Source: Candidatus Fervidifonticultor quintus
Lineage (GTDB): Bacteria; Sysuimicrobiota; Sysuimicrobiia; Sysuimicrobiales; Humicultoraceae
Length of the DNA: 51,063 nt
Reading direction: 5' to 3'
Assembly (NCBI GenBank): GCA_031459535.1
Contig: JAVKIJ010000013.1
Span: forward strand, 1 to 51,063
Shown here: positions 1-51,063 of the stretch, piece after piece
Position numbering within the stretch: the first letter of the stretch is position 1
Layout of the letters: each line of letters begins with the position of its first letter
The notes under the pieces: model-generated
What the model saw: the letters and a program-made list of their open reading frames with translations, nothing else
Told to the model about the DNA's origin: nothing
Databases searched by the model: none
Made by a program: the position numbers and the translations under genes

Positions 1-956
1 TGGGGCGTGAGCCCCAGCGCCCGCAGCGCGGCCACAAACTCTCGCGCATCATAGGCTTTATCGGCCCCTATGGTCCCGCGATCTCGTCGCTTTACTTCGG
101 CCGCCAAGTGCACCGCCGTCTCCCGCTCGGCCGTGCCCGTCGCCGGCGTGACGCGCGCCGCGACCACCAGCCCATGGTGATTCTCCATCACCACATGGCC
201 CTGATAGGCCAGTTTGGCTTCGCGCCCGGGCCCGCGTCGGGCCAGCTTCGCCTCCGGGTCGGTGGTGGACGCATGGGTGGCATTGCTTCGGCGTTCCCCG
301 TGGAAGTTGACCGTCGGGTTGCCCGGGTCATCTGGCGGCGGCCCATCGCGCCGGTCCTTCCGACGGAAGCTCTTCAAGCTCGCCCACGCCTCGATCAGCG
401 TGGCATCGACGGTGAAGTGCTCATCCGACAGCAAATTCTGCGCGCGGGCCTGTGCCAGTACCCGCTCGAAGAACCGCTCGGCGATCTCCCCCTTCAGCAG
501 GCGCTGCCGGTTCTTCGTAAAGGTCGTGGAATCCCACACGGGGTCGTCCATGTTCAGCCCCACGAACCAGCGAAACAGCAAGTTGTAGTCCAACTGCTCC
601 ATCAGCAGGCGCTCGCTGCGCACCGTGTAGAGGACCTGCAGCAGCAAGGCTTTCAGCAACTTCTCGGGCGGCACCGACGGGCGTCCGGTGCGTGCATACA
701 GACGATCGAATTCAGGCGAGAGCTCCGCCAGCACCCGATCGACCATCGCCCGGATAGCGCGCAGCGGGTGGTCCTGCGGCACGCGCTGCTCGGGGGAGAT
801 GTAGCTGAACATGCCGTCCTGGTCGAAGTTATCTCCACGCATCGTCGTCTGCTCCTTCGAAGAGATCGTTGGCGGCTGCGCTTTGACCAGACTATACGCA
901 GAGGCGTGCACTTTGTGAAGCCACAAGATATGGAGCGTTTTTCAGCATCCTGCTAG
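1..956 (-). mobile_element. IS5-family insertion sequence, left end (element continues beyond the window start)
   Basis: Transposase ORF plus terminal sequence tttttcagcatcctg (938-952) abutting CTAG (953-956), typical of IS5 ends and targets. Confidence 0.85.
3..842 (-). CDS. IS5-family DDE transposase (3'-partial)
   Basis: Manual translation MRGDNFDQDGMFSYISPEQRVPQDHPLR...GRPSVPPEKLLKALLLQVLY..RSERLLMEQLDYNLLFRWFVGL...HFTVDATLIEAWAS...GADKAYD; SD GAAGGAG upstream; absent from the ORF track because it runs off the window. Confidence 0.93.
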   Translation of the reverse strand, partial: MRGDNFDQDGMFSYISPEQRVPQDHPLRAIRAMVDRVLAELSPEFDRLYARTGRPSVPPEKLLKALLLQVLYTVRSERLLMEQLDYNLLFRWFVGLNMDDPVWDSTTFTKNRQRLLKGEIAERFFERVLAQARAQNLLSDEHFTVDATLIEAWASLKSFRRKDRRDGPPPDDPGNPTVNFHGERRSNATHASTTDPEAKLARRGPGREAKLAYQGHVVMENHHGLVVAARVTPATGTAERETAVHLAAEVKRRDRGTIGADKAYDAREFVAALRALGLTP

Positions 957-1003
957 ACTGAATTCCACTGGACCAGACTCCATACGCGTCGGCCGGAGGA
1001 CCT

Positions 1004-1726
1004 GTGCGCTACCCGCCCAAGAGCCAGGCGGTGGAGATGCTCGATGCACCGGAGCGGGATCCGGCGGAGTTCGACGGGCTGTTGGCGGCCATCCGCCGGA
1101 CCAACCGGTGGTACGGCGGCTACCGCCTCATCCTGAGCTACCTCGAGCGCTTCGCCCGAGCCATCCCCCATCGACCGTTGACCATCCTCGATGTGGCTAC
1201 GGCCTCGGCCGACGTCCCGGCGGCGATCACGGCGTGGGCGCGGCGCCGTCATCTCGCGGTGCGCATCGTCGCCCTCGACATCAACCCTGACGTCTTGCGA
1301 CGGGCCCGGCGCACAGCCTGGCGCTGCCCCGAGATCACCCTGATCCGTGCCGACGCCCTGGCCCTCCCGTGCCCGGATCGTAGCGTTGACGTGACTATCA
1401 GCGCCCTGGCCCTGCACCACTTTCCATTCCAGCAGGCGGTGGTCGTGCTACGGGAGATCCAGCGAGTGTCCAGGAGCGGATTCGTGGTCAACGACGTGTT
1501 GCGGTCGTGGTCAGCGTACCTCGGCGCCGTGGCCGATACCTGGCTGGCGGGCCGCAACCGCCTGGCGCGGCACGACGGCCCCCTGTCGGTCCGGCGCGCG
1601 TTCACGTGGCCAGAGTTCCACGCGCTGGTGCTCGAAGCCGGGCTCGACGGCGTCGAGATCAGGCGCCACCCGGTGCAGCGGGCCGCGATCGTGCGGTGGC
1701 CGCCGCGTGCTCGAGATGGACGCTGA
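1004..1726 (+). CDS. Class I SAM-dependent methyltransferase
   Basis: ILDVATASADVP (degenerate motif I), ALDIN, ADALALP, VDVTISALALHHF, RHDGPLSVRRAF; GGAGGA SD before GTG. Confidence 0.88.
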   Translation: MRYPPKSQAVEMLDAPERDPAEFDGLLAAIRRTNRWYGGYRLILSYLERFARAIPHRPLTILDVATASADVPAAITAWARRRHLAVRIVALDINPDVLRRARRTAWRCPEITLIRADALALPCPDRSVDVTISALALHHFPFQQAVVVLREIQRVSRSGFVVNDVLRSWSAYLGAVADTWLAGRNRLARHDGPLSVRRAFTWPEFHALVLEAGLDGVEIRRHPVQRAAIVRWPPRARDGR

Positions 1727-2906
1727 TGTGGTGGTCGTCGGAGCCGGCCCCGCCGGCAGTGCCACAGCGCTGCTGTTGGCGCGGCGCGGCCACCGGGTGG
1801 TTGTTGTGGACAAGGCTGCGTTTCCCCGGCCGAAGCCGTGCGGCGGATATCTCAACCCCTCGGCGGTGGCCACGCTCGACCGCTTGGGACTGGGATCCGC
1901 TGTGGCTCCACTGGGGACTACCATTTCCGGGATGTTCCTGTCGGGATACAACGGGGCTCGCGTCTGGGTGCCGTTCTCCTCGGGCAGAGCGATGCTCGTC
2001 CCTCGCGAGGCCCTGGATGCGGTACTGCTCAGACAGGCCGCCGCGGCCGACACGGGCGTCATCGAGGAGTTCCACGTGGACCACGTGATGCCGGGGCCGG
2101 CCCCGATGGTGATCGGGCGGCACCGAGGCCGCAGCGCGCGGCTGTCGGCGCGGCTGGTCGTGGGCGCGGACGGGCTCAGGTCAACGACGGCCCGCGCGTT
2201 GGGGCCGCCAGCCATTCCCACCGGCGGGCACTATACCGTCGGGGCGCATTTCGAGAACCTCCAGGCACCCATCGCCGGCGGCGAGCTCCACCTGGGACCG
2301 GGCTGGTACGTCGGCGCCGCCCTCTACGGTGGCGGCATGGGGAACATCGTCGTCGCGCTGTCCCGGCAGGCGTTTCGCCAGCGCAGAGCCAGCCCGGACG
2401 CGGTCTTTGCCGGCGCTTGTCACGCGCTGCCCGCGCTGCGGTGCATGATGCGGGGGGCGCGGCGCGTGACGCCGTTCGTCTCGGTGGGGCCCCTCGGATA
2501 CGCCCGGCGACCAGCAGCCGGCTGCGGCGTGCTCCTCGTCGGCGACGCGGCCGGGACCGTGGATCCCATGACTGGTGAAGGGATTGCCCTGTCCTTGCGC
2601 GGTGCAGAGCTCGCCGCCGATGCCGTAGACCGCCTGTTGCGAACGGACACAGGTCAGGCGCCGAGCGCGCGCAGTGCGGAGGCGTACGAGAGGGCGCGCA
2701 AGGCCGCCTTTGCCGGCACCTGGCGGCTCGGCCAGGTGCTCCAGTGGATCGTGCGGCAGCCAAACTTGTGGCCGGCGTTGTTTCGGAGGCTGTGTTCGGA
2801 GCCCCGGCTGGCCGCCCAGCTGCTCGGAGCCGTTAGCGGCCTGGTCGCGGCACAGGAAGTCATCTCGCCGGGCTTTGTGATCAGGCTGCTTCGGGCGAGA
2901 GGGTGA
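1716..2906 (+). CDS. FAD-dependent oxidoreductase (geranylgeranyl reductase/aromatic hydroxylase family)
   Basis: VVVVGAGPAG, FPRPKPCG, VGADG, LVGDAAGTVDPMTGEGI motifs. Confidence 0.9.
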   Translation: MDADVVVVGAGPAGSATALLLARRGHRVVVVDKAAFPRPKPCGGYLNPSAVATLDRLGLGSAVAPLGTTISGMFLSGYNGARVWVPFSSGRAMLVPREALDAVLLRQAAAADTGVIEEFHVDHVMPGPAPMVIGRHRGRSARLSARLVVGADGLRSTTARALGPPAIPTGGHYTVGAHFENLQAPIAGGELHLGPGWYVGAALYGGGMGNIVVALSRQAFRQRRASPDAVFAGACHALPALRCMMRGARRVTPFVSVGPLGYARRPAAGCGVLLVGDAAGTVDPMTGEGIALSLRGAELAADAVDRLLRTDTGQAPSARSAEAYERARKAAFAGTWRLGQVLQWIVRQPNLWPALFRRLCSEPRLAAQLLGAVSGLVAAQEVISPGFVIRLLRARG

Positions 2907-3385
2907 CCGCGGTCGTGCGCACCGTTCATCGCGCGACGATCGCCGCTCCTTTGGAGGTGGCCGTTGCCCTCGCGCGAGATGTGAGTGCGTGGCCCGATCT
3001 GCTGTCTGACTACCGCTGGTGCCGGATCCACGAGCAGACACCGAACCGCCTGGTGTTCTCCATGGGCGCATGGATCCGAGGCTGGCCCGCGCGCTGGACC
3101 GCGGTGCAGGAGTTGCACCTCTCACCCCGCTGCATCGTGTTTCGTCACATCGGCGGCCTGACCAGGGGCATGCTGGTCGAGTGGCGATTCGTGCCCAACG
3201 GCGGCGGCGTGGACGTTGAGATCGTTCACGAGCTCGTCCTGCCATGGCCGTGGATCGGCCGGCTGGTGAGCGACCGCATCGTCGGTCCCTGGTTCATCGA
3301 CCACATCGCGCGCCGCACGCTGAAAGCCGTGCAGGCCAGGGCGGAAGCGGCAGGGCGCCGGACGTCCGGAGGGGCAGCGGGATGA
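2903..3385 (+). CDS. SRPBCC/START family protein (polyketide cyclase/dehydrase-like)
   Basis: TIAAPLEVAVALARDVSAWPDLL...FRHIGGLTRGMLVEWRF pattern; GTGA and ATGA overlaps with neighbours. Confidence 0.85.
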   Translation: MTAVVRTVHRATIAAPLEVAVALARDVSAWPDLLSDYRWCRIHEQTPNRLVFSMGAWIRGWPARWTAVQELHLSPRCIVFRHIGGLTRGMLVEWRFVPNGGGVDVEIVHELVLPWPWIGRLVSDRIVGPWFIDHIARRTLKAVQARAEAAGRRTSGGAAG

Positions 3386-4647
3386 GATGGCGTGTCGCAG
3401 TCACCGGAATCGGCGCCATCACACCGATCGGCCATGGCGCCACGGGACTGCTGGAGGGTATCCGACGCGGCCGATCTGGCACGGGGCGCATCGAGCGCTT
3501 CGATGCCGCGGCGTTTGGCAGCCAGGTCGCAGCCGAGGTTGCCGATTTCGACGCGACCCGCCACCTGGACGCCAGGCAGGCGCGGCGCCTGGATCGCTAC
3601 AGTCAATTCGCCGTGGTTAGCGCCCGGCAGGCCGTCATCGACGCCGGGCTGGACTCCGCGGGGATAGATCGGGAACGGACGGGAGTCTTCATCGGCACCG
3701 CCCTCGGCGGTGCGGCGTTCGCCGAAGAACAGTACACCGTCTACCAGAAGGAAGGCATCCGCAGGGTTCGGCCGACGCTGGCCCTGTCGGTCTTCGGCGG
3801 CGCGGCGTCGTGCAATGTCGCCATTGACCTGGGCCTCACCGGGCCCACCAGCGCCAACACCGACTCGTGTGCGTCGGGCGCCATTGCCATCGGCGAAGCG
3901 GCGCGCCTGGTGGCCAGCGGCGAGGCGGACGTCATGCTGGCCGGCGGGGTCGAGTGTCCGCTCACCCCGCTCATCTTTGGCGCGTTCGACCTGATCCACG
4001 CCATGTCCAGGCGGAACGACGACCCCCAGGCGGCGTCTCGGCCGTTCGATCGGGATCGCGACGGGTTCGTGATGGCGGAGGCGGCGGCGCTCCTGGTGCT
4101 CGAACGCACGGAAGCAGCGGCGGCGCGCGGCGCACGCGTATACGGAGAGATCCTCGGGTACGCCTCGACCAACGACGCCTATCACATGACGGTGCCGCTG
4201 CCCTCAGGACAGCAGGCGGCGCGTGCCATGCGCCTGGCGCTGGCCGATGCGGGGTTGGAGCCCGAGCAGATCGATTACATCAACGCCCACGGCTCCTCGA
4301 CCCCGCTCAACGACATCACGGAGACCCGGGCCATCAAGGCCGTCTTCGGCGAGCACGCCTACCGCGTCCCCATCAGCGGCACGAAGTCCATGCACGGTCA
4401 CGCCCTGGGGGCCACCGGCGCCGTGGAGGCCGCCATCTGTATGCTGGCCCTGCGGTACGACTACCTCCCGCCCACGATCAACCTCCACAATCCCGATACA
4501 GAGTGCGACCTGGACTACGTCCCTCACCAGGGCCGGTCTGCGCGGGCACACTACGTGCTCAGCAACTCGTTCGGCTTCGGCGGTATCAACGCTGCGCTGG
4601 TCATGGGCAGGTACGACGGCTCGGCATGGGTGACCGCCTCGTCCTAG
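3382..4647 (+). CDS. fabF: Beta-ketoacyl-ACP synthase II (FabF-like ketosynthase)
   Basis: RVAVTGIG, TDSCASG (Cys), SRPFDRDRDGFV, NAHGSST and MHGHALGA (two His), SNSFGFGG. Confidence 0.9.
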   Translation: MRWRVAVTGIGAITPIGHGATGLLEGIRRGRSGTGRIERFDAAAFGSQVAAEVADFDATRHLDARQARRLDRYSQFAVVSARQAVIDAGLDSAGIDRERTGVFIGTALGGAAFAEEQYTVYQKEGIRRVRPTLALSVFGGAASCNVAIDLGLTGPTSANTDSCASGAIAIGEAARLVASGEADVMLAGGVECPLTPLIFGAFDLIHAMSRRNDDPQAASRPFDRDRDGFVMAEAAALLVLERTEAAAARGARVYGEILGYASTNDAYHMTVPLPSGQQAARAMRLALADAGLEPEQIDYINAHGSSTPLNDITETRAIKAVFGEHAYRVPISGTKSMHGHALGATGAVEAAICMLALRYDYLPPTINLHNPDTECDLDYVPHQGRSARAHYVLSNSFGFGGINAALVMGRYDGSAWVTASS

Positions 4648-5909
4648 AGCCGCGCGATACCGCGCCCGAAGGTGGCCAGCAGCCCCACCACCAGGGCCAC
4701 CACCGCGCCCCCCAGCGTCAGCGCCGCGCCGACGCCGATCCACCCGGCAAGCGCTCCCAGCGGCAGCGTGCCCAGGGCGAACATGCCAAAGGTCACCATG
4801 CTGTACAGCCCCATCATCCGGCCGCGCTGATCGGCCCCGACGCTGGTCTGGAGCAGCGTGTTGGCCGCGGCCTGGGCCACGGCCTGGGACGTCCCGGCCA
4901 GGACCAGCAACGCCGCGGAGAGGGTGAACCAGCGCGAGGCCCCGAACAGTGCCACCAGCGCCCCGGTGGCGAAGGCGGCGCCCAAGAGTAGCTGCCCCTT
5001 GCGTGCGGTGCCCGCAACCGCGCCCACGACAAGAACTGCCAGGATAGTGCCGACCGACGGCGCGGCCTGCAGGACGCCCAGACCCCGAGGGCCCACGTGG
5101 AGGACCTCTCGCGCATAGGCCGGCATCAGACGGATGTATGGCCGTCCAAAGAAGCTGATGACTGCCACGAGGCCCAGCACGACCAGCAGGTGCCTGTTGC
5201 GGGCCAGCAGGCCAAGCCCCTCTCGAATGTCCTCACCGATGGACTCGCGGGACCCTCTGTCGCGTGGGGGCACCTCCATGCGCAGCAGCGCCACCACGGC
5301 CGCGACGTAGGAGAGCGCGTTGACGGAAAAGCAGCCCGCCTCCCCCACCGCGGCGATGACCACTCCGCCCAGCGACGGGCCGAAGATGCCCGATCCATTG
5401 AAGGCCATGGTCAACAGGCTGACAGCTCTCATCAGCTCGCCTTCGGCCACCAGCGTGGGGACCAGCGATTGCCTCGAAGGCACGTCGAAGGACTGGATGA
5501 ACGAGTTGAAGGCCCCGATGAGCAGGACGTGCCACACCTGGATGCGGTCGGCAGCCGCCAGCACCGCCAGCAGGGTCGCCGACGCCATCATCGTCAGGTT
5601 CGTGGCCAACAGGATCCGGCGGCGGTCGAGACGGTCGGCGACCACGCCGCCGATGAACGCGAACAGCAGGCGGGGCAGCGCCTGGCTCACGCCGAGCAGA
5701 CCGAGATAGATCGGGGCGTGGGTGAGTCGGTCAACCAGATACCCCAGGGCGACAAACTGCATCCAGGACCCGGTCTGTGAGACCAGCATCCCGGACCAGA
5801 GCAAGCGATAGTTACGATGACGCAGAAGCGCGAAGGCGCTCCACGCCCCCGCTCCCGGCCGTGGGGCGGAAGCCGCGGCGGTGAGACTGCCTTCGACTCC
5901 CTCAGCCAA
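4644..5909 (-). CDS. MFS transporter
   Basis: About 12 hydrophobic segments, GGVVADRLDRRR motif A, RHRNYRLLWSG N-terminus; start codon uncertain. Confidence 0.9.
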   Translation of the reverse strand: MAEGVEGSLTAAASAPRPGAGAWSAFALLRHRNYRLLWSGMLVSQTGSWMQFVALGYLVDRLTHAPIYLGLLGVSQALPRLLFAFIGGVVADRLDRRRILLATNLTMMASATLLAVLAAADRIQVWHVLLIGAFNSFIQSFDVPSRQSLVPTLVAEGELMRAVSLLTMAFNGSGIFGPSLGGVVIAAVGEAGCFSVNALSYVAAVVALLRMEVPPRDRGSRESIGEDIREGLGLLARNRHLLVVLGLVAVISFFGRPYIRLMPAYAREVLHVGPRGLGVLQAAPSVGTILAVLVVGAVAGTARKGQLLLGAAFATGALVALFGASRWFTLSAALLVLAGTSQAVAQAAANTLLQTSVGADQRGRMMGLYSMVTFGMFALGTLPLGALAGWIGVGAALTLGGAVVALVVGLLATFGRGIARL

Positions 5910-5921
5910 CGCGGCCGGGCG

Positions 5922-6500
5922 TCACCATGGCGAGGAGTAGCGTTGCTCCTTCCACGGGTCGCCGAGCATGTGGTAGCCGTTCCTCTCCCAGAACCCCGGG
6001 CGATCCACGGCCAGGAGCTCGACGCCGCGTACCCACTTCACACTCTTCCAGAAGTAGAGCCGGGGGATGACCAGCCGCAGTGGCCACCCGTGTTCCGGCG
6101 TGAGGTCGGCGCCGTCGGCCCGATGGGCCAGCACCGCATCGTCGGCCAGCAGGTACTCCAGCGGCACATTGGCTTCGTACCCCCCCTCGGCGTGGACCAT
6201 GGCGAACTTCGCGTCGGGCCTCGCCCTGACCAGCTTCAAGACCGTCTTCGTCAGGACGCCCTCAAAGGTCACGCCCACCCGGCTCCACGCCGTCACACAG
6301 TGGACATCACACGTGATGGTCGCCGACGGCAGGGCTCGGAACTCCTGATAGGTCAGGCGCACCGGCTCCTCGACCAAGCCGAACACGCGAAAGTCCCATG
6401 TCGCCGGGTCAAAGCGGGGGACGCCTCCGTAGTGCAGCACGGGCCACTTCTCCGTCAGGTACTGTCCGGGCGGCAGCGGCCTGACCGCTCTACTGGCCAT
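5922..6500 (-). CDS. Sulfite oxidase-like molybdopterin-dependent oxidoreductase (YuiH-like)
   Basis: LPPGQ, DVHCVTAWS, HGWPLRLVIPRLYFWKSVKW, GFWERNGYH. Confidence 0.92.
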   Translation of the reverse strand: MASRAVRPLPPGQYLTEKWPVLHYGGVPRFDPATWDFRVFGLVEEPVRLTYQEFRALPSATITCDVHCVTAWSRVGVTFEGVLTKTVLKLVRARPDAKFAMVHAEGGYEANVPLEYLLADDAVLAHRADGADLTPEHGWPLRLVIPRLYFWKSVKWVRGVELLAVDRPGFWERNGYHMLGDPWKEQRYSSPW

Positions 6501-7128
6501 CGGAGTCCTCCCGCGCGACGATAGCTCCATTATGCGTACGGTCCTCGCAGCCAGTGTCGCCGGGCGCGCGCACGTTGCAGTGGCGCATGGCGGCCTGGAT
6601 GCCCTCGGTGATCCAGAGCACGACACCTCTGGCGGCGCGCTCCACTGCCCCCTCGAGCACCGGGCGCTCATCGGGCGTCGGCCGCTGCAGCACGAATTCA
6701 GCCGGGGCCACGCCCTCGGGAGGCCGGCCAATGCCGATCCGCACCCGCGGGAAGTGGCTGGTCCCCAGGGCCTCGATGATGGACCGCAGCCCGTTGTGCC
6801 CACCGTGGCTGCCCTTCTCCCGCACGCGCACCGATCCCAGCGGCAGATCCAGGTCGTCTACGATCACCAGCAGACGCTCGGGTGGGATCCGGTGCCGCCG
6901 CCTCAGGTCGGCCACGGCGACGCCGCTGGTGTTGACGTAGGTCTGAGGACGGGCGAGCAGGACCCGCTGCCCGCCGACCACGGCCCGGCCGACCTCGGCG
7001 TAGCCTTCGTCAGTGCCGATCGCGATGCCCAGTTGCCGCGCCAACAGATCGAGCACGTCCCAGGCAATATTGTGCCGTGTGCCGCGGTGGCGGCGCCCAG
7101 GATTGCCCAGCCCCACGACAAGCCGCAT
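6490..7128 (-). CDS. pth: Peptidyl-tRNA hydrolase
   Basis: LVVGLGNPG...TRHN, DDLDLPLG, GGHNGLRSI, RVRIGIGRP. Confidence 0.96.
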   Translation of the reverse strand: MRLVVGLGNPGRRHRGTRHNIAWDVLDLLARQLGIAIGTDEGYAEVGRAVVGGQRVLLARPQTYVNTSGVAVADLRRRHRIPPERLLVIVDDLDLPLGSVRVREKGSHGGHNGLRSIIEALGTSHFPRVRIGIGRPPEGVAPAEFVLQRPTPDERPVLEGAVERAARGVVLWITEGIQAAMRHCNVRAPGDTGCEDRTHNGAIVAREDSDGQ

Positions 7129-7209
7129 GATAGCCAGGGACCCGCAGGAGCCTCACGAGGCCGGGAGCCACGGAGTCGGGGGCACCCCCATGCCTCCCGC
7201 GCTGGGCCA

Positions 7210-7914
7210 CTAGGACTTCTGGGACTCGGCCAGCTTCGGCTTGCCGACAGCCGTCGTTCCCCCCACCGGTTCGGGGGCCGCCGCCGGTGCCCCTTCGGCT
7301 GGAGCGCCCTCGACCACAGCCGCCGGCACCGCCTCCTCGTGCACCCTGGGGGCCAGACACGTCACGACCACCTCGTCGGGGCTGCTCAGCAGCTTCACGC
7401 CCTCGGGGACCCTCAGGTCACCGGCGTGCAGCGAGCGGCCGACGAGCAGGTCTGTCACGTCCAGGACGATCTCGTCGGGGACCTGGGTCGGCAGGCACTC
7501 CACCCGGACCTCGCGCATGTGGTGCTCGAGGATGCCGCCCTCACTGACACCCTTCGCGGTGCCTTTCAGCACCACCGGCACGCTCATTTCGATGGTGTCG
7601 GTCAGGGAGATCGCGTGGAAGTCCACATGGAGGAGCCGGCGGTGGAAGATGTCGCGCTGCGTGTCCTTGACGATCACCGTCGTCGGCTCACCGGCGCCAT
7701 CGCCGCCGTTGACCACATCCAGGTCGATGAGCACGTTCCGTCCGGCATGGGTGTGCAATGCTGCGTCCAGGGCCCGAGCCTCGACCGCCACAGCCCTGGG
7801 CTGGCGGCCGCGACCATAGACCACCCCCGGGACGAACCCGTCCCGCCGCAGGCTCCTGGCCGCGCCCTTGCCGAGCCCGTGGCGCACCCGCGCCTCCAAC
7901 GTCACACGCTCCAT
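7210..7914 (-). CDS. rplY: 50S ribosomal protein L25/CTC
   Basis: GKGAARSLRRDGFVPGVVYG, LLHVDF, GVSEGG, CTC C-terminal domain; adjacent to pth. Confidence 0.95.
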   Translation of the reverse strand: MERVTLEARVRHGLGKGAARSLRRDGFVPGVVYGRGRQPRAVAVEARALDAALHTHAGRNVLIDLDVVNGGDGAGEPTTVIVKDTQRDIFHRRLLHVDFHAISLTDTIEMSVPVVLKGTAKGVSEGGILEHHMREVRVECLPTQVPDEIVLDVTDLLVGRSLHAGDLRVPEGVKLLSSPDEVVVTCLAPRVHEEAVPAAVVEGAPAEGAPAAAPEPVGGTTAVGKPKLAESQKS

Positions 7915-7967
7915 GACGGCTCCTCCGACACGCGACAGGCCCCGGTGGCCGGGGCCTGGACACCTGC

Positions 7968-7995
7968 ATTATAGCAAGTTGCTCCCGGGGTGCAA
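7968..7995 (-). promoter_or_regulatory. Sigma70 promoter for rplY (TTGCAC-16 nt-TATAAT with extended TG)
   Basis: Minus strand TTGCAC at 7995-7990 and TGcTATAAT at 7976-7968. Confidence 0.75.
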
Positions 7996-8001
7996 GCCGG
8001 A

Positions 8002-8652
8002 TCAGTCGGGCACCCGTTCTGGACCCCTGTTCTTGTACGCGTTGATGAACCCGACGATCTTTTCCTCCTCGTAGGCATCGAGTTTCATCAACCGCGTCCA
8101 GGCCGCCACCGCAATGGGCACGTCGTTGGCAGGCCGCGGCGTCACGATCACCTTGGAGCGGTAGCGGGAGGCGAGCGCCTCGAGTCTCTCCACGAGAGCG
8201 CCATCGTCCCCATCGCGATACGAGATCCAGATGCCGCCGTGCTCCAGGTTGTGGACGAGCACCTCGTCGGGAATCACGGTGCGATGGGATCCCCACGGTG
8301 CATCCTGCGGCGTGTGCCAACCCGACGTGGGGGGATTAGAGTTGTACGCCGGAGGGGGATCACCGAGCCGGATGTGTGCGGTTCCCTGTTCCGGATAGCG
8401 TTCCACGACGCCCCTTGGGACGGGCGTCGGTCCGGTCGCGGCACGTGGACCGCTCGCGGCGGCATCGACGGACTGACGCTGCCCTGTCGTGGAGCCTTCC
8501 ACTTCCACGAGCCCCGGCCGGCCGCGCGTGGCCAGCAGTGCCGCAATCCCCACCACGATTACGACCGCGAGACCGATGCCGCTGTAGATCATCAGTGTCC
8601 GACGACGGCGCGCGGCCTCACGCCGCTGTCGCTCGTACCGCCTGGTGGCGAT
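8002..8652 (-). CDS. DUF3105 domain membrane-anchored protein (probable ATC start; first ATG at 8592)
   Basis: YNSNPPTSGWH, VHNLEHGGIWISY, IAVAAW; N-terminal TM helix. Confidence 0.85.
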   Translation of the reverse strand: MATRRYERQRREAARRRRTLMIYSGIGLAVVIVVGIAALLATRGRPGLVEVEGSTTGQRQSVDAAASGPRAATGPTPVPRGVVERYPEQGTAHIRLGDPPPAYNSNPPTSGWHTPQDAPWGSHRTVIPDEVLVHNLEHGGIWISYRDGDDGALVERLEALASRYRSKVIVTPRPANDVPIAVAAWTRLMKLDAYEEEKIVGFINAYKNRGPERVPD

Positions 8653-8729
8653 GATTCAACCTCCCGGCACCCGCGTCCTGCGCACGCAGACCCAGGGATG
8701 TCCGACAGGGCTGTGGTATTGTGGTGGCG

Positions 8730-9647
8730 ATGGCCGACCTCCAGCGACTCGACCACGATCTGTACCTCATCGACACTCGGTACAACGGCACGCCACAGGC
8801 GATCGGCGTGTTCCTGCTGACCGGAGACCGTCCGGCTCTCATCGAGACGGGTCCGGCCGCGCGGATCGAGACAGTGCTGGACGGAGTCCGATCCGCAGGT
8901 CTCGCGCCCGAAGATCTCCAGGCGGTCGCCGTCACCCACATCCACCTGGACCATGCCGGAGCGGTCGGTGAGCTGGTGCAGCGCCTTCCGCACCTGGACG
9001 TCTATGTCCACCCCGTGGGCGCGCCACATCTGGCGGACCCGTCGCGGCTGCTCGCCAGCGCTGGCCGGCTCTACGGCGACGAGCTCGAACCGCTGTTTGG
9101 TCCGGTCCTGCCGGTTCCCGCCCGCCGCATTCACACCCTGGAGGATGGCGCGCACCTCGTGCTCGGATCGAGGCGGCTGGTGGCCCTGGATACCCCCGGA
9201 CATGCCCGTCACCACCTAGTGTATGTCGATGAGGCGACCGGCGAGGTGTTCACAGGCGATGCCGCAGGTGTGGCGGTTCCGGGTTCGCGGTACGTGCGGC
9301 CGCCCACCCCGCCCCCTGAGCTCGACCCGCCGGCGTGGGATGCCACCATAGAGCGGCTGCGGGCGCTGCGGCCGTCCCGGCTCTTCCTGACCCATTTCGG
9401 CCCGCACGGGGGGGCCGACGAACTGCTGATGCAACTGCGCCGCCGGCTGCACGCGGCGCTCGACCTGGTCGAGCGCGCCCTGGCCGAGGGGCTCGAGGCC
9501 CAGGCCGTTGTAGCGCGCCTGCAGTCGTGGCTCCTCGCCGACCTAGCCGCAGCCGAGGGACGGGAGCAGGCCACGCGCCACGAGGTCATCATGTCGACCC
9601 GCCTGAGCGCCCTCGGCCTCATCCGCTACGTGCAGAAGAGGGGCTGA
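8730..9647 (+). CDS. MBL-fold metallo-hydrolase
   Basis: THIHLDHAG, TPGHARHH, FTGD, THFG. Confidence 0.92.
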   Translation: MADLQRLDHDLYLIDTRYNGTPQAIGVFLLTGDRPALIETGPAARIETVLDGVRSAGLAPEDLQAVAVTHIHLDHAGAVGELVQRLPHLDVYVHPVGAPHLADPSRLLASAGRLYGDELEPLFGPVLPVPARRIHTLEDGAHLVLGSRRLVALDTPGHARHHLVYVDEATGEVFTGDAAGVAVPGSRYVRPPTPPPELDPPAWDATIERLRALRPSRLFLTHFGPHGGADELLMQLRRRLHAALDLVERALAEGLEAQAVVARLQSWLLADLAAAEGREQATRHEVIMSTRLSALGLIRYVQKRG

Positions 9648-9693
9648 AGATATCCGAGGCGCAGGCGAATCCAAGCCGCCGGCAGGTGCCGCT

Positions 9694-10626
9694 ATGCACG
9701 TCACGGTGCTGGGGAGTCTGAATACCGATCTCGTGGTATGGGCGCCGAGGTTGCCCCAGGTCGGCGAGACCGTGCCGGGCGGCACATTCGCCGTCTTCCA
9801 CGGCGGCAAGGGAGCCAATCAGGCCGTGGCGGCCGCGCGGTTGGGCGCGGAGGTCACCATGATCGGCTGTGTGGGTGCAGACGCCTTCGGGCGACAGTTG
9901 ATCGAGGGGCTGGCCGCTGAGGGCATCGATACCCGCCACGTGCGCGTTGCCGACGGTGCGGCATCTGGCGTCGCCCTCATCACGGTGGACCCCCAGGCGC
10001 GCAACACCATCGTGGTCGCCGCAGGCGCCAACGAACGCGTTGAGGCCCGTGACGTGGATGCCGCAGCCGAGGCCATCGCGGCCAGCCAGGTCCTCCTATT
10101 GCAGCTCGAGGTACCGCTGGACGCCGTCGTTCACGCGGCGACGTTGGCCCGACGCCACCGGTGCTGTATCATTCTGGATCCGGCCCCGGCGCCGGCGGCG
10201 CCGCTCCCCAAGGAGCTGTTCGAGTCCCTCTCGGTGATCGTCCCCAACGAGGTCGAAGCGCGCGTGCTGACCGGCGTTGATGTCAGCGACGAGGGCGGCG
10301 CCGCGGCGGCGGCGCGGCGGCTCCTGGTGATGGGTGCTCAGGCGGTGGTCATCAAGCGCGGGGCCGCCGGCGCCCTGTGGGCCACCGGATCCGAGAGTGA
10401 GGCAGTGCCCGGAATTCCGGTCCGGGCGGTCGACTCCACGGCGGCGGGCGACGCGTTCGCTGCCGCACTGGGGGTGGCCCTGGGAGAGGGCCGAGCACTG
10501 CGCGACGCGGTGCGCCTTGCCAACGCCGCCGCCGCGCTCTCCGTGACCCGCATGGGGGCCCAGCCGTCCATGCCGCGGCGCGATGAGGTGACGGCCTTTG
10601 CACGCGCGCGAGGCCTGTCGGTCTAG
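9694..10626 (+). CDS. rbsK: Ribokinase
   Basis: GSLNTD, GGKGANQAVAAARLG, LQLE, PNEVE, DSTAAGDAF. Confidence 0.93.
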   Translation: MHVTVLGSLNTDLVVWAPRLPQVGETVPGGTFAVFHGGKGANQAVAAARLGAEVTMIGCVGADAFGRQLIEGLAAEGIDTRHVRVADGAASGVALITVDPQARNTIVVAAGANERVEARDVDAAAEAIAASQVLLLQLEVPLDAVVHAATLARRHRCCIILDPAPAPAAPLPKELFESLSVIVPNEVEARVLTGVDVSDEGGAAAAARRLLVMGAQAVVIKRGAAGALWATGSESEAVPGIPVRAVDSTAAGDAFAAALGVALGEGRALRDAVRLANAAAALSVTRMGAQPSMPRRDEVTAFARARGLSV

Positions 10627-10648
10627 CGACCCGGCCCCGCTGCAGGCG

Positions 10649-11218
10649 CTACAAGAGCCGCGCGGTCACGCAGCCTTCGACCACCTCGATGAGCGCCCCA
10701 CCGGTCTTTCCGTCGCCCATGGTGCAGTTGACGACCAACGTCCCCTCGACCTCAGCGATGCCCGGTGACTCATGGATGTGGCCGCAGGCGTGCGCCTTCG
10801 GGCGCACCCGTGCCAGGATCTCGCGCACCGTGTGGGACCCCACGTGCTGTCCCGTGAATGCCACGTCCAGCGTGCCGCGCGGTGGCTCGTGTGTCACCAG
10901 CAGGTCGCATGGCCCTCCTACCTCGGGCCCGCCGAACGACACGCCGCCGATCACCACAGGCTCTGCCCCCGCCAGCCGGCCTCTGCGCGTGATGGTCTCT
11001 GCGGCGCGGGCATCATCCATGTTGCCGGGAACCGCGAGCACCGGCACGGGGAGGACGTGGAGGAGATCGAGGGCCTCTTCTCCCCGGCCCAGGTGGGTCA
11101 GGTCGCCGGGTAGCAGGACGACATCGGGGTGGTGCTCGGCGACCAGGGCTCGCACGCGCGCGATGCGCTCGGGACGGCCGTGGATGTCGGCGCAGGCCAG
11201 CACCCGCAGCCCGGCCAT
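10649..11218 (-). CDS. Calcineurin-like metallophosphoesterase
   Basis: ADIHG, PGDLT, PGNMD, THEPP, GHIHE. Confidence 0.9.
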   Translation of the reverse strand: MAGLRVLACADIHGRPERIARVRALVAEHHPDVVLLPGDLTHLGRGEEALDLLHVLPVPVLAVPGNMDDARAAETITRRGRLAGAEPVVIGGVSFGGPEVGGPCDLLVTHEPPRGTLDVAFTGQHVGSHTVREILARVRPKAHACGHIHESPGIAEVEGTLVVNCTMGDGKTGGALIEVVEGCVTARLL

Positions 11219-11222
11219 GCCC

Positions 11223-11750
11223 CTAACCCTCCGATGTCTGCGACGACCCGGACGACCCGGTCGCCACGTGACGCCGGTAGGCCTCGCGCACGAGGCGCCA
11301 GGCCTCGCCCGCTCCAGCCCACCCGTAGATCTCCACCGCCTTCTCCTCGAGGGTCTTGTACGTCGTGAAAAAGTGTTCGATCTCCTTGAGAAAGTGCGGC
11401 GGCACATGGTCGAGGTCGGCCACGCCGTCGAAGCGGGGGTCGCCGAGGGGCACCGCCAGGATCTTCTGATCCCGGCCCTTCTCGTCCCGCATATCCAGCA
11501 CCCCGATGGGTCGCACCTCCACCAGGCAGCCCGGGAAGGTGGGTTCATAGACGAAGATCAACACGTCCAGATGGTCGCCGTCTTCGGCCATGGTATCCAG
11601 CAGGAAGCCGTAGTCTGCGGGATAGTGCAGCGGCGAGTACAGCACGCGATCTAGGCGGATGCCTCCGTGCGCCGGGTCGATCTCGTACTTGTTGCGGCTG
11701 CCCCGCGGTACCTCCACTTGTGCCAGCAACGCCCGCGGCTGGTCGCTCAT
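11223..11750 (-). CDS. ppa: Family I inorganic pyrophosphatase
   Basis: RNKYE, LDRVLY, YPADYG, DGDHLDV, DQKIL, HFFTTYK. Confidence 0.95.
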   Translation of the reverse strand: MSDQPRALLAQVEVPRGSRNKYEIDPAHGGIRLDRVLYSPLHYPADYGFLLDTMAEDGDHLDVLIFVYEPTFPGCLVEVRPIGVLDMRDEKGRDQKILAVPLGDPRFDGVADLDHVPPHFLKEIEHFFTTYKTLEEKAVEIYGWAGAGEAWRLVREAYRRHVATGSSGSSQTSEG

Positions 11751-12148
11751 GTCGCCTCTCCTGTCAGGTCCTTGATGAGGTCCCGGATCCGCTGCGCAAG
11801 CCCGTCGCGCACCTCGCGGTAGAAGTCCATCTCTTGCCCGGCCGGATTGGGGATCGGCCAGTGCAGGCTGGGGATGCCCGGGGTGACCGGGCAGGCCTCT
11901 TCGGCACACAGCCCAATCACCAGCCGCACGTCGGGATTCATGGCCTGCGCCATGGACTTCGGCCGGTGCCGTTCAATATCGACGCCGATCTCGCGCATGA
12001 CGGCCACGGCCTCTCTGCGCACCGCCTCCCCAGGGTCCGTCCCCGCGGACCGCGCGGCCCAACCCGCCGGCGCCAGGGCGTTGAAGAGCCCCTCGGCCAT
12101 CTGCGAGCGGGCGGTGTTGTGGTGTCAAACGAACAGGACGTGGCGCAC
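11747..12148 (-). CDS. arsC: Thioredoxin-type arsenate reductase (LMW-PTP fold), predicted selenoprotein with Sec at codon 8
   Basis: GAGGAGG SD then GTG CGC CAC GTC CTG TTC GTT TGA CAC CAC AAC ACC GCC CGC TCG CAG ATG GCC GAG = MRHVLFV[U]HHNTARSQMAE; also SAGT, LCAEEACP, LHW. Confidence 0.85.
12088..12112 (-). promoter_or_regulatory. Candidate bacterial SECIS hairpin downstream of the in-frame UGA
   Basis: mRNA GCCC-G-CUCG-C[AGAUG]G-C-CGAG-GGGC; apical loop starts about 22 nt after UGA with G at loop position 2. Confidence 0.6.
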
Positions 12149-12170
12149 GACGGCCTCCTCGATCGAAGTG

Positions 12171-12827
12171 CTACACATTCAGCTCGCGAAGTTCCCCGGT
12201 AGCGACGTAGATGACCCGTTCAGCCATGTTGGTGATGTGGTCGGCCGCGCGCTCGAGGTGCTGGGCAACGAGGAGTAGCTCCAGCGCCCGCGGGACCGTG
12301 GCGGGATCGCTGATCATGTAGGTGAGCAACTCCCGGAAGACCTGGCTGCGGAGGGCGTCCACCTCGTCATCCATTCTGGCGGCCGCTTCGGCCAGGGTCA
12401 CGTCACGGCTGAGGAACGCCTCGACGACCCGGTGCAGCATGTTCTGGACCAGGGCTTCCATCCGCGGGATGTCAATCAACGGCTTGAGCAACGGCTGATG
12501 GGCCAGCCGCTTCGCGGCCTTCGAGATACCCTCGGCGTGGTCGGCCATGCGCTCCAGGTCGATGGTGATGGCCAGCACGGCGGCAATGGTTCGCAGGTCG
12601 GAGGCCATGGGCTGCTGCAGGACCAGCAGGCGCATGTACCGGTTCTCCAGGTCCATGTGGAGAGCGTCGATGCCGTCGTCGTCGCGAATGACCTGATCGG
12701 CTCGGGCCGGGTCCCGGTTCCGCAGCGCTTCGACGGACGCGTGGATGGCTGCCCCTGCTATTCGCGCCATGTGCAGCACGTCCGCCTGCAGTGCCTCGAG
12801 TTCTCGGACAAAGAGGTCTCTCGTCAC
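12171..12827 (-). CDS. phoU: Phosphate signalling protein PhoU
   Basis: DDDGID, LQQPMASDLR, DLERMADHA, DDEVD, LERAADHITNMAERVIY. Confidence 0.96.
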   Translation of the reverse strand: MTRDLFVRELEALQADVLHMARIAGAAIHASVEALRNRDPARADQVIRDDDGIDALHMDLENRYMRLLVLQQPMASDLRTIAAVLAITIDLERMADHAEGISKAAKRLAHQPLLKPLIDIPRMEALVQNMLHRVVEAFLSRDVTLAEAAARMDDEVDALRSQVFRELLTYMISDPATVPRALELLLVAQHLERAADHITNMAERVIYVATGELRELNV

Positions 12828-12840
12828 GCCCGGTCCCGAC

Positions 12841-13779
12841 CTACCGGAGGTCGAGGCGGTACCCGATCCCCCGCACGGCCAGGATGCGCACGCCTCCGCG
12901 GGCCTCGACCTTCCTACGCAGCCAGCCCACGTGCGTATCCAGGGTCCGGGAGTCGCCGAAGTAGTCTTCGCCCCACACCTCGCGCAGGAGCCGCTCGCGC
13001 CGGACCACCTTGCCCTGGTGCCTGAGGAGGAGATGCAGCAGGCTGAACTCCTTTGCGGTAAGCGGAACCGGCTCGCCGGCCACCGTGGTCTCGTGACGCT
13101 CGGTGTCCATGACGAGGCGGCCAGCCACGAGCCGGTGATCGGCCCCGGTCCGCATGACGAGGCCTTCGAGGACGTTGGCGATGTCCTCGCACCGGTCGGT
13201 GCCGGTCTCGAGCATCTCGCAGATGTCTTTCCACTTGATGATTTCCCGGGCGTCACGCCGACTGGTGAACAGGGCCTCCAGGGCGTCCCGCAGCAGGTCG
13301 TCTCCGCGGTTCTCCAGGCGGTGCAGGGCACGGGTGTGGGAGAACACCTCGCGCCCGCTGCGCGCTTCCTCCAACGCCTGGCTGATCTCCCTGGCGCACT
13401 GCAGCATGACCTCGCCCAGCGCCCGCGCGGTGGGCAGGACGCGACGGATCCGGTGGATGGCCAACCGCGCGGCGGCCGCCTCGATGGCGTCCAGCACGTC
13501 GTCCAGGAATCCGGTCAGGGACTGCAGGGCTTCTCGCTCGCCGGGCGGACCGCCAAGGCGCGCCAGCGCCTCGAAGAGGTCCCGGGCGACCGCGTCGCCC
13601 TTGTGCTCCAGGTCGCGGACAGTCTGCCAGACGCCGTCGAAAGCCGCCCGGGCCTCCAACCCGGCCATCAGGGACTCGGCAGCGTCCAGAATGGCACGGG
13701 CCATCTCTTCGAGCAGCTCGAACTCTCGCTCGAGGACGGACGGAGGAGTGCTGGTGGAGAAGGCCCGAACATCAGCCAT
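12841..13779 (-). CDS. DUF47 (Pit accessory/PhoU-like) domain fused to an OmpR/PhoB-type winged-helix DNA-binding domain
   Basis: N-terminal LEHKGD, LDDVLD, LENRGD, IIKWKDICEMLETGTDRCED; C-terminal LTAKEFSLL, LLREVWG, SRTLDTHVGWLRRK, VRGIGYR. Confidence 0.88.
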   Translation of the reverse strand: MADVRAFSTSTPPSVLEREFELLEEMARAILDAAESLMAGLEARAAFDGVWQTVRDLEHKGDAVARDLFEALARLGGPPGEREALQSLTGFLDDVLDAIEAAAARLAIHRIRRVLPTARALGEVMLQCAREISQALEEARSGREVFSHTRALHRLENRGDDLLRDALEALFTSRRDAREIIKWKDICEMLETGTDRCEDIANVLEGLVMRTGADHRLVAGRLVMDTERHETTVAGEPVPLTAKEFSLLHLLLRHQGKVVRRERLLREVWGEDYFGDSRTLDTHVGWLRRKVEARGGVRILAVRGIGYRLDLR

Positions 13780-13816
13780 GCTGCATTGAGCATACCACGC
13801 CCGCGGCGCGGGCGCG

Positions 13817-14950
13817 CTAGCCGTAGAGCGGCAACGGGTGCGGTCGCAGCGCGTCGCCGATGCGGCGGCGAACGCCCTCAAAGACCTCCAGATCGTATTG
13901 CCCCACGAACGTGATGGCCTCGCCCCGGCGACCGGCGCGAGCCGTGCGTCCCACCCGGTGCACGTAGGTGTCCAGGTCTTCCGGCACGTCGTAGTTAATG
14001 ACGTGGGAGACATCGGGCAGGTCCAGACCCCGCGAGGCCACATTGGTGGCGACCAACACCCGGGCCTGCCCCGCGGCGAACGCCGCAAGGGCGCGTAGCC
14101 GGGCCCCCTGGGTCATGTCACCGTGCAGGACCTCGGCGTGCACCCCGCGCTCCCGCAGGACCTTCGCCAGGCGATCCACCCCCCGCCGCGTGCGCCGGAA
14201 GACCAGGGCCGACGGCACCTCGCCGCTGGTCAGCAGCAGCCGCAGCGCCCGCACCTTGTCCTGCTCGGCCACTTCCAGGAAGTACTGGGTGACGGTTTGG
14301 ACGGTCGGCGCTGGCGCCGCGATCCTGATCCAGACCGGGCGCCGCAGGTACCGGACCGCCAGGCTGGAGATGGCATCGGGCAGGGTCGCCGAGAAGAGCG
14401 CGGTCTGGCGGGCCGCCGGCGTCTGACGGATGATGGCCTCCACATCGGGCAGGAACCCCATGTCCAGCATCCGGTCGGCTTCGTCCAGCACCAGGAAGCG
14501 GATTGCGTCGAGGCGCACACTGCCGCGCCGCAGGTGGTCCAGCAGCCGGCCCGGTGTCGCCACAATCACTTGCACGCCCGCACGCAGCGACGCCAGCTGC
14601 CTTGCCATGGGCTGGCCGCCGTAGAGCGCGGCGGTGCGGAGACGCGATGTGGCCAGCCCGCGGACGACGTCCGAGATCTGGATGGCCAGTTCGCGGGTCG
14701 GGGCCAGGACCAGCGCGCCAGCAGCCCGCGCCCTGCGGTCGAGACGCTCGACCATGGGGATCGCGAAGGCGCCGGTCTTGCCTGAACCGGTCTGCGCCTG
14801 TCCGGCCACGTCGTGGCCGTCCAGCAGCGCGGGAATCGCCTGCGACTGAATCGGGGTGGGTTCGGTCCACCCCAGAGCTGAGATGGCCCGGAGGGTTTCC
14901 GGGCTCAAGGCGAAGCCGCCGAACGCCGCTTCGCGCGTCGAGGTAGAAAT
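13817..14950 (-). CDS. DEAD-box RNA helicase (probable ATT start)
   Basis: PTPIQ, AQTGSGKT, PTRELA, TPGRL, DEAD, SAT, HGD, RGLD, HRVGRTAR. Confidence 0.93.
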   Translation of the reverse strand: MSTSTREAAFGGFALSPETLRAISALGWTEPTPIQSQAIPALLDGHDVAGQAQTGSGKTGAFAIPMVERLDRRARAAGALVLAPTRELAIQISDVVRGLATSRLRTAALYGGQPMARQLASLRAGVQVIVATPGRLLDHLRRGSVRLDAIRFLVLDEADRMLDMGFLPDVEAIIRQTPAARQTALFSATLPDAISSLAVRYLRRPVWIRIAAPAPTVQTVTQYFLEVAEQDKVRALRLLLTSGEVPSALVFRRTRRGVDRLAKVLRERGVHAEVLHGDMTQGARLRALAAFAAGQARVLVATNVASRGLDLPDVSHVINYDVPEDLDTYVHRVGRTARAGRRGEAITFVGQYDLEVFEGVRRRIGDALRPHPLPLYG

Positions 14951-15128
14951 AGACTTGACCTCCGCTGGACCCGGGAGCCCCGGGTCGAATGTGAGCCGGC
15001 ATCCTGCGCGTGCCCGCCGGTCCACCCGACCCTGGTGAGGACGAACGCTGGGACACACGAAACGGGCGGTGTCATCACGTCAACATCGCCCGTCCCACAA
15101 CGCAACTATGTCGACTACAAACAGGCTA

Positions 15129-15572
15129 TCACACGAGGCGCTCCAGCGCAACCCCGCCTTCCTCAAGCACCCGGCGAGCCAGCGCATCGGGATAGTCGCC
15201 AGCGAAGACGACGCGCCGCAGCCCGGCGTTGAGGATCATCTTGGCACAGGTCAGGCATGGCTGGTGGGTCACGTAGATGGTCGCGCCGTTGATGCTCACG
15301 CCGTGGTAGGCCGCCTGGATGATGGCGTTCTGCTCGGCGTGGATGCACAGACAGGTGTCGTGCCCGGTGCCCGAGGGCGCGTCGCTCGCGCAGCGCTCGC
15401 AGCCTCCGTCCCCGCAGTTGGGGAGCCCCCGTGGGGTATCGTTGTAGCCCGTGGAGAGCACCATGCGGTCTTTGACGATGACCGCGCCGACCCGCCGCCG
15501 CAGGCACGTGGAGCGTGACGCCGCGAGTTCGGCTATCCGCATGAAGTACTCGTCCCACGAGGGGCGGGACAT
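15129..15572 (-). CDS. dCMP deaminase (ComEB/cytidine deaminase family)
   Basis: RPSWDEYFM, RSTCLRRRVGA, HAEQNA, PCLTC. Confidence 0.92.
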   Translation of the reverse strand: MSRPSWDEYFMRIAELAASRSTCLRRRVGAVIVKDRMVLSTGYNDTPRGLPNCGDGGCERCASDAPSGTGHDTCLCIHAEQNAIIQAAYHGVSINGATIYVTHQPCLTCAKMILNAGLRRVVFAGDYPDALARRVLEEGGVALERLV

Positions 15573-16894
15573 TAGAACTCGATCAGGTACCGTTCAATCT
15601 CCCAGGGATGCACGGTGGCGATGTACTGGCGCCATTCCAGCTTCTTGGCCCTGGCCAGGTGCTCGACGATATGGCTGCCCAGGGTCTCGCAGACGAGCTC
15701 ATCGGCCAGGAGCGCCTGCATGGCCTCCTCCAGATTGCGGGGCAGGACCCGGATACCCAGGGTCTCCAGTTCGTCCTCGGTCATGGCATAGATGTTCCGG
15801 TTGAGCGGCGGCCCCGGGTCGAGCCGGCGCCGGATCCCGTCGAGCCCGGCCGCCAGTATGACGGCCATGGCCAGGTACGGGTTGCAGGACGGATCGGGCA
15901 TGCGCAGTTCCACCCGTGTGGCGCTGCCACGGCCGGCCGGAACCCGCACCAGCGGTGAACGGTTGCGTTCGGCCCAGGCGATGTAGACCGGCGCTTCATA
16001 GCCTGGCACCAGTCGCTTGTAGGAGTTCACCAGCGGATTGGTCACCGCCGCCAATCCCCGGGCATGCTCCAACAGCCCTCCGATATAGTGCAGGCACACA
16101 TCGCTGAGCTGGTAGGCACCCCGGGGATCGAAGAACGCGTTCTGGTTGTCGCGGAAGAGCGACTGGTGGGTGTGCATCCCCGATCCGTTGATGCCGGCGA
16201 TCGGCTTGGGCATGAAGGTCGCATGCAGGCCGTGTCGACGCGCGATCGTCCGCACCACGAAGCGAAAGGTGGCCACATTATCGGCCGTGGTGAGCACATC
16301 GGTGTACCGAAAGTCGATCTCGTGCTGGCCGTGGGCGACCTCGTGGTGCCCGGCCTCCACCTGGAACCCCATGGCGGTCAGCGCCGTGATCATATCGGCC
16401 CGCGCCTCCTCTCCCTTGTCCAGCGGCGCCAGGTCGAAGTATCCGGCCTTGTCGTGGGTCACGAGCTCCGGCCGGCCGTCCGCCGTCAGGGGGAACAGGA
16501 AGAACTCGCACTCCGGGCCGGCCATCATGGTGAAGCCCTGGTCCTCCGCGATTCGGATGGCCCGCCGCAACACGTACCGTGGGTCGCCCTCGAATGGCTC
16601 ACCGTCCGCCGTATGGATGTCACAGATCAGGCGCGCGGTCACGCCCTCGGCGCCCTTCCACGGGAAGAGCGCAAACGTGGCCGGATCAGGGATGAGGATC
16701 ATGTCCGACTCCTCGATGCGGACGAACCCCTCGATGGACGACCCATCGAACATGATCTGGTTGTCCAGCGCTTTCTCGAGTTCCTCGACGGGAATCTCGA
16801 CGTTCTTGAGGGTTCCCAGGATATCGGTGAACTGAAGCCGGACGAAGCGCACTCCGTGGGCGCTGGCCTGTTTGAGTACCTGCTCCTTGGTCAT
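15572..16894 (-). CDS. glnA: Glutamine synthetase type I
   Basis: FDGSSIEGF, HHEVAHGQHEIDF, NGSGMH, YKRLVPGYEAP, NRSPLVRVP, ELRMPD. Confidence 0.95.
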   Translation of the reverse strand: MTKEQVLKQASAHGVRFVRLQFTDILGTLKNVEIPVEELEKALDNQIMFDGSSIEGFVRIEESDMILIPDPATFALFPWKGAEGVTARLICDIHTADGEPFEGDPRYVLRRAIRIAEDQGFTMMAGPECEFFLFPLTADGRPELVTHDKAGYFDLAPLDKGEEARADMITALTAMGFQVEAGHHEVAHGQHEIDFRYTDVLTTADNVATFRFVVRTIARRHGLHATFMPKPIAGINGSGMHTHQSLFRDNQNAFFDPRGAYQLSDVCLHYIGGLLEHARGLAAVTNPLVNSYKRLVPGYEAPVYIAWAERNRSPLVRVPAGRGSATRVELRMPDPSCNPYLAMAVILAAGLDGIRRRLDPGPPLNRNIYAMTEDELETLGIRVLPRNLEEAMQALLADELVCETLGSHIVEHLARAKKLEWRQYIATVHPWEIERYLIEF

Positions 16895-16931
16895 CGTTCC
16901 TCCTTATCCCACCGTGTCTTCCTTCGCGCGC

Positions 16932-17756
16932 TCAGGCGGTCGGCGCACGGGCTCCCTCGGGCACGGCATAGAGATCCGGACGCCGGTGGGCTAGCGTCAA
17001 CAGCTTCTGCCGGACCCGGCGGACCCGATCGAGGTCAACGTCGGCGACCACCAGTCCGGGCTCTTCGCCGCCGTCGGCGACCACCACGCCCATGGGATCC
17101 ACGACCAGCGAACGGCCCACCCGATCAGGGCGAACCTGGTCAGCAGCCACGATCCAGCAGGTGTTGTCAATGGCGCGGGCGCGTACCAGCGTGGTCCAGT
17201 GCTCCTCCTTGAGCGGACCCGAGACCCAGCTCGTGGGCATGACGATGACCTCGGCGCCCTTGGTGGCCAGGATATGCGACCACTCCGGGAAGCGAATATC
17301 GTAGCAGATCTGGAGTCCCAGACGGCCCAGCGGCGTCGCCACCACCGGCGGCTGCTCGTGACCCGGGCGCACCCACTCGGACTCCCGGCCACCTAATGAA
17401 TCGTACAGGTGCACCTTCCGGTACACCGCGAGCCGCTCGCCGGTGGGCGCCACGAGCACCGCGGTGTTGTAGGCGCGGTATGACTCTTCCGGCGCCTTCT
17501 CCAGCATGCCCATGACGATGTAGAGACCGTGCTCTGCGGCCGCGCGGGTCACGCCCCGCAGGAACGGTCCGTCTAACGTCTCGGCGACCTGGGCTGGAGG
17601 GATCGGATCGTCCTGCGCCATGTGGACCATGAACACTTCCGGAAACACCAGCAGGTCCACCCGTCGCCGGCCGGCCTCGGCCGCCACCTCCAGCGCCTTC
17701 GCCAGATTGGCGGCCTTGTCGTTGGTGGCCCCATATTGTGCCAACCCCACCCGCAT
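16932..17756 (-). CDS. Carbon-nitrogen hydrolase (nitrilase/amidase family)
   Basis: Catalytic triad FPE, YRKVHL, ICYDIRFPE; ARAIDN. Confidence 0.92.
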   Translation of the reverse strand: MRVGLAQYGATNDKAANLAKALEVAAEAGRRRVDLLVFPEVFMVHMAQDDPIPPAQVAETLDGPFLRGVTRAAAEHGLYIVMGMLEKAPEESYRAYNTAVLVAPTGERLAVYRKVHLYDSLGGRESEWVRPGHEQPPVVATPLGRLGLQICYDIRFPEWSHILATKGAEVIVMPTSWVSGPLKEEHWTTLVRARAIDNTCWIVAADQVRPDRVGRSLVVDPMGVVVADGGEEPGLVVADVDLDRVRRVRQKLLTLAHRRPDLYAVPEGARAPTA

Positions 17757-17774
17757 GGACCTCACCTCGTGTGT

Positions 17775-18647
17775 TCAGGCTCTTGGAACCGTCATTCTCC
17801 GATTCTCGGCAGAGGTCGCCGCGGCCTGCCGGCGGCCGGCGCCTTGCAGGCGCGGGTCGAGCGCGTCGCGCAGGCCGTCACCCAACAGGTTGAACCCACC
17901 GATGGCCAGCGCGATGGCCAGCGCTGGCCAGATGAGCAGCAATGGCTCCCGCTGGAGGTAGTTGCGGCTCTCGCTCACCATGCGGCCCCAGGTAGCCGTC
18001 GGGGGCAACACACCCAGCCCCAGGAAGCTCAACCCGGACTCGACCAGCAAGGCGAACCCCAGTGTCAGCGATGCCTGCACCACGATGGGACCCGCCACAT
18101 TGGGGAGGATGTGCCGCGCCATCTGATGCCAGCCCGACGCGCCCAGGGCGCGCGCGGCCTCCACGTACTCGGTCTTTGCGACACCCAGGGCGCTTCCATA
18201 GGTCAGGCGCGCAAACGCCGGGACGTAGAGCACCGAGATCACCGCCGCAAGCTTGTACAGTCCCGACCCCAGGAAGGTGACCACCGCAATGGCCAGCAGG
18301 ATCGGCGGGAACGCCAGAATGACGTCCACCGCCCGCATTACCACCCAGTCCACCGTGCCGCGAAAGGTGGCGCTGGCCAGGCCCAGGAGAGTCCCGAGCG
18401 TGGACGCGATGAGCACCGACAGCGCCGCCACCAGCAACGAGACCCTGGCCCCGAACAGCAAGCGGGAGAACACGTCCCGGCCAAACGAGTCGGTGCCCAG
18501 AGGATGAGCCCGCGACGGGGGGGCCAGCAGGTCCGGCGTCATCTCCAAGGGGTCCCACCGCGCCAAGGCCGGGGCCAGCACCGCCAGGACCACGAGGGTG
18601 GCAGTGATCGTTCCGCCTACGGCCAGCCGGACGTTGGATCTGATCAC
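17775..18647 (-). CDS. Peptide/nickel ABC transporter permease (DppC/OppC-like)
   Basis: HPLGTDSFGRD, EYVEAARALGA, LSFLGLG. Confidence 0.93.
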   Translation of the reverse strand: MIRSNVRLAVGGTITATLVVLAVLAPALARWDPLEMTPDLLAPPSRAHPLGTDSFGRDVFSRLLFGARVSLLVAALSVLIASTLGTLLGLASATFRGTVDWVVMRAVDVILAFPPILLAIAVVTFLGSGLYKLAAVISVLYVPAFARLTYGSALGVAKTEYVEAARALGASGWHQMARHILPNVAGPIVVQASLTLGFALLVESGLSFLGLGVLPPTATWGRMVSESRNYLQREPLLLIWPALAIALAIGGFNLLGDGLRDALDPRLQGAGRRQAAATSAENRRMTVPRA

Positions 18648-19594
18648 GATGCGACGCGGATACGTGGGTCCACCATTCCGTAGGCCACGTCGACCAGCAG
18701 GTTGATGAGCACGAACGCCAGGGCGATCACCAGCACCACCGCCTGGACCAACGGGTAGTCACGCTGGTTCACCCCGGTGAGCAACAGGCTCGACAGCCCC
18801 GGCCAGTTGAAGATGTACTCGATGAGCACGATGCGGCCCAACAGGGTTCCCGCCTGCAGCCCGATGACAGTGATCACGGGAATCAACGAGTTGCGCAGGA
18901 CGTGCCGGGTCAGCACGACCGGTTCCGCCAGCCCCTTGCTCCGCGCGGTGCGTACGTACTCCTGATGTAGCACTTCCAGCATGCTGGCGCGAGTCATCCG
19001 CATAACGACCGGCATGATGGTCAGCGCCAGGGTGACCGATGGAAGCACCAGGTGCCGCAGGTGGCCCATGGGATCTTCGCCGAAGCCCACGAAGCCGGTG
19101 GCCGGGAACCAGTGCAGCACCAGGCCGAACAGGAGCACGAAGAGCATCCCGATCACGAACGACGGCAGCGTGAGTCCCAGCACGGCGATCCCGCCCACGG
19201 CCAGATCGAGACGGCTGCCCGGGTGGCGCGCGGACAGCGCGCCCAGCGGGAGACCGGCCAGCACCGCGAGTGCCAGCGCCACGCCTCCTAGCTCCAGTGA
19301 GCGCGGAATCCTGGCGGCCAGATCCGGGCTGATCGGCCGACCTGAGATGAAGGCCTCACCGAAGTCCCCCCGCACCGCGCGGCCCAGCCAGTGCCCGTAC
19401 TGCCACAGCAGCGGCCGATCCAATCCCAGCGCGTGACGCACGGCGGCCACCTTCTCCGGCGCGGGATCGGCTTCGCCCAGCATCACGGTGACCACATCGC
19501 CGGGCACCAGGCGCAGGAGCAAGAATACCGCCGTGGCCACGGCCAGCGCCAGGGAAAGCGCCGCGGCGAGGCGGCGGAGCAGGTACCCGGTCAC
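18644..19594 (-). CDS. Peptide/nickel ABC transporter permease (DppB/OppB-like)
   Basis: PGD, LGLDRPL, YVRTARSKGL, RDYPLVQ. Confidence 0.93.
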   Translation of the reverse strand: MTGYLLRRLAAALSLALAVATAVFLLLRLVPGDVVTVMLGEADPAPEKVAAVRHALGLDRPLLWQYGHWLGRAVRGDFGEAFISGRPISPDLAARIPRSLELGGVALALAVLAGLPLGALSARHPGSRLDLAVGGIAVLGLTLPSFVIGMLFVLLFGLVLHWFPATGFVGFGEDPMGHLRHLVLPSVTLALTIMPVVMRMTRASMLEVLHQEYVRTARSKGLAEPVVLTRHVLRNSLIPVITVIGLQAGTLLGRIVLIEYIFNWPGLSSLLLTGVNQRDYPLVQAVVLVIALAFVLINLLVDVAYGMVDPRIRVAS

Positions 19595-19639
19595 GGCGCC
19601 AGCCCGCCCGTGGCGTCGCCGCGATCCGCCCACCCGGCG

Positions 19640-21184
19640 CTATCGCTCAAGCCAGGTCTCCACCAGCGAATAGCCCGAGTAGCGGCCGAGCGGGCCGGGC
19701 CAGTGCGTGTAGCCTTTCACGTAGGTGCGCGCCGACTCGCCCTGGTCACCCCACGCGATGTAGACCCACGGCGCCAGCTCCAGCGCGCGCTCGCCGATCC
19801 TGGCGTAGAGCCCTTTGCGGATCGTCTGGTTGTTGACCACCCGGGCCTGCGCCAGCAGCTGGTCCAGCACCTCGTCCTTGAACCCGATCTGCCTGGCGTA
19901 GTAGATCCGATCGGACTGATAGAAATCCGAGAGGAAGTCAGGATCGTTGACAGCCGCGGTCAAACCGCGGACCTGCGCGCCATAGTCTCCCTCATTGTGC
20001 CGTTTGAGTACCACCGGCCACTCGGGCAGTTCCAGCTGCACCTGAATGCCAACCTTGGCAAGCTGCGCCTGCAGGACCTGAGAGGTCCGCGTGTGGAGGC
20101 TGTACGTGATGGGCGCCAGCAGCGTAATCTGCAGCCCATGGGGATAGCCGGCCTCGGCCAGCAGGCGCCTGGCCCTCTCCGGATCGTACTGGTACTTGCC
20201 TTCCAGGGCTTCGTTGAAGGCCCACCAGCCCTTGGGGATTACGTCGCCGGTAATAGGCCGGCCGCGTCCGTCGAAGATGGTCTTGACCACCGCGTCTCTG
20301 TCGATGGCGTACGCGACGGCCTGGCGCAGTTTCACGTTGTCGTAGGGCTTGCGCGACGTATTGAAGATCACGCACATGAAGATCCCCACGTCGGCGTGCA
20401 GGCGCAGGCGCGGGTCGCGCTGGATGGCGTTCATCTGCTCCTGCGGAGTGAAATCCATGATCATGATGTCGCCAGCCCGCAGCGCGGTGAGCCGCGTCTG
20501 ATCATCCGCAAAGGGAATGAAGTCGATGCCGTCCAAGTACGGGAGGCCCTTCTGCCAGTAGTCCGGGTTGCGCACCAGCTTGACCGCCCGGCCGGGTTCC
20601 CACGACACGAACTTGAACGGACCGGTGCCCATCATGGTCGCCCGCAGGTTGACGCCTGCCTGCACGAACCGGCGGCTCACGATGGCCGCATAAGGCTGTG
20701 CCAGGTAGGCCAGCAGCGGCGAGTAGGGTTGTCGCAGCACCACCTTGACCGTCAGGGGATCCATGACCTCCACAGACTGGATGAGGGACAGCGGCCCCCG
20801 CAGCGACGCGCCGGTGCGCGGGTCGAGGATGCGCTCCAGGGAGAACTTGACGTCGTCGGCGGTTACGGGATCACCATTATGGAACTTCACGTCCCGGCGC
20901 AGGTGGAACACGATCTGGGTCTGCCCCACGAACCCCCAGCGCTCGGCCAGCGCGGGCACGATCCTGCCGCCGTGCCAGTACTTCACCAGACCCTCGTAGA
21001 CGGCCATCTTGACCGTACCGTTGCTGGCGCCGGAGTTGATGTGGGGTTCCAGGTCAGGTGGGTCCACGGAGAGCCCGTAGACCAGTGTTCCTCCCCGTCG
21101 CGGCGACTCGGGCGCTGCCGGCGACCACCCGCTTACGGCCACGACCACCACGGCGGCCATCATGAGAACCAGACCCTGCTTCAT
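19640..21184 (-). CDS. ABC transporter substrate-binding protein, family 5
   Basis: Signal peptide, RGGTL, PALAERW, LRRDVKFHNG, GTGPF, LRQAVAYAIDR. Confidence 0.93.
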   Translation of the reverse strand: MKQGLVLMMAAVVVVAVSGWSPAAPESPRRGGTLVYGLSVDPPDLEPHINSGASNGTVKMAVYEGLVKYWHGGRIVPALAERWGFVGQTQIVFHLRRDVKFHNGDPVTADDVKFSLERILDPRTGASLRGPLSLIQSVEVMDPLTVKVVLRQPYSPLLAYLAQPYAAIVSRRFVQAGVNLRATMMGTGPFKFVSWEPGRAVKLVRNPDYWQKGLPYLDGIDFIPFADDQTRLTALRAGDIMIMDFTPQEQMNAIQRDPRLRLHADVGIFMCVIFNTSRKPYDNVKLRQAVAYAIDRDAVVKTIFDGRGRPITGDVIPKGWWAFNEALEGKYQYDPERARRLLAEAGYPHGLQITLLAPITYSLHTRTSQVLQAQLAKVGIQVQLELPEWPVVLKRHNEGDYGAQVRGLTAAVNDPDFLSDFYQSDRIYYARQIGFKDEVLDQLLAQARVVNNQTIRKGLYARIGERALELAPWVYIAWGDQGESARTYVKGYTHWPGPLGRYSGYSLVETWLER

Positions 21185-21801
21185 CGTTGTCCCTCCCCGC
21201 GGATCGCGTCGATCTCATCCAGCGTCGCCCCTGACAGCAGGTACCGCCGCGTGGCGGCCTCACGGTCCATGGCGGCTTCGCCGCGTTCCAGGACGGCCTC
21301 GATCCGTCCTGCGGGAATCACCAGCACACCGTCATCGTCACCGAGCACGTAGTCCCCGGGCGCCACGCGCACGCCGCCGCAGGTGATGGGTTCTCCTACC
21401 GTGCCGCCCAGGTGGAGCCGCCGGGTGGTGAGCGCTGAGACACCCAGGCTGAAGACGGGCAGGCCCAGCTCGGTGAGCTCTGCCAGATCGGTGCACGGGC
21501 CGTCGAGCACGGCGCCCGCAATACCTGCGTTGCGGGCCGCCAGGGCGAGCAGGCCGCCGAACGACCCGTGTCGCACGTCGCCGTTACGGTGGATCACCAG
21601 GACCTCGCCGGGCTTCGCCTGGCGGATCGCCTGGCGGTAGATGGCGTTGTCGCGGGGAGGCGCGCTGACGGTCAGCGCCCGGCCGGCGAGCTTCACGGGT
21701 CGGAAGACCGGCCGGATCTGCGGATCCAGAAACCCCTCGTCGATGAAGTGGCCCAGGGTTGAAGTCGCCATGCGACTCAGCCGCGCCACACTGGGATCCA
21801 T
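21181..21801 (-). CDS. RraA/HMG-aldolase family protein
   Basis: GRALTV, PGEVLVI, FGGLLA, GAVLDG, PGDYVLGDDDGV. Confidence 0.88.
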   Translation of the reverse strand: MDPSVARLSRMATSTLGHFIDEGFLDPQIRPVFRPVKLAGRALTVSAPPRDNAIYRQAIRQAKPGEVLVIHRNGDVRHGSFGGLLALAARNAGIAGAVLDGPCTDLAELTELGLPVFSLGVSALTTRRLHLGGTVGEPITCGGVRVAPGDYVLGDDDGVLVIPAGRIEAVLERGEAAMDREAATRRYLLSGATLDEIDAIRGEGQR

Positions 21802-21819
21802 GCGTCCCTCCCCGTTGCC

Positions 21820-23577
21820 TCAGCCTTCTTCGCAGACGCCGGCCCCGGCTGAGGGCGTTGACGCGGACACGCCCAGCACCTCGAAGCCCATGGCCCGACC
21901 GCGCTCGATGAAGTACTCCACGTTCTCGGCATTGGTCCTCTCGCCGAGGCTCGCCCGATCGTGCTGCCCGTCGAGGGCGAGGATCACGGTTTCTGCCAGG
22001 CACGCCGGCACCAGACCCTGTCCGTATCCCAGATCCAGTTGCCCGCGCGGATCGCCCGGCAACCGGACAACCCCGCCAGGAATCAGCTCGACGTCTGGAA
22101 CCTGCCTCACCGAGGGGTGCACATCGGGTGGCCGCCCCAGATCGAAGATCACGCACCCGGGCCGCACGTGCTCCGGAAAGATCACGGGCCGGGAAGCGGA
22201 CGTGGCGCTGAAGATCACGTCGGCTCCCCGCAAGGCGTCGTAGTTCGTCGTCACATCCACCTCCGTGCGGGGGGAACGCTTCCGCAGCAGATCGCGGGAT
22301 CGGGCGAGCCGCTCCTGATCCGTCCCGAGCATGATCAGCCGGCCCACGTACTCGATGATCGAGCGGCAGATGCCGAAGCCGACAACGCCGTTGGCGCCGA
22401 CCACCGCCGCAGTGGCGCGTGCAGGATCCACCCCGCGTTGCCGGAGCCGCTCCAGGACCAGCGGCACCGCCAGTTTCATCGTGCCGGCCGTATACGCGCC
22501 GCCGTTGGTGATCGTGATCGGGGAGTGCGCCGCCACCTCCAGCCCTTTGTTGCCGACCACCGACCAGTAGGCGCCCAGGCCCAGCACCGTGGCGCCCAGG
22601 CTTGCGGCCAGATCGGCCGCCTGCACGGCACGACGCTGGGCCAGCGCCGGCTCCGAACGGATCTGATCGGGCATCATGGGCACGCCGATGAGGTAGACCC
22701 GGGCGCGCCGGCCGTCGGCGGTCACGATGGGGTAGATGTCGTCCACCTTCATCGGCCGCACCAGGCGCGCCAGCCGGCGGACGCTCCCGACATGGATCAG
22801 GCCCAGACGGCGCAGCGGCACCAGCCAGCGGAACCGTCGGGCCTGCACGATGTCGTCAAGGCTCATGGGGTGGATCATGAACGCGGCTACGGCCTCTCGT
22901 CCCTGGGGACCCGGCAGAGGCAGGTTCTCGCCGACCCGCGGCTCCACACCGTCGGCGACGCGCAACAGGTGTTCCTTGTGGTTCCAGAAGGTGACCAGCC
23001 CGTAGATGAGCGTCAGGAAGACGTACGGGGAGGGCGCGTCGAGTACGGTCAGTGCCACAGGGAGCGCCCAGGCGGCCAGGACGGTGGCTACGGACAGGTA
23101 CCCCCAGCGGCGTCCGGTCAGCCGCGGCAGCGTCAGCGCCAGCGCCGCAACACCCAGCGCCACCAGCAGCGCCGCCGCCGGAATCGCGCGCCACGCGACC
23201 AGCCCCACCAGCACGCCAAGGGTGGTGATCGTGCCCTTCATTCGGGTGGCCACCCGCGGTCCCATCCGCACAAACGGCGAAGCGGTATGTCCCCCGATGG
23301 CGGCGGCACCTGCCAGGCTAAGCACCCAGTCGGTCCCCGACAGCCACCGGGCCAGCCCCACGGCCAGCGCGCCCTTGATGAGGTCGAGCGCTGTGACCAC
23401 GACCAGGGTCGGGGCGCCGGCCGCGGCGGCCACGGTGCCCAGGCCCAGGTTGTGGGGCGAGACGCGGCGGATGTCTACCCCGCGCAGCTTGCGGGCCAGC
23501 AGATAGCCGGTGGGCAGGCTCCCGAGGAGACCGGCCAGTGCCAGCGCAAGGAACGCGCTCACGCGCACGGCACCCAT
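21820..23577 (-). CDS. PlsY-like membrane domain fused to an acyl-ACP reductase-like NAD(P)-binding domain
   Basis: N-terminal LLGSLPTG, GVDIR, DLIKG, GHT, NHKEHLLR; C-terminal FMIHP, LGLGAY, TNGGAYT, VVGANGVVG, DLGRP, PACLAE. Confidence 0.82.
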   Translation of the reverse strand: MGAVRVSAFLALALAGLLGSLPTGYLLARKLRGVDIRRVSPHNLGLGTVAAAAGAPTLVVVTALDLIKGALAVGLARWLSGTDWVLSLAGAAAIGGHTASPFVRMGPRVATRMKGTITTLGVLVGLVAWRAIPAAALLVALGVAALALTLPRLTGRRWGYLSVATVLAAWALPVALTVLDAPSPYVFLTLIYGLVTFWNHKEHLLRVADGVEPRVGENLPLPGPQGREAVAAFMIHPMSLDDIVQARRFRWLVPLRRLGLIHVGSVRRLARLVRPMKVDDIYPIVTADGRRARVYLIGVPMMPDQIRSEPALAQRRAVQAADLAASLGATVLGLGAYWSVVGNKGLEVAAHSPITITNGGAYTAGTMKLAVPLVLERLRQRGVDPARATAAVVGANGVVGFGICRSIIEYVGRLIMLGTDQERLARSRDLLRKRSPRTEVDVTTNYDALRGADVIFSATSASRPVIFPEHVRPGCVIFDLGRPPDVHPSVRQVPDVELIPGGVVRLPGDPRGQLDLGYGQGLVPACLAETVILALDGQHDRASLGERTNAENVEYFIERGRAMGFEVLGVSASTPSAGAGVCEEG

Positions 23578-23642
23578 CGCTGTAACGTCGTGGCGTCCCT
23601 CACCGCAGGCCCCGTACGGAGGTAATCGCGCCGCAGACGGCG

Positions 23643-25758
<2,116 letters not shown>

Positions 25759-25805
25759 CGGCCGCGCCTGCCGCGCTGGCAGGTCAGGCCCGCAGAGTCC
25801 ATGCC

Positions 25806-26255
25806 CTACCTCTTGTGCTCGCGCTCGTACCGCGCGATCTTCTCGATGCGCGGGATGTGCCGCCCGCCCTCGAAGGACGTCGTCAGGAATGTCCGCACGA
25901 TCTCCTTGGCGACCTCAGAGCCGACGATCCGGGCACCGAGGGACATCATGTTGGCATCGTTGTGCTGCCGTGCCAGGCGAGCGGTCGTGACATCGTGACA
26001 TACCGCACACCGAATCCCCAGGACCTTGTTGGCGGCGATGGCTTCGCCATTGCCGGTCCCGCCGAAGATGATGCCGCGGTCGGCCTCGCCGCGGGAGACC
26101 GCCTCGGCCACCGGAATGCAGAAGTCCGGGTAGTCCACCGGCTCCGCCGTGTTGGTGCCCAGGTCACGCACCTCGTGTCCCAGCTCGAGCAGCAGGCGCG
26201 AGACCTCAGCTTTGAGGATCACGCCCGCGTGATCTCCGCCGATCACGATGCGCAC
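25806..26255 (-). CDS. rpiB: Ribose-5-phosphate isomerase B
   Basis: GGDHAG, DYPD, GGTGNGE, ANKV, HNDAN, FEGGRH. Confidence 0.94.
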   Translation of the reverse strand: MRIVIGGDHAGVILKAEVSRLLLELGHEVRDLGTNTAEPVDYPDFCIPVAEAVSRGEADRGIIFGGTGNGEAIAANKVLGIRCAVCHDVTTARLARQHNDANMMSLGARIVGSEVAKEIVRTFLTTSFEGGRHIPRIEKIARYEREHKR

Positions 26256-26262
26256 GGTCTCT

Positions 26263-26754
26263 TCACCTCCCATCCGTTGCAGGTCGCGGATTGATCCGGC
26301 CAGCATTGAGGACCAGATCCACTGCATCGCCCAGGGCGAAGACGGCGTGCTGCGCGGACGGCAAGGGGCGGCCGCCGGGTGGCACGGTGGTCGCGACCAT
26401 GGGGACACCGGCCGCCCGCATCAGCGCCAGCGGCACCGGGTGCTGCGGCCGCCTCGCGGGGCCGCTCAACCACGCATCGTGCTCCGGGGTAGCCGCAAGG
26501 TACACCAGCGAGTCGGCGGTCGCGCCGGTCACCTGGCACAGGCGTCCCACCGCCCGCGCGTCGAGCGCGTTGCACCCAACCAGATAGCCTTCCTCAGTGG
26601 GAAAGACAATCAGGCCGCCGGCCCGTAGCATCTCGACGGCCCGGCGGGGCGCCGACCCGTCATCGGGGTCGACCGGGACGATCGCCACGGGCTCGGGCGC
26701 CCGATCCACACCGGTCTCGAAGGTGAGCCCGTAGTAACTCACACCTGCCTCCAT
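26263..26754 (-). CDS. Degenerate Sua5/YrdC (TsaC)-like protein
   Basis: GGLIVFPTEEGY, HPVPLAL, GDAVDLVL; syntenic position after prmC; KxR and SxN motifs absent. Confidence 0.7.
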   Translation of the reverse strand: MEAGVSYYGLTFETGVDRAPEPVAIVPVDPDDGSAPRRAVEMLRAGGLIVFPTEEGYLVGCNALDARAVGRLCQVTGATADSLVYLAATPEHDAWLSGPARRPQHPVPLALMRAAGVPMVATTVPPGGRPLPSAQHAVFALGDAVDLVLNAGRINPRPATDGR

Positions 26755-27615
26755 TCATGGCTCCGGCAGAACCCGGGCGGCCACGACGCGCTCCCATCCC
26801 AGGCCATCCCGGCACACGCGCGGCAACTCGAAGTGACCCGACTGTTTCACCAGTTCGACCACCCGGGGGGCCTGGCCTGCCGCAACCTCCATGATCAGCC
26901 AGCCTCCGGGCTTCAGCACACCCGGCGCCTCGTCCACCAGCCGCGCATGGAAGCTCTCGCCCTCGGGAGCCAGCACCGCGATGGCCGGTTCGAACTCCCG
27001 GATCTCGCAGGGCAGGGCGGCCGCTTCGGTGGGCCCCACGTATGGTGGGTTGCACGCCAGCACATCGACGCGCAGGCCCTCACCCCTCAGGGGGGCCAGC
27101 AGGTCACCGCACAGGAAGCGCATGCGACCAGCGACCCCGTGGCGCACCGCGTTGCCCCGGGCCACCTCCAGGGCGTCGGCCGAGAGATCCGTGGCGATCA
27201 CCAGGGCGTCCGGACGCCGGACCGCCAGGCTGACGGCAATGGCCCCGCTGCCGGTTCCGACATCGGCCAGGACCGGCGCGGTGAGCTGGCGCGCCACCGC
27301 CAGCACCATCTCCACGAGTACCTCGGTCTCGGGGCGCGGAATCAGGACGCGCTCGTCTACCGCGAAGTCCAGCCCCATGAACTCCCGGGAGCCGGTGATG
27401 TAGGCAACGGGTCGTCCCCGGCTGCGCTCGTCCAGCAGGCGGCAGTACCGATCCCAGGTCGCGTTGTCCACCGGGCGATCCCACCGCAGGTACAGTTCGG
27501 TGCGGGTCATCCCCAGGACGTGACGCAGGAGTACTTCGGCGGTGATGGCGGCCTCGGCGACGCCACAGGCCGCCAGATGCTCTCGACCCGCCAGCCACGC
27601 TTCGGCGATGGTCAT
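26755..27615 (-). CDS. prmC: Release factor glutamine methyltransferase
   Basis: PVAYITG, VLIPRPETE, DVGTGSG, NPPY. Confidence 0.96.
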   Translation of the reverse strand: MTIAEAWLAGREHLAACGVAEAAITAEVLLRHVLGMTRTELYLRWDRPVDNATWDRYCRLLDERSRGRPVAYITGSREFMGLDFAVDERVLIPRPETEVLVEMVLAVARQLTAPVLADVGTGSGAIAVSLAVRRPDALVIATDLSADALEVARGNAVRHGVAGRMRFLCGDLLAPLRGEGLRVDVLACNPPYVGPTEAAALPCEIREFEPAIAVLAPEGESFHARLVDEAPGVLKPGGWLIMEVAAGQAPRVVELVKQSGHFELPRVCRDGLGWERVVAARVLPEP

Positions 27616-27641
27616 ACGATGCCGGGAGGTCGTCGCGGGGG

Positions 27642-28730
27642 TTACTGCACCGCCGCGAGCTGTGCTGCCTGGTCGGCGGCGATCAGCGCGTCGATGACCT
27701 CGTCGAGATCACCGTCCAGGATCGTCTCGAGCCGGTGCAGGGTGAGCCCGATTCGGTGATCGGTCACCCGATTCTGCGGAAAGTTGTACGTGCGGATCTT
27801 CTCACTGCGCTCCGCGGTCCCCACCTGCTGCCGGCGCTGCCTGGCTATGGCTTCCTGCTGTTCGCGCTCGGCCCGCTCCAGCAGGTGAGCGCGCAGGATG
27901 CGCATGGCCTTCTCCCGGTTCTGGAACTGGGACCGCTCGTCCTGACAGGCGACCACCACGCCGGTGGGTAGATGCCTGATCCGCACCGCTGTCTCCACCT
28001 TGTTGACGTTCTGACCGCCGGCGCCGCCCGCGCGGTAGGTCTCGACCTCGATCTCCTCGGGCTTGACCACCACATCGATCTCTTCGGCCTCGGGAAGCAC
28101 GGCCACCGTGGCGGTTGACGTGTGGATGCGGCCCGAGGCCTCGGTGATGGGCACGCGCTGTACCCGGTGGACTCCGCTCTCATACTTCAACCGACTGTAG
28201 GCTCCGTGGCCCTGGATGGCAAACACGACCTCCTTGAACCCGCCGACGCCCTGGGGGTTGACCGAGAGGATCTCGGATTTCCAGCGGTGGCGTTCCGCGT
28301 AACGGGCGTACATGCGGAACAAGTCGCCAGCGAACAGCCCCGCTTCATCACCTCCGGTGCCGGCACGGATCTCCATGATGATGTTCCGGTCGGCGTAGGG
28401 GTCCCGGGGCAGGAGCCGCCGCCGCAAGTCGGCCTCGAGCTCGACTAGGTGGGCGGTCAGGCGCTCGGCCTCGCTCCGGGCCAGCTGGCGCAGGGCCGGA
28501 TCGGGTTCGTCACGCGCCATCGCCTCGGCCTCGAGCGCTTCGCGGTGCGCCTGCCGGTACGCCCGAAACCGGGTCACCGTCTGCTCGAGCTCCGCGTACT
28601 CCCTGGCCATGCGCTGGTAGCGCGCCTGGTCGGCGAGCATCGCCGGATCGGCCAGGGCGGCCGCTAGGGCCTCGAAGCGAGCCTCCTGCGCCTCCAGGCG
28701 CTCTCGCATGGTAGCGTCCATCGGGTTCAC
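27642..28730 (-). CDS. prfA: Peptide chain release factor 1
   Basis: GGQ, PIT (PxT), [20 protein letters not shown]; start is GTG 28730 or ATG 28721. Confidence 0.97.
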
Positions 28731-28738
28731 CGCATCCG

Positions 28739-28747
28739 ATTATAGCA
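28739..28747 (-). promoter_or_regulatory. Extended -10 promoter (TGcTATAAT) upstream of prfA
   Basis: Exact TGnTATAAT 8 nt upstream of GTG 28730. Confidence 0.7.
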
Positions 28748-28753
28748 GGGGCG

Positions 28754-29332
28754 CTACGTCGGGCGTCCCGGCACCTGGTGGCAGCGGCGGCATCGGGCCT
28801 CGTATGTCTCCCTGGCGCCAATCAGGATGATCGGGTCGGTGTAGTGGGCGGGCTGGCCGTTGATCAGGCGCTGTGTGCGGCTTGCGGGTGCCCCGCACAC
28901 CATGCAGATTGCCTGGAGCTTGGTGACCTCCTCGGCCAACGCCAGCAGGGTCGGCATCGGGCCGAAGGGCTCGCCGCGAAAATCGGTGTCCAGCCCGGCC
29001 AGGATGATTCGGGCGCCTCGACCCGCCAGCGCCGAGGCCACGGCGGCGATCCCGTCGTCGAGGAACTGGGCTTCATCCACCGCGACGACTTCGGTGGCCG
29101 GCCCCACCTGCAGCAGGATCTCCGCGCTGTGCGCGATCGGGACGGCCTCGAGGCGCGCGCCGTTGTGGGACGTGATAGACTGCACGGCGTAGCGGTCGTC
29201 CAACACGTGCTTGAAGACCTGTACCCGCTGCTGGGCGATCTGCGCCCGGCGCACCCGCCGGATCAGCTCTTCGGTCTTCCCGCTGAACATGCCACCGCAA
29301 ATGACCTCTATGCTACCCTTTGTGCTTGCCAT
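28754..29332 (-). CDS. tdk: Thymidine kinase
   Basis: [29 protein letters not shown]...CRRC. Confidence 0.96.
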
Positions 29333-30740
29333 GCCGTCCCCTGGCCTCAGCGATCAGGCGCTCGACGCGCCGGGCATCGGGCTCGAAGCCCATGGCCCCA
29401 TACTCGGAGTATGCGTCCTGCAGAGCCCTGATTCCCTCTGCCCGGGCACCAATGGCGCAGAGAGCCTCTCCGACGGTTTCCAGCGCCGCGGCCTGGCTCT
29501 TCCTGTTCCGCACCGCCCGTGCACGATCCAGGGCCGCTCTGGCCCAGGCGACGGCCGATCTGCCCTGGCCCAGGCGCAGCAGGACGTGGGCCAGCACAGA
29601 CAGCCCCTCGCTGGAATACCGGCCGATGCCGGTCCGGCCCACAAACTCCACCGCTCGCTCCAACCATGTGCGAGCCTCCAGGTAGGCCGCGCGGCAGGCG
29701 CGCTGGTCTTGCAGGCTGTCACCGCGCTCCGCCTGGACCAGGCCCAGATTGAACAGGCCTGCCTGAATGCCCCACCCCCAGGCCTCCGCCGTGGCGTACT
29801 CGAGGGCACGGACGAAGTAGGCCAGCGCCCCGTCCAGGTCGCCTGCCCGCCGGGCCAGATGCCCCAACCCTGTGGCGATCTGAGAGAGTTCGGCCAGGTG
29901 CTGGGAACCCTCGAGGAGCCGCAAGGCTTCCAGGTACCGATCGCGGGCTTCCCCGTAACGGTGCGGCTGCCGCAGCATCGCGCCCAGGAACCCCACCCGA
30001 ATGCAGGCGCGGGCGTGCGTCAGGTGGTCGACGCCGTGGGCGCGGCACATCGAGAGCGCGTCATGCGCTTTCGCCAGCGCCTCGTGGAACCGTCCTTCCT
30101 GCTCCAGGAGGCTGGAGGTCAGCAGCAGAAGGAGGATGCGATCCCTGGGGGGCCGCCCTTCCACCCGCTCGGCGTCCCCGATCAGGGACCGAGCCGCAGC
30201 GAAGTCGCACGGTTCCAGCTCCATCCGTGCCCGCACCATCGCCCAGGGGTATCTAAACATCCTGTCAACGGCAGGCGAGCGTCCGCCCGGCCAAGAGGAT
30301 GACGGAGTCGTGACCGCGAGATCGAGGCCAAGGAAGCTCTCGACGGCGGACAGCGGCGCATCGAATACGACATGGGCGTCCTTCAGCCGGAACAACTTCG
30401 TGGCTGCCCTGGGCGGAGACTCGATAAGATCCCATCCGGCGCGCTGCGCCCGCCGGACGTGGCGGTGGACGCTCTTCCCGATGCTGTCGGGGGTGGCCCG
30501 TCCCCATCGGGAGAGGCGCCGGACGTCGCGGACGGTGACGAACCGCTCACGGCCGCACGCGCGCTCGTAGGCCAGCAGGCAGTACAGTTGGAAGAACGCC
30601 GGGCTGAGGGCCAGCGGCCGCCCGTCTGCGGTAACCTGCCGGTCGGTGAGCGAGAGGCGAAGCACCGGGTGTCCCCCGCGCCCTGCGAAGTTTTGCGAAT
30701 GTTTCTCCTTGCGGACCGCCCGGGCCTGCTGAACAATCAT
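29313..30740 (-). CDS. TPR-repeat protein with an N-terminal winged-helix-like domain (putative regulator)
   Basis: Multiple TPR-like repeats ([28 protein letters not shown]); N-terminal [12 protein letters not shown]...LIES resembles a wHTH; start may be GTG 30665. Confidence 0.75.
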
Positions 30741-30794
30741 TGAAGGAAGCAGGCCGTCAACCGACCGGGCGCGACCTTCGCGTGGAGTGGCGTC

Positions 30795-31373
30795 ATGCGG
30801 AAAGGGCTCGCGGTTGTCGTCAGCATCCTAGCGGCGCACGCGCTGGCCGCTACGCAGGTTAAAGACGGCAACCTGATCGTCCCCGGCGACCGCATCGGCC
30901 CCTACCGGCTCGGCGTGACCGGCGCGGCGCTGCGCGAGCAACTGGGACTCCCACAGAACCTGGGGGCGGGGGCCAACCCAACCCTCGCAGCCACAGGATG
31001 GACGTTCGGACCGCAGGGGCAGCGCTGGGCGCTCTTGGCCCTCGTTCGTCGCGACACCGATCAGGTGGTAGCCCTGCTGCTCCAAGGCGCTGGTGAGGCG
31101 ACGCGGTTCCGTACAGCCGAGGGTGTGGCCTTGGGCACTCCCGTTCAGACCGCGTGGCAGGTATATGGCACCCCCAGCTTCCGCTGGCTTCTCAGCGACA
31201 GGACCGGTTTCATCGTCGCCGTGTATGACCGCATTGGGTTAGCCATTGGCGGCTACACACAAGCGGGTGTGCCGCTGCCCGTACCAGCCAATACGGTCTA
31301 CTACTTGCGAGTCTTCCCGGCGGGGTCCGCCGATGGTCTCTGGCCTGCGTCGCAGATTCCACGAATGCCATAG
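30795..31373 (+). CDS. Secreted hypothetical protein
   Basis: Signal peptide MRKGLAVVVSILAAHALA; IVPGDRIGPYRLG, FRTAEGVALG; GGAG SD. Confidence 0.75.
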   Translation: MRKGLAVVVSILAAHALAATQVKDGNLIVPGDRIGPYRLGVTGAALREQLGLPQNLGAGANPTLAATGWTFGPQGQRWALLALVRRDTDQVVALLLQGAGEATRFRTAEGVALGTPVQTAWQVYGTPSFRWLLSDRTGFIVAVYDRIGLAIGGYTQAGVPLPVPANTVYYLRVFPAGSADGLWPASQIPRMP

Positions 31374-31432
31374 CGGTGGACCAAACGTGAACGGACGCCC
31401 CCCATCCGCGTCCCAAACCCGGAGCAGGTGAT

Positions 31433-32017
31433 ATGAGACGGGTCGGGGCCGCTGGCGCACTTCTGGCGATCGCCGGTCTCCTCGCGGGAGGTGCCGGTGG
31501 GCAGGAGGTGCTCCAGAGTCCTTACGCGGTCACGCCGCCTGACATCGACGGCGTCGTCGGAGAAGACGAGTGGCGGGCAGCGACTCGCCTGACCTTGCCC
31601 AGCCGCGACGGGAGTGCGCAGTGCGTCTTCCTTATCATGAACGATACGAAGCGGCTCTACGTGGGTGTCGACGCCATCCACGACATCACCAACACCACGG
31701 CGTCCAGCCCTCTCCACAGCGGCTTCGACAACATGGCCATCTGGTTCAAGGGCGAGGTCGGCTACTGGCTCTACGGCGACGGCCGGCTGCGCACGGGGCG
31801 CGACGATGGGCCCGCAGCGCGCCACATGATATACGAGCTGTCGGTCCCATTGGAGGAGATCGGGGTTGCACCCGGCGGGACGGTGGCCACCGGATTGCAC
31901 TACTGGGACAACTACGACCGTGGCCCCAGCTTCTGGTGCCGCGGAACGTGGGCGTGTTCCTTCCAGAGAGGTACGGGCGGCTGGCTATCAGCCAGAAGCC
32001 GTGAGAACGGACCATAG
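31433..32017 (+). CDS. Secreted DOMON/CBM9-like protein, probably frameshifted near 31937
   Basis: Signal peptide; PDIDGVVGEDEW, MNDTKRLYVGV, YELSVPL. Confidence 0.7.
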   Translation: MRRVGAAGALLAIAGLLAGGAGGQEVLQSPYAVTPPDIDGVVGEDEWRAATRLTLPSRDGSAQCVFLIMNDTKRLYVGVDAIHDITNTTASSPLHSGFDNMAIWFKGEVGYWLYGDGRLRTGRDDGPAARHMIYELSVPLEEIGVAPGGTVATGLHYWDNYDRGPSFWCRGTWACSFQRGTGGWLSARSRENGP

Positions 32018-32056
32018 CTGAAGGTGGAACACTGCCATGATGCGCGGGCCGGTGCC

Positions 32057-32557
32057 ATGACCACGGGACATCGCGCACGCCGCTGCCTCGCGACGGTGGC
32101 CGTCGCAATCAGTCTCACAGTGCTCACGCCACTGAGCCCCGCCACGGCGGCCGCCGAACCTCCACTTCCTGAGGTAGTACGGTTGGTCGAGACGTTCGTC
32201 GACGCCTTGAACAAGCGGGACGGCAAGCTGCTCGCATCGCTGTATGCATACGCTCCCCACAGTCTGTGCACTGACCTGGACATCTTGACCTTCAACGAGG
32301 TCACGGGACAGGAGCCGCTGGCCCTCAAGGAACTCACGAAGAGCCAGGCCAGCCTGAGCGGCGCGCCGGGAACGGCGGCCTTGCCGACCGGAGGGTTCAT
32401 CGTGGACTTCGGGCTGATGTGGACCTACCAGCTCAAGGGCGAGATTGAGGAACGGACCCTGCACGTGAGGGTGCAATGGCGCATCGAGCAGCAAGGCGGC
32501 ACATATAAGGTCGTCACGCAGAAGACGACGGACCTCGACCATGACTCCGCCTGCTGA
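32057..32557 (+). CDS. Secreted hypothetical protein (possibly NTF2-like fold)
   Basis: Signal peptide ending ATAAA; LVETFVDALNKRD helix; C-terminal beta strands ending WRIEQQGGTYKVV. Confidence 0.65.
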   Translation: MTTGHRARRCLATVAVAISLTVLTPLSPATAAAEPPLPEVVRLVETFVDALNKRDGKLLASLYAYAPHSLCTDLDILTFNEVTGQEPLALKELTKSQASLSGAPGTAALPTGGFIVDFGLMWTYQLKGEIEERTLHVRVQWRIEQQGGTYKVVTQKTTDLDHDSAC

Positions 32558-32581
32558 ACGGATGCGCCGGGAGGGAGTGCC

Positions 32582-33280
32582 ATGAAGCTCGTTGCCAGAC
32601 TCTTCCTTGCGGTCGCCACCTTCGCCGCCATGGGGACGTTGGTGTCGGTCCCAGTCCGCGCGCAGGGACTCCCGGCGCTGCGGTTTCTTGGTCTCTCACC
32701 CACCCAGCCACCCGCGGATTCGTTGACGTCTCGCCTCGCCGTCGCCCATGCCATTGACCGCGACACCATCGTCAGGGCCACAATGGCCGTCTCCGCCATG
32801 GCCTCACCGGCCCTATCGATCCAGCACCCCCGGGTAGCCGGCCACAACCCGGCGGCGCGCGTCTACCCCTACGACCAGGCGAGGGCCAGAGAGCGCTACA
32901 CGCGATCGGGCTGGACCGCGACGATTTCGATCATGGTGCCGTCCCCGACGAACAGATTTTGGGAGCTCTTCAATAACGCTGTGGCCGACGGCCTGCGGAA
33001 CACGCTGGGCGCCAGCGTGACGTTACAGGTCGTGACCCCGTTCCGCGCCCTGGTTGACGCGGTCAGAGCAGGCCAGGCGGCGCTGTACATGTTCGGCTGG
33101 GCGAGCGTTCCCCGTGACTACGGGTATCCGTCTTTCGCCCTCGGTCTGGCCCACGACAACGACATCGCCGATCCCGAGATCCGGGCGCTCGTGGAGAAGC
33201 GAGACGCTGCCGCCCTGGAACAGCTGCTGCTGGAACGGGCCCTGATCGTGCCGATCATCCACTACGTCTCTCAAGGATGA
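32582..33280 (+). CDS. Secreted single-lobe fragment of a family 5 substrate-binding protein
   Basis: RLAVAHAIDR and YPYDQARARE match the C-terminal halves of the two full SBPs in this window. Confidence 0.75.
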   Translation: MKLVARLFLAVATFAAMGTLVSVPVRAQGLPALRFLGLSPTQPPADSLTSRLAVAHAIDRDTIVRATMAVSAMASPALSIQHPRVAGHNPAARVYPYDQARARERYTRSGWTATISIMVPSPTNRFWELFNNAVADGLRNTLGASVTLQVVTPFRALVDAVRAGQAALYMFGWASVPRDYGYPSFALGLAHDNDIADPEIRALVEKRDAAALEQLLLERALIVPIIHYVSQG

Positions 33281-34422
33281 GGGCGACCCTCCTCGCCTGG
33301 ACGTGTCTGCTACCTCTGGCTGCCGCCCCGGGGGCTCCTGCAGAGGGGGCCGGGGAAATCGTGGCGTCCGTGCTGGACGCTGCCGGCCGCCCGACACCGG
33401 CCGAGGTGATCGTTGTCGGTGGCGACTGGCATGCGGCGCCGACCGATGCGACGGGGAGGGCCCACCTGCGGGTGGCGCCCGGCGCATGGGACGTCGTGGT
33501 GTTCTCCGCTGACCTGGCGGTGGTCCCCACATCACGTGCTACCGTGGTGAGGGCCGGGGAGAGCGCCTCTTTAGAATTCCGGGCGCTTCCCAGGTCGGCC
33601 CGGATCACGGGGACCGTCCGACTCCGCTCCGATCTGCCTACAGCACTGACATCGCTCCACGTAGCCGCATATCCCGCCAATCCCGCCGACGGCGCATACC
33701 CCGTCTCCACCGGGCAGGTGGCAGAGGACAGGGCGTTTTCTCTTGCCGTCCCGGTGGGCCGGTGGCGGGTGGGGTTGCTGGAAGCGCCGACGGTGACCGC
33801 TCCGGGAGAGGCCGCCGCGGGAGGCGAATCCCGTGCGGACCTGGAGGTGGATTTCCAGAGACTTGCCGGCGTCACCGGGTTCGTCTATGAAGCCGGACTG
33901 GTGACCGAGCGCACGGGGCCTCCGTTCTCGCTGACCAGCGTCGGGCTCTATGCAATTGATCCGCAGGGCCAGCACCGGATCCTGGCGATCAGCCAGGCCA
34001 GGGCAGACCAGACATACGCCGTCTTCGCACCCGTTCTCCCGGGCATGCCCCTTGCGGCCTTCGCATGGCGTGCGGGCGGCAGCGCGGTACCGGCCGCCGT
34101 CCGAAGCCGGGCCGCGCCGGGAAGTGCGGCGTTCGCAGATTTCCGGTTCGTGGTGAATTCTGGAACGCTGACAGGCCGTGTGGTGGACCCTGGCGGCAGG
34201 CCGGTCTCCGATGCCTGGGTGGCAACTGTCTCGGCCGTCCGCTACGAGGACTGGATGATCTGGGGCAGACCGGTGCGGGCCGTCGACGGGACGTTCCACA
34301 TTCGCGTGCCGCTGGGACCGGTCCTGGTGCGGGCCTGGAGGGATCCGCACCGCACGGGCGCGCCGGTCCGGGTGTCGGTGGGTAGTCCGGAACCCGTGGT
34401 GGTTCGCCTGGAGGCGCCATAG
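33277..34422 (+). CDS. Secreted protein with carboxypeptidase-regulatory-like beta-sandwich repeats
   Basis: Signal peptide; VLDAAGRP, TDATGRAHL..PG.W, GTLTGRVVDPGGRPV, DGTF. Confidence 0.75.
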   Translation: MRATLLAWTCLLPLAAAPGAPAEGAGEIVASVLDAAGRPTPAEVIVVGGDWHAAPTDATGRAHLRVAPGAWDVVVFSADLAVVPTSRATVVRAGESASLEFRALPRSARITGTVRLRSDLPTALTSLHVAAYPANPADGAYPVSTGQVAEDRAFSLAVPVGRWRVGLLEAPTVTAPGEAAAGGESRADLEVDFQRLAGVTGFVYEAGLVTERTGPPFSLTSVGLYAIDPQGQHRILAISQARADQTYAVFAPVLPGMPLAAFAWRAGGSAVPAAVRSRAAPGSAAFADFRFVVNSGTLTGRVVDPGGRPVSDAWVATVSAVRYEDWMIWGRPVRAVDGTFHIRVPLGPVLVRAWRDPHRTGAPVRVSVGSPEPVVVRLEAP

Positions 34423-34468
34423 ACCGAGGGAAGGTGGAGCGCGACATGTTACCAGAGGGGGTGACTCC

Positions 34469-35218
34469 GTGAGGACGCAATCGGTCGCAGTCATGCTGGC
34501 CATTGCACTCGTTCTGGGGGTGACGCCTGAGGCCCTCAGCGCCGACTTCGTGAGCATGGCCTTCGGGCTGGACGCCCGAGCCGAGTATCCCTGCCCCTTC
34601 CGCGTGGAGACAGCGCAGTGGGCGGCCAGTGACTACCCTACCTACGTCGTCGTCCATTGGAGAGCGACACGGTCCGGCGAACGCCGCGAGATCCGAGTTG
34701 CCGCACCAAACGGGCGCAGCCTTGTGGACGCGCTCACATAGACGACGGATGCGCCGCGCAGGTGCAGTCTCGTTTTCGTTCCCGTCCTGGGCACGACGGC
34801 GGAAACATGGTTGGGAAGGTGGCAGGTCACAGTGTCACTCAATGGTAAGCCAGTAGGCGAAGGATCGTTTGAGATCCTGCCGACACGAGAGGGTGCCCTT
34901 CCAGAGTACCAACGCCTGCTGGCCTCGTCCCCCACGTCTGCCGTCGCGCACTTCCGGGTCGGCGCCACTGCCGCTCTGGTAGGACAGCTGGATCTCGCCG
35001 AACGTCACCTCCGGGAGGCCTCCCGCCTCTCGCCGACCTGGTGGATTCCTCCGCTGGCATTGGGTCGTGTCTACCTCCGGCAGGGCAAACGAGACGAAGC
35101 TCGGGAGCGCTTGTTCTTCCTTCGCGGATTGCTGCTGGGCCGACGGGACGAACCCGAGACGAGAGTGGCCTTCTACAAAATGATGCTGGACGACCTCCTC
35201 AGGGAGCTGGGGGAATAG
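34469..35218 (+). pseudogene. Secreted Ig-like plus TPR protein interrupted by an in-frame TAG at 34739-34741
   Basis: ORFs 34469-34741 and 34811-35218 share a frame with no other stop between them; GRWQVTVSLNG strand followed by TPR repeats. Confidence 0.7.
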
Positions 35219-35281
35219 ACCGCCCGCCCATCTCAGTTCGCCTCCGCGAGAGGTGTACGCCGTGGGCATCGAGGGGGTTGC

Positions 35282-35449
35282 ATGATGTCGAGACGTGGCT
35301 CGCCGCGATCGACATGCCGCCAGCCTTTGCCCCTGATGGTGTGCGCGATCGCCACGACCCTCGCGGCCCAATCGGCCTTCGCCCAACTGCCGTTCGAGCG
35401 CCGCGACGGTCTGCGCAGAGCGGCGGGGGACGGCGTTTGGAGGGAGTGA
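35282..35449 (+). CDS. Small ORF (55 aa) consisting mostly of a signal-peptide-like segment
   Basis: GAGGGGG SD; MMSRRGSPRSTCRQPLPLMVCAIATTLAAQSAFA|QLPFERRDGLRRAAGDGVWRE*. Confidence 0.4.
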   Translation: MMSRRGSPRSTCRQPLPLMVCAIATTLAAQSAFAQLPFERRDGLRRAAGDGVWRE

Positions 35450-35451
35450 AC

Positions 35452-36420
35452 ATGGGGAAGGTTACCGCGCTGCTTGCGGCCCTGGCTGTCCTGGCTGTCG
35501 GATCGGCTGTAGGCGCCCAGCAGAGACCCGCAAGCCGGGCGCGGCACGTGCTCATTATCAGCATCGACGGCGCTCGACCCGACGGTCTTCGGGTCGCCGG
35601 GATCGGCTCGATCCTTCAGGAGGCCAGCGCCAGCATGACCGCACAAACCACCGTGCCGCCCACCACGGCCTCTGCCCACATGTCCATGGTCTCGGGGGTG
35701 GGGCCCGAGAAGCACGGCGTGCGCGACAACACCTGGCGACCGGGAAGACCTCATCCCCCGGTGCCGACGGTCTTCTCGGTATCCAAGCAGGCAGGGCTGC
35801 GCACAGCGCTCTTCACGCAGAAGCCGTACGTGCCCGTGATCGCCGATCCACGGTACATGGACAGGGTAGAGCTCGTGCCCTGGCGATCGGCCACGCTGAC
35901 TTCGGACTTGATTGCAGCGGCGTCGGCATACATCCGTTCGGCGAAACCCCACGTAGTCCTAGCACACATCTCGGAGCCTGATGCCGCAGGACACGCCGAT
36001 GGCTGGATGTCTTTTGCCTACCTCCAGGCACTGCGCCGGGCGGTCTCTGGGATCGGACTCCTGCGCCAAGCGCTCCGGGAGGCCGACATTGAGGAACAGA
36101 CGCTGGTGATCATCACGGCAGACCACGGCGGCATCGACCGGGACCATGTCACCACAGTTCCCGAAGTGATGACGATTCCGTGGATTGCTCAAGGCAGCGG
36201 GGTCAAGCAGAGTCTGGAGATTCAGCGGGCAATCGTCATCTACGACACGGCTGCCACCGTTCTGTACGCCCTCGGGCTGGACGTCCCCCAAGGCTGGGAC
36301 GGGAAACCTCTTACGGAGGCGTTTGTTACAGCGACGCCGTTGCCGCTGCGTGGGGCGGTTGCCCGAACACCCCTTGCGCCCCCAAACCGACCGCAAGCGA
36401 CCCCGGCCCTTACACCTTGA
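35452..36420 (+). CDS. Secreted alkaline phosphatase superfamily nucleotide pyrophosphatase/phosphodiesterase
   Basis: Signal peptide; [35 protein letters not shown]. Confidence 0.88.
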
Positions 36421-36613
36421 GGCCGTACTTTCGGGCAAACTTCTGGACGCGGCCCTCTGTGTCCACGAACTTGCGCTGGCCCGTGAAGAACGGGTGGCAC
36501 TTGGAGCAGATCTCGACGCGGATGGTCTTCTTGGTCGACCCGGTGATGAAGGTCTCGCCGCACGCACAGGTGACGCGCGCCTGGTAGTACTCGGGATGGA
36601 TGCCCGGCTTCAT
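36410..36613 (-). CDS. rpmE: 50S ribosomal protein L31 (Zn-binding type)
   Basis: [29 protein letters not shown]. Confidence 0.97.
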
Positions 36614-36652
36614 GGACGACTCCCACATGACACGGATATGCGAACAGCGGGC

Positions 36653-36661
36653 ATTATAGCA
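36653..36661 (-). promoter_or_regulatory. Extended -10 promoter (TGcTATAAT) upstream of rpmE
   Basis: Exact TGnTATAAT about 40 nt upstream of the ATG. Confidence 0.7.
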
Positions 36662-36699
36662 GATGGCGCCGTGGTGAGTCGAGCGCGGCGTGTGGAGGG

Positions 36700-37854
36700 C
36701 TACCGGAGATAGGGCATCGGGTCTACCGCGCGACCATCCCGGCGCACCTCGAAATGCAGGTGGGGCCCCGTACACCACCCCGTGCAGCCCACGCGGGCGA
36801 TCAACTGGCCCTTCTTGACGCGCTGACCGACGCGCACGTGCAACACGGACGCGTGCCCGTACACTGTGACCATGCCGCCCTCATGTCGCAGGAGCACGGC
36901 CTTCCCGTAGCCATAGTGCCACCCGGCGACTTCGACGACGCCGTCACGCGCCGCGTAGACGGGTGTCCCCGCCCGCGCGGCGATGTCGATGCCCTCGTGC
37001 TGGCGCCGGCGCCGCCACCCGAATCGAGAGGTGAGCGTTCCGCGGGCCGGCCAGAGGAAGGCTCCTGACGCCCGCAGCCGTCGCGCCTCGGCCGTGGTCA
37101 GGCCCGTCCCGCTCCGGGTCTGGAGACCTGCCCGGCGATGCCGCGGGAGCGTGCCGGCCGACACATGGAGGCGCTGCCCGGGCTTGATCCAGTCTGAGTG
37201 ACCCAGGTTGTTGAGCGCCATGAGGTCCTCGATATCGGTCCCGTAGCGCCTGGCAATGTCCCACAGCGTCTCGCCTGACCGTACCACGTGCGTGACCGTG
37301 GATTCCCGACGTGCCGCGGCCCGCGCCACCGCCCGTGTTGATGATCCCGTGCTGGGAACCATGAGTCTCTGTCCAGGGTGGAGCACAGCGGTAAGTTCCA
37401 GGTCGTTGGCCTCTGCTAGGGCCTCAACAGAGACGCCGTAGCGGCGGGAAAGATCCCACAGCGTATCTCCGCCCCTGACGGTGTGCGCCACGGTCGGCCG
37501 GGCGGCGGGCGATGGCTGAAGGATGGCCGCACGGAGCGTTCTGGAGTGGGAAGCGGTAACGGGAGAAGTCTGGCCGTGCGCCAAAGCGGCGTCATGGAGC
37601 CACCCCGGCCGGCGCATGGCCGGTGTGGCGTCCGAGAGCTGGCGTAGCATCCGCTCGCCAACTGACACCACGGCGGGCCGCGGCGCAGTCTGCATCTCTG
37701 ATGCGGGAACTTCCGACGCACCCAGCGCCGGCACCATGAGGGCGCACACTGCAGTGCACGTGGCGACCGCCAAAGTCCTGCGCAAGGCTCCCTCCCGCGT
37801 AGTCCAGCCTCCGGCGCCAGGCTGCACGTCGGTCGTCTTGCTGCTGTCGCGCAC
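36700..37854 (-). CDS. Peptidoglycan endopeptidase with two LysM domains and an M23 domain
   Basis: [49 protein letters not shown]; start uncertain. Confidence 0.92.
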
Positions 37855-38000
37855 GTGGGCACGCGTGCGCTATGTCACGGAACACCTATCGTGCCTACTT
37901 GCGTGCGGAGCAAACTTGTAGTTCGACCGTACGACGGCGAATTCCTGCCGACCGGACGGCCGGCATGTCGCCTGCGGCCGTTTGCCCCCGGAGCCGCCGT

Positions 38001-39263
38001 CTAGGCGCCGTTCTCCTCTGAACTCTTCACGATGGACCGCAGGAAAGCGGCGTTGTTGGCGGTCTTGCGCATGCGGTCGAGAATCAGCTCGGTCATCGCC
38101 ACCGTGTCGAGCTGCTCCAGACTCTTGCGCAGCACCCACACCTTGCGCAGCTCCTCGTCGGTGAGCAGCAGTTCCTCACGCCGCGTGCCCGACATCTTGA
38201 TGTCGATGGCCGGGAAGGTCCGGCGCTCCTGGAGCTTGCGGTTGAGGTGCAACTCCATATTGCCGGTGCCCTTGAACTCTTCGTAGATGACGTCATCCAT
38301 GCGGCTGCCGGTGTCGATCAGCGCCGTGGCGAGAATCGTGAGGCTACCCCCTTCCTCGATCTTGCGGGCAGCGCCGAAGAAGCGCTTGGGCCGGTGCAGC
38401 GCTGCGGGATCGAGGCCGCCCGACAGCGTGCGCCCGGACGGTGGGATCACCAGGTTGTTGGCGCGAGAGAACCGGGTGAGGCTGTCGAGCAGGATGACCA
38501 CGTCCCGGCCGCCCTCCACCAGCCGCTTGGCGCGTTCGAGCACCAGATCAGCCACCTGGATGTGCTCCTCGGGTGCCCGGTCGAAGGTGCTCGCGACAAC
38601 CTCGGCCTCGACCGAGCGGCGCATGTCGGTGACTTCTTCCGGCCGTTCGTCCAGGAGCAGGACCATCAAGTAGATCTCGCTGTGGTTCTGGACCACGGAC
38701 TGGCCGATCTTCTTCAGCAGGGTGGTCTTGCCGGCCTTGGGCGGCGAGACGATCATGCCGCGCTGTCCCTTGCCGATCGGCGCAAACAGGTCCACGACTC
38801 GCACCGTCAGATCGGACTCCGGGAGCTCGAGCCTCACGCGCTCGTGGGGGAAGACCGGCGTGAGCGCCTCGAAAGACGGCCGGGTGCGCGCCTGCTCGGG
38901 GTCCAGGCCGTTGACCGCCTCCACTCTCAGCAGCGCGAAGTACTTCTCGTTGTCCTTGGGCGGCCGGACCTGGCCGAGCACCTCATCGCCCACGCGCAGG
39001 CCAAACCGCTTGATCTGGGAGGGTGACACATAGATGTCTTCGTTGCCCGGCAGGTAGCCGCTCGTCCGAAGGAACCCATAGCCCTCCGGCATGATCTCCA
39101 GAATGCCGGCCCGGATCAGGAGCCCCGCGTCTTCAGTCTGCTTCTGGAGGACCCGCATGATCAACTCCTGCTTCCGGAAGCGGCGGTAGTTGGGGATGTT
39201 GAGCTCCCTGGCCATGTCCTGGAGCTCAGAGAGGGTCTTCGCCTCCAGTTCTGCAATTGGCAC
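38001..39263 (-). CDS. rho: Transcription termination factor Rho
   Basis: GYGFLR, DIYVSPSQI, PPKAGKT, DERPEEVT, EEFKGTGN, SGTRREE. Confidence 0.98.
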   Translation of the reverse strand: MPIAELEAKTLSELQDMARELNIPNYRRFRKQELIMRVLQKQTEDAGLLIRAGILEIMPEGYGFLRTSGYLPGNEDIYVSPSQIKRFGLRVGDEVLGQVRPPKDNEKYFALLRVEAVNGLDPEQARTRPSFEALTPVFPHERVRLELPESDLTVRVVDLFAPIGKGQRGMIVSPPKAGKTTLLKKIGQSVVQNHSEIYLMVLLLDERPEEVTDMRRSVEAEVVASTFDRAPEEHIQVADLVLERAKRLVEGGRDVVILLDSLTRFSRANNLVIPPSGRTLSGGLDPAALHRPKRFFGAARKIEEGGSLTILATALIDTGSRMDDVIYEEFKGTGNMELHLNRKLQERRTFPAIDIKMSGTRREELLLTDEELRKVWVLRKSLEQLDTVAMTELILDRMRKTANNAAFLRSIVKSSEENGA

Positions 39264-39304
39264 GACTTACTCACCTCTTGTGTTCTTTCCCACCGCCGCG
39301 GTGG

Positions 39305-39979
39305 CTAGACGCGCGCGGTGCGACGGGCTTCAAGCTCGGCCTGGAGTTTGCGGACGTCGGCCAGGAACTTCTCTAGCCCGATGTCTGTCATAGGATGCTT
39401 GAAGAGCTGCTCCAACACCCGAAACGGCATGGTGGCCACCGGGCACCCGACCAGCGCCGCCTGGACCACGTGCACTGGGTGGCGCAGGCTGGCTGCCAGA
39501 ACCTTGGTGGGAACGTTGTAGTGCCGGTACGCCTCCACGATGTCGCGGACCAGCTGCATCCCGTCAGTCCCGTTGTCGTCCAGCCGACCCACGAAGGGAC
39601 TGCAGTACCGGGCCCCGACCTTGGCGGCAATCAGCGCCTGGGGCAGGGAGAACACCAGGGTCACGTTCACCGGGATCCCCCTGCTGCCCAAGACCCGGGC
39701 GGCCTTGATCCCTTCCGGGGTGACCGGCACCTTGACCACCACGTTGGGCGCCCAGGTGGCGAAGGTCTCGCCCTCACGGACCATCCCCTCGGCGTCGGCC
39801 ACGGTGGTCTCCACGCTCACCGGACCGTCGACGAGGGCACAGATCTCCTGGATCAGGCTCTTGTGCTCGCGGCCTTCCTTGGCCACGAGGGTAGGATTGG
39901 TCGTAACGCCGTCGAGGATCCCCCATGACTGCGCCGTCTTGATCTCCTCGATGTTGGCCGTGTCGACGAAGAACTCCAT
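39305..39979 (-). CDS. tal: Transaldolase/fructose-6-phosphate aldolase
   Basis: DTAN, GVTTNP, VVKVP, NVTL, SPFVGR, LAASLR. Confidence 0.93.
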   Translation of the reverse strand: MEFFVDTANIEEIKTAQSWGILDGVTTNPTLVAKEGREHKSLIQEICALVDGPVSVETTVADAEGMVREGETFATWAPNVVVKVPVTPEGIKAARVLGSRGIPVNVTLVFSLPQALIAAKVGARYCSPFVGRLDDNGTDGMQLVRDIVEAYRHYNVPTKVLAASLRHPVHVVQAALVGCPVATMPFRVLEQLFKHPMTDIGLEKFLADVRKLQAELEARRTARV

Positions 39980-39983
39980 CGCC

Positions 39984-41480
39984 CTACCTCCCTGTGGCCT
40001 CGATGTACATGACCTCGCCGGCGTCGGTGGGCTTCAGCATCTTGAGCTGGTCGCCTGGCCGCAGTTGCAGCAGCAACACGACCTGATCATTCCGGTAGAC
40101 CGCACTAACGACGGCCACGCGATGGGTTCGGATCTGCTTGTTGGCATCTTCGACCACAACCACCGGCGGCGGCCCACCGCGCACCTCGCGCAGCGTTCCC
40201 ACCGTGAAGTCAAACCGATTCAGGGCCTCCATCATGATGTTGAGGGCGGCGATGGCTTCTCCCCTGGTGGCGGTACGCGTCGGCCGAAAGGTGTTGTCCG
40301 GTAGGGCCGGCACGATCTTGCGATCGAGGGCCACCACCACGCTGCCCCGCGCTTCGGCGGGGATCTCGCGGGCGTCGGCCACCACCAGCGCGTCGTTGGC
40401 CCGGCGCAGCGCCTCGGCCTCGAGCCCCATGCCGCGAACGATGAACGTCGCCAGGTCGGCCCGTGTCACAGGTTGCCTGGGGCGAAAGGTGTTGTCGGGG
40501 TATGCGGAGATCATCCCCCGCTGAAAGGTGATGACCACCGTGGTGGGATTCTCCTTGGTGGTGTGCACGCCGATGAAGCTGTAGCGGCCAGGGCGGACCG
40601 GCTGATCGTTCTGGTCGAGCTGCCGCCAGCGCGTCTTGAACGTGAGGGCCTGGTTGGCCGCCAGGGGCATCGGCCGGTCGAGGGCCTGAAACGGCCGGCC
40701 CAGCGACCACCGGGCTACCTCATTGCCGTCTTGATCACGCACGATGAAGTCGTGGAACTGGGTGCTGCCGTAGTCGAAGAGCACATCTGGCAGGAAGAAC
40801 ACCCGGAGGCCGGGTTTGATCTGCACCGTGCCCTCGTCGATGACCTCGAGCAGCGAGCTGTCGGCCCGCGCCTCCACGATGCGTACGCGCGCGACCCGCT
40901 CGCGCACCGTCCCCTGCGCGGTCTTGGTCTCCACGTAGAGCTCGCCCTCCAGCCCTGCCTTCATCCCTTCGCGCTCAGTGAGCCTCATCCGTGGCCGGCC
41001 GCGCTCCGGGCCCAGCATCTCGGTCTCGCGACCGGGACCGGTGTTGGCGATCGAGAAGGTCATCTCGATCTGTTCGTCCGGGCCGTATACCTGTTTGTCC
41101 ACCGACAGGGTATAGACCACCGCTCCCTTGCGGACTTCTGCCTTGGTGGTCGAGACCGTGCCCATGATAGACGCCGCCGCGACAGCCAGCCGGTCGGCCG
41201 GAGGGATCTGGTCCACGTCTCGGAAGTCTGGCGGCCGCACCCCGGCCGTGGGGATCCCCAGGGCCCGCGCCAGCGCCACCGCCATGTCCAGTCGCGTCAG
41301 GGGTTCGTCCGGTCCAAACCGGCCGTCGGGCAGACGTTGGACCACGCCCTTGGCGTAGAGCCGTTCTGCCGCCCGCCGGTATGGATGGTTTGCCATGTCG
41401 GTGAACACCTGCGCACTGGCAGGCAGCACAGCCAACGCCACGAGCGCAACCACGGCGGCGACCCGCGTCCATGTAGTCAT
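39984..41480 (-). CDS. S-layer homology (SLH) domain protein with an inserted BsuPI-like domain
   Basis: Signal peptide; three SLH signatures (PDGRFGPDEPLTR, PDNTFRPRQPVTR, PDNTFRPTRTATR); QFHDFIV..GNEVARWS.G..F. Confidence 0.85.
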   Translation of the reverse strand: MTTWTRVAAVVALVALAVLPASAQVFTDMANHPYRRAAERLYAKGVVQRLPDGRFGPDEPLTRLDMAVALARALGIPTAGVRPPDFRDVDQIPPADRLAVAAASIMGTVSTTKAEVRKGAVVYTLSVDKQVYGPDEQIEMTFSIANTGPGRETEMLGPERGRPRMRLTEREGMKAGLEGELYVETKTAQGTVRERVARVRIVEARADSSLLEVIDEGTVQIKPGLRVFFLPDVLFDYGSTQFHDFIVRDQDGNEVARWSLGRPFQALDRPMPLAANQALTFKTRWRQLDQNDQPVRPGRYSFIGVHTTKENPTTVVITFQRGMISAYPDNTFRPRQPVTRADLATFIVRGMGLEAEALRRANDALVVADAREIPAEARGSVVVALDRKIVPALPDNTFRPTRTATRGEAIAALNIMMEALNRFDFTVGTLREVRGGPPPVVVVEDANKQIRTHRVAVVSAVYRNDQVVLLLQLRPGDQLKMLKPTDAGEVMYIEATGR

Positions 41481-41772
41481 CCGCAAAACGCCTCCCTCAC
41501 CATGCACAGCTGCAGGCCCGGCCGGCGGGGCAGCGGGCTGTCGTCCATCCTATGTCAGGCCTGTGTAGTGCGTGTAACGTCGGGAGATCGACCTCGGGAG
41601 TCTTGATTTGAGCAAGACCGGAGATTCGTGACGCGGGGTCGCGGCCGCACCCCGATCGTCGCTAGATACGTACGTAATATTGGTAGCATACCCCCCGGGG
41701 GCCGCGCAAGCCCCGACTGACCGCAATTGGCCGGGCCGGTTTCCCCGGCATCGCCCCCCGCCGCGCCGAGGG

Positions 41773-43434
41773 CTACATGCGGTCCGGGGCCGAGACGCCC
41801 AGCAGACCCAGCACCCGCCGCAGGACAATGCGGGTCGCCTCGACGAGGGCAAGCCGTGCCGCGGCCAGCTGTGCATCGTCACCCAGCACACGGCAGTGGG
41901 TGTAGAAGAGGTGAAACGCCTCGGCCACTTCGCGGGCATAGGCGCAGAGCCGGTGCGGCTCCCGGCGGAGCCCGGCGGCCCGGATCACCTCGGGCAACTC
42001 GGCCAAGATGCGCGCCAGCATCCACTCCCGCTCGTCTTCCAGGCGATCGAGCGGAGGCGATGCGCCGGCGGCCAGTCCGGCGGTGGCGGCCTCCCGCAGG
42101 ATGCCGGCGATGCGGGCGTGGGCGTACTGGACATAGTAGACCGGGTTGTCCTGGGAGTGTTGCTGAGCCAGCGCCACGTCGAAGTCCATGGGAACCGTCG
42201 GCGAGAACATGGCGAAGAAGTAGCGCCCGGCATCGGTTCCGACGGTGTCAATCAACTCCCGCAGCGTGACGAACTCGCCGGCGCGTTTGGACATCCGCAG
42301 TAGTTCTCCGGCGTTCTTCAGCCGGACGTGCTGGTAGATCAGGATCTCCAGGGCGTCCGGTGGCAGGCCCAGCGCCTGGAGGCCCCCTCTCACGCGGGCC
42401 ACGTCTCCGATATGATCAATGGCCCACACGTTGATCATCAGGTCGAATCCGCGTGCCCGCTTGTCCAGGTGATAGGCGATGTCGCTCCCGAAGTAGGTCC
42501 ACTCGCCCGTCGGCTTGACGATCACCCGGTCCTTGTCGTCTCCGAACGCTGTCGAGCGGAACCAGGTCTTGCCGTCGGCGTCGTAGATGTAGTCGCGCTT
42601 ACGCAGTTCGGCCAGGGCCCGGTCCACGGCTCCCGACTCGACCAGGCTGCGCTCGCTGAACCAGAGGTCGAACCGCACGCCGAAGCGCGTGAGGACGTCG
42701 CAGATGTCCTCGATCGCCGCCCTCACGCTCACGTCCCGGAAGTAGTTGAGGCGCTCCTCCTCGGGTGCCTCGATCCACCGTGGACCATCGGATGCCGCGA
42801 TCTTCCGGGCCAGATCCGTCACGTACTCCCCGCGGTAGCCGTCCTCGGGGAGGGGCCTGGGCCGGCCGAAGAGTTCGAAATAGCGGCACTCGACCGACTG
42901 GGCCAGGCTCCGCACCTGCTGGCCGGCATCGTTGATGTAGTACTCGCGCCAGACCGAGTACCCCAGCGCCGCCAGCAGGTTGGCCAGCACATCGCCGATG
43001 ACGGCGTTGCGGCCGGCGCCCACATGCAGGGGCCCGGTGGGATTGGCGCTGACGAACTCTACGTTGACCCGCTTGCCCGCGCCGATCGTCTGCTGGCCAA
43101 AGGTGTCCTGTAGCGAGCGGATGGCGGCCACGATCTGCCGCCGCCACGGCCAGGCCAGGGTGATGTTGACGAAGCCCGGGCCCGCGATCTCGAGCTTGCT
43201 GATGCGCGCCGGATCAGGGGCCCAGGCCTCGATGAGGACCTGGGCAATCGCCTCCGGCCTGCCGCCGGTCTGCCGGGCGAGCATCATCGCCGCGTTGGTG
43301 GCATAGTCGCCGTGGCGACGGTCCCTGGGGATCTCCACATCAAACTCCGGCAGGTCCACGGGCGGTAGCGCGCCGCTGGCCATGGCACGGCGGGCGGCGC
43401 TGTGGATTTCCTCTCTCAAGGCGTCGCGGAACAT
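41773..43434 (-). CDS. argS: Arginine--tRNA ligase
   Basis: GDYATN, AGPGFVN, EFVSANPTGPLHVG, YYINDAG, MSKRAG, YVQYAHAR. Confidence 0.97.
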   Translation of the reverse strand: MFRDALREEIHSAARRAMASGALPPVDLPEFDVEIPRDRRHGDYATNAAMMLARQTGGRPEAIAQVLIEAWAPDPARISKLEIAGPGFVNITLAWPWRRQIVAAIRSLQDTFGQQTIGAGKRVNVEFVSANPTGPLHVGAGRNAVIGDVLANLLAALGYSVWREYYINDAGQQVRSLAQSVECRYFELFGRPRPLPEDGYRGEYVTDLARKIAASDGPRWIEAPEEERLNYFRDVSVRAAIEDICDVLTRFGVRFDLWFSERSLVESGAVDRALAELRKRDYIYDADGKTWFRSTAFGDDKDRVIVKPTGEWTYFGSDIAYHLDKRARGFDLMINVWAIDHIGDVARVRGGLQALGLPPDALEILIYQHVRLKNAGELLRMSKRAGEFVTLRELIDTVGTDAGRYFFAMFSPTVPMDFDVALAQQHSQDNPVYYVQYAHARIAGILREAATAGLAAGASPPLDRLEDEREWMLARILAELPEVIRAAGLRREPHRLCAYAREVAEAFHLFYTHCRVLGDDAQLAAARLALVEATRIVLRRVLGLLGVSAPDRM

Positions 43435-43441
43435 CGCCTCA

Positions 43442-44635
43442 CTATAGCATGGGCGGGGCCGGGATGAACTTGCCCAGCACTCGCGGGCCGGCGGCTCCGG
43501 TCGCGCCGGGGACGTTGGTCGGGAGCCCGGCCACGGCGTCCGAAGCCAGCAGGGCAAAGGCCATGGCTTCCTTCAATTTCCCGTCGACGCCGAACTCCTC
43601 GCTCAGCCGCACGGGCACTCCCAGACCCGCGGCGATGCGCTCCCGCAGAAAGCGATTGTAGGCGCCGCCCCCGGCCAGCACGACCTCGTCGAGTCCGCCG
43701 CGCGGCAGGAGAAAGTCCTGATAGGCCCGCACAATGGAATCCGCGGTCAGCGCCGACACCGTGGCCACGGTGTCCTCGACGCTCAGCCCCCGGCGGCGCG
43801 CCTCCTCCAGAAGCCGGCTCGCGAACGGCTGGCCGAAGACCTCGCGGCCTGTGGTCTTGGGCGGGGGCTGCCGCAGATATGGATCCGACAGCAGGTCCTC
43901 CAGCCAGCCCTCATCCACTTGTCCGCGCAGCGCCATCTGGCCGTCGCGGTCGAAGGCCCAGCGGCCACCCGTCAGCTGCTGGATGACCCCATCAATGACC
44001 ATGTTGCCCGGCCCCGTGTCGAAGGCCAGGACGTCCTCGATCCGGCAGCCGTCCGGCTGACGTGCCGGCAGGTAGGTCACGTTGGCGATGCCGCCGATGT
44101 TCTGCGAAGCCCGGGAGCGTTGCGGGTGGCGGAAGACCACCAGGTCGAAGTACGGCACCAGCGGCGCGCCGTGGCCACCCGCGGCGACATCGGCCACGCG
44201 GAAGTCTTCGACCACCGGGAGGCCGGTGCGCTCGGCAATCACGGCTCCCTCCCCGATCTGCAGCGTGGCGCCGTGGGGCGCCGGGATGTGCCAGACGGTC
44301 TGCCCGGCGGACCCGATGAGGTCGACCTGGTCGGGGCGCAGGCCCGCGCGGGCCACCACCGCCAGCGCTGCCTCGGCAAACAACTCGCCGAGCCGGAAAT
44401 CGAAGCGCGCCAGTCGGTCCACCGTCGCCATTTGAGGCTCGAACATCCGGAACAACTCGTCGCGGTCTTCTGGTGGGAATGGGTGCGTGAGCCCTGCGAC
44501 CAGCCGCACCTTGGCCGCAAGGCCCGCGTCGGTGACTTCCACCAGCGCGGCGTCCACCCCGTCGGCAGAGGTGCCCGAGATCAGACCGACCACGCGCCGA
44601 GGGTTCCTGCGGGCGAGTTCAGCGATCTGGCGCAT
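43442..44635 (-). CDS. anmK: Anhydro-N-acetylmuramic acid kinase
   Basis: GLISGTSADGVD, GQTVWH, DFRVADVAAGGHGAPLVP, NIGGIAN, FDTGPGN, PKTTGRE. Confidence 0.96.
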   Translation of the reverse strand: MRQIAELARRNPRRVVGLISGTSADGVDAALVEVTDAGLAAKVRLVAGLTHPFPPEDRDELFRMFEPQMATVDRLARFDFRLGELFAEAALAVVARAGLRPDQVDLIGSAGQTVWHIPAPHGATLQIGEGAVIAERTGLPVVEDFRVADVAAGGHGAPLVPYFDLVVFRHPQRSRASQNIGGIANVTYLPARQPDGCRIEDVLAFDTGPGNMVIDGVIQQLTGGRWAFDRDGQMALRGQVDEGWLEDLLSDPYLRQPPPKTTGREVFGQPFASRLLEEARRRGLSVEDTVATVSALTADSIVRAYQDFLLPRGGLDEVVLAGGGAYNRFLRERIAAGLGVPVRLSEEFGVDGKLKEAMAFALLASDAVAGLPTNVPGATGAAGPRVLGKFIPAPPML

Positions 44636-45560
44636 CGTGCCCTTCCCGCAGTGCAGCGCGGACACGTCCGCCGGCGGTCTCGAGCCGGCGCTCCGCTTCC
44701 TGCCGGCTGACCCCGGCCAGCGCCATGACGATCGCGACCTTGACGCTGCCTTCCGCCTCGTCCAGCAGACGGCCGCTGGTCTCCACGTCGAGCCCGGTGG
44801 CCGCCGCGACCATCCGGCGCGCCCGGGCCAGCAGCTTGACGTTGCGCGGCGGCATGTCCACCATCAGGTTGCTGTACACCTTGCCCAAGCGCACCATGGC
44901 CGCGGTACTGAGCATGTTCAGCACCAGCTTCTGCGCCGTGCCGGCCTTCATGCGCGTGGATCCCGTGAGCACCTCGGGCCCGGTGACCGGCGTGATGGCC
45001 ACATGGCCTCTGCGCGCCAGCGGCGATCCGGGCACGTTGCTCACGGAGACCACGGTGCTGCCTCGTCGCCTGGCTTCTTCCACGGCGCCCAGCACGAACG
45101 GCGTGACCCCGCTGGCTGCGAGGGCGACGACCACATCCCGCGGCCCGGCTCCCAGCTTGGCGACCTCCGCCATCCCGGCCTCGGCATCGTCTTCTGCCGG
45201 GGCCGACGACTGCACCGTGGCGGCGGCTCCTCCGGCGATAACCACATGGATGACCTCGGGGTCCACGCCAAACGTCGGGGGCCACTCCAGCGCGTCCAGG
45301 AGGGCGATGCGGCCGCTGGTGCCGGCGCCTACATAGATGACCCGGCCGCCGGCGCGGAGCGCCCCCACCAGCGCGTCCACCCCGCGGGCAATGTTGGGAA
45401 TCTCCGCCGCCACTGCCAGAGGGACAGAACGGTCTTCCTCATTGATGATCCTGAGGATCTCCTCCGTCGAGAGGAGGTCCAGGTCCATCGACCGCGGGTT
45501 GCGTTGCTCGGTACCCAGCGCCGCGTAGTCCACGGGGCCCTGGAAGTCACTCGGGCGCAT
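44619..45560 (-). CDS. murQ: N-acetylmuramic acid 6-phosphate etherase
   Basis: TEQRN, GAGTSGR, PPTFG, GPEVLTGSTRMKAGTAQK, GKVYSNLMVD. Confidence 0.96.
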   Translation of the reverse strand: MRPSDFQGPVDYAALGTEQRNPRSMDLDLLSTEEILRIINEEDRSVPLAVAAEIPNIARGVDALVGALRAGGRVIYVGAGTSGRIALLDALEWPPTFGVDPEVIHVVIAGGAAATVQSSAPAEDDAEAGMAEVAKLGAGPRDVVVALAASGVTPFVLGAVEEARRRGSTVVSVSNVPGSPLARRGHVAITPVTGPEVLTGSTRMKAGTAQKLVLNMLSTAAMVRLGKVYSNLMVDMPPRNVKLLARARRMVAAATGLDVETSGRLLDEAEGSVKVAIVMALAGVSRQEAERRLETAGGRVRAALREGHDAPDR

Positions 45561-46530
45561 CGAGGTCACCTCGTCGTCTGGCGGTCAGCCGGGCGGCCAG
45601 GGCGGTGGCATCGAGCCCCGACGCGCGGGCGGCCAGGAGTGCGGCACCGATCTCCGGGGATAGCGCTGCGGGGCGGAGTGCAGCGGCTATCCCGGCGGCA
45701 CGCAGAGCCTCGGTCATAGGCGCGATGATCAGGTCGCCTGCCTCAAACACGCCGCCGACCGCGATCAAGGGGAATGCGCTGGCCGCCCACCCCAGCGCAC
45801 GCGCCACGGCCCCGATCATCATCGCCAGGTCCCGACCGGCCCGGCGCAGGATGCGCCGGGCCGCCGCATCGCCGGCGCGGGCCGCCGCGAAGGCCAGCGG
45901 GGCCACCGCCGCGACCTCGTCGATGCCGACGCCGCGCACCGCCTGTTTGAGGGCGTCGAGTGACCGGAGCGCGAACCGGGCCCGGACGGCGTCTGCCAGC
46001 GCCGTGGCCGGCCCGCGGCCGTCGTGGGCCCGCATCGCCGCACGGAGTACTGCCCGGCCGATGGCATACCCGCTGCCTTCATCGTCGAGCAGCGGACCCC
46101 ATCCGCCACAGCGAGCCCGGTTCCCATCGCGATCCACCCCAAATGCCACCGACCCAGTCCCTGCGATGATCACCACGCCCGGGGCCAGGCACAGGCCGCC
46201 TGCCAGCGCCGCCGCCGCGTCGTGATCCACATGGACATGCGGCGCCAGCCCCGATGCGCGCAGGACCGCCACCAGGCGCGCGCGCACTGCCGGGTCGTCG
46301 GCGCCGGCCAGCCCGGCGCCAAGGGCGCGCACCGGCGGCCGCAGGTCCGCCTGCCGCAGCGCCTCTTGCGCTGCCGCCACCACAACCCCGGCGGCTTCCT
46401 CGGGTTCCCGGTGGTAGGCGCTCGCGGACTGCACGGTCGCCACCGCCAGTACGGCGCCGCTACCGGACAGGACCGCCGCCCGCGTCTTGGACGCGCCGCC
46501 GTCTATCCCGACGATGAACTCATCGGCCAT
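45547..46530 (-). CDS. BadF/BadG-type ATPase, N-acetylglucosamine/MurNAc kinase-like
   Basis: GIDGGASKT, GLAGAD, IAGTGS, GGWG..LDDEGSGY. Confidence 0.9.
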   Translation of the reverse strand: MADEFIVGIDGGASKTRAAVLSGSGAVLAVATVQSASAYHREPEEAAGVVVAAAQEALRQADLRPPVRALGAGLAGADDPAVRARLVAVLRASGLAPHVHVDHDAAAALAGGLCLAPGVVIIAGTGSVAFGVDRDGNRARCGGWGPLLDDEGSGYAIGRAVLRAAMRAHDGRGPATALADAVRARFALRSLDALKQAVRGVGIDEVAAVAPLAFAAARAGDAAARRILRRAGRDLAMMIGAVARALGWAASAFPLIAVGGVFEAGDLIIAPMTEALRAAGIAAALRPAALSPEIGAALLAARASGLDATALAARLTARRRGDLDAPE

Positions 46531-47713
46531 CCCAGGCCTCGATCACCGCGTCGTGAAAGGCCGGGCGGAACTGCCGGATCGCCTCGGTGTCGGCCCGGGG
46601 ATGCACGCGGTTGGAGAGCAGCACGACCGCCAGGTCGCGTTCGGGATCGACCAGCAACGAGGTGCCCGTGAATCCGGTGTGGCCGAAGGCGCGGGCGGAG
46701 GGGCGGGTGCCTACGAACGGACATCCCTTCAGCGCCCAGCCCAGGCCCCTGGGCTCGCCGCCCACGCCGCGCGTCTGATGGCGAGTGGCCTCCTGGACGG
46801 TCGGCGCCGAGAACACGCGCACCCCGTCCAGCGTCCCTCCTTGCAGCATCAGACGGCCGAAGCACGCCAGGTCCGCCGCGGTACCGAACAGCCCCGCGTG
46901 ACCCGCCACTCCACCTCCCACGTACCAGGCGTTGCCGTCGTGGACCTCGCCGCGCAGCAGCGCGGTCCGCCAGGCGAATTGACGGCCAGCACCCTGTTCG
47001 GCGGCCTTCGCCCGCTCGTACGCGTTGCCGACCTCGGTGGCCGCACACCGTAACCGCCAGGACGCGGGCGGGCAGAAGCGCGTGGCGGTCATCCCCAGCG
47101 GACCGAAAATGCGGCGGGCCGCGTACTGGGCCAGCGACTCGCCCGAAAGCCGCTCGACCAGGAATCCCAGCACGATGAACCCCAGGTCGCTGTACTCCAC
47201 CCTCACTCCCGGCGGCGCCAGAGCCGGCGTGGCGCAGATGCGCGAGATGGCCTCGCGAATCGACCGGCAGGCACGGGCCCTCGCCGCCGCCGACAAGGCC
47301 GTTGCTCCGTCAGGCGGTGCGGGCAGATAGAGCATCTCCCAGGCCGGCAGGCCAGAGGTGTGCGTCAAGAGATGGCGCACCGTGATCGAGGCCTTGCCGC
47401 CGGTGGCAAAGGGCGGTAGGTAGGACGCCACGGGCGCATCGAGATCGGCCCTGCCCTCTTCCCACAGTTGCAGGATCGCCGTGGCGGTGACCAGGGGCTT
47501 CGTGAGGCTGGCGAGGTCGTAGACGGTGTGCGTGGTCGCCGGGCGCCGGCGCGGGAGGAGCTGCGCGTGGCCGAAGGCCTCGACGTACAACGTCCGCTCC
47601 CGTCGGGCGATGGCGACTACCGCACCGGGGAACACCCCGCCGGTCAGCGCGGCGCTGATGCGTTCTCGCACGACCCGGCGAACTCGTTGCACCGCGGGCG
47701 TCCACGCGGTCAT
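46520..47713 (-). CDS. Beta-lactamase-fold serine hydrolase (possible muropeptide amidase, AmiE-like)
   Basis: ASLTK (SxxK), LLTHTSG, YSD, VHDGNA, AGHAGLF, GHTGFTG. Confidence 0.88.
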   Translation of the reverse strand: MTAWTPAVQRVRRVVRERISAALTGGVFPGAVVAIARRERTLYVEAFGHAQLLPRRRPATTHTVYDLASLTKPLVTATAILQLWEEGRADLDAPVASYLPPFATGGKASITVRHLLTHTSGLPAWEMLYLPAPPDGATALSAAARARACRSIREAISRICATPALAPPGVRVEYSDLGFIVLGFLVERLSGESLAQYAARRIFGPLGMTATRFCPPASWRLRCAATEVGNAYERAKAAEQGAGRQFAWRTALLRGEVHDGNAWYVGGGVAGHAGLFGTAADLACFGRLMLQGGTLDGVRVFSAPTVQEATRHQTRGVGGEPRGLGWALKGCPFVGTRPSARAFGHTGFTGTSLLVDPERDLAVVLLSNRVHPRADTEAIRQFRPAFHDAVIEAWDGR

Positions 47714-48621
47714 CGCAGCCTCGGATCGAGCAGGTCGCGCAGGCCGTCACCCAAGAGGTTGAAGCCCAGCACGACCACCATGATGGCCAGGCCGGGGAAC
47801 ACCGCGTTCCACGGCGCGATCTCCAGGAACTGCCGGCCCTCGCTGAGCATGTTGCCCCACGACGGGGTGGGCGGCTGGGTGCCCAGTCCCAGGAAGCTCA
47901 ACGCCGACTCCGAGAGGATGGCCAGCGAGAGCGACAATGAGATCTGCACCGTCACCGCCGCCAGCACATTGGGGATGACGTGCCTCCAGATGATGCGCAC
48001 GTTGCCCAGTCCCAGGGCACGGGCGGCATCCACGAACTCCAGGGAGCGCACCGTGAGCGCCGCGGCCCTGGCCACCCGCGCGAACTGCGGCGTGTAGACG
48101 ATGCCGATGGCGACCACCAGGTTGAACAGGCTCGCCCCCAGCACTGCCATGATGGCGATGGCCAGCAGGATGGCCGGAAAGGCGAAAATGATGTCCATCG
48201 CTCGCATGGCGAGCGAATCCCACCAGCCGCCGTAGAAGCCCGCAGCCAGGCCGAGCGATGTCCCCAGCGCCACGGCCACGAGGACAGAGAGGAACGCCAC
48301 GACCAGCGAGATGCGCGCTCCCCACAGCACCCGGCTGAACACGTCACGGCCGAACTCGTCGGTGCCGAAGAGGTATCGTCCGCCCGGCGGGGCCAGCGCG
48401 TCGGGGGGCGACATGGCGCGGATGTCGTGGGGCGCCAGCACCGGCGCCAGCAGCGCGACCAGCACGCTGGCGGAGACGATGAGCAGGCCGATGGGTGCCA
48501 CCCTATTGCGCACGAAGCGCCGGGCCCACCAGCGCGCGCCCACGCCGATGCGCGGGACCGCAGCCGCATCCCGATCCCGAAGCGCCTCAGGTGTAGCGGA
48601 TGCGGGGGTCGATCCAGGCAT
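47710..48621 (-). CDS. Peptide ABC transporter permease (DppC-like)
   Basis: FGTDEFGRD, EFVDAARALG, LSFLGLG..PP.PSWG. Confidence 0.93.
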   Translation of the reverse strand: MPGSTPASATPEALRDRDAAAVPRIGVGARWWARRFVRNRVAPIGLLIVSASVLVALLAPVLAPHDIRAMSPPDALAPPGGRYLFGTDEFGRDVFSRVLWGARISLVVAFLSVLVAVALGTSLGLAAGFYGGWWDSLAMRAMDIIFAFPAILLAIAIMAVLGASLFNLVVAIGIVYTPQFARVARAAALTVRSLEFVDAARALGLGNVRIIWRHVIPNVLAAVTVQISLSLSLAILSESALSFLGLGTQPPTPSWGNMLSEGRQFLEIAPWNAVFPGLAIMVVVLGFNLLGDGLRDLLDPRLR

Positions 48622-49534
48622 ACAGCAGATCCACCACCAGGTTGGTCAGCACGAACAGCAACGCGACGACCAGCACGACGCCCTGCACCACAGGATAGTC
48701 GCGCTGGAAGATCGCCTGCAGGACCAACCGGCCCATCCCGGGCAGCGCGAAGATTTCCTCGATCACCACGGTCCCGCCCAGCAGGTACCCCATCTGGAAC
48801 CCGATAACCGTGATCACCGGGATCATGGCGTTGGGCAGGGCGTGCCGCACCATGACCGCGGTTCCCCGCAGCCCCTTCCCGCGGGCCGTGCGCACGTACT
48901 CCTGGCCCAGGACCTCCAGCAGCGACGAGCGCACGTACCGCATGAGGATGGCGGCGATGGCCCCACCGAGCGCCAGCGCGGGCAGGTAGAGGCTCTGCAG
49001 CGTGCCCAGCGGGTTCTGCGTGAGGGGCACGTACTGGCCCAGCGACACGTGCAGGTACCGCGAAAACACCAGAATCAGCATGGCGCCCAGCCAGAAATTG
49101 GGAATCGACAGCCCGAGCAGCCCGGCGATCCGTGCCACGACGTCGAACAGGGAATTGCGCGTCACGGCCGAGGCGATGCCCAGCGGGACGGCCAGGGCGA
49201 CCGCCACCGCCAGCGCCAGCGACGCCAGCTGGAACGACAGCGGCAGCCGCTGCTTGATGTCGTCCAGCACCGGCCGCGCCGTGCGCAGCGACACCCCAAA
49301 GTCCCCGCGCAGGATCCGGCCCACGTAGTCGATGAACTGGGCGTGAATCGGCTTGTCCACGCCGAAGAACCGCCGCAGCTCGGCCATCTGCTCCGGGGTC
49401 ATCTCCACCTGCGTGCCCAGAAACAGTTGTACCGCATCGCCCGGGATCAGGCGGATCAGCAGGAAGACCACCGCGAGGATGCCGAGCAAGACCGGGATGA
49501 GGGCCACCAGGCGCGCGCCAAGATACCGCTGCAT
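48587..49534 (-). CDS. Peptide ABC transporter permease (DppB-like)
   Basis: IPGD, GDFG.S, YVRTARGKGL, RDYPVVQG, DPRIRY. Confidence 0.93.
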   Translation of the reverse strand: MQRYLGARLVALIPVLLGILAVVFLLIRLIPGDAVQLFLGTQVEMTPEQMAELRRFFGVDKPIHAQFIDYVGRILRGDFGVSLRTARPVLDDIKQRLPLSFQLASLALAVAVALAVPLGIASAVTRNSLFDVVARIAGLLGLSIPNFWLGAMLILVFSRYLHVSLGQYVPLTQNPLGTLQSLYLPALALGGAIAAILMRYVRSSLLEVLGQEYVRTARGKGLRGTAVMVRHALPNAMIPVITVIGFQMGYLLGGTVVIEEIFALPGMGRLVLQAIFQRDYPVVQGVVLVVALLFVLTNLVVDLLYAWIDPRIRYT

Positions 49535-49554
49535 ACAGACAACTCTAGCCCCCG

Positions 49555-49572
49555 GGGGCGCGATGGCGCCCC
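49555..49572. other. GC-rich hairpin between the SBP and permease genes
   Basis: GGGGCGC-GATG-GCGCCCC; position typical of an SBP-mRNA stabilising hairpin; no U-tract. Confidence 0.45.
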
Positions 49573-49614
49573 GCCCCGTGCGGCCCGGTCAGTGACGGTC
49601 TCTGCGCTGCGGCT

Positions 49615-51063
49615 CTACCGTTCGACGGTCGCCTCCTCCAGGTAGTACAACGCGCCATTGCCGATGACCCGAAAGCCTTTGACGTACCCCTGGAGCACCT
49701 GGGTCTCCATCGGATTGTACAGGAAGACGGCCGGCGCCGCCTCGACCAGCGCCTTCTCCAGCTCGGCGTAGATCGGCCTGCGCGCGGCGGGGTCGAGGTT
49801 GACGCGGCCCCGCTCCAGCAGCCGGTCGATGGCGCTATCCTTGAACAGGAAGTTGTTCACGGCACCGGTGCTGTGAAAGGTACGGTACAGGAACCGATCG
49901 GGGTCGGGATCGCCGCCGCGCAGCTCGATCATCGTATCAAAGTCGCGCTGGACCCACCGGTTGATGTACGTCCCCCACTCGATGGTCTCCAGGGTGGCCG
50001 TCACGCCGATGGCCCGGAGCTGTTCCTGGATCACCTGGGCCACCGCCACCCCGCCTTCGTAGGTGGGCGAAGTCACGATGCGGGTGGAGAACCCCTGCGG
50101 GTAACCGGCCTCTGCCAGCAACCGCCTGGCCCGGCTGATGTCCGGTGTGTAGGACGGCAGGCGGCTCGTCGGCGTGGCCCACGGTGTGGGCGCCGCGATC
50201 GGACCCGAGACGGCCGCGAAGCCGAACTCGGCGGTGTTCACGATCGCCTGTCGATCGATGGCCCAGGCGAACGCAAACCGCACGCGCGGATCATCGTATG
50301 GCTTCCGGCTGGTGTTGAACGAAAAGATGCGCAGGTTGATGCCGGGCTTCTGGAGCACCTGCAGACCGGCCTCGCGCTTGGCCGCCACGATGACCGAGCC
50401 CTGGTTGATGGTGGCCATGTCCAGGGACCGGGTCCGCACACCGGCCAGCAGCGAAGCCTGGTCCGGGATCACCCTGATGATCAGCGTGTCGAACTTGGGC
50501 AGGCCTCGGCGGAAATAGTTGGGGTTCCGGGTCAGGCGCATGAAGTTGTCTGGAACCCACTCGGCCAGCATGAACGGCCCGGTGCCGGCCACAGTGCGCT
50601 GCAGATTGCCGGCCCGCTGGACCGCTGCGCGCTCCACGATGGACAGGTTGGCCGACGCCAGGCCCGAGAGCAGCGACGCCAGCGGATACTGCATCTTGAT
50701 GCGGACCGTGTACCGATCGGGAGTCTCGATCGCTGTGATCACGTCGATAAATGAGCGGCCGGGCGACCGGGTGGCCGGGTCGAGGACGCGCTCCAGCGTG
50801 AACTTCACGTCCTCGGACGTCATCTCGGCACCGCTGTGGAACTTCACACCTCGACGCAGCCGGAACACCGCCGTGCGCGGGTCCGGGAACTCCCACGACT
50901 CGGCCAGATCGGGCTCGATCTCGAGCTTGTCGTTGTACCGGACCAGCTTGTTGTACAGGAAGTCGATGCGGCGGAACGACGAGAAGGCCGTCACGAGGTT
51001 GGGGTCCAACCCGACGACCTCTTGATCGACCCCGATCGTGAACGTGACTCCGGCCGGGCCGGC
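49615..51063 (-). CDS. ABC transporter substrate-binding protein, family 5 (5'-partial)
   Basis: PDLAESW, LRRGVKFHSG, GTGPF, WAIDR; frame stays open to the window end. Confidence 0.93.
   Translation of the reverse strand, partial: AGPAGVTFTIGVDQEVVGLDPNLVTAFSSFRRIDFLYNKLVRYNDKLEIEPDLAESWEFPDPRTAVFRLRRGVKFHSGAEMTSEDVKFTLERVLDPATRSPGRSFIDVITAIETPDRYTVRIKMQYPLASLLSGLASANLSIVERAAVQRAGNLQRTVAGTGPFMLAEWVPDNFMRLTRNPNYFRRGLPKFDTLIIRVIPDQASLLAGVRTRSLDMATINQGSVIVAAKREAGLQVLQKPGINLRIFSFNTSRKPYDDPRVRFAFAWAIDRQAIVNTAEFGFAAVSGPIAAPTPWATPTSRLPSYTPDISRARRLLAEAGYPQGFSTRIVTSPTYEGGVAVAQVIQEQLRAIGVTATLETIEWGTYINRWVQRDFDTMIELRGGDPDPDRFLYRTFHSTGAVNNFLFKDSAIDRLLERGRVNLDPAARRPIYAELEKALVEAAPAVFLYNPMETQVLQGYVKGFRVIGNGALYYLEEATVER

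Follow-up and report, generated by a model that had tools for sequence, protein, structure and literature searches.

It has long been an open question how proteins of the PhoU fold sense the flux of phosphate and relay the signal. The OmpR-family Pho response regulators PhoB, PhoP and RegX3 share a winged-helix effector domain, and their genes are found at pst operons with direct repeats phased at 11 bp. PhoU and the DUF47 (PhoU_div, PitR-type) proteins are accessories of the Pst and Pit transporters, and the known ones are separate proteins that lack a DNA-binding domain. The locus described here encodes a protein that joins the two. Its C-terminus is the winged helix of the Pho regulators, and its N-terminus matches the DUF47 proteins in fold and conserved acidic motifs, but unlike PhoB, PhoP and RegX3 it begins with a six-helix, PhoU-like domain, has neither a receiver domain nor a phospho-acceptor Asp, and is not adjoined by a kinase gene. 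A natural fusion of DUF47 to a PhoB-type DNA binder would cut the relay of the phosphate signal to a single protein.

The same locus holds an ArsC-like gene, whose product has the fold, the CX5R loop and two downstream cysteines in common with the thioredoxin-coupled ArsC enzymes of the low molecular weight protein tyrosine phosphatase (LMW-PTP) fold from S. aureus pI258 and B. subtilis, and with A. fulgidus 1Y1L. It differs from these enzymes in a TGA-encoded nucleophile, a CX4C in place of CX6C, an Asn for Asp105, model scores below cut-off and the lack of an ars operon context. Catalogued selenocysteine (Sec) 'arsenate reductase' selenoproteins also carry Sec in place of the catalytic Cys, but the available portions of the catalogues place them in another fold, as COG1393/TIGR00014 proteins with UxxS and NF041106 proteins with UxxC (PMC1088965, PMC13188914). 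The terms PF01451, phosphatase, tyrosine and low molecular weight are absent from the main text of PMC13188914, as are PF01451, phosphatase and low molecular weight from PMC13326102. Co-location of arsenic and phosphate-uptake genes is also seen in arsenic islands which, in the accessible part of the report, carry aio/ars operons with pumps (PMC3834237), whereas here an ArsC-like gene stands alone within a pho locus, and a search for ArsB and Acr3 gave no pump.

We analysed a stretch of 51,063 nucleotides (the window) from Candidatus Fervidifonticultor quintus. Sequence and ORF reading of positions 10649-13779 showed five co-directional ORFs on the minus strand, and Pfam and NCBIfam confirmed the family of each as originally predicted. 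In gene order these encode the receiver-less fusion of DUF47 (PhoU_div) and a PhoB-type winged helix (12841-13779; PF01865 and PF00486), PhoU (12171-12827; TIGR02135), the ArsC-like protein with the LMW-PTP fold and one in-frame TGA (11747-12148; LMWPc, 76.2 bits in Pfam), a family I inorganic pyrophosphatase, ppa (11223-11750; PF00719, 182 bits), and a small calcineurin-like metallophosphoesterase (10649-11218; PF00149, 58.4 bits). The tight spacing that had been claimed was borne out, with gaps of 13 nt between the fusion gene and phoU, 22 nt between phoU and the ArsC-like gene and 4 nt between ppa and the metallophosphoesterase gene, and a 4-nt ATGA overlap between the ArsC-like gene and ppa. 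A search of the window against Rfam at gathering thresholds and with ARAGORN gave no matches. Comparisons drew on two neighbourhood sets of 20 and 41 loci, and gene presence was scored across 41 related genomes; these are related and hence non-independent samples in all the counts given below, and all genome-wide absences are bounded by the 88.85% completeness of the genome.

The N-terminal part of the fusion protein (residues ∼17-210; 16-209 in Pfam) matched DUF47/PhoU_div (53.1 bits; cut-off 24.4), and the C-terminal part (∼216-311) matched Trans_reg_C with 96.3 bits, PhoB being the best NCBIfam match. No Response_reg domain was detected in the protein by Pfam, and the N-terminus was modelled as six helices. 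The AlphaFold model (pLDDT 89.3) was compared with solved structures using Foldseek, which matched the N-terminus, two three-helix bundles, to 3L39 (TM 0.86, rmsd 2.3), and the C-terminus to the effector domains of PhoP and PhoB (TM 0.8-0.9). The full-length fusion had only one representative among 1.84 billion representatives at 50% identity, and we found no description of a DUF47-winged-helix fusion in the literature, including the paper on the CSP1-3 phylum. Among the related genomes, 23 of 41 carry the fusion gene, and PstB scored over cut-off in 22 of these 23. In family f1 the phyletic split was complete, with PstB in all 17 genomes that have the fusion and in none of the 8 that lack it.

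Analysis of gene neighbourhoods showed where the window differs from its relatives. In the relatives pstS, pstC, pstA and pstB stand between the fusion gene and phoU, with the fusion gene directly upstream of pstSCAB-phoU, which upheld the prediction that the locus is phosphate-related. The pst genes lay directly downstream of the fusion gene in 16 of the 20 loci of the first set and upstream in 2; in the second set 26 of 41 loci had them downstream and 4 had them upstream or divergent, and in 5 more phoU directly followed the fusion gene. For four of the 41 loci, the 7 kb to each side contained neither pst nor phoU, which counts against a Pho-locus reading. The order in one relative (L144), glnA-dCMP deaminase-DEAD-fusion-pstSCAB-phoU-arsC-ppa-ribokinase, is that of the window with pstSCAB added and the metallophosphoesterase gene missing. 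In most relatives phoU comes directly after pstSCAB, whereas here it follows the fusion gene. The window PhoU (211.4 bits against the TIGR02135 cut-off of 130.25 in NCBIfam) is 73-79% identical to the PhoU encoded after pstB in L111, L118, L144 and others, but only 52% identical to the second PhoU of its own genome, on contig C54. Judged by these identities, it is the orthologue of the pst-linked PhoU of the relatives.

The observation that no pst, pit, arsB or acr3 gene lies nearby held: pst genes were found only on contig C54 and PHO4 only on C90, and searches for ArsB and acr3 in this genome, which is 88.85% complete, came back empty. Since the gap is filled by pstS, pstC, pstA and pstB in the relatives, the absence of pstSCAB is, on comparative grounds, a secondary loss in this genome and a few congeners, and not a design feature. 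An arrangement with phoU next to the fusion gene recurs in five or more further species-level genomes (G001, G003, G005, G015 and G022), each of which has a Pst system elsewhere.

These comparisons bear directly on the original prediction, in which the five genes formed one integrated system whose two PhoU-fold proteins couple phosphate release, by the pyrophosphatase and the phosphoesterase, to Sec-dependent handling of arsenate. The tight spacing and single orientation are in keeping with such a system, as is an independently assembled contig from the same type of organism (L109), in which all five genes recur in this order, with 99-100% protein identity; the order is thus not an assembly artefact. 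In three genomes of family f2 the metallophosphoesterase gene also lies 2-10 kb from the fusion gene. Nevertheless, the prediction had been staked on gene order being conserved in relatives, and across 41 genomes and 41 loci the five-gene order was found only in this genome (G000) and L109. This result largely refutes a single five-gene system, and the derived loss of pstSCAB, an apparently single housekeeping ppa and the unlinked metallophosphoesterase orthologues of most other genomes further argue against it, so that we regard it as highly improbable.

Instead, we consider it probable that the cluster derives by reduction from a lineage-specific phosphate (Pho) locus and was not purpose-built as a five-gene machine, with a regulator and PhoU that would act in trans and a Sec-encoding ArsC-like gene next to them. 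The ancestral layout would have been regulator-pstS-pstC-pstA-pstB-phoU, in many cases with the ArsC-like gene and ppa next, and pstSCAB with its promoter would have been deleted from between the regulator gene and phoU in this genome. Loss of the cognate transporter genes and of the PHO-box promoter could also mean that the regulator and PhoU are functionless, decaying leftovers of the deleted operon. We find this improbable, because both frames are intact and retain the invariant residues of their families, identical proteins occur in a second assembly, the fusion-phoU arrangement persists in the species-level genomes named above, and contigs from RNA libraries cover both genes. The window supplies a natural 'transporter-deleted' version of the locus, which argues that the regulator/PhoU pair is kept for its own sake.

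Candidate targets of the regulator are TTNAC repeats. Pairs of the form TTNAC-N6-TTNAC were found within 220 nt after the fusion gene in 17 of 23 loci, against 0.015 in shuffled sequences. Spacings between TTNAC words peaked at 11, 22, 33 and 44 nt, forming 11-bp-phased 'PHO-box' repeats at the pstS promoter of the relatives, and the same TTNAC array precedes pstS on contig C54 of this genome. There was no PHO-box pair anywhere in the 51-kb window, so that there is no sign here of the regulator governing its own cluster. TTNAC pairs were also present at pstS in genomes of family f5 that lack the fusion, indicating that the boxes are not specific to it. PhoB-like response regulators, which could bind the boxes in place of the fusion, were detected in all 41 genomes, and a complementary distribution of the fusion and these regulators was rejected on that count. 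The best such regulator of this genome scored 264 bits against a cut-off of 296 and is adjoined by a WalK/PhoR-like kinase.

In the mechanism that we propose, the receiver domain of a PhoB-type regulator would have been replaced by the PhoU-like DUF47 domain, which may read phosphate status directly or through PhoU and PstB and so control binding of the winged helix to the 11-bp-phased TTNAC direct repeats at pstS promoters. The regulator/PhoU pair of the window would in this case work in trans, on the pst operon left on C54, where these repeats also occur. Prediction of the complex between the DUF47 domain and PhoU, suggested along with the original prediction, gave a score of 0.34 against 0.00 for the best control, which the tool grades as 'weak support' and which is not to be read as binding. 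Among 157 solved complexes 116 attain this mark, as do 2 among 215 mismatches, but passes at or below 0.60 are more often wrong than right. Agreement between the prediction runs was at least 88% of contacts, and the pLDDT of the partners was at least 82.

The predicted extended -10-like element, TGGTATGCT, was located at 13797-13789 on the minus strand, 9 nt before the ATG of the fusion gene. Nine or more relatives have related TGnTAnnnT words 8-11 nt upstream of the start codon, and this placement suggests that a leaderless or nearly leaderless fusion mRNA may arise from the candidate element. A scan for consensus sigma-70 promoters and terminators across 10400-14100 found nothing. Metatranscriptome contigs spanned the junctions of the fusion gene with phoU and of phoU with the ArsC-like gene, and one also linked the fusion gene to the DEAD-box gene before it; the junction contigs are weak evidence, and the RNA data as a whole consist of assembled contigs, which carry no transcript ends, strand or expression levels and are uninformative for the parts that they do not cover.

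The ArsC-like gene begins with GTG, with GAGGAGG 5 nt upstream. Its in-frame TGA (12125-12127, minus strand) is codon 8, falls on the catalytic Cys position of the CX5R loop, and aligns with Cys10 of pI258 ArsC. Twenty of the 41 genomes have a single TGA in this position, together with conserved upstream codons, start codon and Shine-Dalgarno sequence, and it was retained in a variant metatranscriptome contig. Cys occupies this position in homologues of less than 50% identity and also in P0276, which is 70% identical. The genome encodes a tRNA-Sec (contig C130) and a SelD that scored 373.9 bits, over its cut-off, with an in-frame TGA of its own (a Sec-containing SelD); selA and selB were present only in pieces at the ends of contigs and scored under their cut-offs. 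The sequence that starts 13-15 nt downstream of the TGA can be folded into a hairpin (-13.1 kcal/mol, z -1.1), but RNAalifold gave no consensus SECIS; compensatory pairs numbered 0, and the share of paired cells, 73%, did not exceed that of shuffled controls. Taken together, the conserved TGA, tRNA-Sec and selD make it likely, as had been predicted, that this is a selenoprotein gene. We found no description of a TGA-encoded ArsC of the LMW-PTP fold in the literature, including the selenoprotein catalogues examined. The finding matters for annotation, as database entries hold the protein as a truncation of 113-117 residues without the catalytic residue.

The residues U8, C81 and C86 align with the redox triad Cys10, Cys82 and Cys89 of thioredoxin-type ArsC. 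The P-loop context, RSQMAEG, is ArsC-like. The closest solved structures are all of the ArsC type (1Y1L and 1LJU/1JF8), and scores against TIGR02691 and NF010053 (73.3 and 73.9 bits) were far below the cut-offs of 174.3 and 215. The position of the general acid Asp105 is Asn here, whereas among the 20 Sec orthologues 8 have Asp and one has Ser; a pairing of Sec with Asn at this position was rejected in view of the orthologues with Asp. In most relatives the ArsC-like gene adjoins phoU, pstB or a DUF47-Pit pair, often with ppa next, and the stand-alone DUF47 genes of the lineage precede PHO4/Pit genes. Family f5 has a Cys form, whose gene is placed between pstB and that for a PhoB-like response regulator. 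Methyltransferase genes adjoining the ArsC-like gene in three genomes (G021, G023 and G004) were considered as ArsM and rejected, no ArsM model coming near its cut-off.

Such a position inside pho loci, the LMW-PTP fold, the Asn at the general-acid position and the failure to find an arsenite pump (ArsB or Acr3) would also fit a redox-sensitive phosphatase or a Pho signalling partner, acting for example on a Pho regulator or transporter, and not an arsenate reductase. We consider this rather unlikely, as the protein retains all three redox residues, its nearest structures and P-loop context are those of ArsC, and arsenic genes alongside pst/pho genes are known from the arsenic islands covered in the accessible part of that report (PMC3834237). 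The Sec form of the thioredoxin-type enzyme would thus most likely reduce arsenate that enters through phosphate transporters, although with no pump found arsenate detoxification is unproven. Of the predicted coupling between phosphate and arsenate, a looser link between the genes is supported by the association of the ArsC-like family with phosphate-transport genes across relatives, whereas a single machine for phosphate release and arsenate handling is not, given the unconserved gene order. More tentatively, the DUF47-winged-helix protein could be a one-protein phosphate sensor-regulator, whose PhoU-fold domain, modulated by PhoU, would directly gate the PhoB-type DNA binder and which would act in trans on the distant pst operon, and the Sec-containing ArsC of the LMW-PTP fold could represent an uncatalogued selenoprotein family that clears transporter-borne arsenate.

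The remaining two genes are more loosely attached to the locus. The ppa product matched PF00719 and scored 153.7 against the cut-off of 200 for the NCBIfam equivalog. It follows the ArsC-like gene in several relatives, and as the only family I pyrophosphatase gene found in the genome by tblastn, it is probably a housekeeping gene co-transcribed with the ArsC-like gene. The metallophosphoesterase scored well above the PF00149 cut-off of 21.5 but below that of the YfcE subfamily (25.7 against 56.25). Of the 41 genomes, 27 have an orthologue, for the most part on a different contig or more than 100 kb from the fusion gene, and inclusion of the metallophosphoesterase in the system was therefore not sustained. 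By this distribution the gene lies beside the cluster only in the lineage of this organism and is not a conserved member of the locus; it would have come to its present position through local rearrangement.

The genes at 10649–13779 had been proposed to form one compact phosphate/arsenate module in which Pi release is coupled to Sec-dependent arsenate handling. Reading of the sequence gave five genes, all on the minus strand, and Pfam and NCBIfam assigned these to a fusion of PhoU_div/DUF47 with Trans_reg_C (12841–13779), PhoU (12171–12827; TIGR02135, 211 bits, above the cut-off), an LMWPc/ArsC-like protein (11747–12148), a family I pyrophosphatase (ppa, 11223–11750) and a calcineurin-like metallophosphoesterase (10649–11218). 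In this order the first two gaps measure 13 and 22 nt, the ArsC-like gene and ppa overlap by 4 nt (ATGA), and ppa is 4 nt from the metallophosphoesterase, confirming the compact co-directional arrangement, and the extended -10-like word was also found, as TGGTATGCT, 9 nt 5' of the ATG of the fusion gene. The stop codon of the upstream DEAD-box helicase gene is only 37 nt from that ATG. An independently assembled contig (L109) showed the five genes in identical order and, after them, the ribokinase and metallo-beta-lactamase-fold genes that follow in the window, with proteins 99–100% identical. The window is one contig of an assembly (G000) of 3.1 Mb in 138 contigs, with 68.7% G+C and a completeness of 88.85%. 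Two tmRNA genes are present in this assembly (C37:1334-1683 and C52:45-391), with the tags ANTQYALAA and ANTNYALAA, compatible with the contamination estimate of 5.24% or a mix of two strains. PhoU, pst and selen- do not occur in the main text of a paper on the candidate phylum CSP1-3, 'Sysuimicrobiota' (PMC11604079).

We compared 41 genomes (G000 and 40 relatives), and a full-length fusion was present in 23, a count that includes the unpublished G022. In a first set of loci, covering ∼7 kb on each side in 20 of the 22 fusion-bearing relatives with genes mapped by tblastn, pst genes lay directly 3' of the fusion on the same strand in 16/20, pstCAB lay directly 5' in two (G003, G012), and phoU followed the fusion immediately, with no pst within reach, in two (G001, G005). 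The ∼3.9-kb gap between fusion and phoU in relatives was identified by Pfam as pstS, pstC, pstA and pstB. A second set of 41 loci from species-representative genomes, which overlaps the first and in which two genes are each split over two contigs, placed pst directly downstream of the fusion at 26 loci, upstream of it or divergent at four, and phoU immediately 3' at a further five; neither was in reach at six, four of which had complete 7-kb flanks in each direction. The five-gene order is thus not kept as a conserved system, and the idea of a single module is not supported, since relatives mostly place pst genes after the fusion. One locus (L144) reads glnA, dCMP deaminase, DEAD, fusion, pstSCAB, phoU, arsC, ppa and ribokinase, an order that differs from that of the window only in having pstSCAB and lacking the metallophosphoesterase. 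The arrangement in the window is best explained if pstSCAB was cleanly lost along with its promoter, because its phoU is 73–79% identical to the pst-linked phoU of relatives but only 52% identical to the other phoU of its own genome. In our reading it derives from a Pho locus specific to the lineage and has lost the transporter genes; it encodes a PhoB-type regulator with no receiver domain and what is likely a novel Sec variant of an ArsC-like enzyme. At two loci of relatives (L118 of G011, L120 of G019), a Pit-DUF47 pair is adjacent to and divergent from fusion-pstSCAB-phoU, and the two phosphate uptake systems, together with the two DUF47-type genes, have a single intergenic region in common.

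Mapping with tblastn located pstS, pstC, pstA, pstB and a second phoU elsewhere in G000 (C54:23435-29871; L058 4418-10872). Four of these genes scanned against NCBIfam exceeded their cut-offs, and pstB (TIGR00972, 407 bits) did so in a separate search. The PstC and PstA frames are unusually long (762 and 607 aa), with N-terminal extensions and with permease domains in the C-terminal halves only. Contig C90 carries a DUF47 (TIGR00153) and PHO4-family pair. PstB exceeded its cut-off in 22/23 fusion-bearing genomes (the exception, G025, has its locus cut by a contig end), in 17/17 genomes of family f1 with the fusion vs 0/8 without, and in six genomes of families f4 and f5 that have no fusion, counts that include the unpublished G022 and G013 and overstate independence, as the genomes are kin.

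The interval between fusion and pstS in relatives contains arrays of TTGAC, TTCAC or TTAAC pentamers (candidate PHO boxes). At least one TTNAC-N6-TTNAC pair was found within 220 nt 3' of the fusion gene at 17/23 loci, compared to 0.015 loci in dinucleotide shuffles and none on the opposite strand, and distances between pentamers clustered at 11 nt (23 cases), 22 (20), 33 (9) and 44 (7). In some relatives, arrays of this kind also lie 5' of the fusion gene. Across G000 there were only 11 such pairs, vs 2 in a reversed-sequence control, and this genome-wide scan gave none in the contig of the window; upstream of the C54 pstS we observed TTGAC-N17-TTCAC-N6-TTGAC, then TACCCT. Genomes of f5 without the fusion have TTNAC pairs at pstS as well, and the boxes therefore belong to the Pho system of the lineage in general. 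Three perfect TTCAC repeats with 11-nt spacing (C61:34600-34626), 250 nt from a contig end, precede a small ORF rich in glycine and methionine and may mark another Pho-regulon promoter.

The AlphaFold model of the fusion (pLDDT 89.3) has six helices at 17–210 and a winged helix at 216–311. Foldseek matched the N-terminus to the DUF47 protein 3L39 (TM 0.86) and the C-terminus to the effector domains of PhoP, PhoB and YycF, and the acidic motifs of the PhoU fold were invariant across 34 homologues. A search of 1.84 billion 50%-identity representatives returned one full-length fusion, the remaining matches being DUF47 or winged-helix proteins that stand alone. Clustering at 90% identity gave 359 matching clusters (E <= 0.001); among the 120 matches listed, all have both Pfam domains and bear no more than generic names such as 'DUF47 family protein'. 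Two of the best five non-fusion matches to the C-terminus are f5 PhoB-like response regulators adjoining pstB and a Cys-type ArsC-like gene, which fits an origin of the fusion by receiver-domain replacement. Ordinary PhoB-like regulators are present in 41/41 genomes, the best in G000 being paired with a WalK/PhoR-like kinase; the fusion is therefore an addition to two-component signalling and not a demonstrated replacement. Complex prediction for the DUF47 domain with PhoU, suggested in the original prediction, gave 0.34 vs 0.00 for the best control, a score graded by the tool as 'weak support'.

The ArsC-like frame starts with GTG at 12148, preceded by GAGGAGG, and is open only if a TGA at 12125–12127 is read through. 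Orthologues (54–99% identity) with exactly one in-frame TGA occur in 20/41 genomes, whereas matches below 50% identity all lack a stop. All 20 have the TGA at one and the same codon, seven codons after a start that is itself preceded by a purine-rich stretch, and the codons between show third-position changes that leave the residues VLFV intact. This position aligns with Cys10 of pI258 ArsC, and C81 and C86 with Cys82 and Cys89; 1Y1L is the best solved relative, and a database homologue, 70% identical, has Cys there. A tRNA-Sec, selD (C46:26773-27696, L106; 373.9 bits, above cut-off) and pieces of selA and selB at contig ends were found in G000. Together, the shared TGA, tRNA-Sec and selD make the proposed Sec form likely. 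The selD gene has one in-frame TGA, and selenophosphate synthetase is therefore itself a likely selenoprotein. General TGA reassignment is excluded, since the ArsC-like gene ends in TGA. A hairpin can be drawn 3' of the Sec codon but is no better than shuffles, and the orthologue alignment gave no consensus fold or covariation for a SECIS-type hairpin. Database forms have 113–117 residues and start after the TGA. The Sec 'arsenate reductases' in the selenoprotein papers PMC1088965 and PMC13188914, as far as their accessible text goes, are of another fold only (TIGR00014 and NF041106), unlike the LMWPc family protein described here, and the main texts of PMC13188914 and PMC13326102 do not mention LMW-PTP-type proteins. 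G008, which is not one of the 20, has an internally truncated copy after phoU (L039/L111, 12299-12448), missing ∼40 residues between the VRxEA and EEACPV motifs with its TGA still present, that looks like a decaying copy.

The ArsC-like gene follows phoU on the same strand at 8/41 loci and is convergent with or near it at three more; it is divergent from DUF47-Pit in G001, G018, G006, G007 and G023, and two genes away in G012 and G020. In f5, a Cys form lies between pstS..pstB and a PhoB-like response regulator; in two of these genomes (G036:C1:12252-17240, G033:C19:3354-5215) it starts 7–10 nt after pstB, so that no phoU intervenes. These neighbours support a genuine association with phosphate uptake, as judged from gene order. 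Arsenate enters cells through phosphate transporters, which such an association would fit. It would also fit the arsenic islands carrying pst genes that are described in the accessible text of PMC3834237. A loose tie between phosphate and arsenate genes is thus supported. Three findings speak against a simple role in detoxification: ArsB and Acr3 were not found in G000 (88.85% complete), the general-acid Asp of ArsC is Asn in the window protein (Asp in 8/20 Sec orthologues), and scores are far below the NCBIfam ArsC equivalog cut-offs.

The ppa gene follows the ArsC-like gene in G000, G001, G003, G012, G018, G019, G020, L129 and L144, and the truncated copy in G008. It is the only copy that tblastn found in G000 and therefore probably housekeeping. 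The metallophosphoesterase has only weak similarity to solved structures. Its orthologues occur in 27/41 genomes; among these the gene adjoins the cluster in G000 only, is 2–10 kb from the fusion in three f2 genomes, and otherwise lies on other contigs or >100 kb away.

Parts of the region were present as contigs in two hot-spring metatranscriptome runs, spanning the fusion/phoU, phoU/arsC (a variant strain, TGA kept) and DEAD/fusion junctions. The contigs show presence in RNA libraries only, with DNA carry-over possible. Upstream of the ArsC-like gene in G020 and G012 (L069/L070), TGGTATCCT sits 6 nt 5' of the ATG. Extended -10 words abutting start codons recur in the lineage, which suggests that leaderless mRNAs are frequent.

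Follow-up and report, generated by a model that had tools for sequence, protein, structure and literature searches.

The locus and the predicted enzyme

The window, i.e., the whole stretch of 51,063 nucleotides that was analyzed, carries a 133-codon gene on its minus strand between phoU and the inorganic pyrophosphatase gene ppa (Table 1). It is translated here with one in-frame TGA read as selenocysteine (Sec, U). Along the minus strand, a Shine-Dalgarno sequence is followed by the GTG start, RHVLFV, the TGA (12127-12125), HHNTARSQMAEG and, further on, LCAEEACP, while the stop codon TGA (11749-11747) overlaps the ATG of ppa. Under translation table 11, the open reading frame (ORF) called in this region (11747-12100) comprises only 117 amino acids and begins with M17, past the P-loop. 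The first-pass annotation had remarked that this ORF lacks its active site, and the P-loop is indeed located upstream. The in-frame GAGGAGG, the GTG at 12148 and the MRHVLFV-TGA that it described there were all recovered, and the LCAEEACP pair is intact, with both Cys81 and Cys86 in place. Upstream of phoU, the ORF at 12841-14088 has its true start inside the ORF.

Table 1. Features of the locus, with positions in the window.
Feature	Position	Strand	Remarks
Metallophosphoesterase gene	10649..11200	-	Downstream of ppa; Pfam Metallophos 5.2e-14
ppa, inorganic pyrophosphatase	11223..11750	-	Directly downstream; its ATG overlaps the Sec gene's stop codon; Pfam Pyrophosphatase 8.1e-54
Predicted Sec-containing ArsC-type CDS	11750..12148	-	133 codons, GTG start, Sec = codon 8; translated with TGA = U
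Asn101 (PNP) codon	11846..11848	-	Asp (DP motif) in at least 90% of homologs
Cys81 (11908-11906) and Cys86 (11893-11891) codons, presumed resolving pair C-AEEA-C	11891..11908	-	Invariant in 42 aligned homologs
H3, distal hairpin GGUCCG-CGGGGA-CGGACC	12034..12051	-	nt 77-94 after the U of UGA
H1, proximal hairpin, candidate SECIS	12088..12112	-	nt 16-40 after the U of UGA; loop at about nt 25-32
UGA predicted to be recoded as selenocysteine (residue 8)	12125..12127	-	P-loop nucleophile column; Cys in homologs
Shine-Dalgarno GAGGAGG	12154..12160	-	5-nt spacer to the GTG start (12148-12146)
phoU	12171..12821	-	Directly upstream, same strand; Pfam PhoU 2.7e-45
ORF, PhoU_div (DUF47) fused to an OmpR-type winged helix	12841..14088	-	Trans_reg_C 2.9e-27, PhoU_div 7.9e-14

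Profile comparisons assign the predicted protein to the LMW-PTP/ArsC fold, with LMWPc (PF01451) as the only Pfam hit (3.9e-21; 76.2 bits at a cut-off of 23.2). The best NCBIfam matches are arsenate reductase (thioredoxin) models, of which the equivalog cut-offs are not reached (73.3 vs. 174.3 bits for TIGR02691; 73.9 vs. 215 bits for NF010053). The closest solved structures (PDB 1Y1L, 1.1e-21; pI258 ArsC, 4e-17) are all annotated as arsenate reductases, as are all but one of the 16 best solved relatives. Across 42 aligned homologs, the residues C8 (U), N11, R14, S15, C81 and C86 are invariant. The P-loop reads U8-HHNTA-R14-S15 (U-x5-R-S), in which Sec would replace Cys. The thioredoxin-coupled ArsC enzymes (S. 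aureus pI258, B. subtilis; PDB 1LJL, 1JF8, 1JL3; TIGR02691) share with this protein the Pfam family, the nucleophile-x5-Arg-Ser P-loop and two downstream cysteines, as Cys81 and Cys86 align to Cys82 and Cys89 of pI258 ArsC. They differ in having Cys as the nucleophile, C-x6-C instead of C-x4-C as the spacing of the resolving cysteines (the loop is two residues shorter here), a much higher model cut-off than the score attained here (174 vs. 73 bits), and an ars operon context that is absent from this locus. In addition, the Asp of the DP motif, presumably Asp105 of pI258, is replaced by Asn101 in the window, whereas other Sec-form lineages kept the Asp. The best solved relative, 1Y1L, is an 'arsenate reductase (arsC)' of Archaeoglobus fulgidus that has the same P-loop pattern (VLFV-C-xHNTARS), a C-x4-C pair (C-EESS-C) and the Asn in xNP (ENP), but it is archaeal and has a Cys nucleophile. 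We take 1Y1L to be a structural-genomics entry and know of no published activity for it. Altogether, the alignment bears out the CX5R P-loop and the two resolving cysteines that had been recognized earlier, and by sequence the enzyme class fits that of thioredoxin-coupled ArsC.

A TGA codon at the nucleophile position

TGA occupies the P-loop nucleophile column in all 43 orthologous places (at least 52% identity), which stem from 40 of the 94 genomes of the phylum and range from 52 to 99% in identity. One metagenome contig additionally has TGA in this column. Conservation of TGA at a single column to this extent is far beyond chance. In the alignment of 42 homologs (A4), the 41 other sequences all have Cys in this column. 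Cys is also found in the Cys-form loci, in more distant homologs and in one ortholog of 70% identity, P0003, which sits within the clade that unites all Sec forms. When P0003 was used as the query of a metagenome scan, its own contig was not among the results. The location of the TGA exactly on the nucleophilic Cys, as originally claimed, is therefore confirmed, and the alternation proposed as a check takes the form of TGA, not TGC or TGT, in near relatives and Cys in distant homologs. Codons 1-7 and 9-16 show in-frame conservation, and the variation on both flanks of the UGA is mainly synonymous. At the level of sequence comparison, these data demonstrate that UGA codon 8 has been kept by selection throughout an entire clade of genomes within Candidatus Sysuimicrobiota (CSP1-3).

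Gene callers nonetheless annotate a truncated form. The databases carry the Sec form as proteins of 113-128 amino acids, and 73 of the 74 closest database proteins (at least 59% identity; mostly 113-128 amino acids) cover at most 90% of the query. TGA is otherwise also the commonest stop codon of the genome (707 of 1308 long ORFs). Both observations would agree with a pseudogene, or with a true start at the ATG at 12100 that yields a protein of 117 residues lacking the P-loop, in which case the TGA further upstream would be an ordinary stop or untranslated. We consider this highly improbable. The eight codons from the TGA to Met17 encode the family-invariant N11, R14 and S15 and vary mainly synonymously, a Shine-Dalgarno sequence and a start codon precede the TGA by seven codons in all genes (43/43 aligned; ATG or GTG, with one CTG), and the TGA persists over the entire identity range with no other defect. 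Moreover, the downstream 'start' is ATC instead of ATG in three of the first 25 orthologs aligned, so the truncated gene model fails in those orthologs, and some orthologs have Ile or Val as residue 17. A second Sec-like truncated group was not found among the best 150 representatives: the five that start at residue 17 of the query are each at least 61% identical and belong to the same clade.

A sequencing or assembly error that turned TGC or TGT into TGA is even less plausible, to the point of being negligible. Nothing was found in its favor, and the codon is the same at 43 places in 40 separately assembled genomes. Contigs of two more DNA runs (X2 and X3, which belong to the study that probably also supplied the source sample) span the UGA codon and agree with it, with no variant listed at 12125-12127. 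The sequencing error named beforehand as a refutation thus does not show in these runs. As for RNA libraries, run X4 covers 11600-11748 only, and run X5 provides one 310-nt contig (12016-12325; seven differences) that spans the end of phoU, the TGA and hairpin H3; coverage in either run is not evidence of transcription.

The host organisms possess the machinery for Sec insertion. The genome encodes a tRNA-Sec (66 bits; called as SeC by ARAGORN), a SelD (374 bits) with one in-frame TGA, as is the case in 39 of 41 relatives, and an FdhA with an in-frame TGA within CARL*HAPSV. In this 88.9%-complete assembly, an N-terminal piece of selA lies at a contig end and a C-terminal piece of selB at a contig start, while a full-length adjacent selA-selB pair occurs in five out of five relatives that carry the Sec gene. 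A search for the four sel genes, as had been recommended, thus yields selC and selD complete and the other two as contig-end pieces that are whole in these relatives. With the machinery present, the TGA kept in relatives and no sequencing error, the initial view of a Sec enzyme instead of a pseudogene is well supported. We hold with good confidence that the gene at 12148-11750 encodes a 133-residue selenoprotein with the LMW-PTP fold, of the thioredoxin-coupled ArsC type, which would operate through the decoding and redox cascade proposed below.

Hairpins downstream of the UGA

A hairpin at 12088-12112 with its loop about 22 nt past the UGA had been put forward as the SECIS element. This hairpin, H1, exists: when the 58 nt that follow the UGA are folded, it is the structure of minimum energy. 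Its stem comprises two 4-bp helices and a bulged G; the loop AGAUG begins 22 nt after the UGA. Considered by itself, H1 does not exceed chance in this GC-rich sequence: its z is +0.38, with 124 of 200 shuffles equal to it or better in folding energy, and its 33-nt core reaches z = -0.82 against shuffles. Single-sequence folding energies within this range are uninformative here. Across 42 distinct Sec-form genes, on the other hand, 80.7% of 336 cells are paired, compared to 44-59.5% in slid controls and a share reached by none of 500 shuffles. Three pairs change on both sides (covarying) and 19% of the cells are unpaired; Cys homologs average 3.5 of the eight pairs (135 genes). RNAalifold gave no consensus structure for the first alignment of 25 sequences and 70 columns, and Rfam returned no family match for the region, only a chance miRNA match (E 8.9). 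H1 resembles the E. coli fdhF-type SECIS in its position immediately 3' of the UGA and in the G near the beginning of its loop, but this loop lies slightly further out and has no GU, unlike the SECIS loops of SelD (nt 29-47, GU in the loop) and FdhA of the same phylum (loop GGUCU at nt 22-26 in the FdhA of the same genome). Overall, comparative support for H1 as a SECIS appears moderate.

Other candidate structures were tried and rejected. H1' (nt 12-18 with nt 30-36) is paired in 76.4% and shows no covariation. H0, a hairpin taking in the GA of the UGA, is paired in 70.1% and absent from the window's own sequence. H2 (nt 30-59, loop UGUUCAAC) is paired in 71.4% vs. 64% in the slid control, and visual inspection of alignment A2 shows no conservation of the long-range helix in the 108-nt minimum-energy fold.

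A second hairpin, H3, sits approximately 74 nt downstream of the UGA, in codons for (R/G/S)-S-A-G-T-(D/E)-P, and is far better conserved than H1. Its pairing amounts to 97.6% of 252 cells, a share that none of 500 shuffles attains, and all 42 distinct Sec forms carry it, 36 with six pairs and the rest with five. Pair 78-93 occurs as five pair types (CG27/GC11/AU2/UA1/UG1). The Ser TCC, Ala GCG and Thr ACG codons of the region are invariant, as is the loop G84; the motif is unique in the genome, and H3 is the only strong helix by RNAalifold. Among 135 Cys homologs, only a single one has a fully paired H3 (6/6). As the best conserved structure in the gene, with invariant synonymous sites and this near-exclusive association with Sec forms, H3 instead of H1 may be the element needed for Sec insertion, either as the SECIS or as an accessory recoding signal. 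We regard this as rather unlikely. The accepted rule is that a bacterial SECIS directly follows the UGA, with a range of 16-37 nt that H3 exceeds, and SECIS function in E. coli depends on short spacing. The SECIS elements of SelD and FdhA in the same phylum are near the UGA with a GU loop, while the H3 loop has no U. Because all Sec forms make up one clade, the link between H3 and Sec may reflect shared ancestry. Five genes show a U-C mismatch in the H3 stem. A palindromic site in the DNA would leave almost the same picture; the sole U-G case comes from one sequence. In its most far-reaching version, the idea would make the protein the first selenoenzyme with the LMW-PTP fold, and H3 a distal or bipartite recoding signal on which its Sec insertion depends and which departs from the accepted rule for bacteria. 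We consider this version unlikely, and H1 is retained below as the candidate SECIS.

Proposed mechanism and substrate, and significance

Published selenoprotein families named 'arsenate reductase' (UxxS) and 'arsenate reductase-like' (UxxC) have the ArsC/Spx thioredoxin-like fold (COG1393 / pfam03960 / cd03032 / TIGR00014 / NF041106; PMC1088965, PMC2398784, PMC9312934, PMC13188914). They have in common with the window protein the name and a Sec in an arsenate-reductase-type redox enzyme, but the window protein matches PF01451 only and has the motif U-H-H-N...R-S. TIGR00014 and NF041106 are not among its NCBIfam hits (E <= 0.001), and the NF041106 profile has no match in the genome. Because both published families have a different fold, the LMW-PTP-fold Sec form appears to be new, being absent from the published family lists that were consulted.

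The S. aureus pI258 ArsC operates by a Cys10/Cys82/Cys89 cascade, from which we infer the redox cascade of the Sec enzyme. SelB would bring Sec-tRNA(Sec) to the UGA, guided by an mRNA hairpin, with H1 (nt 16-40) as the candidate. An oxyanion bound in the U-x5-R-S loop would be attacked by the selenolate of Sec8, after which an attack of Cys81 on the selenium would release the reduced product. Cys86 would then resolve the Se-S bond, and thioredoxin would reduce the resulting Cys81-Cys86 disulfide. The substrate is most likely arsenate entering via phosphate transporters, an assignment by homology that is the least secure step of this proposal. Of the earlier designation as an arsenate reductase, the fold, the P-loop and the resolving cysteines stand, while the score below the equivalog cut-off, the phosphate-gene context and the Asn in place of Asp qualify it.

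A different possibility is that this is a real selenoprotein with a role other than arsenic detoxification: a Sec-dependent phosphatase, or an enzyme that reduces a different oxyanion or phospho-substrate, in phosphate metabolism (PhoU, Pit, pyrophosphatase). A PhoU, Ppa or DUF47(-PHO4/Pit) gene adjoins the Sec gene in 22 of the 26 ortholog loci. Neither ACR3 nor ArsB was found in the window's own genome (88.9% complete), and ACR3 is absent from all 26 Sec loci (flanks of about 1.5 kb). In the relatives G011 and G009, ACR3 adjoins a separate canonical Cys-type ArsC paralog. Since ACR3 pairs with the Cys-type paralog and occurs in none of the Sec loci, the physiological substrate may not be arsenate, to which the scores under the ArsC equivalog cut-offs and the LMW phosphatase fold itself can be added. 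Even so, we rate a non-arsenic role as the less probable option, though one to be taken seriously. Both resolving cysteines of the ArsC cascade are invariant, and LMW-PTPs are not known to need them. Phosphatases require a general-acid Asp, which is Asn here, and the best solved relatives are arsenate reductases in 15 out of 16 cases, with LMW protein tyrosine/arginine phosphatases scoring far lower (YwlE type, 1.8e-06, vs. 1e-21 for ArsC). Finally, arsenate enters cells through phosphate transporters, so the phosphate-gene context fits arsenate as well. With arsenate as the substrate, the phosphate genes nearby would suggest that uptake of phosphate and clearance of arsenate are linked as a housekeeping function in hot-spring bacteria.

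If confirmed, the gene would represent a selenoprotein family in a fold not linked to selenium before, with Sec taking the role of P-loop nucleophile in an oxyanion reductase of the phosphatase fold, as opposed to the many thioredoxin-fold UxxC families. It would also correct a systematic mis-annotation, as public databases hold N-terminally truncated family members without the active site. The Sec-form-specific distal hairpin H3 offers a concrete test case for the maximal distance between a recoding signal and its UGA in bacteria. The natural Sec/Cys pair, formed by P0003 within the Sec clade and the canonical Cys paralogs in the phylum, may serve to probe the benefit that selenium brings to arsenate or oxyanion chemistry.

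The gene and its in-frame TGA

The first-pass annotation held that the annotated ORF lacks its active site and that an upstream start leads through a TGA on the catalytic Cys, giving a selenocysteine (Sec) arsenate reductase rather than a pseudogene. The gene structure is as described there: the table-11 ORF begins at Met17, so that the P-loop is absent from it, and a Shine-Dalgarno sequence, GTG, RHVLFV and TGA are all present upstream. The 133-residue read-through product matches the Pfam LMWPc profile (3.9e-21). Thioredoxin-type arsenate reductase (ArsC) models are its top NCBIfam matches, yet they score below cut-off (73-74 bits versus 174-215). The nearest solved structures are arsenate reductases (1Y1L, 1.1e-21; pI258 ArsC, about 4e-17).

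Features of the locus (nt counted from the U of the in-frame UGA)
Feature	Positions	Strand	Remarks
DUF47-winged-helix gene	12841-14088	minus	Directly upstream of phoU; PhoU_div (DUF47) and OmpR-type winged-helix DNA-binding domain
Shine-Dalgarno GAGGAGG	12160-12154	minus	5 bases before GTG
Start codon GTG	12148-12146	minus	Followed by RHVLFV
In-frame TGA	12127-12125	minus	After RHVLFV; followed by HHNTARSQMAEG, on to LCAEEACP
H1, proximal hairpin	12112-12088	minus	nt 16-40; minimum-energy fold
H3, distal hairpin	12051-12034	minus	nt 77-94; G-N-UCCG, loop CGGGNA, CGGA-N-C
Table-11 ORF	11747-12100	minus	117 aa, starts at Met17
Terminal TGA	11749-11747	minus	Overlaps ATG of the next gene

Among 60 relatives searched, 26 places have one in-frame TGA in the match, and a scripted check put it on the same column (VLFV-*-xxN-x-ARS) in all 26. 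Across all 94 genomes of the phylum, 43 places in 40 genomes (52-99% identity) carry exactly one TGA each; the remaining 17 places were retrieved separately and the column was confirmed in 17 of 17. One of the 43 (L030, a row in alignments A1-A3) comes from G022, a genome flagged as unpublished. A further Sec form occurs on one metagenome contig. One place, L022 (G026:C33:1-3287), matches the window at 99-100% identity across the genes for PhoU, the Sec protein, Ppa and the phosphoesterase. Genome G026 is placed in another genus, has 6% contamination and carries its own Sec ortholog (63% identical) on C23; the contig is probably mis-binned, with the same population binned twice, and is thus not an independent case.

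The alternation between Cys and TGA that had been proposed as a check is found: more distant homologs (at most 50% identity) have Cys at this column, as does P0003, a database protein with 70% identity. A rapid maximum-likelihood tree with 119 rows (loci L021, L023-L050, L058-L099 and L139-L174 plus 16 database proteins; midpoint root, few columns, duplicates and rows missed by the extraction pattern left out) groups the Sec forms (n = 26) and P0003 in a single clade (SH-aLRT 99). As P0003 is nested within it (supports 84-92), the tree suggests one Cys-to-Sec change with a later reversion.

N11, R14 and S15 are invariant in 42 homologs. Ortholog differences on both sides of the TGA are synonymous, as they are among co-occurring strains; codon 7, upstream of it, shows a GTT to GTC change. 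By this substitution pattern, the flanking codons on both sides behave as coding sequence. Because position 17 is ATC in three of the first 25 aligned orthologs, their truncated gene model lacks a start. A sequencing error is contradicted by contigs from two other DNA runs (X2 and X3, which belong to the study of the likely source sample); these span 12032-12158 without a difference at 12125-12127. In contigs of co-occurring strains from other runs, 12062-12128 varies from the window at third codon positions only. Elsewhere TGA is the most frequent stop in this genome, ending 707 of 1308 long ORFs, so the recoding applies to specific sites and the genetic code itself is unchanged.

The Sec machinery was sought in the genome itself, an 88.9% complete MAG of 138 contigs. 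It holds tRNA-Sec (66 bits; SeC with anticodon tca according to ARAGORN), selD (374 bits, with a single in-frame TGA) and the gene for the formate dehydrogenase alpha subunit (FdhA; G000:C57:32732, L131), whose in-frame TGA falls in CARL*HAPSV. Pieces of selA (first 149 residues) and selB (last ~50 residues) lie at one contig's end and at the start of the contig bearing tRNA-Sec, respectively. Five relatives with the Sec gene have both at full length, side by side and scoring above cut-off, and SelD with one TGA occurs in 39 of 41 relatives. With the conserved TGA, coding flanks and this machinery, the Sec enzyme is upheld over the pseudogene; judged from sequence, the gene is genuine and conserved and encodes a selenoprotein, the Sec form of an ArsC type with LMW-PTP fold.

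Hairpins downstream of the UGA

The hairpin H1, proposed earlier as a SECIS element, does exist, but its folding energy is no better than that of shuffled sequence, and RNAalifold returned no structure on a first short alignment. Its support is comparative. Among 42 distinct Sec-form genes, 80.7% of 336 cells are paired versus 44-59.5% in slid controls, and both partners vary in three of the pairs (GC/AU/GU, CG/GC and CG/GC/UG). The paired share was reached by none of 500 shuffles and the covariation score by one of 500. Sec forms retain on average 6.45 of eight pairs versus 3.5 in 135 distinct Cys homologs, including the 68 with the identical peptide ARSQMAEG (also 3.5), a contrast that is not free of shared ancestry because all Sec forms are one clade. 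H1 is therefore a moderately supported candidate for a proximal SECIS. A C to U change at nt 18 in a co-occurring strain retains the H1 pair as U-G.

A synonymous-site scan found Ala13 GCC and Arg14 CGC nearly fixed and, farther downstream, three fully fixed codons that are part of H3. This hairpin is paired in 97.6% of 252 cells, a level reached by none of 500 shuffles. At its second pair five combinations occur (CG 27, GC 11, AU 2, UA 1, UG 1); one side changes Asp/Glu/Ala, while the other comprises Arg/Gly/Ser codons whose second position is always G. All six pairs occur in only one of 135 Cys homologs, and the genome contains the motif only once. The distance of H3 from the UGA is nonetheless too great for a classical bacterial SECIS; the conserved hairpin of SelD in the same phylum (nt 29-47) and the GGUCU loop of FdhA in this genome (nt 22-26) lie closer. 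H1 is for this reason the likelier SECIS, and H3 is treated as a strikingly conserved, Sec-form-specific element.

The SelD hairpin was observed in 31 genes (L016, L247-L276) and has GU in its loop, for example CUGGCGCAG-GUC-CUGCGCCAG; a nearer hairpin, present in the genome's own sequence alone, is a different, non-conserved one. Two SelD rows, L249 (G022) and L251 (G013), belong to genomes flagged as unpublished, and no claim depends on these genomes alone. The FdhA hairpin, with U at nt 17, resembles the E. coli fdhF SECIS.

Novelty, catalytic layout and function

Published selenoprotein families include 'arsenate reductase' (UxxS) and 'arsenate reductase-like' (UxxC) (PMC1088965, PMC2398784, PMC9312934, PMC13188914), and 'ArsC-like' is also listed (PMC1794560). 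According to the available parts of these sources, both families belong to COG1393/pfam03960/cd03032/TIGR00014/NF041106 with the ArsC/Spx thioredoxin-like fold (PMC1088965, PMC2398784, PMC1794560, PMC9312934, PMC13188914); the window's protein matches neither. The terms 'phosphatase' and 'low molecular weight' are absent from the main texts of PMC13188914, PMC13326102 (BSepDB), PMC12013277 (deep-Sep) and PMC9312934, some of which were also searched for PF01451 and LMW without a match. A full-text literature search for selenoprotein with LMW-PTP gave nothing relevant, although supplementary lists may still name such a family, and the phylum description paper contains no word starting with 'selen'. 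The LMW-PTP-fold Sec form is thus apparently undescribed. Truncated forms make up 73 of the 74 closest protein-database entries; of the 150 top-ranked representatives at 50% identity, truncated entries are confined to this clade. One entry, P0074 (195 aa), is a fusion of the truncated Sec-gene product with pyrophosphatase (PF01451 and PF00719), probably the result of a frameshift or read-through at the overlapping stop/start on one metagenome contig.

The predicted nucleophile is Sec8 in U-x5-R-S, and the resolving pair in LCAEEACP is intact, with Cys81 and Cys86 aligned to Cys82 and Cys89 of pI258 ArsC. The alignment places the catalytic layout of thioredoxin-coupled ArsC in this protein, and by analogy the reaction cascade would be like that of pI258 ArsC. 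The Cys spacing is C-x4-C, and Asn101 stands where at least 90% of homologs have Asp, which other Sec-form lineages retain; 1Y1L shares both the spacing and the Asn. Neither ACR3 nor ArsB was found in the 88.9% complete genome. Together with the sub-threshold score, the spacing and Asn101, this points against simple filing as ArsC. Among relatives, five of 41 genomes have ACR3 above cut-off, and all 26 Sec loci lack it. In two genomes of the same family of organisms (L243, G011:C90; L047, G009:C241), the immediate neighbour of ACR3 is a canonical ArsC of the Cys type, with CTHNSARS, C-x6-C and LPDP; this gene and the Sec form are distinct paralogs.

The Sec gene sits between phoU and ppa, with a metallophosphoesterase gene downstream, and in 22 of 26 ortholog loci a gene for PhoU, Ppa or a divergent DUF47 protein is adjacent to it. 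In both DUF47 loci checked (n = 2), the gene after the DUF47 gene encodes a PHO4/Pit transporter. The DUF47-winged-helix ORF of the window has an unusual architecture without a receiver domain and is possibly a phosphate regulator. In one Sec-form locus (L046:1980-3364), two genes for SAM-methyltransferases come after the Sec gene. Sequencing runs in which the sequence occurs carry the label 'hot springs metagenome'. The Sec protein may have a phosphate-linked role of another kind; the most economical reading, and the substrate we infer, is arsenate entering through phosphate transporters.

Follow-up and report, generated by a model that had tools for sequence, protein, structure and literature searches.

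A DUF47–winged-helix fusion protein as a candidate one-component regulator of the Pho regulon in Sysuimicrobiota

Results

Gene and domain architecture of the fusion

The window, the whole stretch of DNA that was analyzed, is the 51,063-nt contig JAVKIJ010000013.1 of Candidatus Fervidifonticultor quintus (assembly GCA_031459535.1). An earlier note on this DNA had described a continuous 312-residue open reading frame at 12841 to 13779, with no strand given, in which a DUF47/PhoU-like helical bundle is followed by a complete OmpR/PhoB winged helix and which lacks a receiver domain. These positions do contain one open frame, of 312 codons and a stop codon; it lies on the minus strand and is open far beyond chance. 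The features of the locus, in the direction of transcription, are listed below.

13817 to 15058, minus strand: DEAD-box helicase gene, directly upstream of the fusion gene with a 37-nt gap (Pfam, relatives' loci)
13789 to 13797, minus strand: extended −10-like element TGGTATGCT, whose hexamer ends 9 nt before the fusion ATG
12841 to 13779, minus strand: coding sequence of the DUF47–winged-helix fusion, 312 aa (ATG 13779 to 13777, TAG 12843 to 12841; 100% self-match in its own genome)
13153 to 13734, minus strand: DUF47/PhoU_div (PitR-type) six-helix bundle, residues 16–209 (Pfam, genome profile, profile and fold match to 3l39, alignment)
12850 to 13143, minus strand: OmpR/PhoB-type winged-helix DNA-binding domain, residues about 213–310 (Pfam, NCBIfam, profile, fold)
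12171 to 12827, minus strand: phoU2, 218 aa, with a GTG start 13 nt past the fusion stop and two PF01895 matches
11747 to 12148, minus strand: LMW-PTP/ArsC-like gene with an in-frame TGA at 12127 to 12125 (Pfam and sequence)
11223 to 11750, minus strand: inorganic pyrophosphatase gene (ppa), whose ATG overlaps the preceding stop (ATGA)
10649 to 11218, minus strand: calcineurin-like metallophosphoesterase gene, starting 4 nt past the pyrophosphatase stop

The Pfam search assigned residues 16–209 to PF01865 (PhoU_div/DUF47; E 3.6e-14, 53.1 bits against a cut-off of 24.4, and 54 bits in the genome scan) and residues 235–309 to PF00486 (Trans_reg_C; E 1.1e-27, 96.3 bits against a cut-off of 26.2). 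No match at E ≤ 0.1 was obtained in Pfam for the receiver domain PF00072 or for the PhoU repeat PF01895, of which the downstream phoU2 has two. NCBIfam response-regulator models covered the fusion by their C-terminal halves only, from about model position 107–157 on, in line with the absence of a receiver. The PhoB equivalog TIGR02154 aligned over model positions 128–226 with 71.3 bits, below its cut-off of 296.2, a threshold that was exceeded by any protein in 0 of 94 genomes of the phylum and 2 of 14 control genomes. All of the motifs quoted in the note were present: EHKGD (58–62), DDVLD (93–97), ENRGD (156–160), and DRCED (195–199) in the N-terminal part, and LTAKEF, VWG, RTLDTHVGWLRRK, and VRGIGY in the winged helix, which includes RTLDTHVGWLRRK as its recognition helix and a VWG..GD loop.

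The structural comparisons led to the same two assignments. The AlphaFold2 model (mean pLDDT 88.3, pTM 0.78) contains six helices (17–211) followed by a β-sheet and winged helix (216–311). Using Foldseek, the DUF47 part matched the DUF47 protein 3l39 with a TM score of 0.86 (rmsd 2.3 over 199 columns), and the C-terminal part matched the PhoB effector domain 1gxp with a TM score of 0.84. A profile of the fusion family matched 3l39 at E 1.8e-29 and RegX3 at E 1.9e-28, and the ESM Atlas returned winged-helix clusters only, with scores of at most 0.81. The acidic residues E58, D62, D93, D97, E156, D160, and D195 were invariant in an alignment of 5 fusions, 14 stand-alone DUF47 proteins, and the Pit-linked DUF47 copy of the same genome. 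These retained residues are the one feature that would point to metal as part of the signal, as the note had proposed.

Conservation of the fusion

At least 120 protein clusters contain both domains, the best 120 all share the architecture, and of 94 species genomes from the phylum Sysuimicrobiota, 52 encode the fusion. An assembly misjoin was rejected on these grounds, and with it the possibility, raised in the note, of a fusion unique to this assembly. The DEAD-box helicase also adjoins the fusion in four relatives (L040, L044, L049, and L073), so the helicase/fusion junction is not an assembly artefact. The family is tight: when 1.84 billion entries were clustered at 50%, it retained a single full-length representative. 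In 25 aligned relatives that are 62–77% identical to the fusion, the mean column identity was 65% and both domains contained invariant columns. A literature search, which had most subscription journals outside its scope, found no published description of the DUF47 plus OmpR/PhoB winged-helix architecture. The current database labels of the family, "DUF47 family protein" or "OmpR family regulator," conceal the likely role of the fusions.

The fusion operon in this genome

The fusion gene is followed by phoU2 after 13 nt, and the packed phosphatase genes come next with gaps of 22, −4, and 4 nt. The fusion is predicted to head an operon here, in the order fusion, phoU2, selenocysteine-type ArsC-like gene, ppa, and phosphoesterase gene. 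The product of phoU2 scored 211 bits against TIGR02135 (cut-off 130) and is 56–76% identical to the pst-terminal phoU of relatives; by sequence, it is the ortholog of the phoU that closes the relatives' fusion-linked pstSCAB-phoU operon. The fusion-linked pstSCAB has been lost in this genome. The phoU2/ArsC-like/ppa arrangement occurs only in a few close relatives (L038, L042, L044, L072, and L089). The in-frame TGA of the ArsC-like gene occupies the position of the catalytic Cys in the CX5R loop, and the gene probably encodes a selenoprotein, a selenocysteine ArsC-like phosphatase. The region after the TGA folded no better than shuffled sequences when examined for a SECIS-like hairpin (z −0.91; 33 of 200 shuffles at least as good), and SelB gave a partial match only (190.7 bits, cut-off 242).

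The element TGGTATGCT suggests that the fusion has its own promoter and a nearly leaderless mRNA. The pattern TGnTAnnnT was found 15–19 nt before the fusion ATG in 15 of 31 loci, compared with 0.26 expected from shuffles and with 1 and 0 loci in two control windows. In a hot-spring metatranscriptome library (X1) that contains 47% of the sampled words, low-depth contigs match portions of the locus; one (12643 to 12900) spans the fusion/phoU2 junction and another (13362 to 14055) spans the helicase/fusion junction. These contigs are uninformative on transcription, strand, and starts and were left out of the evidence.

Linkage of the fusion to pst and phoU

The genomic context was compared among 41 related loci that encode a fusion of at least 55% identity. 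The pstSCAB genes and/or phoU lie within 4 kb of the fusion in 35 of these (34 by tblastn, plus L054 with a PstS-type protein by Pfam; a weak tblastn match at L056 was also confirmed by Pfam). In 23 loci the fusion is followed by pstS at no more than 700 nt and in the same orientation; in 6 it is followed by phoU. The available flanks of 6 of the 41 loci contain no match to pst or phoU; the downstream flanks of L057 and L071 are short, and the next transporter at L066 is of another ABC type. In the genome studied here, the fusion is flanked by the DEAD-box helicase gene and phoU2, and pit is located on another contig with its own DUF47 gene, whose product is only 20% identical to the DUF47 part of the fusion. 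The nearest stand-alone DUF47 relatives (31–39% identical) are encoded directly 5′ of a Pit transporter gene in two of three examined loci.

Tandem repeats at the pstS promoters

The spacers between the fusion and pstS contain, in 19 of 23 cases, 4–6 tandem 11-bp CTTSAC repeats just 5′ of a −10 hexamer, a putative Pho-box layout. Five phased CTTSAC units scored 22 or more out of 30 in 19 of the 23 spacers, compared with 0.09% of 1150 shuffles and 1 of 31 control regions upstream of the fusion. In 10 of the 23 spacers, a TA(C/G)G(C/G)T hexamer is preceded at exactly 16 nt by the start of a repeat unit. With a weight matrix built from the relatives, two 4-unit arrays reached 18 bits or more in the 3.1 Mb of the genome studied here, and none did in a shuffled genome; the better array scored 29.5 bits and is located on contig C54, 130 nt 5′ of pstS. 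The same matrix detected no array that reached 12 bits over 3 units, either near the fusion operon or elsewhere in the window. Together, the conserved pstSCAB-phoU synteny and the repeat array between the fusion and pstS bear out the link to phosphate that the note had suggested. The adjacency of the fusion gene and the CTTSAC repeats suggests that the winged helix of the fusion may bind them. Genomes without the fusion have the same kind of repeat at pstS in the form of CTTAAY units; therefore, another OmpR-type protein can bind such boxes.

Classical two-component regulators

Searches with the PhoB model and the PhoR model (E ≤ 1e-10) found neither a kinase nor an OmpR-type receiver in the window, and Pfam annotation of the 19 neighboring ORFs showed no kinase, in keeping with the earlier reading. 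In the genome-wide check for phoR, phoB, and pit that the note had proposed, pit is present, together with its own DUF47 gene, and elsewhere in the genome there are three ordinary OmpR-type regulator-kinase pairs (on contigs C117, C84, and C53), of which the C117 pair resembles PhoB/PhoR/PnpS at scores below every curated cut-off. A C117-type pair is present in all 94 genomes. Its regulator scored about 250–265 bits against the PhoB model (for the C117 regulator itself, YycF and MtrA rather than PhoB were the top models), and its kinase scored 293–295 bits against the PhoR model and 362 bits against the PnpS model. In the examined loci the C117-type pairs were never pst-linked, and they occur regardless of the presence of pst. 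The C53 pair was rejected as a Pho system on the basis of its neighbors (Nramp, Usp, and signal peptidase genes). For four clade-D pairs in relatives, neither pst nor phoU was found within about 6–8 kb. The genome studied here is 88.9% complete; thus, a PhoB may be missed in it.

One clade of regulators, clade B (98/94 support), was found in 26 of the 94 genomes; in 15 of these 26 it is encoded no more than 11 kb from pstB. It was absent from families f1, f2, f3, and f6 and from genus g26 in the 94-genome set. The fusion occurs in f1 (22/34), f3 (17/22), f6 (1/1), g26 (6/7), and g23 (6/7), and was found in none of the 12 genomes of f5 or the 6 of g21; in lineages devoid of the fusion, a classical regulator-kinase pair linked to pst takes its place. 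The clade-B-free lineages comprise 65 genomes, of which 40 have both the fusion and PstB, 6 the fusion only, 1 PstB only, and 18 neither, a co-absence that is partly trivial because the two genes are usually on one contig, and related genomes are not independent. Genus g23 alone holds both the fusion and a pst-linked regulator; the fusion there is located away from pst, which means that fusion and regulator are neither strictly exclusive nor equivalent. Apart from this one genus, lineages with the fusion are without the pst-linked regulator clade, a phyletic pattern that supports the note's idea of a bypass of PhoR-PhoB.

The recognition helix of the fusions reads RTLDTH(V/I)GWLR(R/K)K, compared with RTVDVHVSWLRRK in clade B. 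A shortened loop after this helix is common to the fusion and clade B and is absent from three other regulator clades. In the best tree of 38 effector domains the winged helix of the fusion is placed beside clade D (86/69); in AU tests, neither a grouping with clade B (p 0.34) nor one with clade A (p 0.29) was rejected.

Discussion

Comparison with known systems

According to a 2026 study (PMC13170248), which established PitR as a regulator and took single-domain proteins only, the DUF47 protein PitR of S. aureus was experimentally shown to be an accessory regulator of the Pho two-component system, and known PitR proteins are single-domain, almost always encoded beside pitA, and act through PhoPR. 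The N-terminal 200 residues of the fusion are a bona fide member of this family (PF01865; YkaA-type) by HMM, profile, and fold, but the fusion has two domains and is linked to pst/phoU rather than pit. Like PhoB, PhoP, and RegX3, the fusion has a complete OmpR/PhoB effector domain and a gene beside pst (in relatives), and its target-like promoter has tandem 11-bp direct repeats replacing the −35 element; unlike them, it has no receiver, phospho-acceptor, or nearby cognate kinase and scores below the PhoB equivalog cut-off. Receiver-less one-component regulators of the OmpR family include ToxR, CadC, SARP/AfsR, EmbR, and HilA; these pair an N-terminal winged helix with membrane/periplasmic, BTAD, or FHA modules. 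They share with the fusion an OmpR-type winged helix under a non-receiver domain; we know of none with a PhoU-superfamily domain, and the winged helix of the fusion is instead C-terminal, as in true response regulators. The archaeal SpoVT/AbrB-PhoU regulators follow an analogous logic, with a PhoU-superfamily signaling domain joined directly to a DNA-binding domain, although the latter is of the AbrB fold and N-terminal and the PhoU repeats are PF01895, not PF01865. In the PhoU-DUF47 proteins of Methylomirabilota (about 450 aa), DUF47 is likewise covalently joined to a Pho signaling component, but its partner is PhoU rather than a DNA-binding domain.

Proposed function and alternatives

We propose that the fusion is probably a one-component regulator of the Pho regulon that replaces PhoR-PhoB. 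As we infer the signal, the DNA binding, and the sign of regulation, the PitR-type domain would hold the place of the phosphorylatable receiver and control the PhoB-type winged helix, which would bind the CTTSAC repeats (Pho boxes) at the −35 place of pstS promoters and most likely activate pst transcription under phosphate scarcity. The signal of phosphate repletion, which PhoR normally obtains from PhoU-family proteins, would instead reach the DUF47 domain, from either a ligand at the retained acidic cluster or docking to PhoU or PstB; the kinase and phosphotransfer steps would be cut out either way. The likely target in this genome would be the remaining pst operon on another contig. The wider proposal, that in much of the Sysuimicrobiota PhoR-PhoB has been replaced outright by one polypeptide in which a PitR/PhoU-superfamily domain reads phosphate and gates PhoB-type DNA binding, is held more tentatively, at somewhat short of an even chance.

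The fusion might instead be a repressor or anti-activator that, under phosphate excess, sits on the Pho boxes or titrates away a partner and so blocks a classical OmpR-type activator, such as the C117-type regulator, which would then be the real activator of the Pho regulon. PhoU and PitR proteins are negative regulators of Pho signaling in the bacteria studied (PMC13170248), C117-type pairs are present in all 94 genomes, and genus g23 contains the fusion together with a clade-B regulator. We nevertheless regard this role as rather unlikely: the C117-type pairs were never pst-linked in the examined loci and the C117 regulator scores best to YycF/MtrA, the fusion retains the VWG..GD loop conserved in activating OmpR/PhoB effectors, and the boxes take the place of the −35 element at a constant distance of 16 nt from the −10 hexamer. 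Boxes replacing −35 at such a spacing represent the geometry of activator-dependent promoters, as in PhoB promoters.

It is improbable that the fusion regulates a non-pst target, such as its own phoU2 operon, arsenate handling, or pyrophosphate/polyphosphate handling, with the pst linkage reflecting a shared neighborhood. Despite the 13-nt spacing to phoU2 with tightly packed phosphatase genes beyond it, the 6 of 41 loci without a pst neighbor, and the different ABC transporter at L066, the arrays are positioned between the fusion and pstS and not 5′ of the fusion (1 of 31 controls), the window is devoid of an array, and the phoU2/ArsC-like/ppa order is limited to a few close relatives. Less probable still is a constitutive DNA-binding factor without phosphate sensing, in which the DUF47 part is a mere scaffold for oligomerization or stability. 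OmpR-type domains must be gathered on direct repeats, helical bundles can do so, and we know of no ligand of DUF47. The family-invariant acidic residues of DUF47, needless for a scaffold, are all kept across the fusions, and a signaling role was demonstrated for DUF47/PitR (PMC13170248).

Significance

If the wider proposal of an outright replacement is correct, we would have here the first example from bacteria of a PhoU-type signal wired straight to DNA binding. To our knowledge, the field has yet to settle how PhoU-family proteins (PhoU, PitR) sense phosphate flux and relay it to PhoR. The fusion would provide a minimal two-part system, protein plus repeat DNA, for learning what PhoU-family domains sense, and an assay based on it would dispense with the kinase, with phosphotransfer, and possibly with the transporter; the dependence of DNA binding on ligand or partner would be measurable with one recombinant protein of a thermophile lineage and a defined repeat array. 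The fusion would also illustrate how a one-component regulator can take over a conserved regulon from a two-component system, and the genus with both the fusion and a pst-linked regulator could be an intermediate in that displacement.

Domain architecture and spread of the fusion protein

The ORF claimed in the earlier note was borne out as 312 codons on the minus strand, from an ATG at 13779 to a TAG at 12843-12841. Its proposed domain content stood as well: a Pfam scan placed PhoU_div/DUF47 (PF01865) at residues 16-209 (53.1 bits versus a cutoff of 24.4) and the PhoB-type winged helix Trans_reg_C (PF00486) at residues 235-309 (96.3 bits versus 26.2), no receiver was detected, and every motif quoted was found in the sequence. 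Only the C-terminal effector halves of NCBIfam response-regulator models aligned to the fusion, the top model being PhoB TIGR02154 (model positions 128-226, 71 bits versus a cutoff of 296). The AlphaFold2 model, computed from an alignment of 25 relatives (mean pLDDT 88.3, pTM 0.78), predicts six long helices (17-211) followed by a four-stranded sheet and the winged helix of OmpR/PhoB effectors. By Foldseek, this model resembles 3l39, a DUF47 structure, at TM 0.86 and 1gxp, the effector domain of PhoB, at TM 0.84, and the fusion-family profile matched 3l39 (E 1.8e-29) and Mycobacterium tuberculosis RegX3 (E 1.9e-28).

When 5.8 billion proteins were searched, 359 of 8000 scored candidates matched at E<=0.001; PF01865 and PF00486 occur together in every one of the best 120 clusters (62-77% identity, self excluded), whose source names are "OmpR family regulator" or "DUF47 family protein". 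HMMER, run exhaustively against 1.84 billion representatives at 50% identity, returned one full-length fusion (P0122, 320 aa) plus fragments; beyond these, all matches were stand-alone DUF47 proteins (∼205 aa, at 30-40% identity) or response regulators of the ordinary kind, which argues that the fusions form one tight clade. Within the phylum Sysuimicrobiota (formerly CSP1-3; in the main text of the paper describing it, PMC11604079, a term search found no mention of pst, PhoU, or regulators), the fusion is present in 52/94 species genomes at >=58% identity; the tally at E<=1e-30 is 56, of which 4 match stand-alone DUF47 only. By family, the counts are 22/34 (f1), 17/22 (f3), 12/23 (f4; genera g23 6/7, g26 6/7, and g21 0/6), 1/1 (f6), 0/12 (f5), 0/1 (f2), and 0/1 (f7). 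The recurrence in the best 120 clusters and in 52 genomes establishes a gene family and rules out a misjoin.

Relationship of the N-terminal domain to PitR

We aligned five fusions with 14 stand-alone DUF47 proteins and the Pit-linked DUF47 copy of the same genome; the invariant residues Glu58, Asp62, Asp93, Asp97, Glu156, Asp160, and Asp195 are all kept in the fusion, whose N-terminal domain is, by sequence, PitR-like. The gene for a PHO4/Pit transporter lies directly downstream of the closest stand-alone DUF47 relatives in two of three loci examined; the Pit-linked copy of this genome, on contig C90, shares just 20% identity with the fusion. Staphylococcus aureus PitR is a DUF47 protein for which experiments demonstrated joint control of PhoPR activity with PitA (PMC13170248); the survey in that study, which collected the single-domain architecture only, finds pitR almost always adjoining pitA. 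A separate recurrent family of ∼450-aa proteins (P0144 and relatives) joins two PhoU repeats (PF01895) to DUF47 (PF01865); both domains occur in all of the best 120 clusters of the corresponding search, and members with a named source are mostly from Methylomirabilota/NC10. These proteins hint, in the manner of a Rosetta stone, at a single complex in which PhoU and DUF47 work together.

Gene neighborhood

The features around the fusion in the window are as follows.

Upstream of the fusion, 37-nt gap: DEAD-box helicase
13789-13797 (-): extended -10 upstream of the fusion ATG
12841-13779 (-): fusion
12828-12840: 13-nt spacer
12171-12827 (-): phoU2, a full PhoU (TIGR02135, 211 bits versus a cutoff of 130)
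11747-12148 (-): LMW-PTP/ArsC-like gene, 22-nt gap after phoU2
11747-11750 (-): ATGA stop/start overlap (gap -4 nt) with the inorganic pyrophosphatase gene that follows
After the pyrophosphatase gene, 4-nt gap: metallophosphoesterase

The five genes from fusion through phosphoesterase are tightly packed (gaps of 13, 22, -4, and 4 nt). By tblastn, pst or phoU lies within 4 kb of the fusion at 34/41 loci, a set in which a few loci share an assembly and one (L038) is essentially the window itself. Pfam adds a PstS-type protein at L054 and confirms a weak match at L056, for a total of 35/41; neither pst nor phoU was found near the fusion in L046, L048, L053, L057, L066, and L071, the downstream flanks of L057 and L071 being short. 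The usual order in relatives, on one strand, is helicase, fusion, pstS-C-A-B, phoU; pstS follows the fusion within 700 nt in 23 loci and phoU directly in six. Window phoU2 is 56-76% identical to the pst-terminal phoU genes of relatives. Because pstSCAB sits between fusion and phoU in relatives (L040, L073, and L051) versus merely 13 nt in the window, the simplest interpretation is an apparent loss of the fusion-linked pst operon from the window lineage. One pst operon, accompanied by its own phoU, remains in the genome, on contig C54 (24962-28851). Its permease ORFs are unusually long (PstC-like 757 aa and PstA-like 539 aa, with putative starts), with BPD_transp_1 at the C-terminal end only.

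The ArsC-like gene starts at GTG 12148 downstream of a GAGGAGG Shine-Dalgarno sequence and contains an in-frame TGA (12127-12125) that falls precisely on the catalytic Cys position of the CX5R loop (VLFV-TGA-HHNTARSQMAEG). The TGA is kept in three relatives (L042, L072, and L089), and contig C130 of the genome encodes tRNA-SeC; the product is probably an arsenate-reductase-like enzyme with selenocysteine. Among NCBIfam models, that of the thioredoxin-type ArsC fits it best (73 bits, below cutoff). The predicted fold downstream of the TGA was no better than shuffles, and SelB gave a partial match only.

Pho-box-like arrays and putative promoters

Fusion-to-pstS spacers carry four to six tandem 11-bp units with the core CTT(C/G)AC. 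Five phased cores scoring >=22 of 30 were found in 19/23 of these spacers, compared with 0.09% of 1150 shuffles (mean 15.2, SD 1.3) and 1/31 control regions upstream of the fusion. In 10/23 spacers a unit starts exactly 16 nt ahead of a TA(C/G)G(C/G)T hexamer, so that core and -10 are separated by ∼10 nt and a -35 is missing. PhoB-dependent promoters have this geometry. With a weight matrix derived from relatives only, two four-unit arrays of >=18 bits were detected in the 3.1-Mb genome versus none in its shuffled counterpart. The top array (29.5 bits) precedes pstS on C54 by 130 nt, and the second (22.1 bits) is on contig C84 at ∼31969 (-), just downstream of an OmpR-type regulator-kinase pair; the latter array precedes a 250-aa ORF without a Pfam family. 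The same matrix found no such array in the window. In fusion-less genomes, pstS has CTTAAY-type repeats. At 15/31 loci the fusion itself has an extended -10 (TGnTAnnnT) 15-19 nt ahead of its ATG, versus 0.26 in shuffles, an arrangement that suggests an own promoter and a nearly leaderless mRNA.

Classical two-component systems

The genome (88.9% complete) encodes full OmpR-type regulators in three regulator-kinase pairs, none of which passes the PhoB or PhoR cutoff. For the pair on contig C117, the YycF/WalK models rank best, followed by MtrA, PhoB, PnpS, and PhoR; regulators of this type occur in 94/94 phylum genomes. A different regulator-kinase pair adjoins pst in four of five fusion-less genomes examined, in the order pstB, regulator, kinase (G082 and G083) or upstream of pstSCAB-phoU (G059 and G062). 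In the effector-domain tree, clade B (support 98/94) comprises these pst-linked regulators and clade A the C117 type; the fusion winged helices form a separate clade on a long stem, the donor clade of which the tree does not resolve. The recognition helices read RTLDTH(V/I)GWLR(R/K)K in the fusion and RTVDVHVSWLRRK in clade B; both share a shortened loop after this helix that clades A, C, and D lack.

Clade-B orthologs (>=59% identity to the clade-B query) occur in 26/94 genomes, all within f4 (g21-g25), f5, and f7, and <=11 kb from pstB in 15 of the 26; none was found in f1, f2, f3, f6, or g26, where top matches are <=58% identical, a narrow boundary at which the members tested were assigned by the tree. 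From these distributions, fusion and clade B are nearly complementary. Both occur only in genus g23, where pst adjoins the regulator and the fusion lies elsewhere. Among 65 genomes of clade-B-free lineages (including the unpublished G024 and G016), 40 have fusion and PstB, six the fusion without PstB, one PstB without the fusion (64% complete), and 18 neither (some 95-96% complete), counts inflated by kinship and by the usual location of fusion and PstB on the same contig. PstB is missing at E<=1e-90 in 26/94 phylum genomes, several of them 95-96% complete, and part of the phylum may be without any Pst transporter.

Proposed mechanism

Both domains of the fusion are already known, and receiver-less OmpR-type regulators exist. 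Archaeal AbrB-PhoU regulators (PMC7325993) are analogous in design. Within the literature searched, which covered main texts and few subscription journals, we came across no account of a DUF47-Trans_reg_C protein, nor of such a protein controlling a Pho regulon.

We propose that a PitR-type domain serves as the input module, in place of a receiver, on a PhoB-type effector that would be made from a constitutive-looking promoter. From DNA binding onward, we infer that the fusion would bind the repeat array at pstS and, as the promoter there is missing a -35, most likely activate transcription. The main rival is that it acts as a repressor or anti-activator beside a classical regulator. In the activator reading, the DUF47 domain would switch output according to phosphate status, either by binding a ligand at its acidic cluster or by contacting PhoU/PstB, the latter option drawing on the hint from PhoU and DUF47 in one Methylomirabilota polypeptide. 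On balance, we consider it reasonably probable that the fusion is a Pho regulator.

What the first reader, a model, noticed from the sequence alone, without database searches (positions are those of the whole stretch)
21820..23577. PlsY-like membrane domain fused to an acyl-ACP reductase-like domain
Seen: the first ~215 aa have PlsY topology with altered motifs (SPHNLGLGT for GSGNxGxxN, RMKGTITT for GGKGVAT, NHKEHLLR for RHxxNIxR). The C-terminus has FMIHP, LGLGAY, TNGGAYT, a Rossmann GANGVVG and PACLAE. Established: these match the cyanobacterial acyl-ACP reductase family, whose catalytic Cys lies in ACxAE. Inference: a membrane enzyme that makes a fatty aldehyde/alcohol and channels it into an unusual lipid (ether, alkylamine or diol type) rather than acting as a normal G3P acyltransferase. 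Similar fusions may exist in Deinococcota (recollection, not verified).
Basis: partly seen in the sequence, partly recalled or inferred. Interest (0 to 1): 0.7.

Follow-up and report, generated by a model that had tools for sequence, protein, structure and literature searches.

The report
PlsY-like membrane domain fused to acyl reductase
This gene encodes a conserved but unstudied membrane enzyme that joins a remodelled copy of PlsY, the enzyme that starts bacterial phospholipid synthesis, to a cysteine-dependent fatty-acyl reductase, and it probably starts an unusual membrane-lipid pathway.

Summary
Window 21820-23577 (-) is one 585-aa ORF. Its N-terminal half has the PlsY fold and its C-terminal half has the fold of acyl-ACP reductase (AAR) and the PigE N-terminal domain. 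The catalytic Cys526 and the NAD(P) motifs are intact. The AlphaFold2 model is confident (pLDDT 91.9, pTM 0.90).

The PlsY half keeps the acyl-phosphate His but only 1 of the 4 residues that clamp the glycerol-3-phosphate (G3P) phosphate.

The fusion is one old family. It was found in 149 of 151 sampled Deinococcota genomes, and also in Thermaerobacter and in Ca. Sysuimicrobiota, the window's phylum. I found no paper on it.

In the window's phylum, 12 of 21 fusion-bearing genomes lack canonical PlsY, and 0 of those 12 have PlsX. The five of them that I tested lack PlsB and FakB but keep PlsC and CdsA.

My best reading (about 0.4) is a membrane-bound acyl-thioester reductase that makes a fatty aldehyde for a non-ester lipid, such as the alkylamine lipids of Deinococcota. 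The close rival (about 0.3) is a self-loading acyltransferase that bypasses PlsX.

This scan had already noted PlsY-AAR fusions in other genomes. The reading can be tested in Thermus or Deinococcus.

The parts
21820..23577 (-). whole ORF, 585 aa plus stop: PlsY-like domain, linker, AAR-like domain
22930..23556 (-). PlsY-fold membrane domain, residues 8-216
   Evidence: PF02660 at 82.4 bits. Aligns to Aquifex PlsY 5xj5 over residues 8-216. Foldseek TM(target) 0.78.
23434..23460 (-). altered PlsY motif 1 (SPHNLGLGT). Against Aquifex PlsY: S35P, G36H, N37 kept, T41G, N42T. R45 is replaced by A51, three residues further on.
   Evidence: residue roles from PMC5700162
23287..23289 (-). His97, equivalent to PlsY His92, the acyl-phosphate 'phosphate hole' side chain; invariant in the family
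23221..23244 (-). loop 3 (RMKGTITT): G102R (family hallmark), G103M, K104 kept as K114
22960..22986 (-). PlsY motif 3 (WNHKEHLLR): H177 kept as H200; N180 replaced by H203
22891..22929 (-). linker, residues 217-229; this is the dip in model confidence (block pLDDT 79)
21868..22890 (-). AAR / PigE-N-type thioester reductase domain, residues 230-570
22378..22398 (-). dinucleotide-binding loop GANGVVG, residues 394-400
22198..22206 (-). ATS loop, residues 458-460, aligned with the AAR VASM loop that sandwiches the ADP part of NADPH
   Evidence: alignment; PMC7089970 section read; conserved
21991..22008 (-). PACLAE motif. Cys526 (22000-22002) aligns with the catalytic Cys294 of AAR and Cys296 of PigE.
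   Evidence: alignments; invariant; PMC8341465 and PMC7089970

Best explanation
SHOWN. The gene encodes a two-domain cytoplasmic-membrane protein. The first half is a PlsY-fold membrane domain. A short linker joins it to a cytoplasmic domain with the fold, the catalytic cysteine (Cys526) and the NAD(P)-binding motifs of acyl-ACP reductase and of the PigE thioester reductase. The two halves are predicted to sit in one fixed arrangement. Both are under purifying selection.

INFERRED mechanism.
1. The cytoplasmic domain takes a long-chain acyl group onto Cys526 from an activated donor. That donor is most likely acyl-ACP, because this genome and its closest relatives have no PlsX or fatty-acid kinase to make acyl-phosphate.
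2. It reduces the thioester with NAD(P)H to a fatty aldehyde, as every characterised member of this fold does.
3. The water-insoluble aldehyde is handed to the attached PlsY-derived domain at the membrane surface.
4. In this lineage that domain has lost three of the four residues that clamp the phosphate of G3P, so it is not an ordinary G3P acyltransferase. It keeps the phosphate-hole histidine, the oxyanion asparagine and a cluster of cationic residues, so it probably still handles a phosphorylated ligand.
5. The product enters a non-ester lipid. The best candidate by analogy is an alkylamine-type lipid, formed after transamination by a separate enzyme, as in the glyceroyl-alkylamine phosphoglycolipids of Deinococcus and Thermus.
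For: Fold and motifs. AAR 6jzu TM(target) 0.77 and PlsY 5xj5 0.78. Cys526 aligns with AAR C294. GANGVVG, the ATS loop, D479-G481-P483-D485, G501-G502 and P524-A525-C526 are at least 97% conserved in 74 family members. They are also kept in the distant fusions.

Conservation. Of the 108 positions that are at least 97% conserved, 89 lie in residues 230-570 and only 18 in residues 1-216. The reductase half is therefore the more constrained half.

Characterised relatives are reductases. AAR transfers the acyl group to Cys294, then takes a hydride from NADPH (PMC7089970, sections read). The PigE N-terminal domain reduces a thioester to an aldehyde that is then transaminated (PMC8341465, passages read). 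Other partners of this domain are class-III aminotransferases, adenylation-carrier modules and SRPBCC lipid-binding domains.

The G3P site is lost. S35P, R45A and N180H; only K104 is kept. The clamp mutants of Aquifex PlsY lose more than 90% of activity.

Distribution. The domain was found in 149 of 151 Deinococcota genomes, next to a separate canonical PlsY and PlsX in the two Deinococcota genomes checked. Those organisms make N-glyceroyl-alkylamine lipids, and the enzymes for that chain are stated to be unidentified (PMC9636437 and PMC3398001, passages read).

Selection. The relative rate of the PlsY-like half is the same whether or not canonical PlsX/PlsY is present: median dN(N)/dN(C) is 1.95 (45 pairs) against 2.05 (10 pairs). 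This points to a function that is not redundant with PlsY.
Against: No aldehyde, amine or ether lipid is known for Ca. Sysuimicrobiota. The phylum paper's main text holds 0 occurrences of 'lipid'.

No partner enzyme was found. There is no conserved neighbourhood, and aminotransferase copy number does not separate the groups.

Of the three arginines that hold the NADPH phosphate in AAR, only one is kept: R193 = R423, while R189 = T419 and R314 = E546.

The reading gives no reason why the same reductase domain is fused to fully canonical PlsY domains. This is so in clade B, where the fusion is the only PlsY in 6 of 6 genomes, and in about 32 distant clusters.

It also leaves unexplained how the 12 fusion-bearing genomes without PlsX and canonical PlsY make lysophosphatidate, although CdsA and PlsC are present in the 5 of them tested.

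In the window's clade the positions equivalent to T41 and R45 vary, so this clade need not share the Deinococcota chemistry.
Confidence: 0.4

Rival explanations
1. PlsX bypass: a self-loading acyltransferase. The AAR-like domain takes the acyl chain from acyl-ACP onto Cys526. Phosphate, not hydride, then attacks the thioester, as in the second half-reaction of glyceraldehyde-3-phosphate dehydrogenase, with NAD(P) bound as a non-redox cofactor. Alternatively the thioester itself is the donor. The acyl group passes to the attached PlsY-like domain, which acylates G3P held by a rebuilt clamp (H42, R112, K114, H203), or acylates a related acceptor. The one protein would then replace PlsX plus PlsY.
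For: In the window's phylum, 12 of 21 fusion-bearing genomes have no canonical PlsY, and PlsX hits are 0 of 12. The other 9 have PlsX in 9 of 9, and 37 of 40 non-fusion genomes have PlsX (61 genomes, G000 at 88.85% and the rest at 90% completeness or more).

Five such genomes have no PlsB over the cut-off (0 of 5) and no DegV/FakB (0 of 5). They do have CdsA (5 of 5) and 2-4 PlsC-type enzymes, no more than relatives with the canonical system, which have 2-5.

In clade B the fusion keeps all canonical PlsY residues and is the only PF02660 hit in 6 of 6 genomes. About 32 further clusters join a canonical PlsY half to this domain. A rough tree hints that the fusion arose more than once.

The family-wide gains G36H/Y and G102R add cationic residues beside the phosphate sites, and they predate the loss of the old clamp.

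The model's pTM of 0.90 fits a fixed two-domain machine.

Unverified notes of this scan propose the same role for Patescibacteria fusions.
Against: All NAD(P) motifs are invariant, although a pure transacylase would not need them.

Deinococcota keep the fusion in 149 of 151 genomes. The two checked also have PlsX and a canonical PlsY. Meanwhile the G3P site of the fusion decays: none of the 43 Deinococcota-labelled rows keeps His177, and 1 of 43 keeps Ser35.

Clade B keeps full-length PlsX in 4 of 6 genomes.

The PlsY-like half is not under tighter constraint where it would be the only acyltransferase.

Seven of the 40 non-fusion genomes have PlsX but no PlsY-family hit. In one of them the der-plsY site is intact without plsY. 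Some other first-step enzyme therefore probably exists in this phylum.

The single N180H change nearly abolishes Aquifex PlsY activity.
Confidence: 0.3
2. Acyl-phosphate reductase. The PlsY-like domain binds membrane acyl-phosphate made by PlsX and presents it to Cys526. The acyl-enzyme is then reduced to the aldehyde, the chemistry of aspartate-semialdehyde dehydrogenase or glutamyl-phosphate reductase.
For: The acyl-phosphate-binding His92 equivalent is invariant while the G3P clamp is lost. The reading explains a fusion to a PlsY fold. PlsX is present in Deinococcota, in Thermaerobacter and in most clade B genomes.
Against: This genome and 11 related fusion-bearing genomes have no PlsX. The five tested have no fatty-acid kinase component. 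The proposed substrate therefore has no known source here. Thr41, which binds the acyl-phosphate carbonyl, is also lost.
Confidence: 0.05

Closest known systems
Cyanobacterial acyl-ACP reductase AAR (Synechococcus elongatus; PDB 6JZQ/6JZU/6JZY; TIGR04058)
   Same: Same three-part fold (TM(target) 0.77). The catalytic Cys is in the same ACxAE helix start. It shares the GxxGxxG loop, the ATS/VASM loop and the DxGxPxD segment.
   Different: About 24% identity, and 51.6 bits against an equivalog cut-off of 449.7. AAR is soluble and hands its aldehyde to ADO; here the partner is a covalently attached PlsY-fold membrane domain. Two of the three NADPH-phosphate arginines are replaced, and Tyr247 is an invariant Arg (R482).
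PigE N-terminal thioester reductase domain (prodigiosin pathway; PDB 4PPM; NF053554)
   Same: It is the best sequence relative of the C-terminal half (112.4 bits; E 5e-19 to 4ppm). It has the same Cys and makes an aldehyde from a thioester (PMC8341465).
   Different: PigE carries a class-III aminotransferase on the same chain. This protein has none, and no triple fusion was found among the longer relatives (weak evidence).
PlsY, acyl-phosphate:glycerol-3-phosphate acyltransferase (Aquifex aeolicus; PDB 5XJ5-5XJ9; PF02660, TIGR00023)
   Same: Same fold (TM(target) 0.78, 30% identity). His92, Asn37, Lys104, His177 and the motif-2 Asp/Lys are kept.
   Different: Ser35, Arg45, Asn180 and Thr41 are replaced, and Gly36 and Gly102 become His and Arg. 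It scores 73.6 bits against a cut-off of 137.2. It carries a 360-aa reductase domain.
PlsX + PlsY two-enzyme route to lysophosphatidate
   Same: If the rival reading is right, the fusion does the same overall job: acyl-ACP to a first acylated backbone.
   Different: The fusion has no PlsX homology. PlsX was not found in this genome or in 11 related fusion-bearing genomes.
Terminal amidation domain (TAD) of CarI (PDB 9E4S/9E56; bioRxiv 10.1101/2024.10.28.620694)
   Same: It has the AAR-like fold with an invariant Cys next to bound NAD (TM(target) 0.58-0.67; passages read). It shows that this fold is used for off-loading chemistry that involves nitrogen.
   Different: About 16% identity. It is part of NRPS/PKS assembly lines, prefers NAD, and has no membrane domain.
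ElbD of Myxococcus (ether-lipid synthesis). Recalled from memory, not checked in any call.
   Same: As I recall it, it is a multidomain protein that joins a fatty-acyl reductase to a glycerolipid acyltransferase domain and is needed for alkyl ether lipids. That would be a precedent for the reductase-plus-acyltransferase logic.
   Different: As I recall it, the domain families differ: an SDR-type reductase and a PlsC-type acyltransferase, with ligase and carrier domains.

Membership tests
PlsY (PF02660 / TIGR00023) | PlsY membrane fold and a family-level profile match | tested here: met
   PF02660 at 82.4 bits against a cut-off of 24.1. Foldseek 5xj5 TM(target) 0.78.
PlsY (PF02660 / TIGR00023) | equivalog-level score for glycerol-3-phosphate 1-O-acyltransferase | tested here: not met
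   TIGR00023 at 73.6 bits against a cut-off of 137.2
PlsY (PF02660 / TIGR00023) | G3P phosphate clamp: Ser35, Arg45, Lys104, Asn180 (PMC5700162) | tested here: not met
   P41, A51, K114 and H203, so 1 of 4 is kept. In the window's clade Asn180 is His in 18 of 18 rows, and Arg45 is kept in 1 of 18.
PlsY (PF02660 / TIGR00023) | acyl-phosphate site (His92 and the Thr41 side chain) and the oxyanion residue Asn37 | tested here: inconclusive
   His92 = H97 and Asn37 = N43 are kept. Thr41 is replaced by G47.
Acyl-ACP reductase AAR (TIGR04058) | AAR fold with the catalytic Cys at the start of the ACxAE helix | tested here: met
   TM(target) 0.77. C526 aligns with C294. The Cys is invariant.
Acyl-ACP reductase AAR (TIGR04058) | dinucleotide loop and the VASM-type loop | tested here: met
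   GANGVVG 394-400 and ATS 458-460
Acyl-ACP reductase AAR (TIGR04058) | NADPH-phosphate pocket: R189, R193, R314 | tested here: inconclusive
   T419, R423 and E546, so 1 of 3 is kept. Cofactor preference is unknown.
Acyl-ACP reductase AAR (TIGR04058) | equivalog score and pairing with aldehyde-deformylating oxygenase | tested here: not met
   51.6 bits against a cut-off of 449.7. I did not search the genome for an ADO gene.
Acyl-ACP reductase AAR (TIGR04058) | NAD(P)H-dependent formation of fatty aldehyde from acyl-ACP or acyl-CoA | not testable with these tools
   This needs an enzyme assay.
PigE (NF053554) | reductase domain joined to a class-III aminotransferase | tested here: not met
   Only model positions 4-325 of 837 match. 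There is no PF00202 hit in the protein.
   hemA models score 18-25 bits, against 112 (PigE) and 52 (AAR). Foldseek TM(target) is 0.27 against 0.77.

The most novel reading that the evidence does not exclude
The protein is a two-step synthase for an amide-linked 'reverse' lysolipid.

The reductase half makes the fatty aldehyde that becomes a fatty amine. The PlsY-derived half then runs PlsY chemistry with the roles swapped. It uses the soluble acyl phosphate 1,3-bisphosphoglycerate as the donor and the membrane-bound alkylamine as the nucleophile. The product is N-(3-phosphoglyceroyl)alkylamine, a near-isostere of lysophosphatidate.

This would be the missing route to the N-glyceroyl-alkylamine phosphoglycolipids of Deinococcus and Thermus. 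It would also explain why relatives of this organism can do without PlsX and PlsY: PlsC and CdsA could build whole phospholipids on the amide-linked backbone.

Hints:
- The phosphate hole is retained.
- The family gained Arg102 and His/Tyr36 beside the phosphate sites.
- In 42 of 43 Deinococcota-labelled rows, a Glu replaces Thr41 next to the donor carbonyl, where it could bind or deprotonate an amine.

Against:
- Clade B looks like a normal PlsX-fed PlsY.
- The window's own clade has neither that Glu nor Arg45.
Probability: 0.08. Interest if true: 0.9.

Novelty: new variant of a known kind. Interest (0 to 1): 0.7.

Why it matters
Two open questions become directly testable.

1. How do Deinococcus and Thermus make the alkylamine chain of their signature phosphoglycolipid? 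Papers of 2012 and 2022 say the enzymes are unidentified. A search of the held library from 2015 on found no paper naming genes. This family is present in 149 of 151 sampled genomes of that phylum. It is an obvious knockout target in genetically tractable, harmless species.

2. How do bacteria without PlsX, PlsB or fatty-acid kinase start phospholipid synthesis? In the window's own genus the fusion is the only PlsY-type protein left.

Either answer would add a new entry point to bacterial membrane-lipid biosynthesis. It would also assign a function to a family that databases label 'glycerol-3-phosphate acyltransferase' or 'predicted amino acid dehydrogenase'.

Tried and rejected
Gene neighbourhood. 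No neighbour is conserved across clades. The window's clade shares only housekeeping synteny: prfA, prmC, tsaC-like, rpiB, glyA, upp. Thermaceae and Deinococcus contexts are infC, rplT, a nucleosidase-like gene and IspH by my reading of the sequence starts, none of them lipid genes.

GpsA as a test of the acceptor. It was found in 5 of 61 genomes regardless of category, so it does not discriminate.

Class-III aminotransferase copy number. Fusion-only genera have 5-10 and non-fusion families 4-16, so it does not discriminate.

Complex prediction on the two halves. The verdict was 'no answer', score 0.00. This is not evidence either way.

The coordinates of the single-chain model could not be read, so I could not measure the distance from Cys526 to the PlsY site.

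Protein atlas and cluster look-up to name the organisms of the distant 'Group II' fusions. Neither gave taxonomy. Their Patescibacteria origin rests only on unverified scan notes.

RNA evidence. One RNA-library run from a hot-spring study holds contigs over 22095-22877, 22992-23428 and 23471-23901, and over the junction with the next gene at 21635-21867. DNA carry-over cannot be excluded, so this is only a weak hint of expression.

[quoted passage not shown] I saw it only as a reference-list title. The paper is not held.

Rejected readings. A pseudogene or chance ORF is excluded by ω of 0.08-0.3 in close pairs and by 308 homologs. A glutamyl-tRNA or shikimate reductase relative is excluded. 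A simple PlsY with a passive tail is unlikely because the tail is the more conserved half.
Full report
OBSERVATION

Window 21820-23577 (minus strand) is a single 585-aa ORF with an ATG start. Its third-position GC is 0.86, like the genes around it.

- Pfam finds PF02660 (PlsY family) over residues 17-206 at 82.4 bits and a Rossmann match (PF01488) over 389-499.
- In NCBIfam, the best hit of the C-terminal half is the N-terminal part of PigE (model positions 4-325 of 837, 112.4 bits), followed by cyanobacterial acyl-ACP reductase (51.6 bits). Glutamyl-tRNA reductase models reach only 18-25 bits.
- By sequence against solved structures: PigE 4ppm E 5e-19, AAR 6jzq E 3e-13, Aquifex PlsY 5xj5 E 3e-12.
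- An AlphaFold2 model built on 99 family members has mean pLDDT 91.9 and pTM 0.90 for the whole chain. The only dips are at the linker and the last 13 residues.
- Foldseek matches the C-terminal half to AAR (TM by target 0.77) and the carmabin TAD domain (0.58-0.67). It matches the N-terminal half to PlsY (0.78). Glutamyl-tRNA reductase gets 0.27.

THE PlsY HALF

The roles of the Aquifex PlsY residues come from PMC5700162 (passages read).
- The G3P phosphate clamp is Ser35, Arg45, Lys104 and Asn180.
- Ser142 and His177 hold the 2-OH of G3P.
- The acyl-phosphate is held by His92, by Thr41 and by the loop-3 backbone.
- Asn37 stabilises the oxyanion.
- Alanine mutants of the clamp lose more than 92% of activity, R45K loses more than 90%, and N180H almost abolishes activity.

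Through the alignment and the table, the window protein compares as follows.

| Aquifex PlsY | Window protein |
|---|---|
| Ser35 | Pro41 |
| Gly36 | His42 |
| Asn37 | Asn43 (kept) |
| Thr41 | Gly47 |
| Asn42 | Thr48 |
| Arg45 | Ala51 |
| His92 | His97 (kept) |
| Gly102 | Arg112 |
| Lys104 | Lys114 (kept) |
| His177 | His200 (kept) |
| Asn180 | His203 |

One of the four clamp residues remains.

In the 18 rows of the window's clade, Asn180 is His in 18, Gly36 is His in 18, and Arg45 is kept in 1. The Thr41 and Arg45 positions vary.

THE REDUCTASE HALF

- Cys526 aligns with the catalytic Cys294 of AAR and Cys296 of PigE (PMC8341465).
- AAR binds the ADP part of NADPH between the dinucleotide loop and the VASM 222-225 loop. 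It holds the extra phosphate with R189, R193 and R314 (PMC7089970, section 9 read).
- Here the loops are GANGVVG and ATS. R193 is R423 (invariant), but R189 is T419 and R314 is E546. Tyr247 is an invariant Arg, R482.
- Across 74 family members, 108 positions are at least 97% conserved: 18 in residues 1-216, 1 in the linker and 89 in residues 230-570.

The reductase half is the more constrained one, and all its redox-related motifs are kept.

FAMILY AND DISTRIBUTION

A word-indexed search gave 308 homologs. The 120 listed are full-length fusions, or fragments of them, down to 47% identity.

A scan of one genome per species found 148 loci, and the best 80 were kept. Of those 80, 44 are labelled Deinococcus, Deinococcaceae, Thermus, Meiothermus or Thermaceae. 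The others are Ca. Fervidifonticultor and Ca. Thermofontivivens, 'Armatimonadota', Bacillota and 'Actinomycetota' MAGs, and Thermaerobacter.

With the C-terminal half as the query, 149 of 151 sampled Deinococcota genomes have a match at E <= 1e-20, nearly all in open frames of about 560-650 aa.

A quick maximum-likelihood tree was built from 68 fusion C-domains plus 6 stand-alone paralogs. Six of the 74 fusion sequences were dropped because my pattern did not find their domain start. The tree puts all fusions in one clade, far from the stand-alone forms, and it labels the window's nearest relatives Ca. Sysuimicrobiota.

An exhaustive profile search shows a wider superfamily, with these members:
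- about 10 clusters of the window's kind (Group I: G36H/Y, G102R, GANGVVG);
- about 32 clusters of more distant PlsY fusions whose PlsY half is canonical (Group II);
- stand-alone forms;
- fusions to SRPBCC lipid-binding domains, to class-III aminotransferases and to an unknown 300-aa domain.

Four longer relatives are adenylation-carrier-reductase-aminotransferase proteins.

A rough FastTree puts Group I beside one Group II branch. It places another Group II branch among the stand-alone forms, so the fusion may have arisen more than once (tentative).

THREE STATES OF THE FUSION

1. Clade B (loci L025-L030 and L036). The PlsY half keeps Ser35, Thr41, Asn42, Arg45, Lys104, His177 and Asn180 and scores 147-154 bits. 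It is the only PF02660 hit in 6 of 6 genomes. PlsX is full-length in 4 of the 6, fragmented in 1 and not found in 1.

2. Deinococcota and Thermaerobacter. The fusion coexists with a higher-scoring stand-alone PlsY and with PlsX. Its G3P site has decayed in a different way. Of 43 Deinococcota-labelled rows:
- 1 keeps Ser35;
- none keeps His177;
- 42 have Glu in place of Thr41;
- 36 keep Arg45;
- 42 keep Asn180.

3. The window's phylum. I used 61 genomes, G000 at 88.85% and the rest at 90% completeness or more, all in one order.
- 21 carry the fusion; one of these has an internal TGA. One further genome has only fragments with stops.
- 12 of the 21 have no canonical PlsY. They are G000, G008, G009, G010, G016, G017, G020, G026, G031, G032, G035 and G036. 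In eight of them the fusion is the only PF02660 hit; four also have a short atypical paralog.
- PlsX hits are 0 of these 12, 9 of the other 9, and 37 of the 40 non-fusion genomes.
- G036 (and G018 among the non-fusion genomes) are unpublished records. Without them the counts are 0 of 11 and 36 of 39.
- Five fusion-only genomes have no PlsB over the cut-off (0 of 5), no DegV/FakB (0 of 5), CdsA in 5 of 5, and 2-4 PlsC-type enzymes. Five relatives with the canonical system have 2-5.

The window's own genome has, besides the fusion, only a GDGN/GGQG-type paralog that is below the PlsY equivalog cut-off.

SELECTION

Identity within clades is lower in the PlsY-like half than in the reductase half. 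The ratio is 0.78 in the window's clade, 0.75 in Thermaceae and 0.83 in Deinococcus, but 0.96 in clade B.

Codon analysis of 16 genes from the phylum gives, for the closer pairs, ω of 0.20-0.30 for the PlsY-like half and 0.08-0.17 for the reductase half. The median dN(N)/dN(C) is 1.95 in 45 pairs of fusion-only genomes and 2.05 in 10 pairs of genomes that also have PlsX and PlsY. Many pairs have dS near 1.

The PlsY-like half is therefore functional. Its constraint does not change when the canonical pathway is lost.

INTERPRETATION

The canonical residues of clade B must be ancestral, so the first fusion joined a working PlsY to this domain. The G3P site was later lost independently, and differently, in Bacillota, Sysuimicrobiota and Deinococcota.

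Two readings compete.

Reading A: reductase. By homology, by the invariant redox motifs, and because the reductase half is the better conserved one even where a separate PlsX/PlsY exists, the C-terminal domain reduces an acyl thioester to a fatty aldehyde at the membrane. The aldehyde feeds a non-ester lipid. Deinococcota need exactly such an enzyme for their alkylamine lipids, and the enzymes for that chain are stated to be unknown (PMC9636437 and PMC3398001, passages read). The lipid is reported or inferred across Thermaceae genera (PMC3111992).

Reading B: PlsX bypass. The domain loads acyl chains from acyl-ACP and passes them to the PlsY half. This explains the fusion to canonical PlsYs and the absence of PlsX in 12 of 12 genomes.

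Reading B has to explain away three things: the invariant NAD(P) site, the retention of the fusion beside PlsX/PlsY in Deinococcota, and the lost clamp.

Reading A has to explain away two things: the canonical partners, and the missing first-step enzyme in the fusion-only genomes. On the second point, 7 of the 40 non-fusion genomes have PlsX but no PlsY-family hit. In one of them (G044) the der gene that precedes plsY in a relative is followed by 3.7 kb without plsY. In another (G049) the contig ends before the site. Some PlsY-independent route therefore probably exists in this phylum.

I put A at about 0.4 and B at about 0.3.

LITERATURE

No paper describing this fusion turned up in three searches: 'PlsY' with 'acyl-ACP reductase' (8 papers), 'COG5322' (3 papers), and the alkylamine terms from 2015 on (4 papers). 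The main text of the Sysuimicrobiota phylum paper holds none of 'lipid', 'PlsY' or 'fatty acid'. I did not look at its supplements.

Earlier notes of this scan describe PlsY-AAR fusions in other genomes and propose both readings. I treated them as leads only.

CAVEATS
- Most genomes are MAGs.
- Related genomes are not independent. The PlsX losses may reflect as few as two or three events: several genera of one family, plus one genome of another family.
- The trees are quick ones.
- The model coordinates could not be inspected.
- The complex predictor gave no verdict.

Noticed in passing
L096:4996-7113 (also L097-L101): A stand-alone AAR-like paralog is present in 38 of the 40 non-fusion genomes of the phylum, with a partial copy at a contig end in one more. 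It is 374 aa in L096, 34-40% identical to the fusion's reductase half, and closer to PigE-N (211 bits) and AAR (119 bits). It is absent from the 12 genomes that have the fusion but no PlsX. In 6 of 6 loci it directly follows an unannotated 325-aa gene, in a cluster of S58 peptidase, ECF S-component, CoaX, unknown gene, AAR-like gene, then genes I read by eye as GreA and ClpC. The unknown gene is homologous (E 5e-35) to the N-terminal part of ~700-aa proteins that carry the AAR-like domain, so this is a second uncharacterised module.
   Followed up: partly
G000 contig C37 (L001:1417-2019, minus strand): The genome's only other PlsY-family gene is atypical. It has GDGN..GGQG motifs, lacks the His177/Asn180 motif, and scores 109 bits on TIGR00023, below the cut-off of 137. 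By my reading of the translation, it lies next to an ORF that looks like a group II intron reverse transcriptase (L001:3-1022). Similar short paralogs occur in G020, G026 and G036.
   Followed up: partly
phylum-wide: Lipid-gene content is patchy in Ca. Sysuimicrobiota. GpsA (PF07479) was found in only 5 of 61 genomes. Seven genomes have PlsX but no PlsY-family hit. One genus (3 genomes, 94-99% complete) has PlsY but no PlsX.
   Followed up: partly
G001 (genome of locus L073): This Thermus genome has four PF02660 hits: a canonical PlsY, a 181-aa-frame paralog, the fusion, and a weak hit inside a 415-aa frame. PlsY-like proteins have diversified in Thermaceae.
   Followed up: no
proteins P0179, P0184, P0186, P0196, P0202: AAR-like domains are fused to SRPBCC (Polyketide_cyc) lipid-binding domains, in one case with a PilZ domain in front. 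This suggests that the reductase product is handed to lipid carriers, and that there may be c-di-GMP control.
   Followed up: no
window 12841-14088 (-): An ORF combines a PhoU-like DUF47 domain with an OmpR-type winged-helix DNA-binding domain. No receiver-domain hit was listed. Its 5' part overlaps the DEAD-box helicase ORF at 13817-15058, so the true start is uncertain.
   Followed up: no
window 32582-33280 (+): A 232-aa ORF matches only the second half (profile positions 199-352 of 368) of the family-5 solute-binding protein model. It may be a truncated gene. The two ORFs before it (31433-32017 and 32024-32557) have no Pfam hit.
   Followed up: no
window 21181-21820: The fusion's stop lies 18 bases before the start of an RraA-like gene. 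That gene overlaps the start of a peptide ABC transporter operon by 4 bases, so the genes may be co-transcribed. This downstream arrangement is not conserved in other loci.
   Followed up: partly
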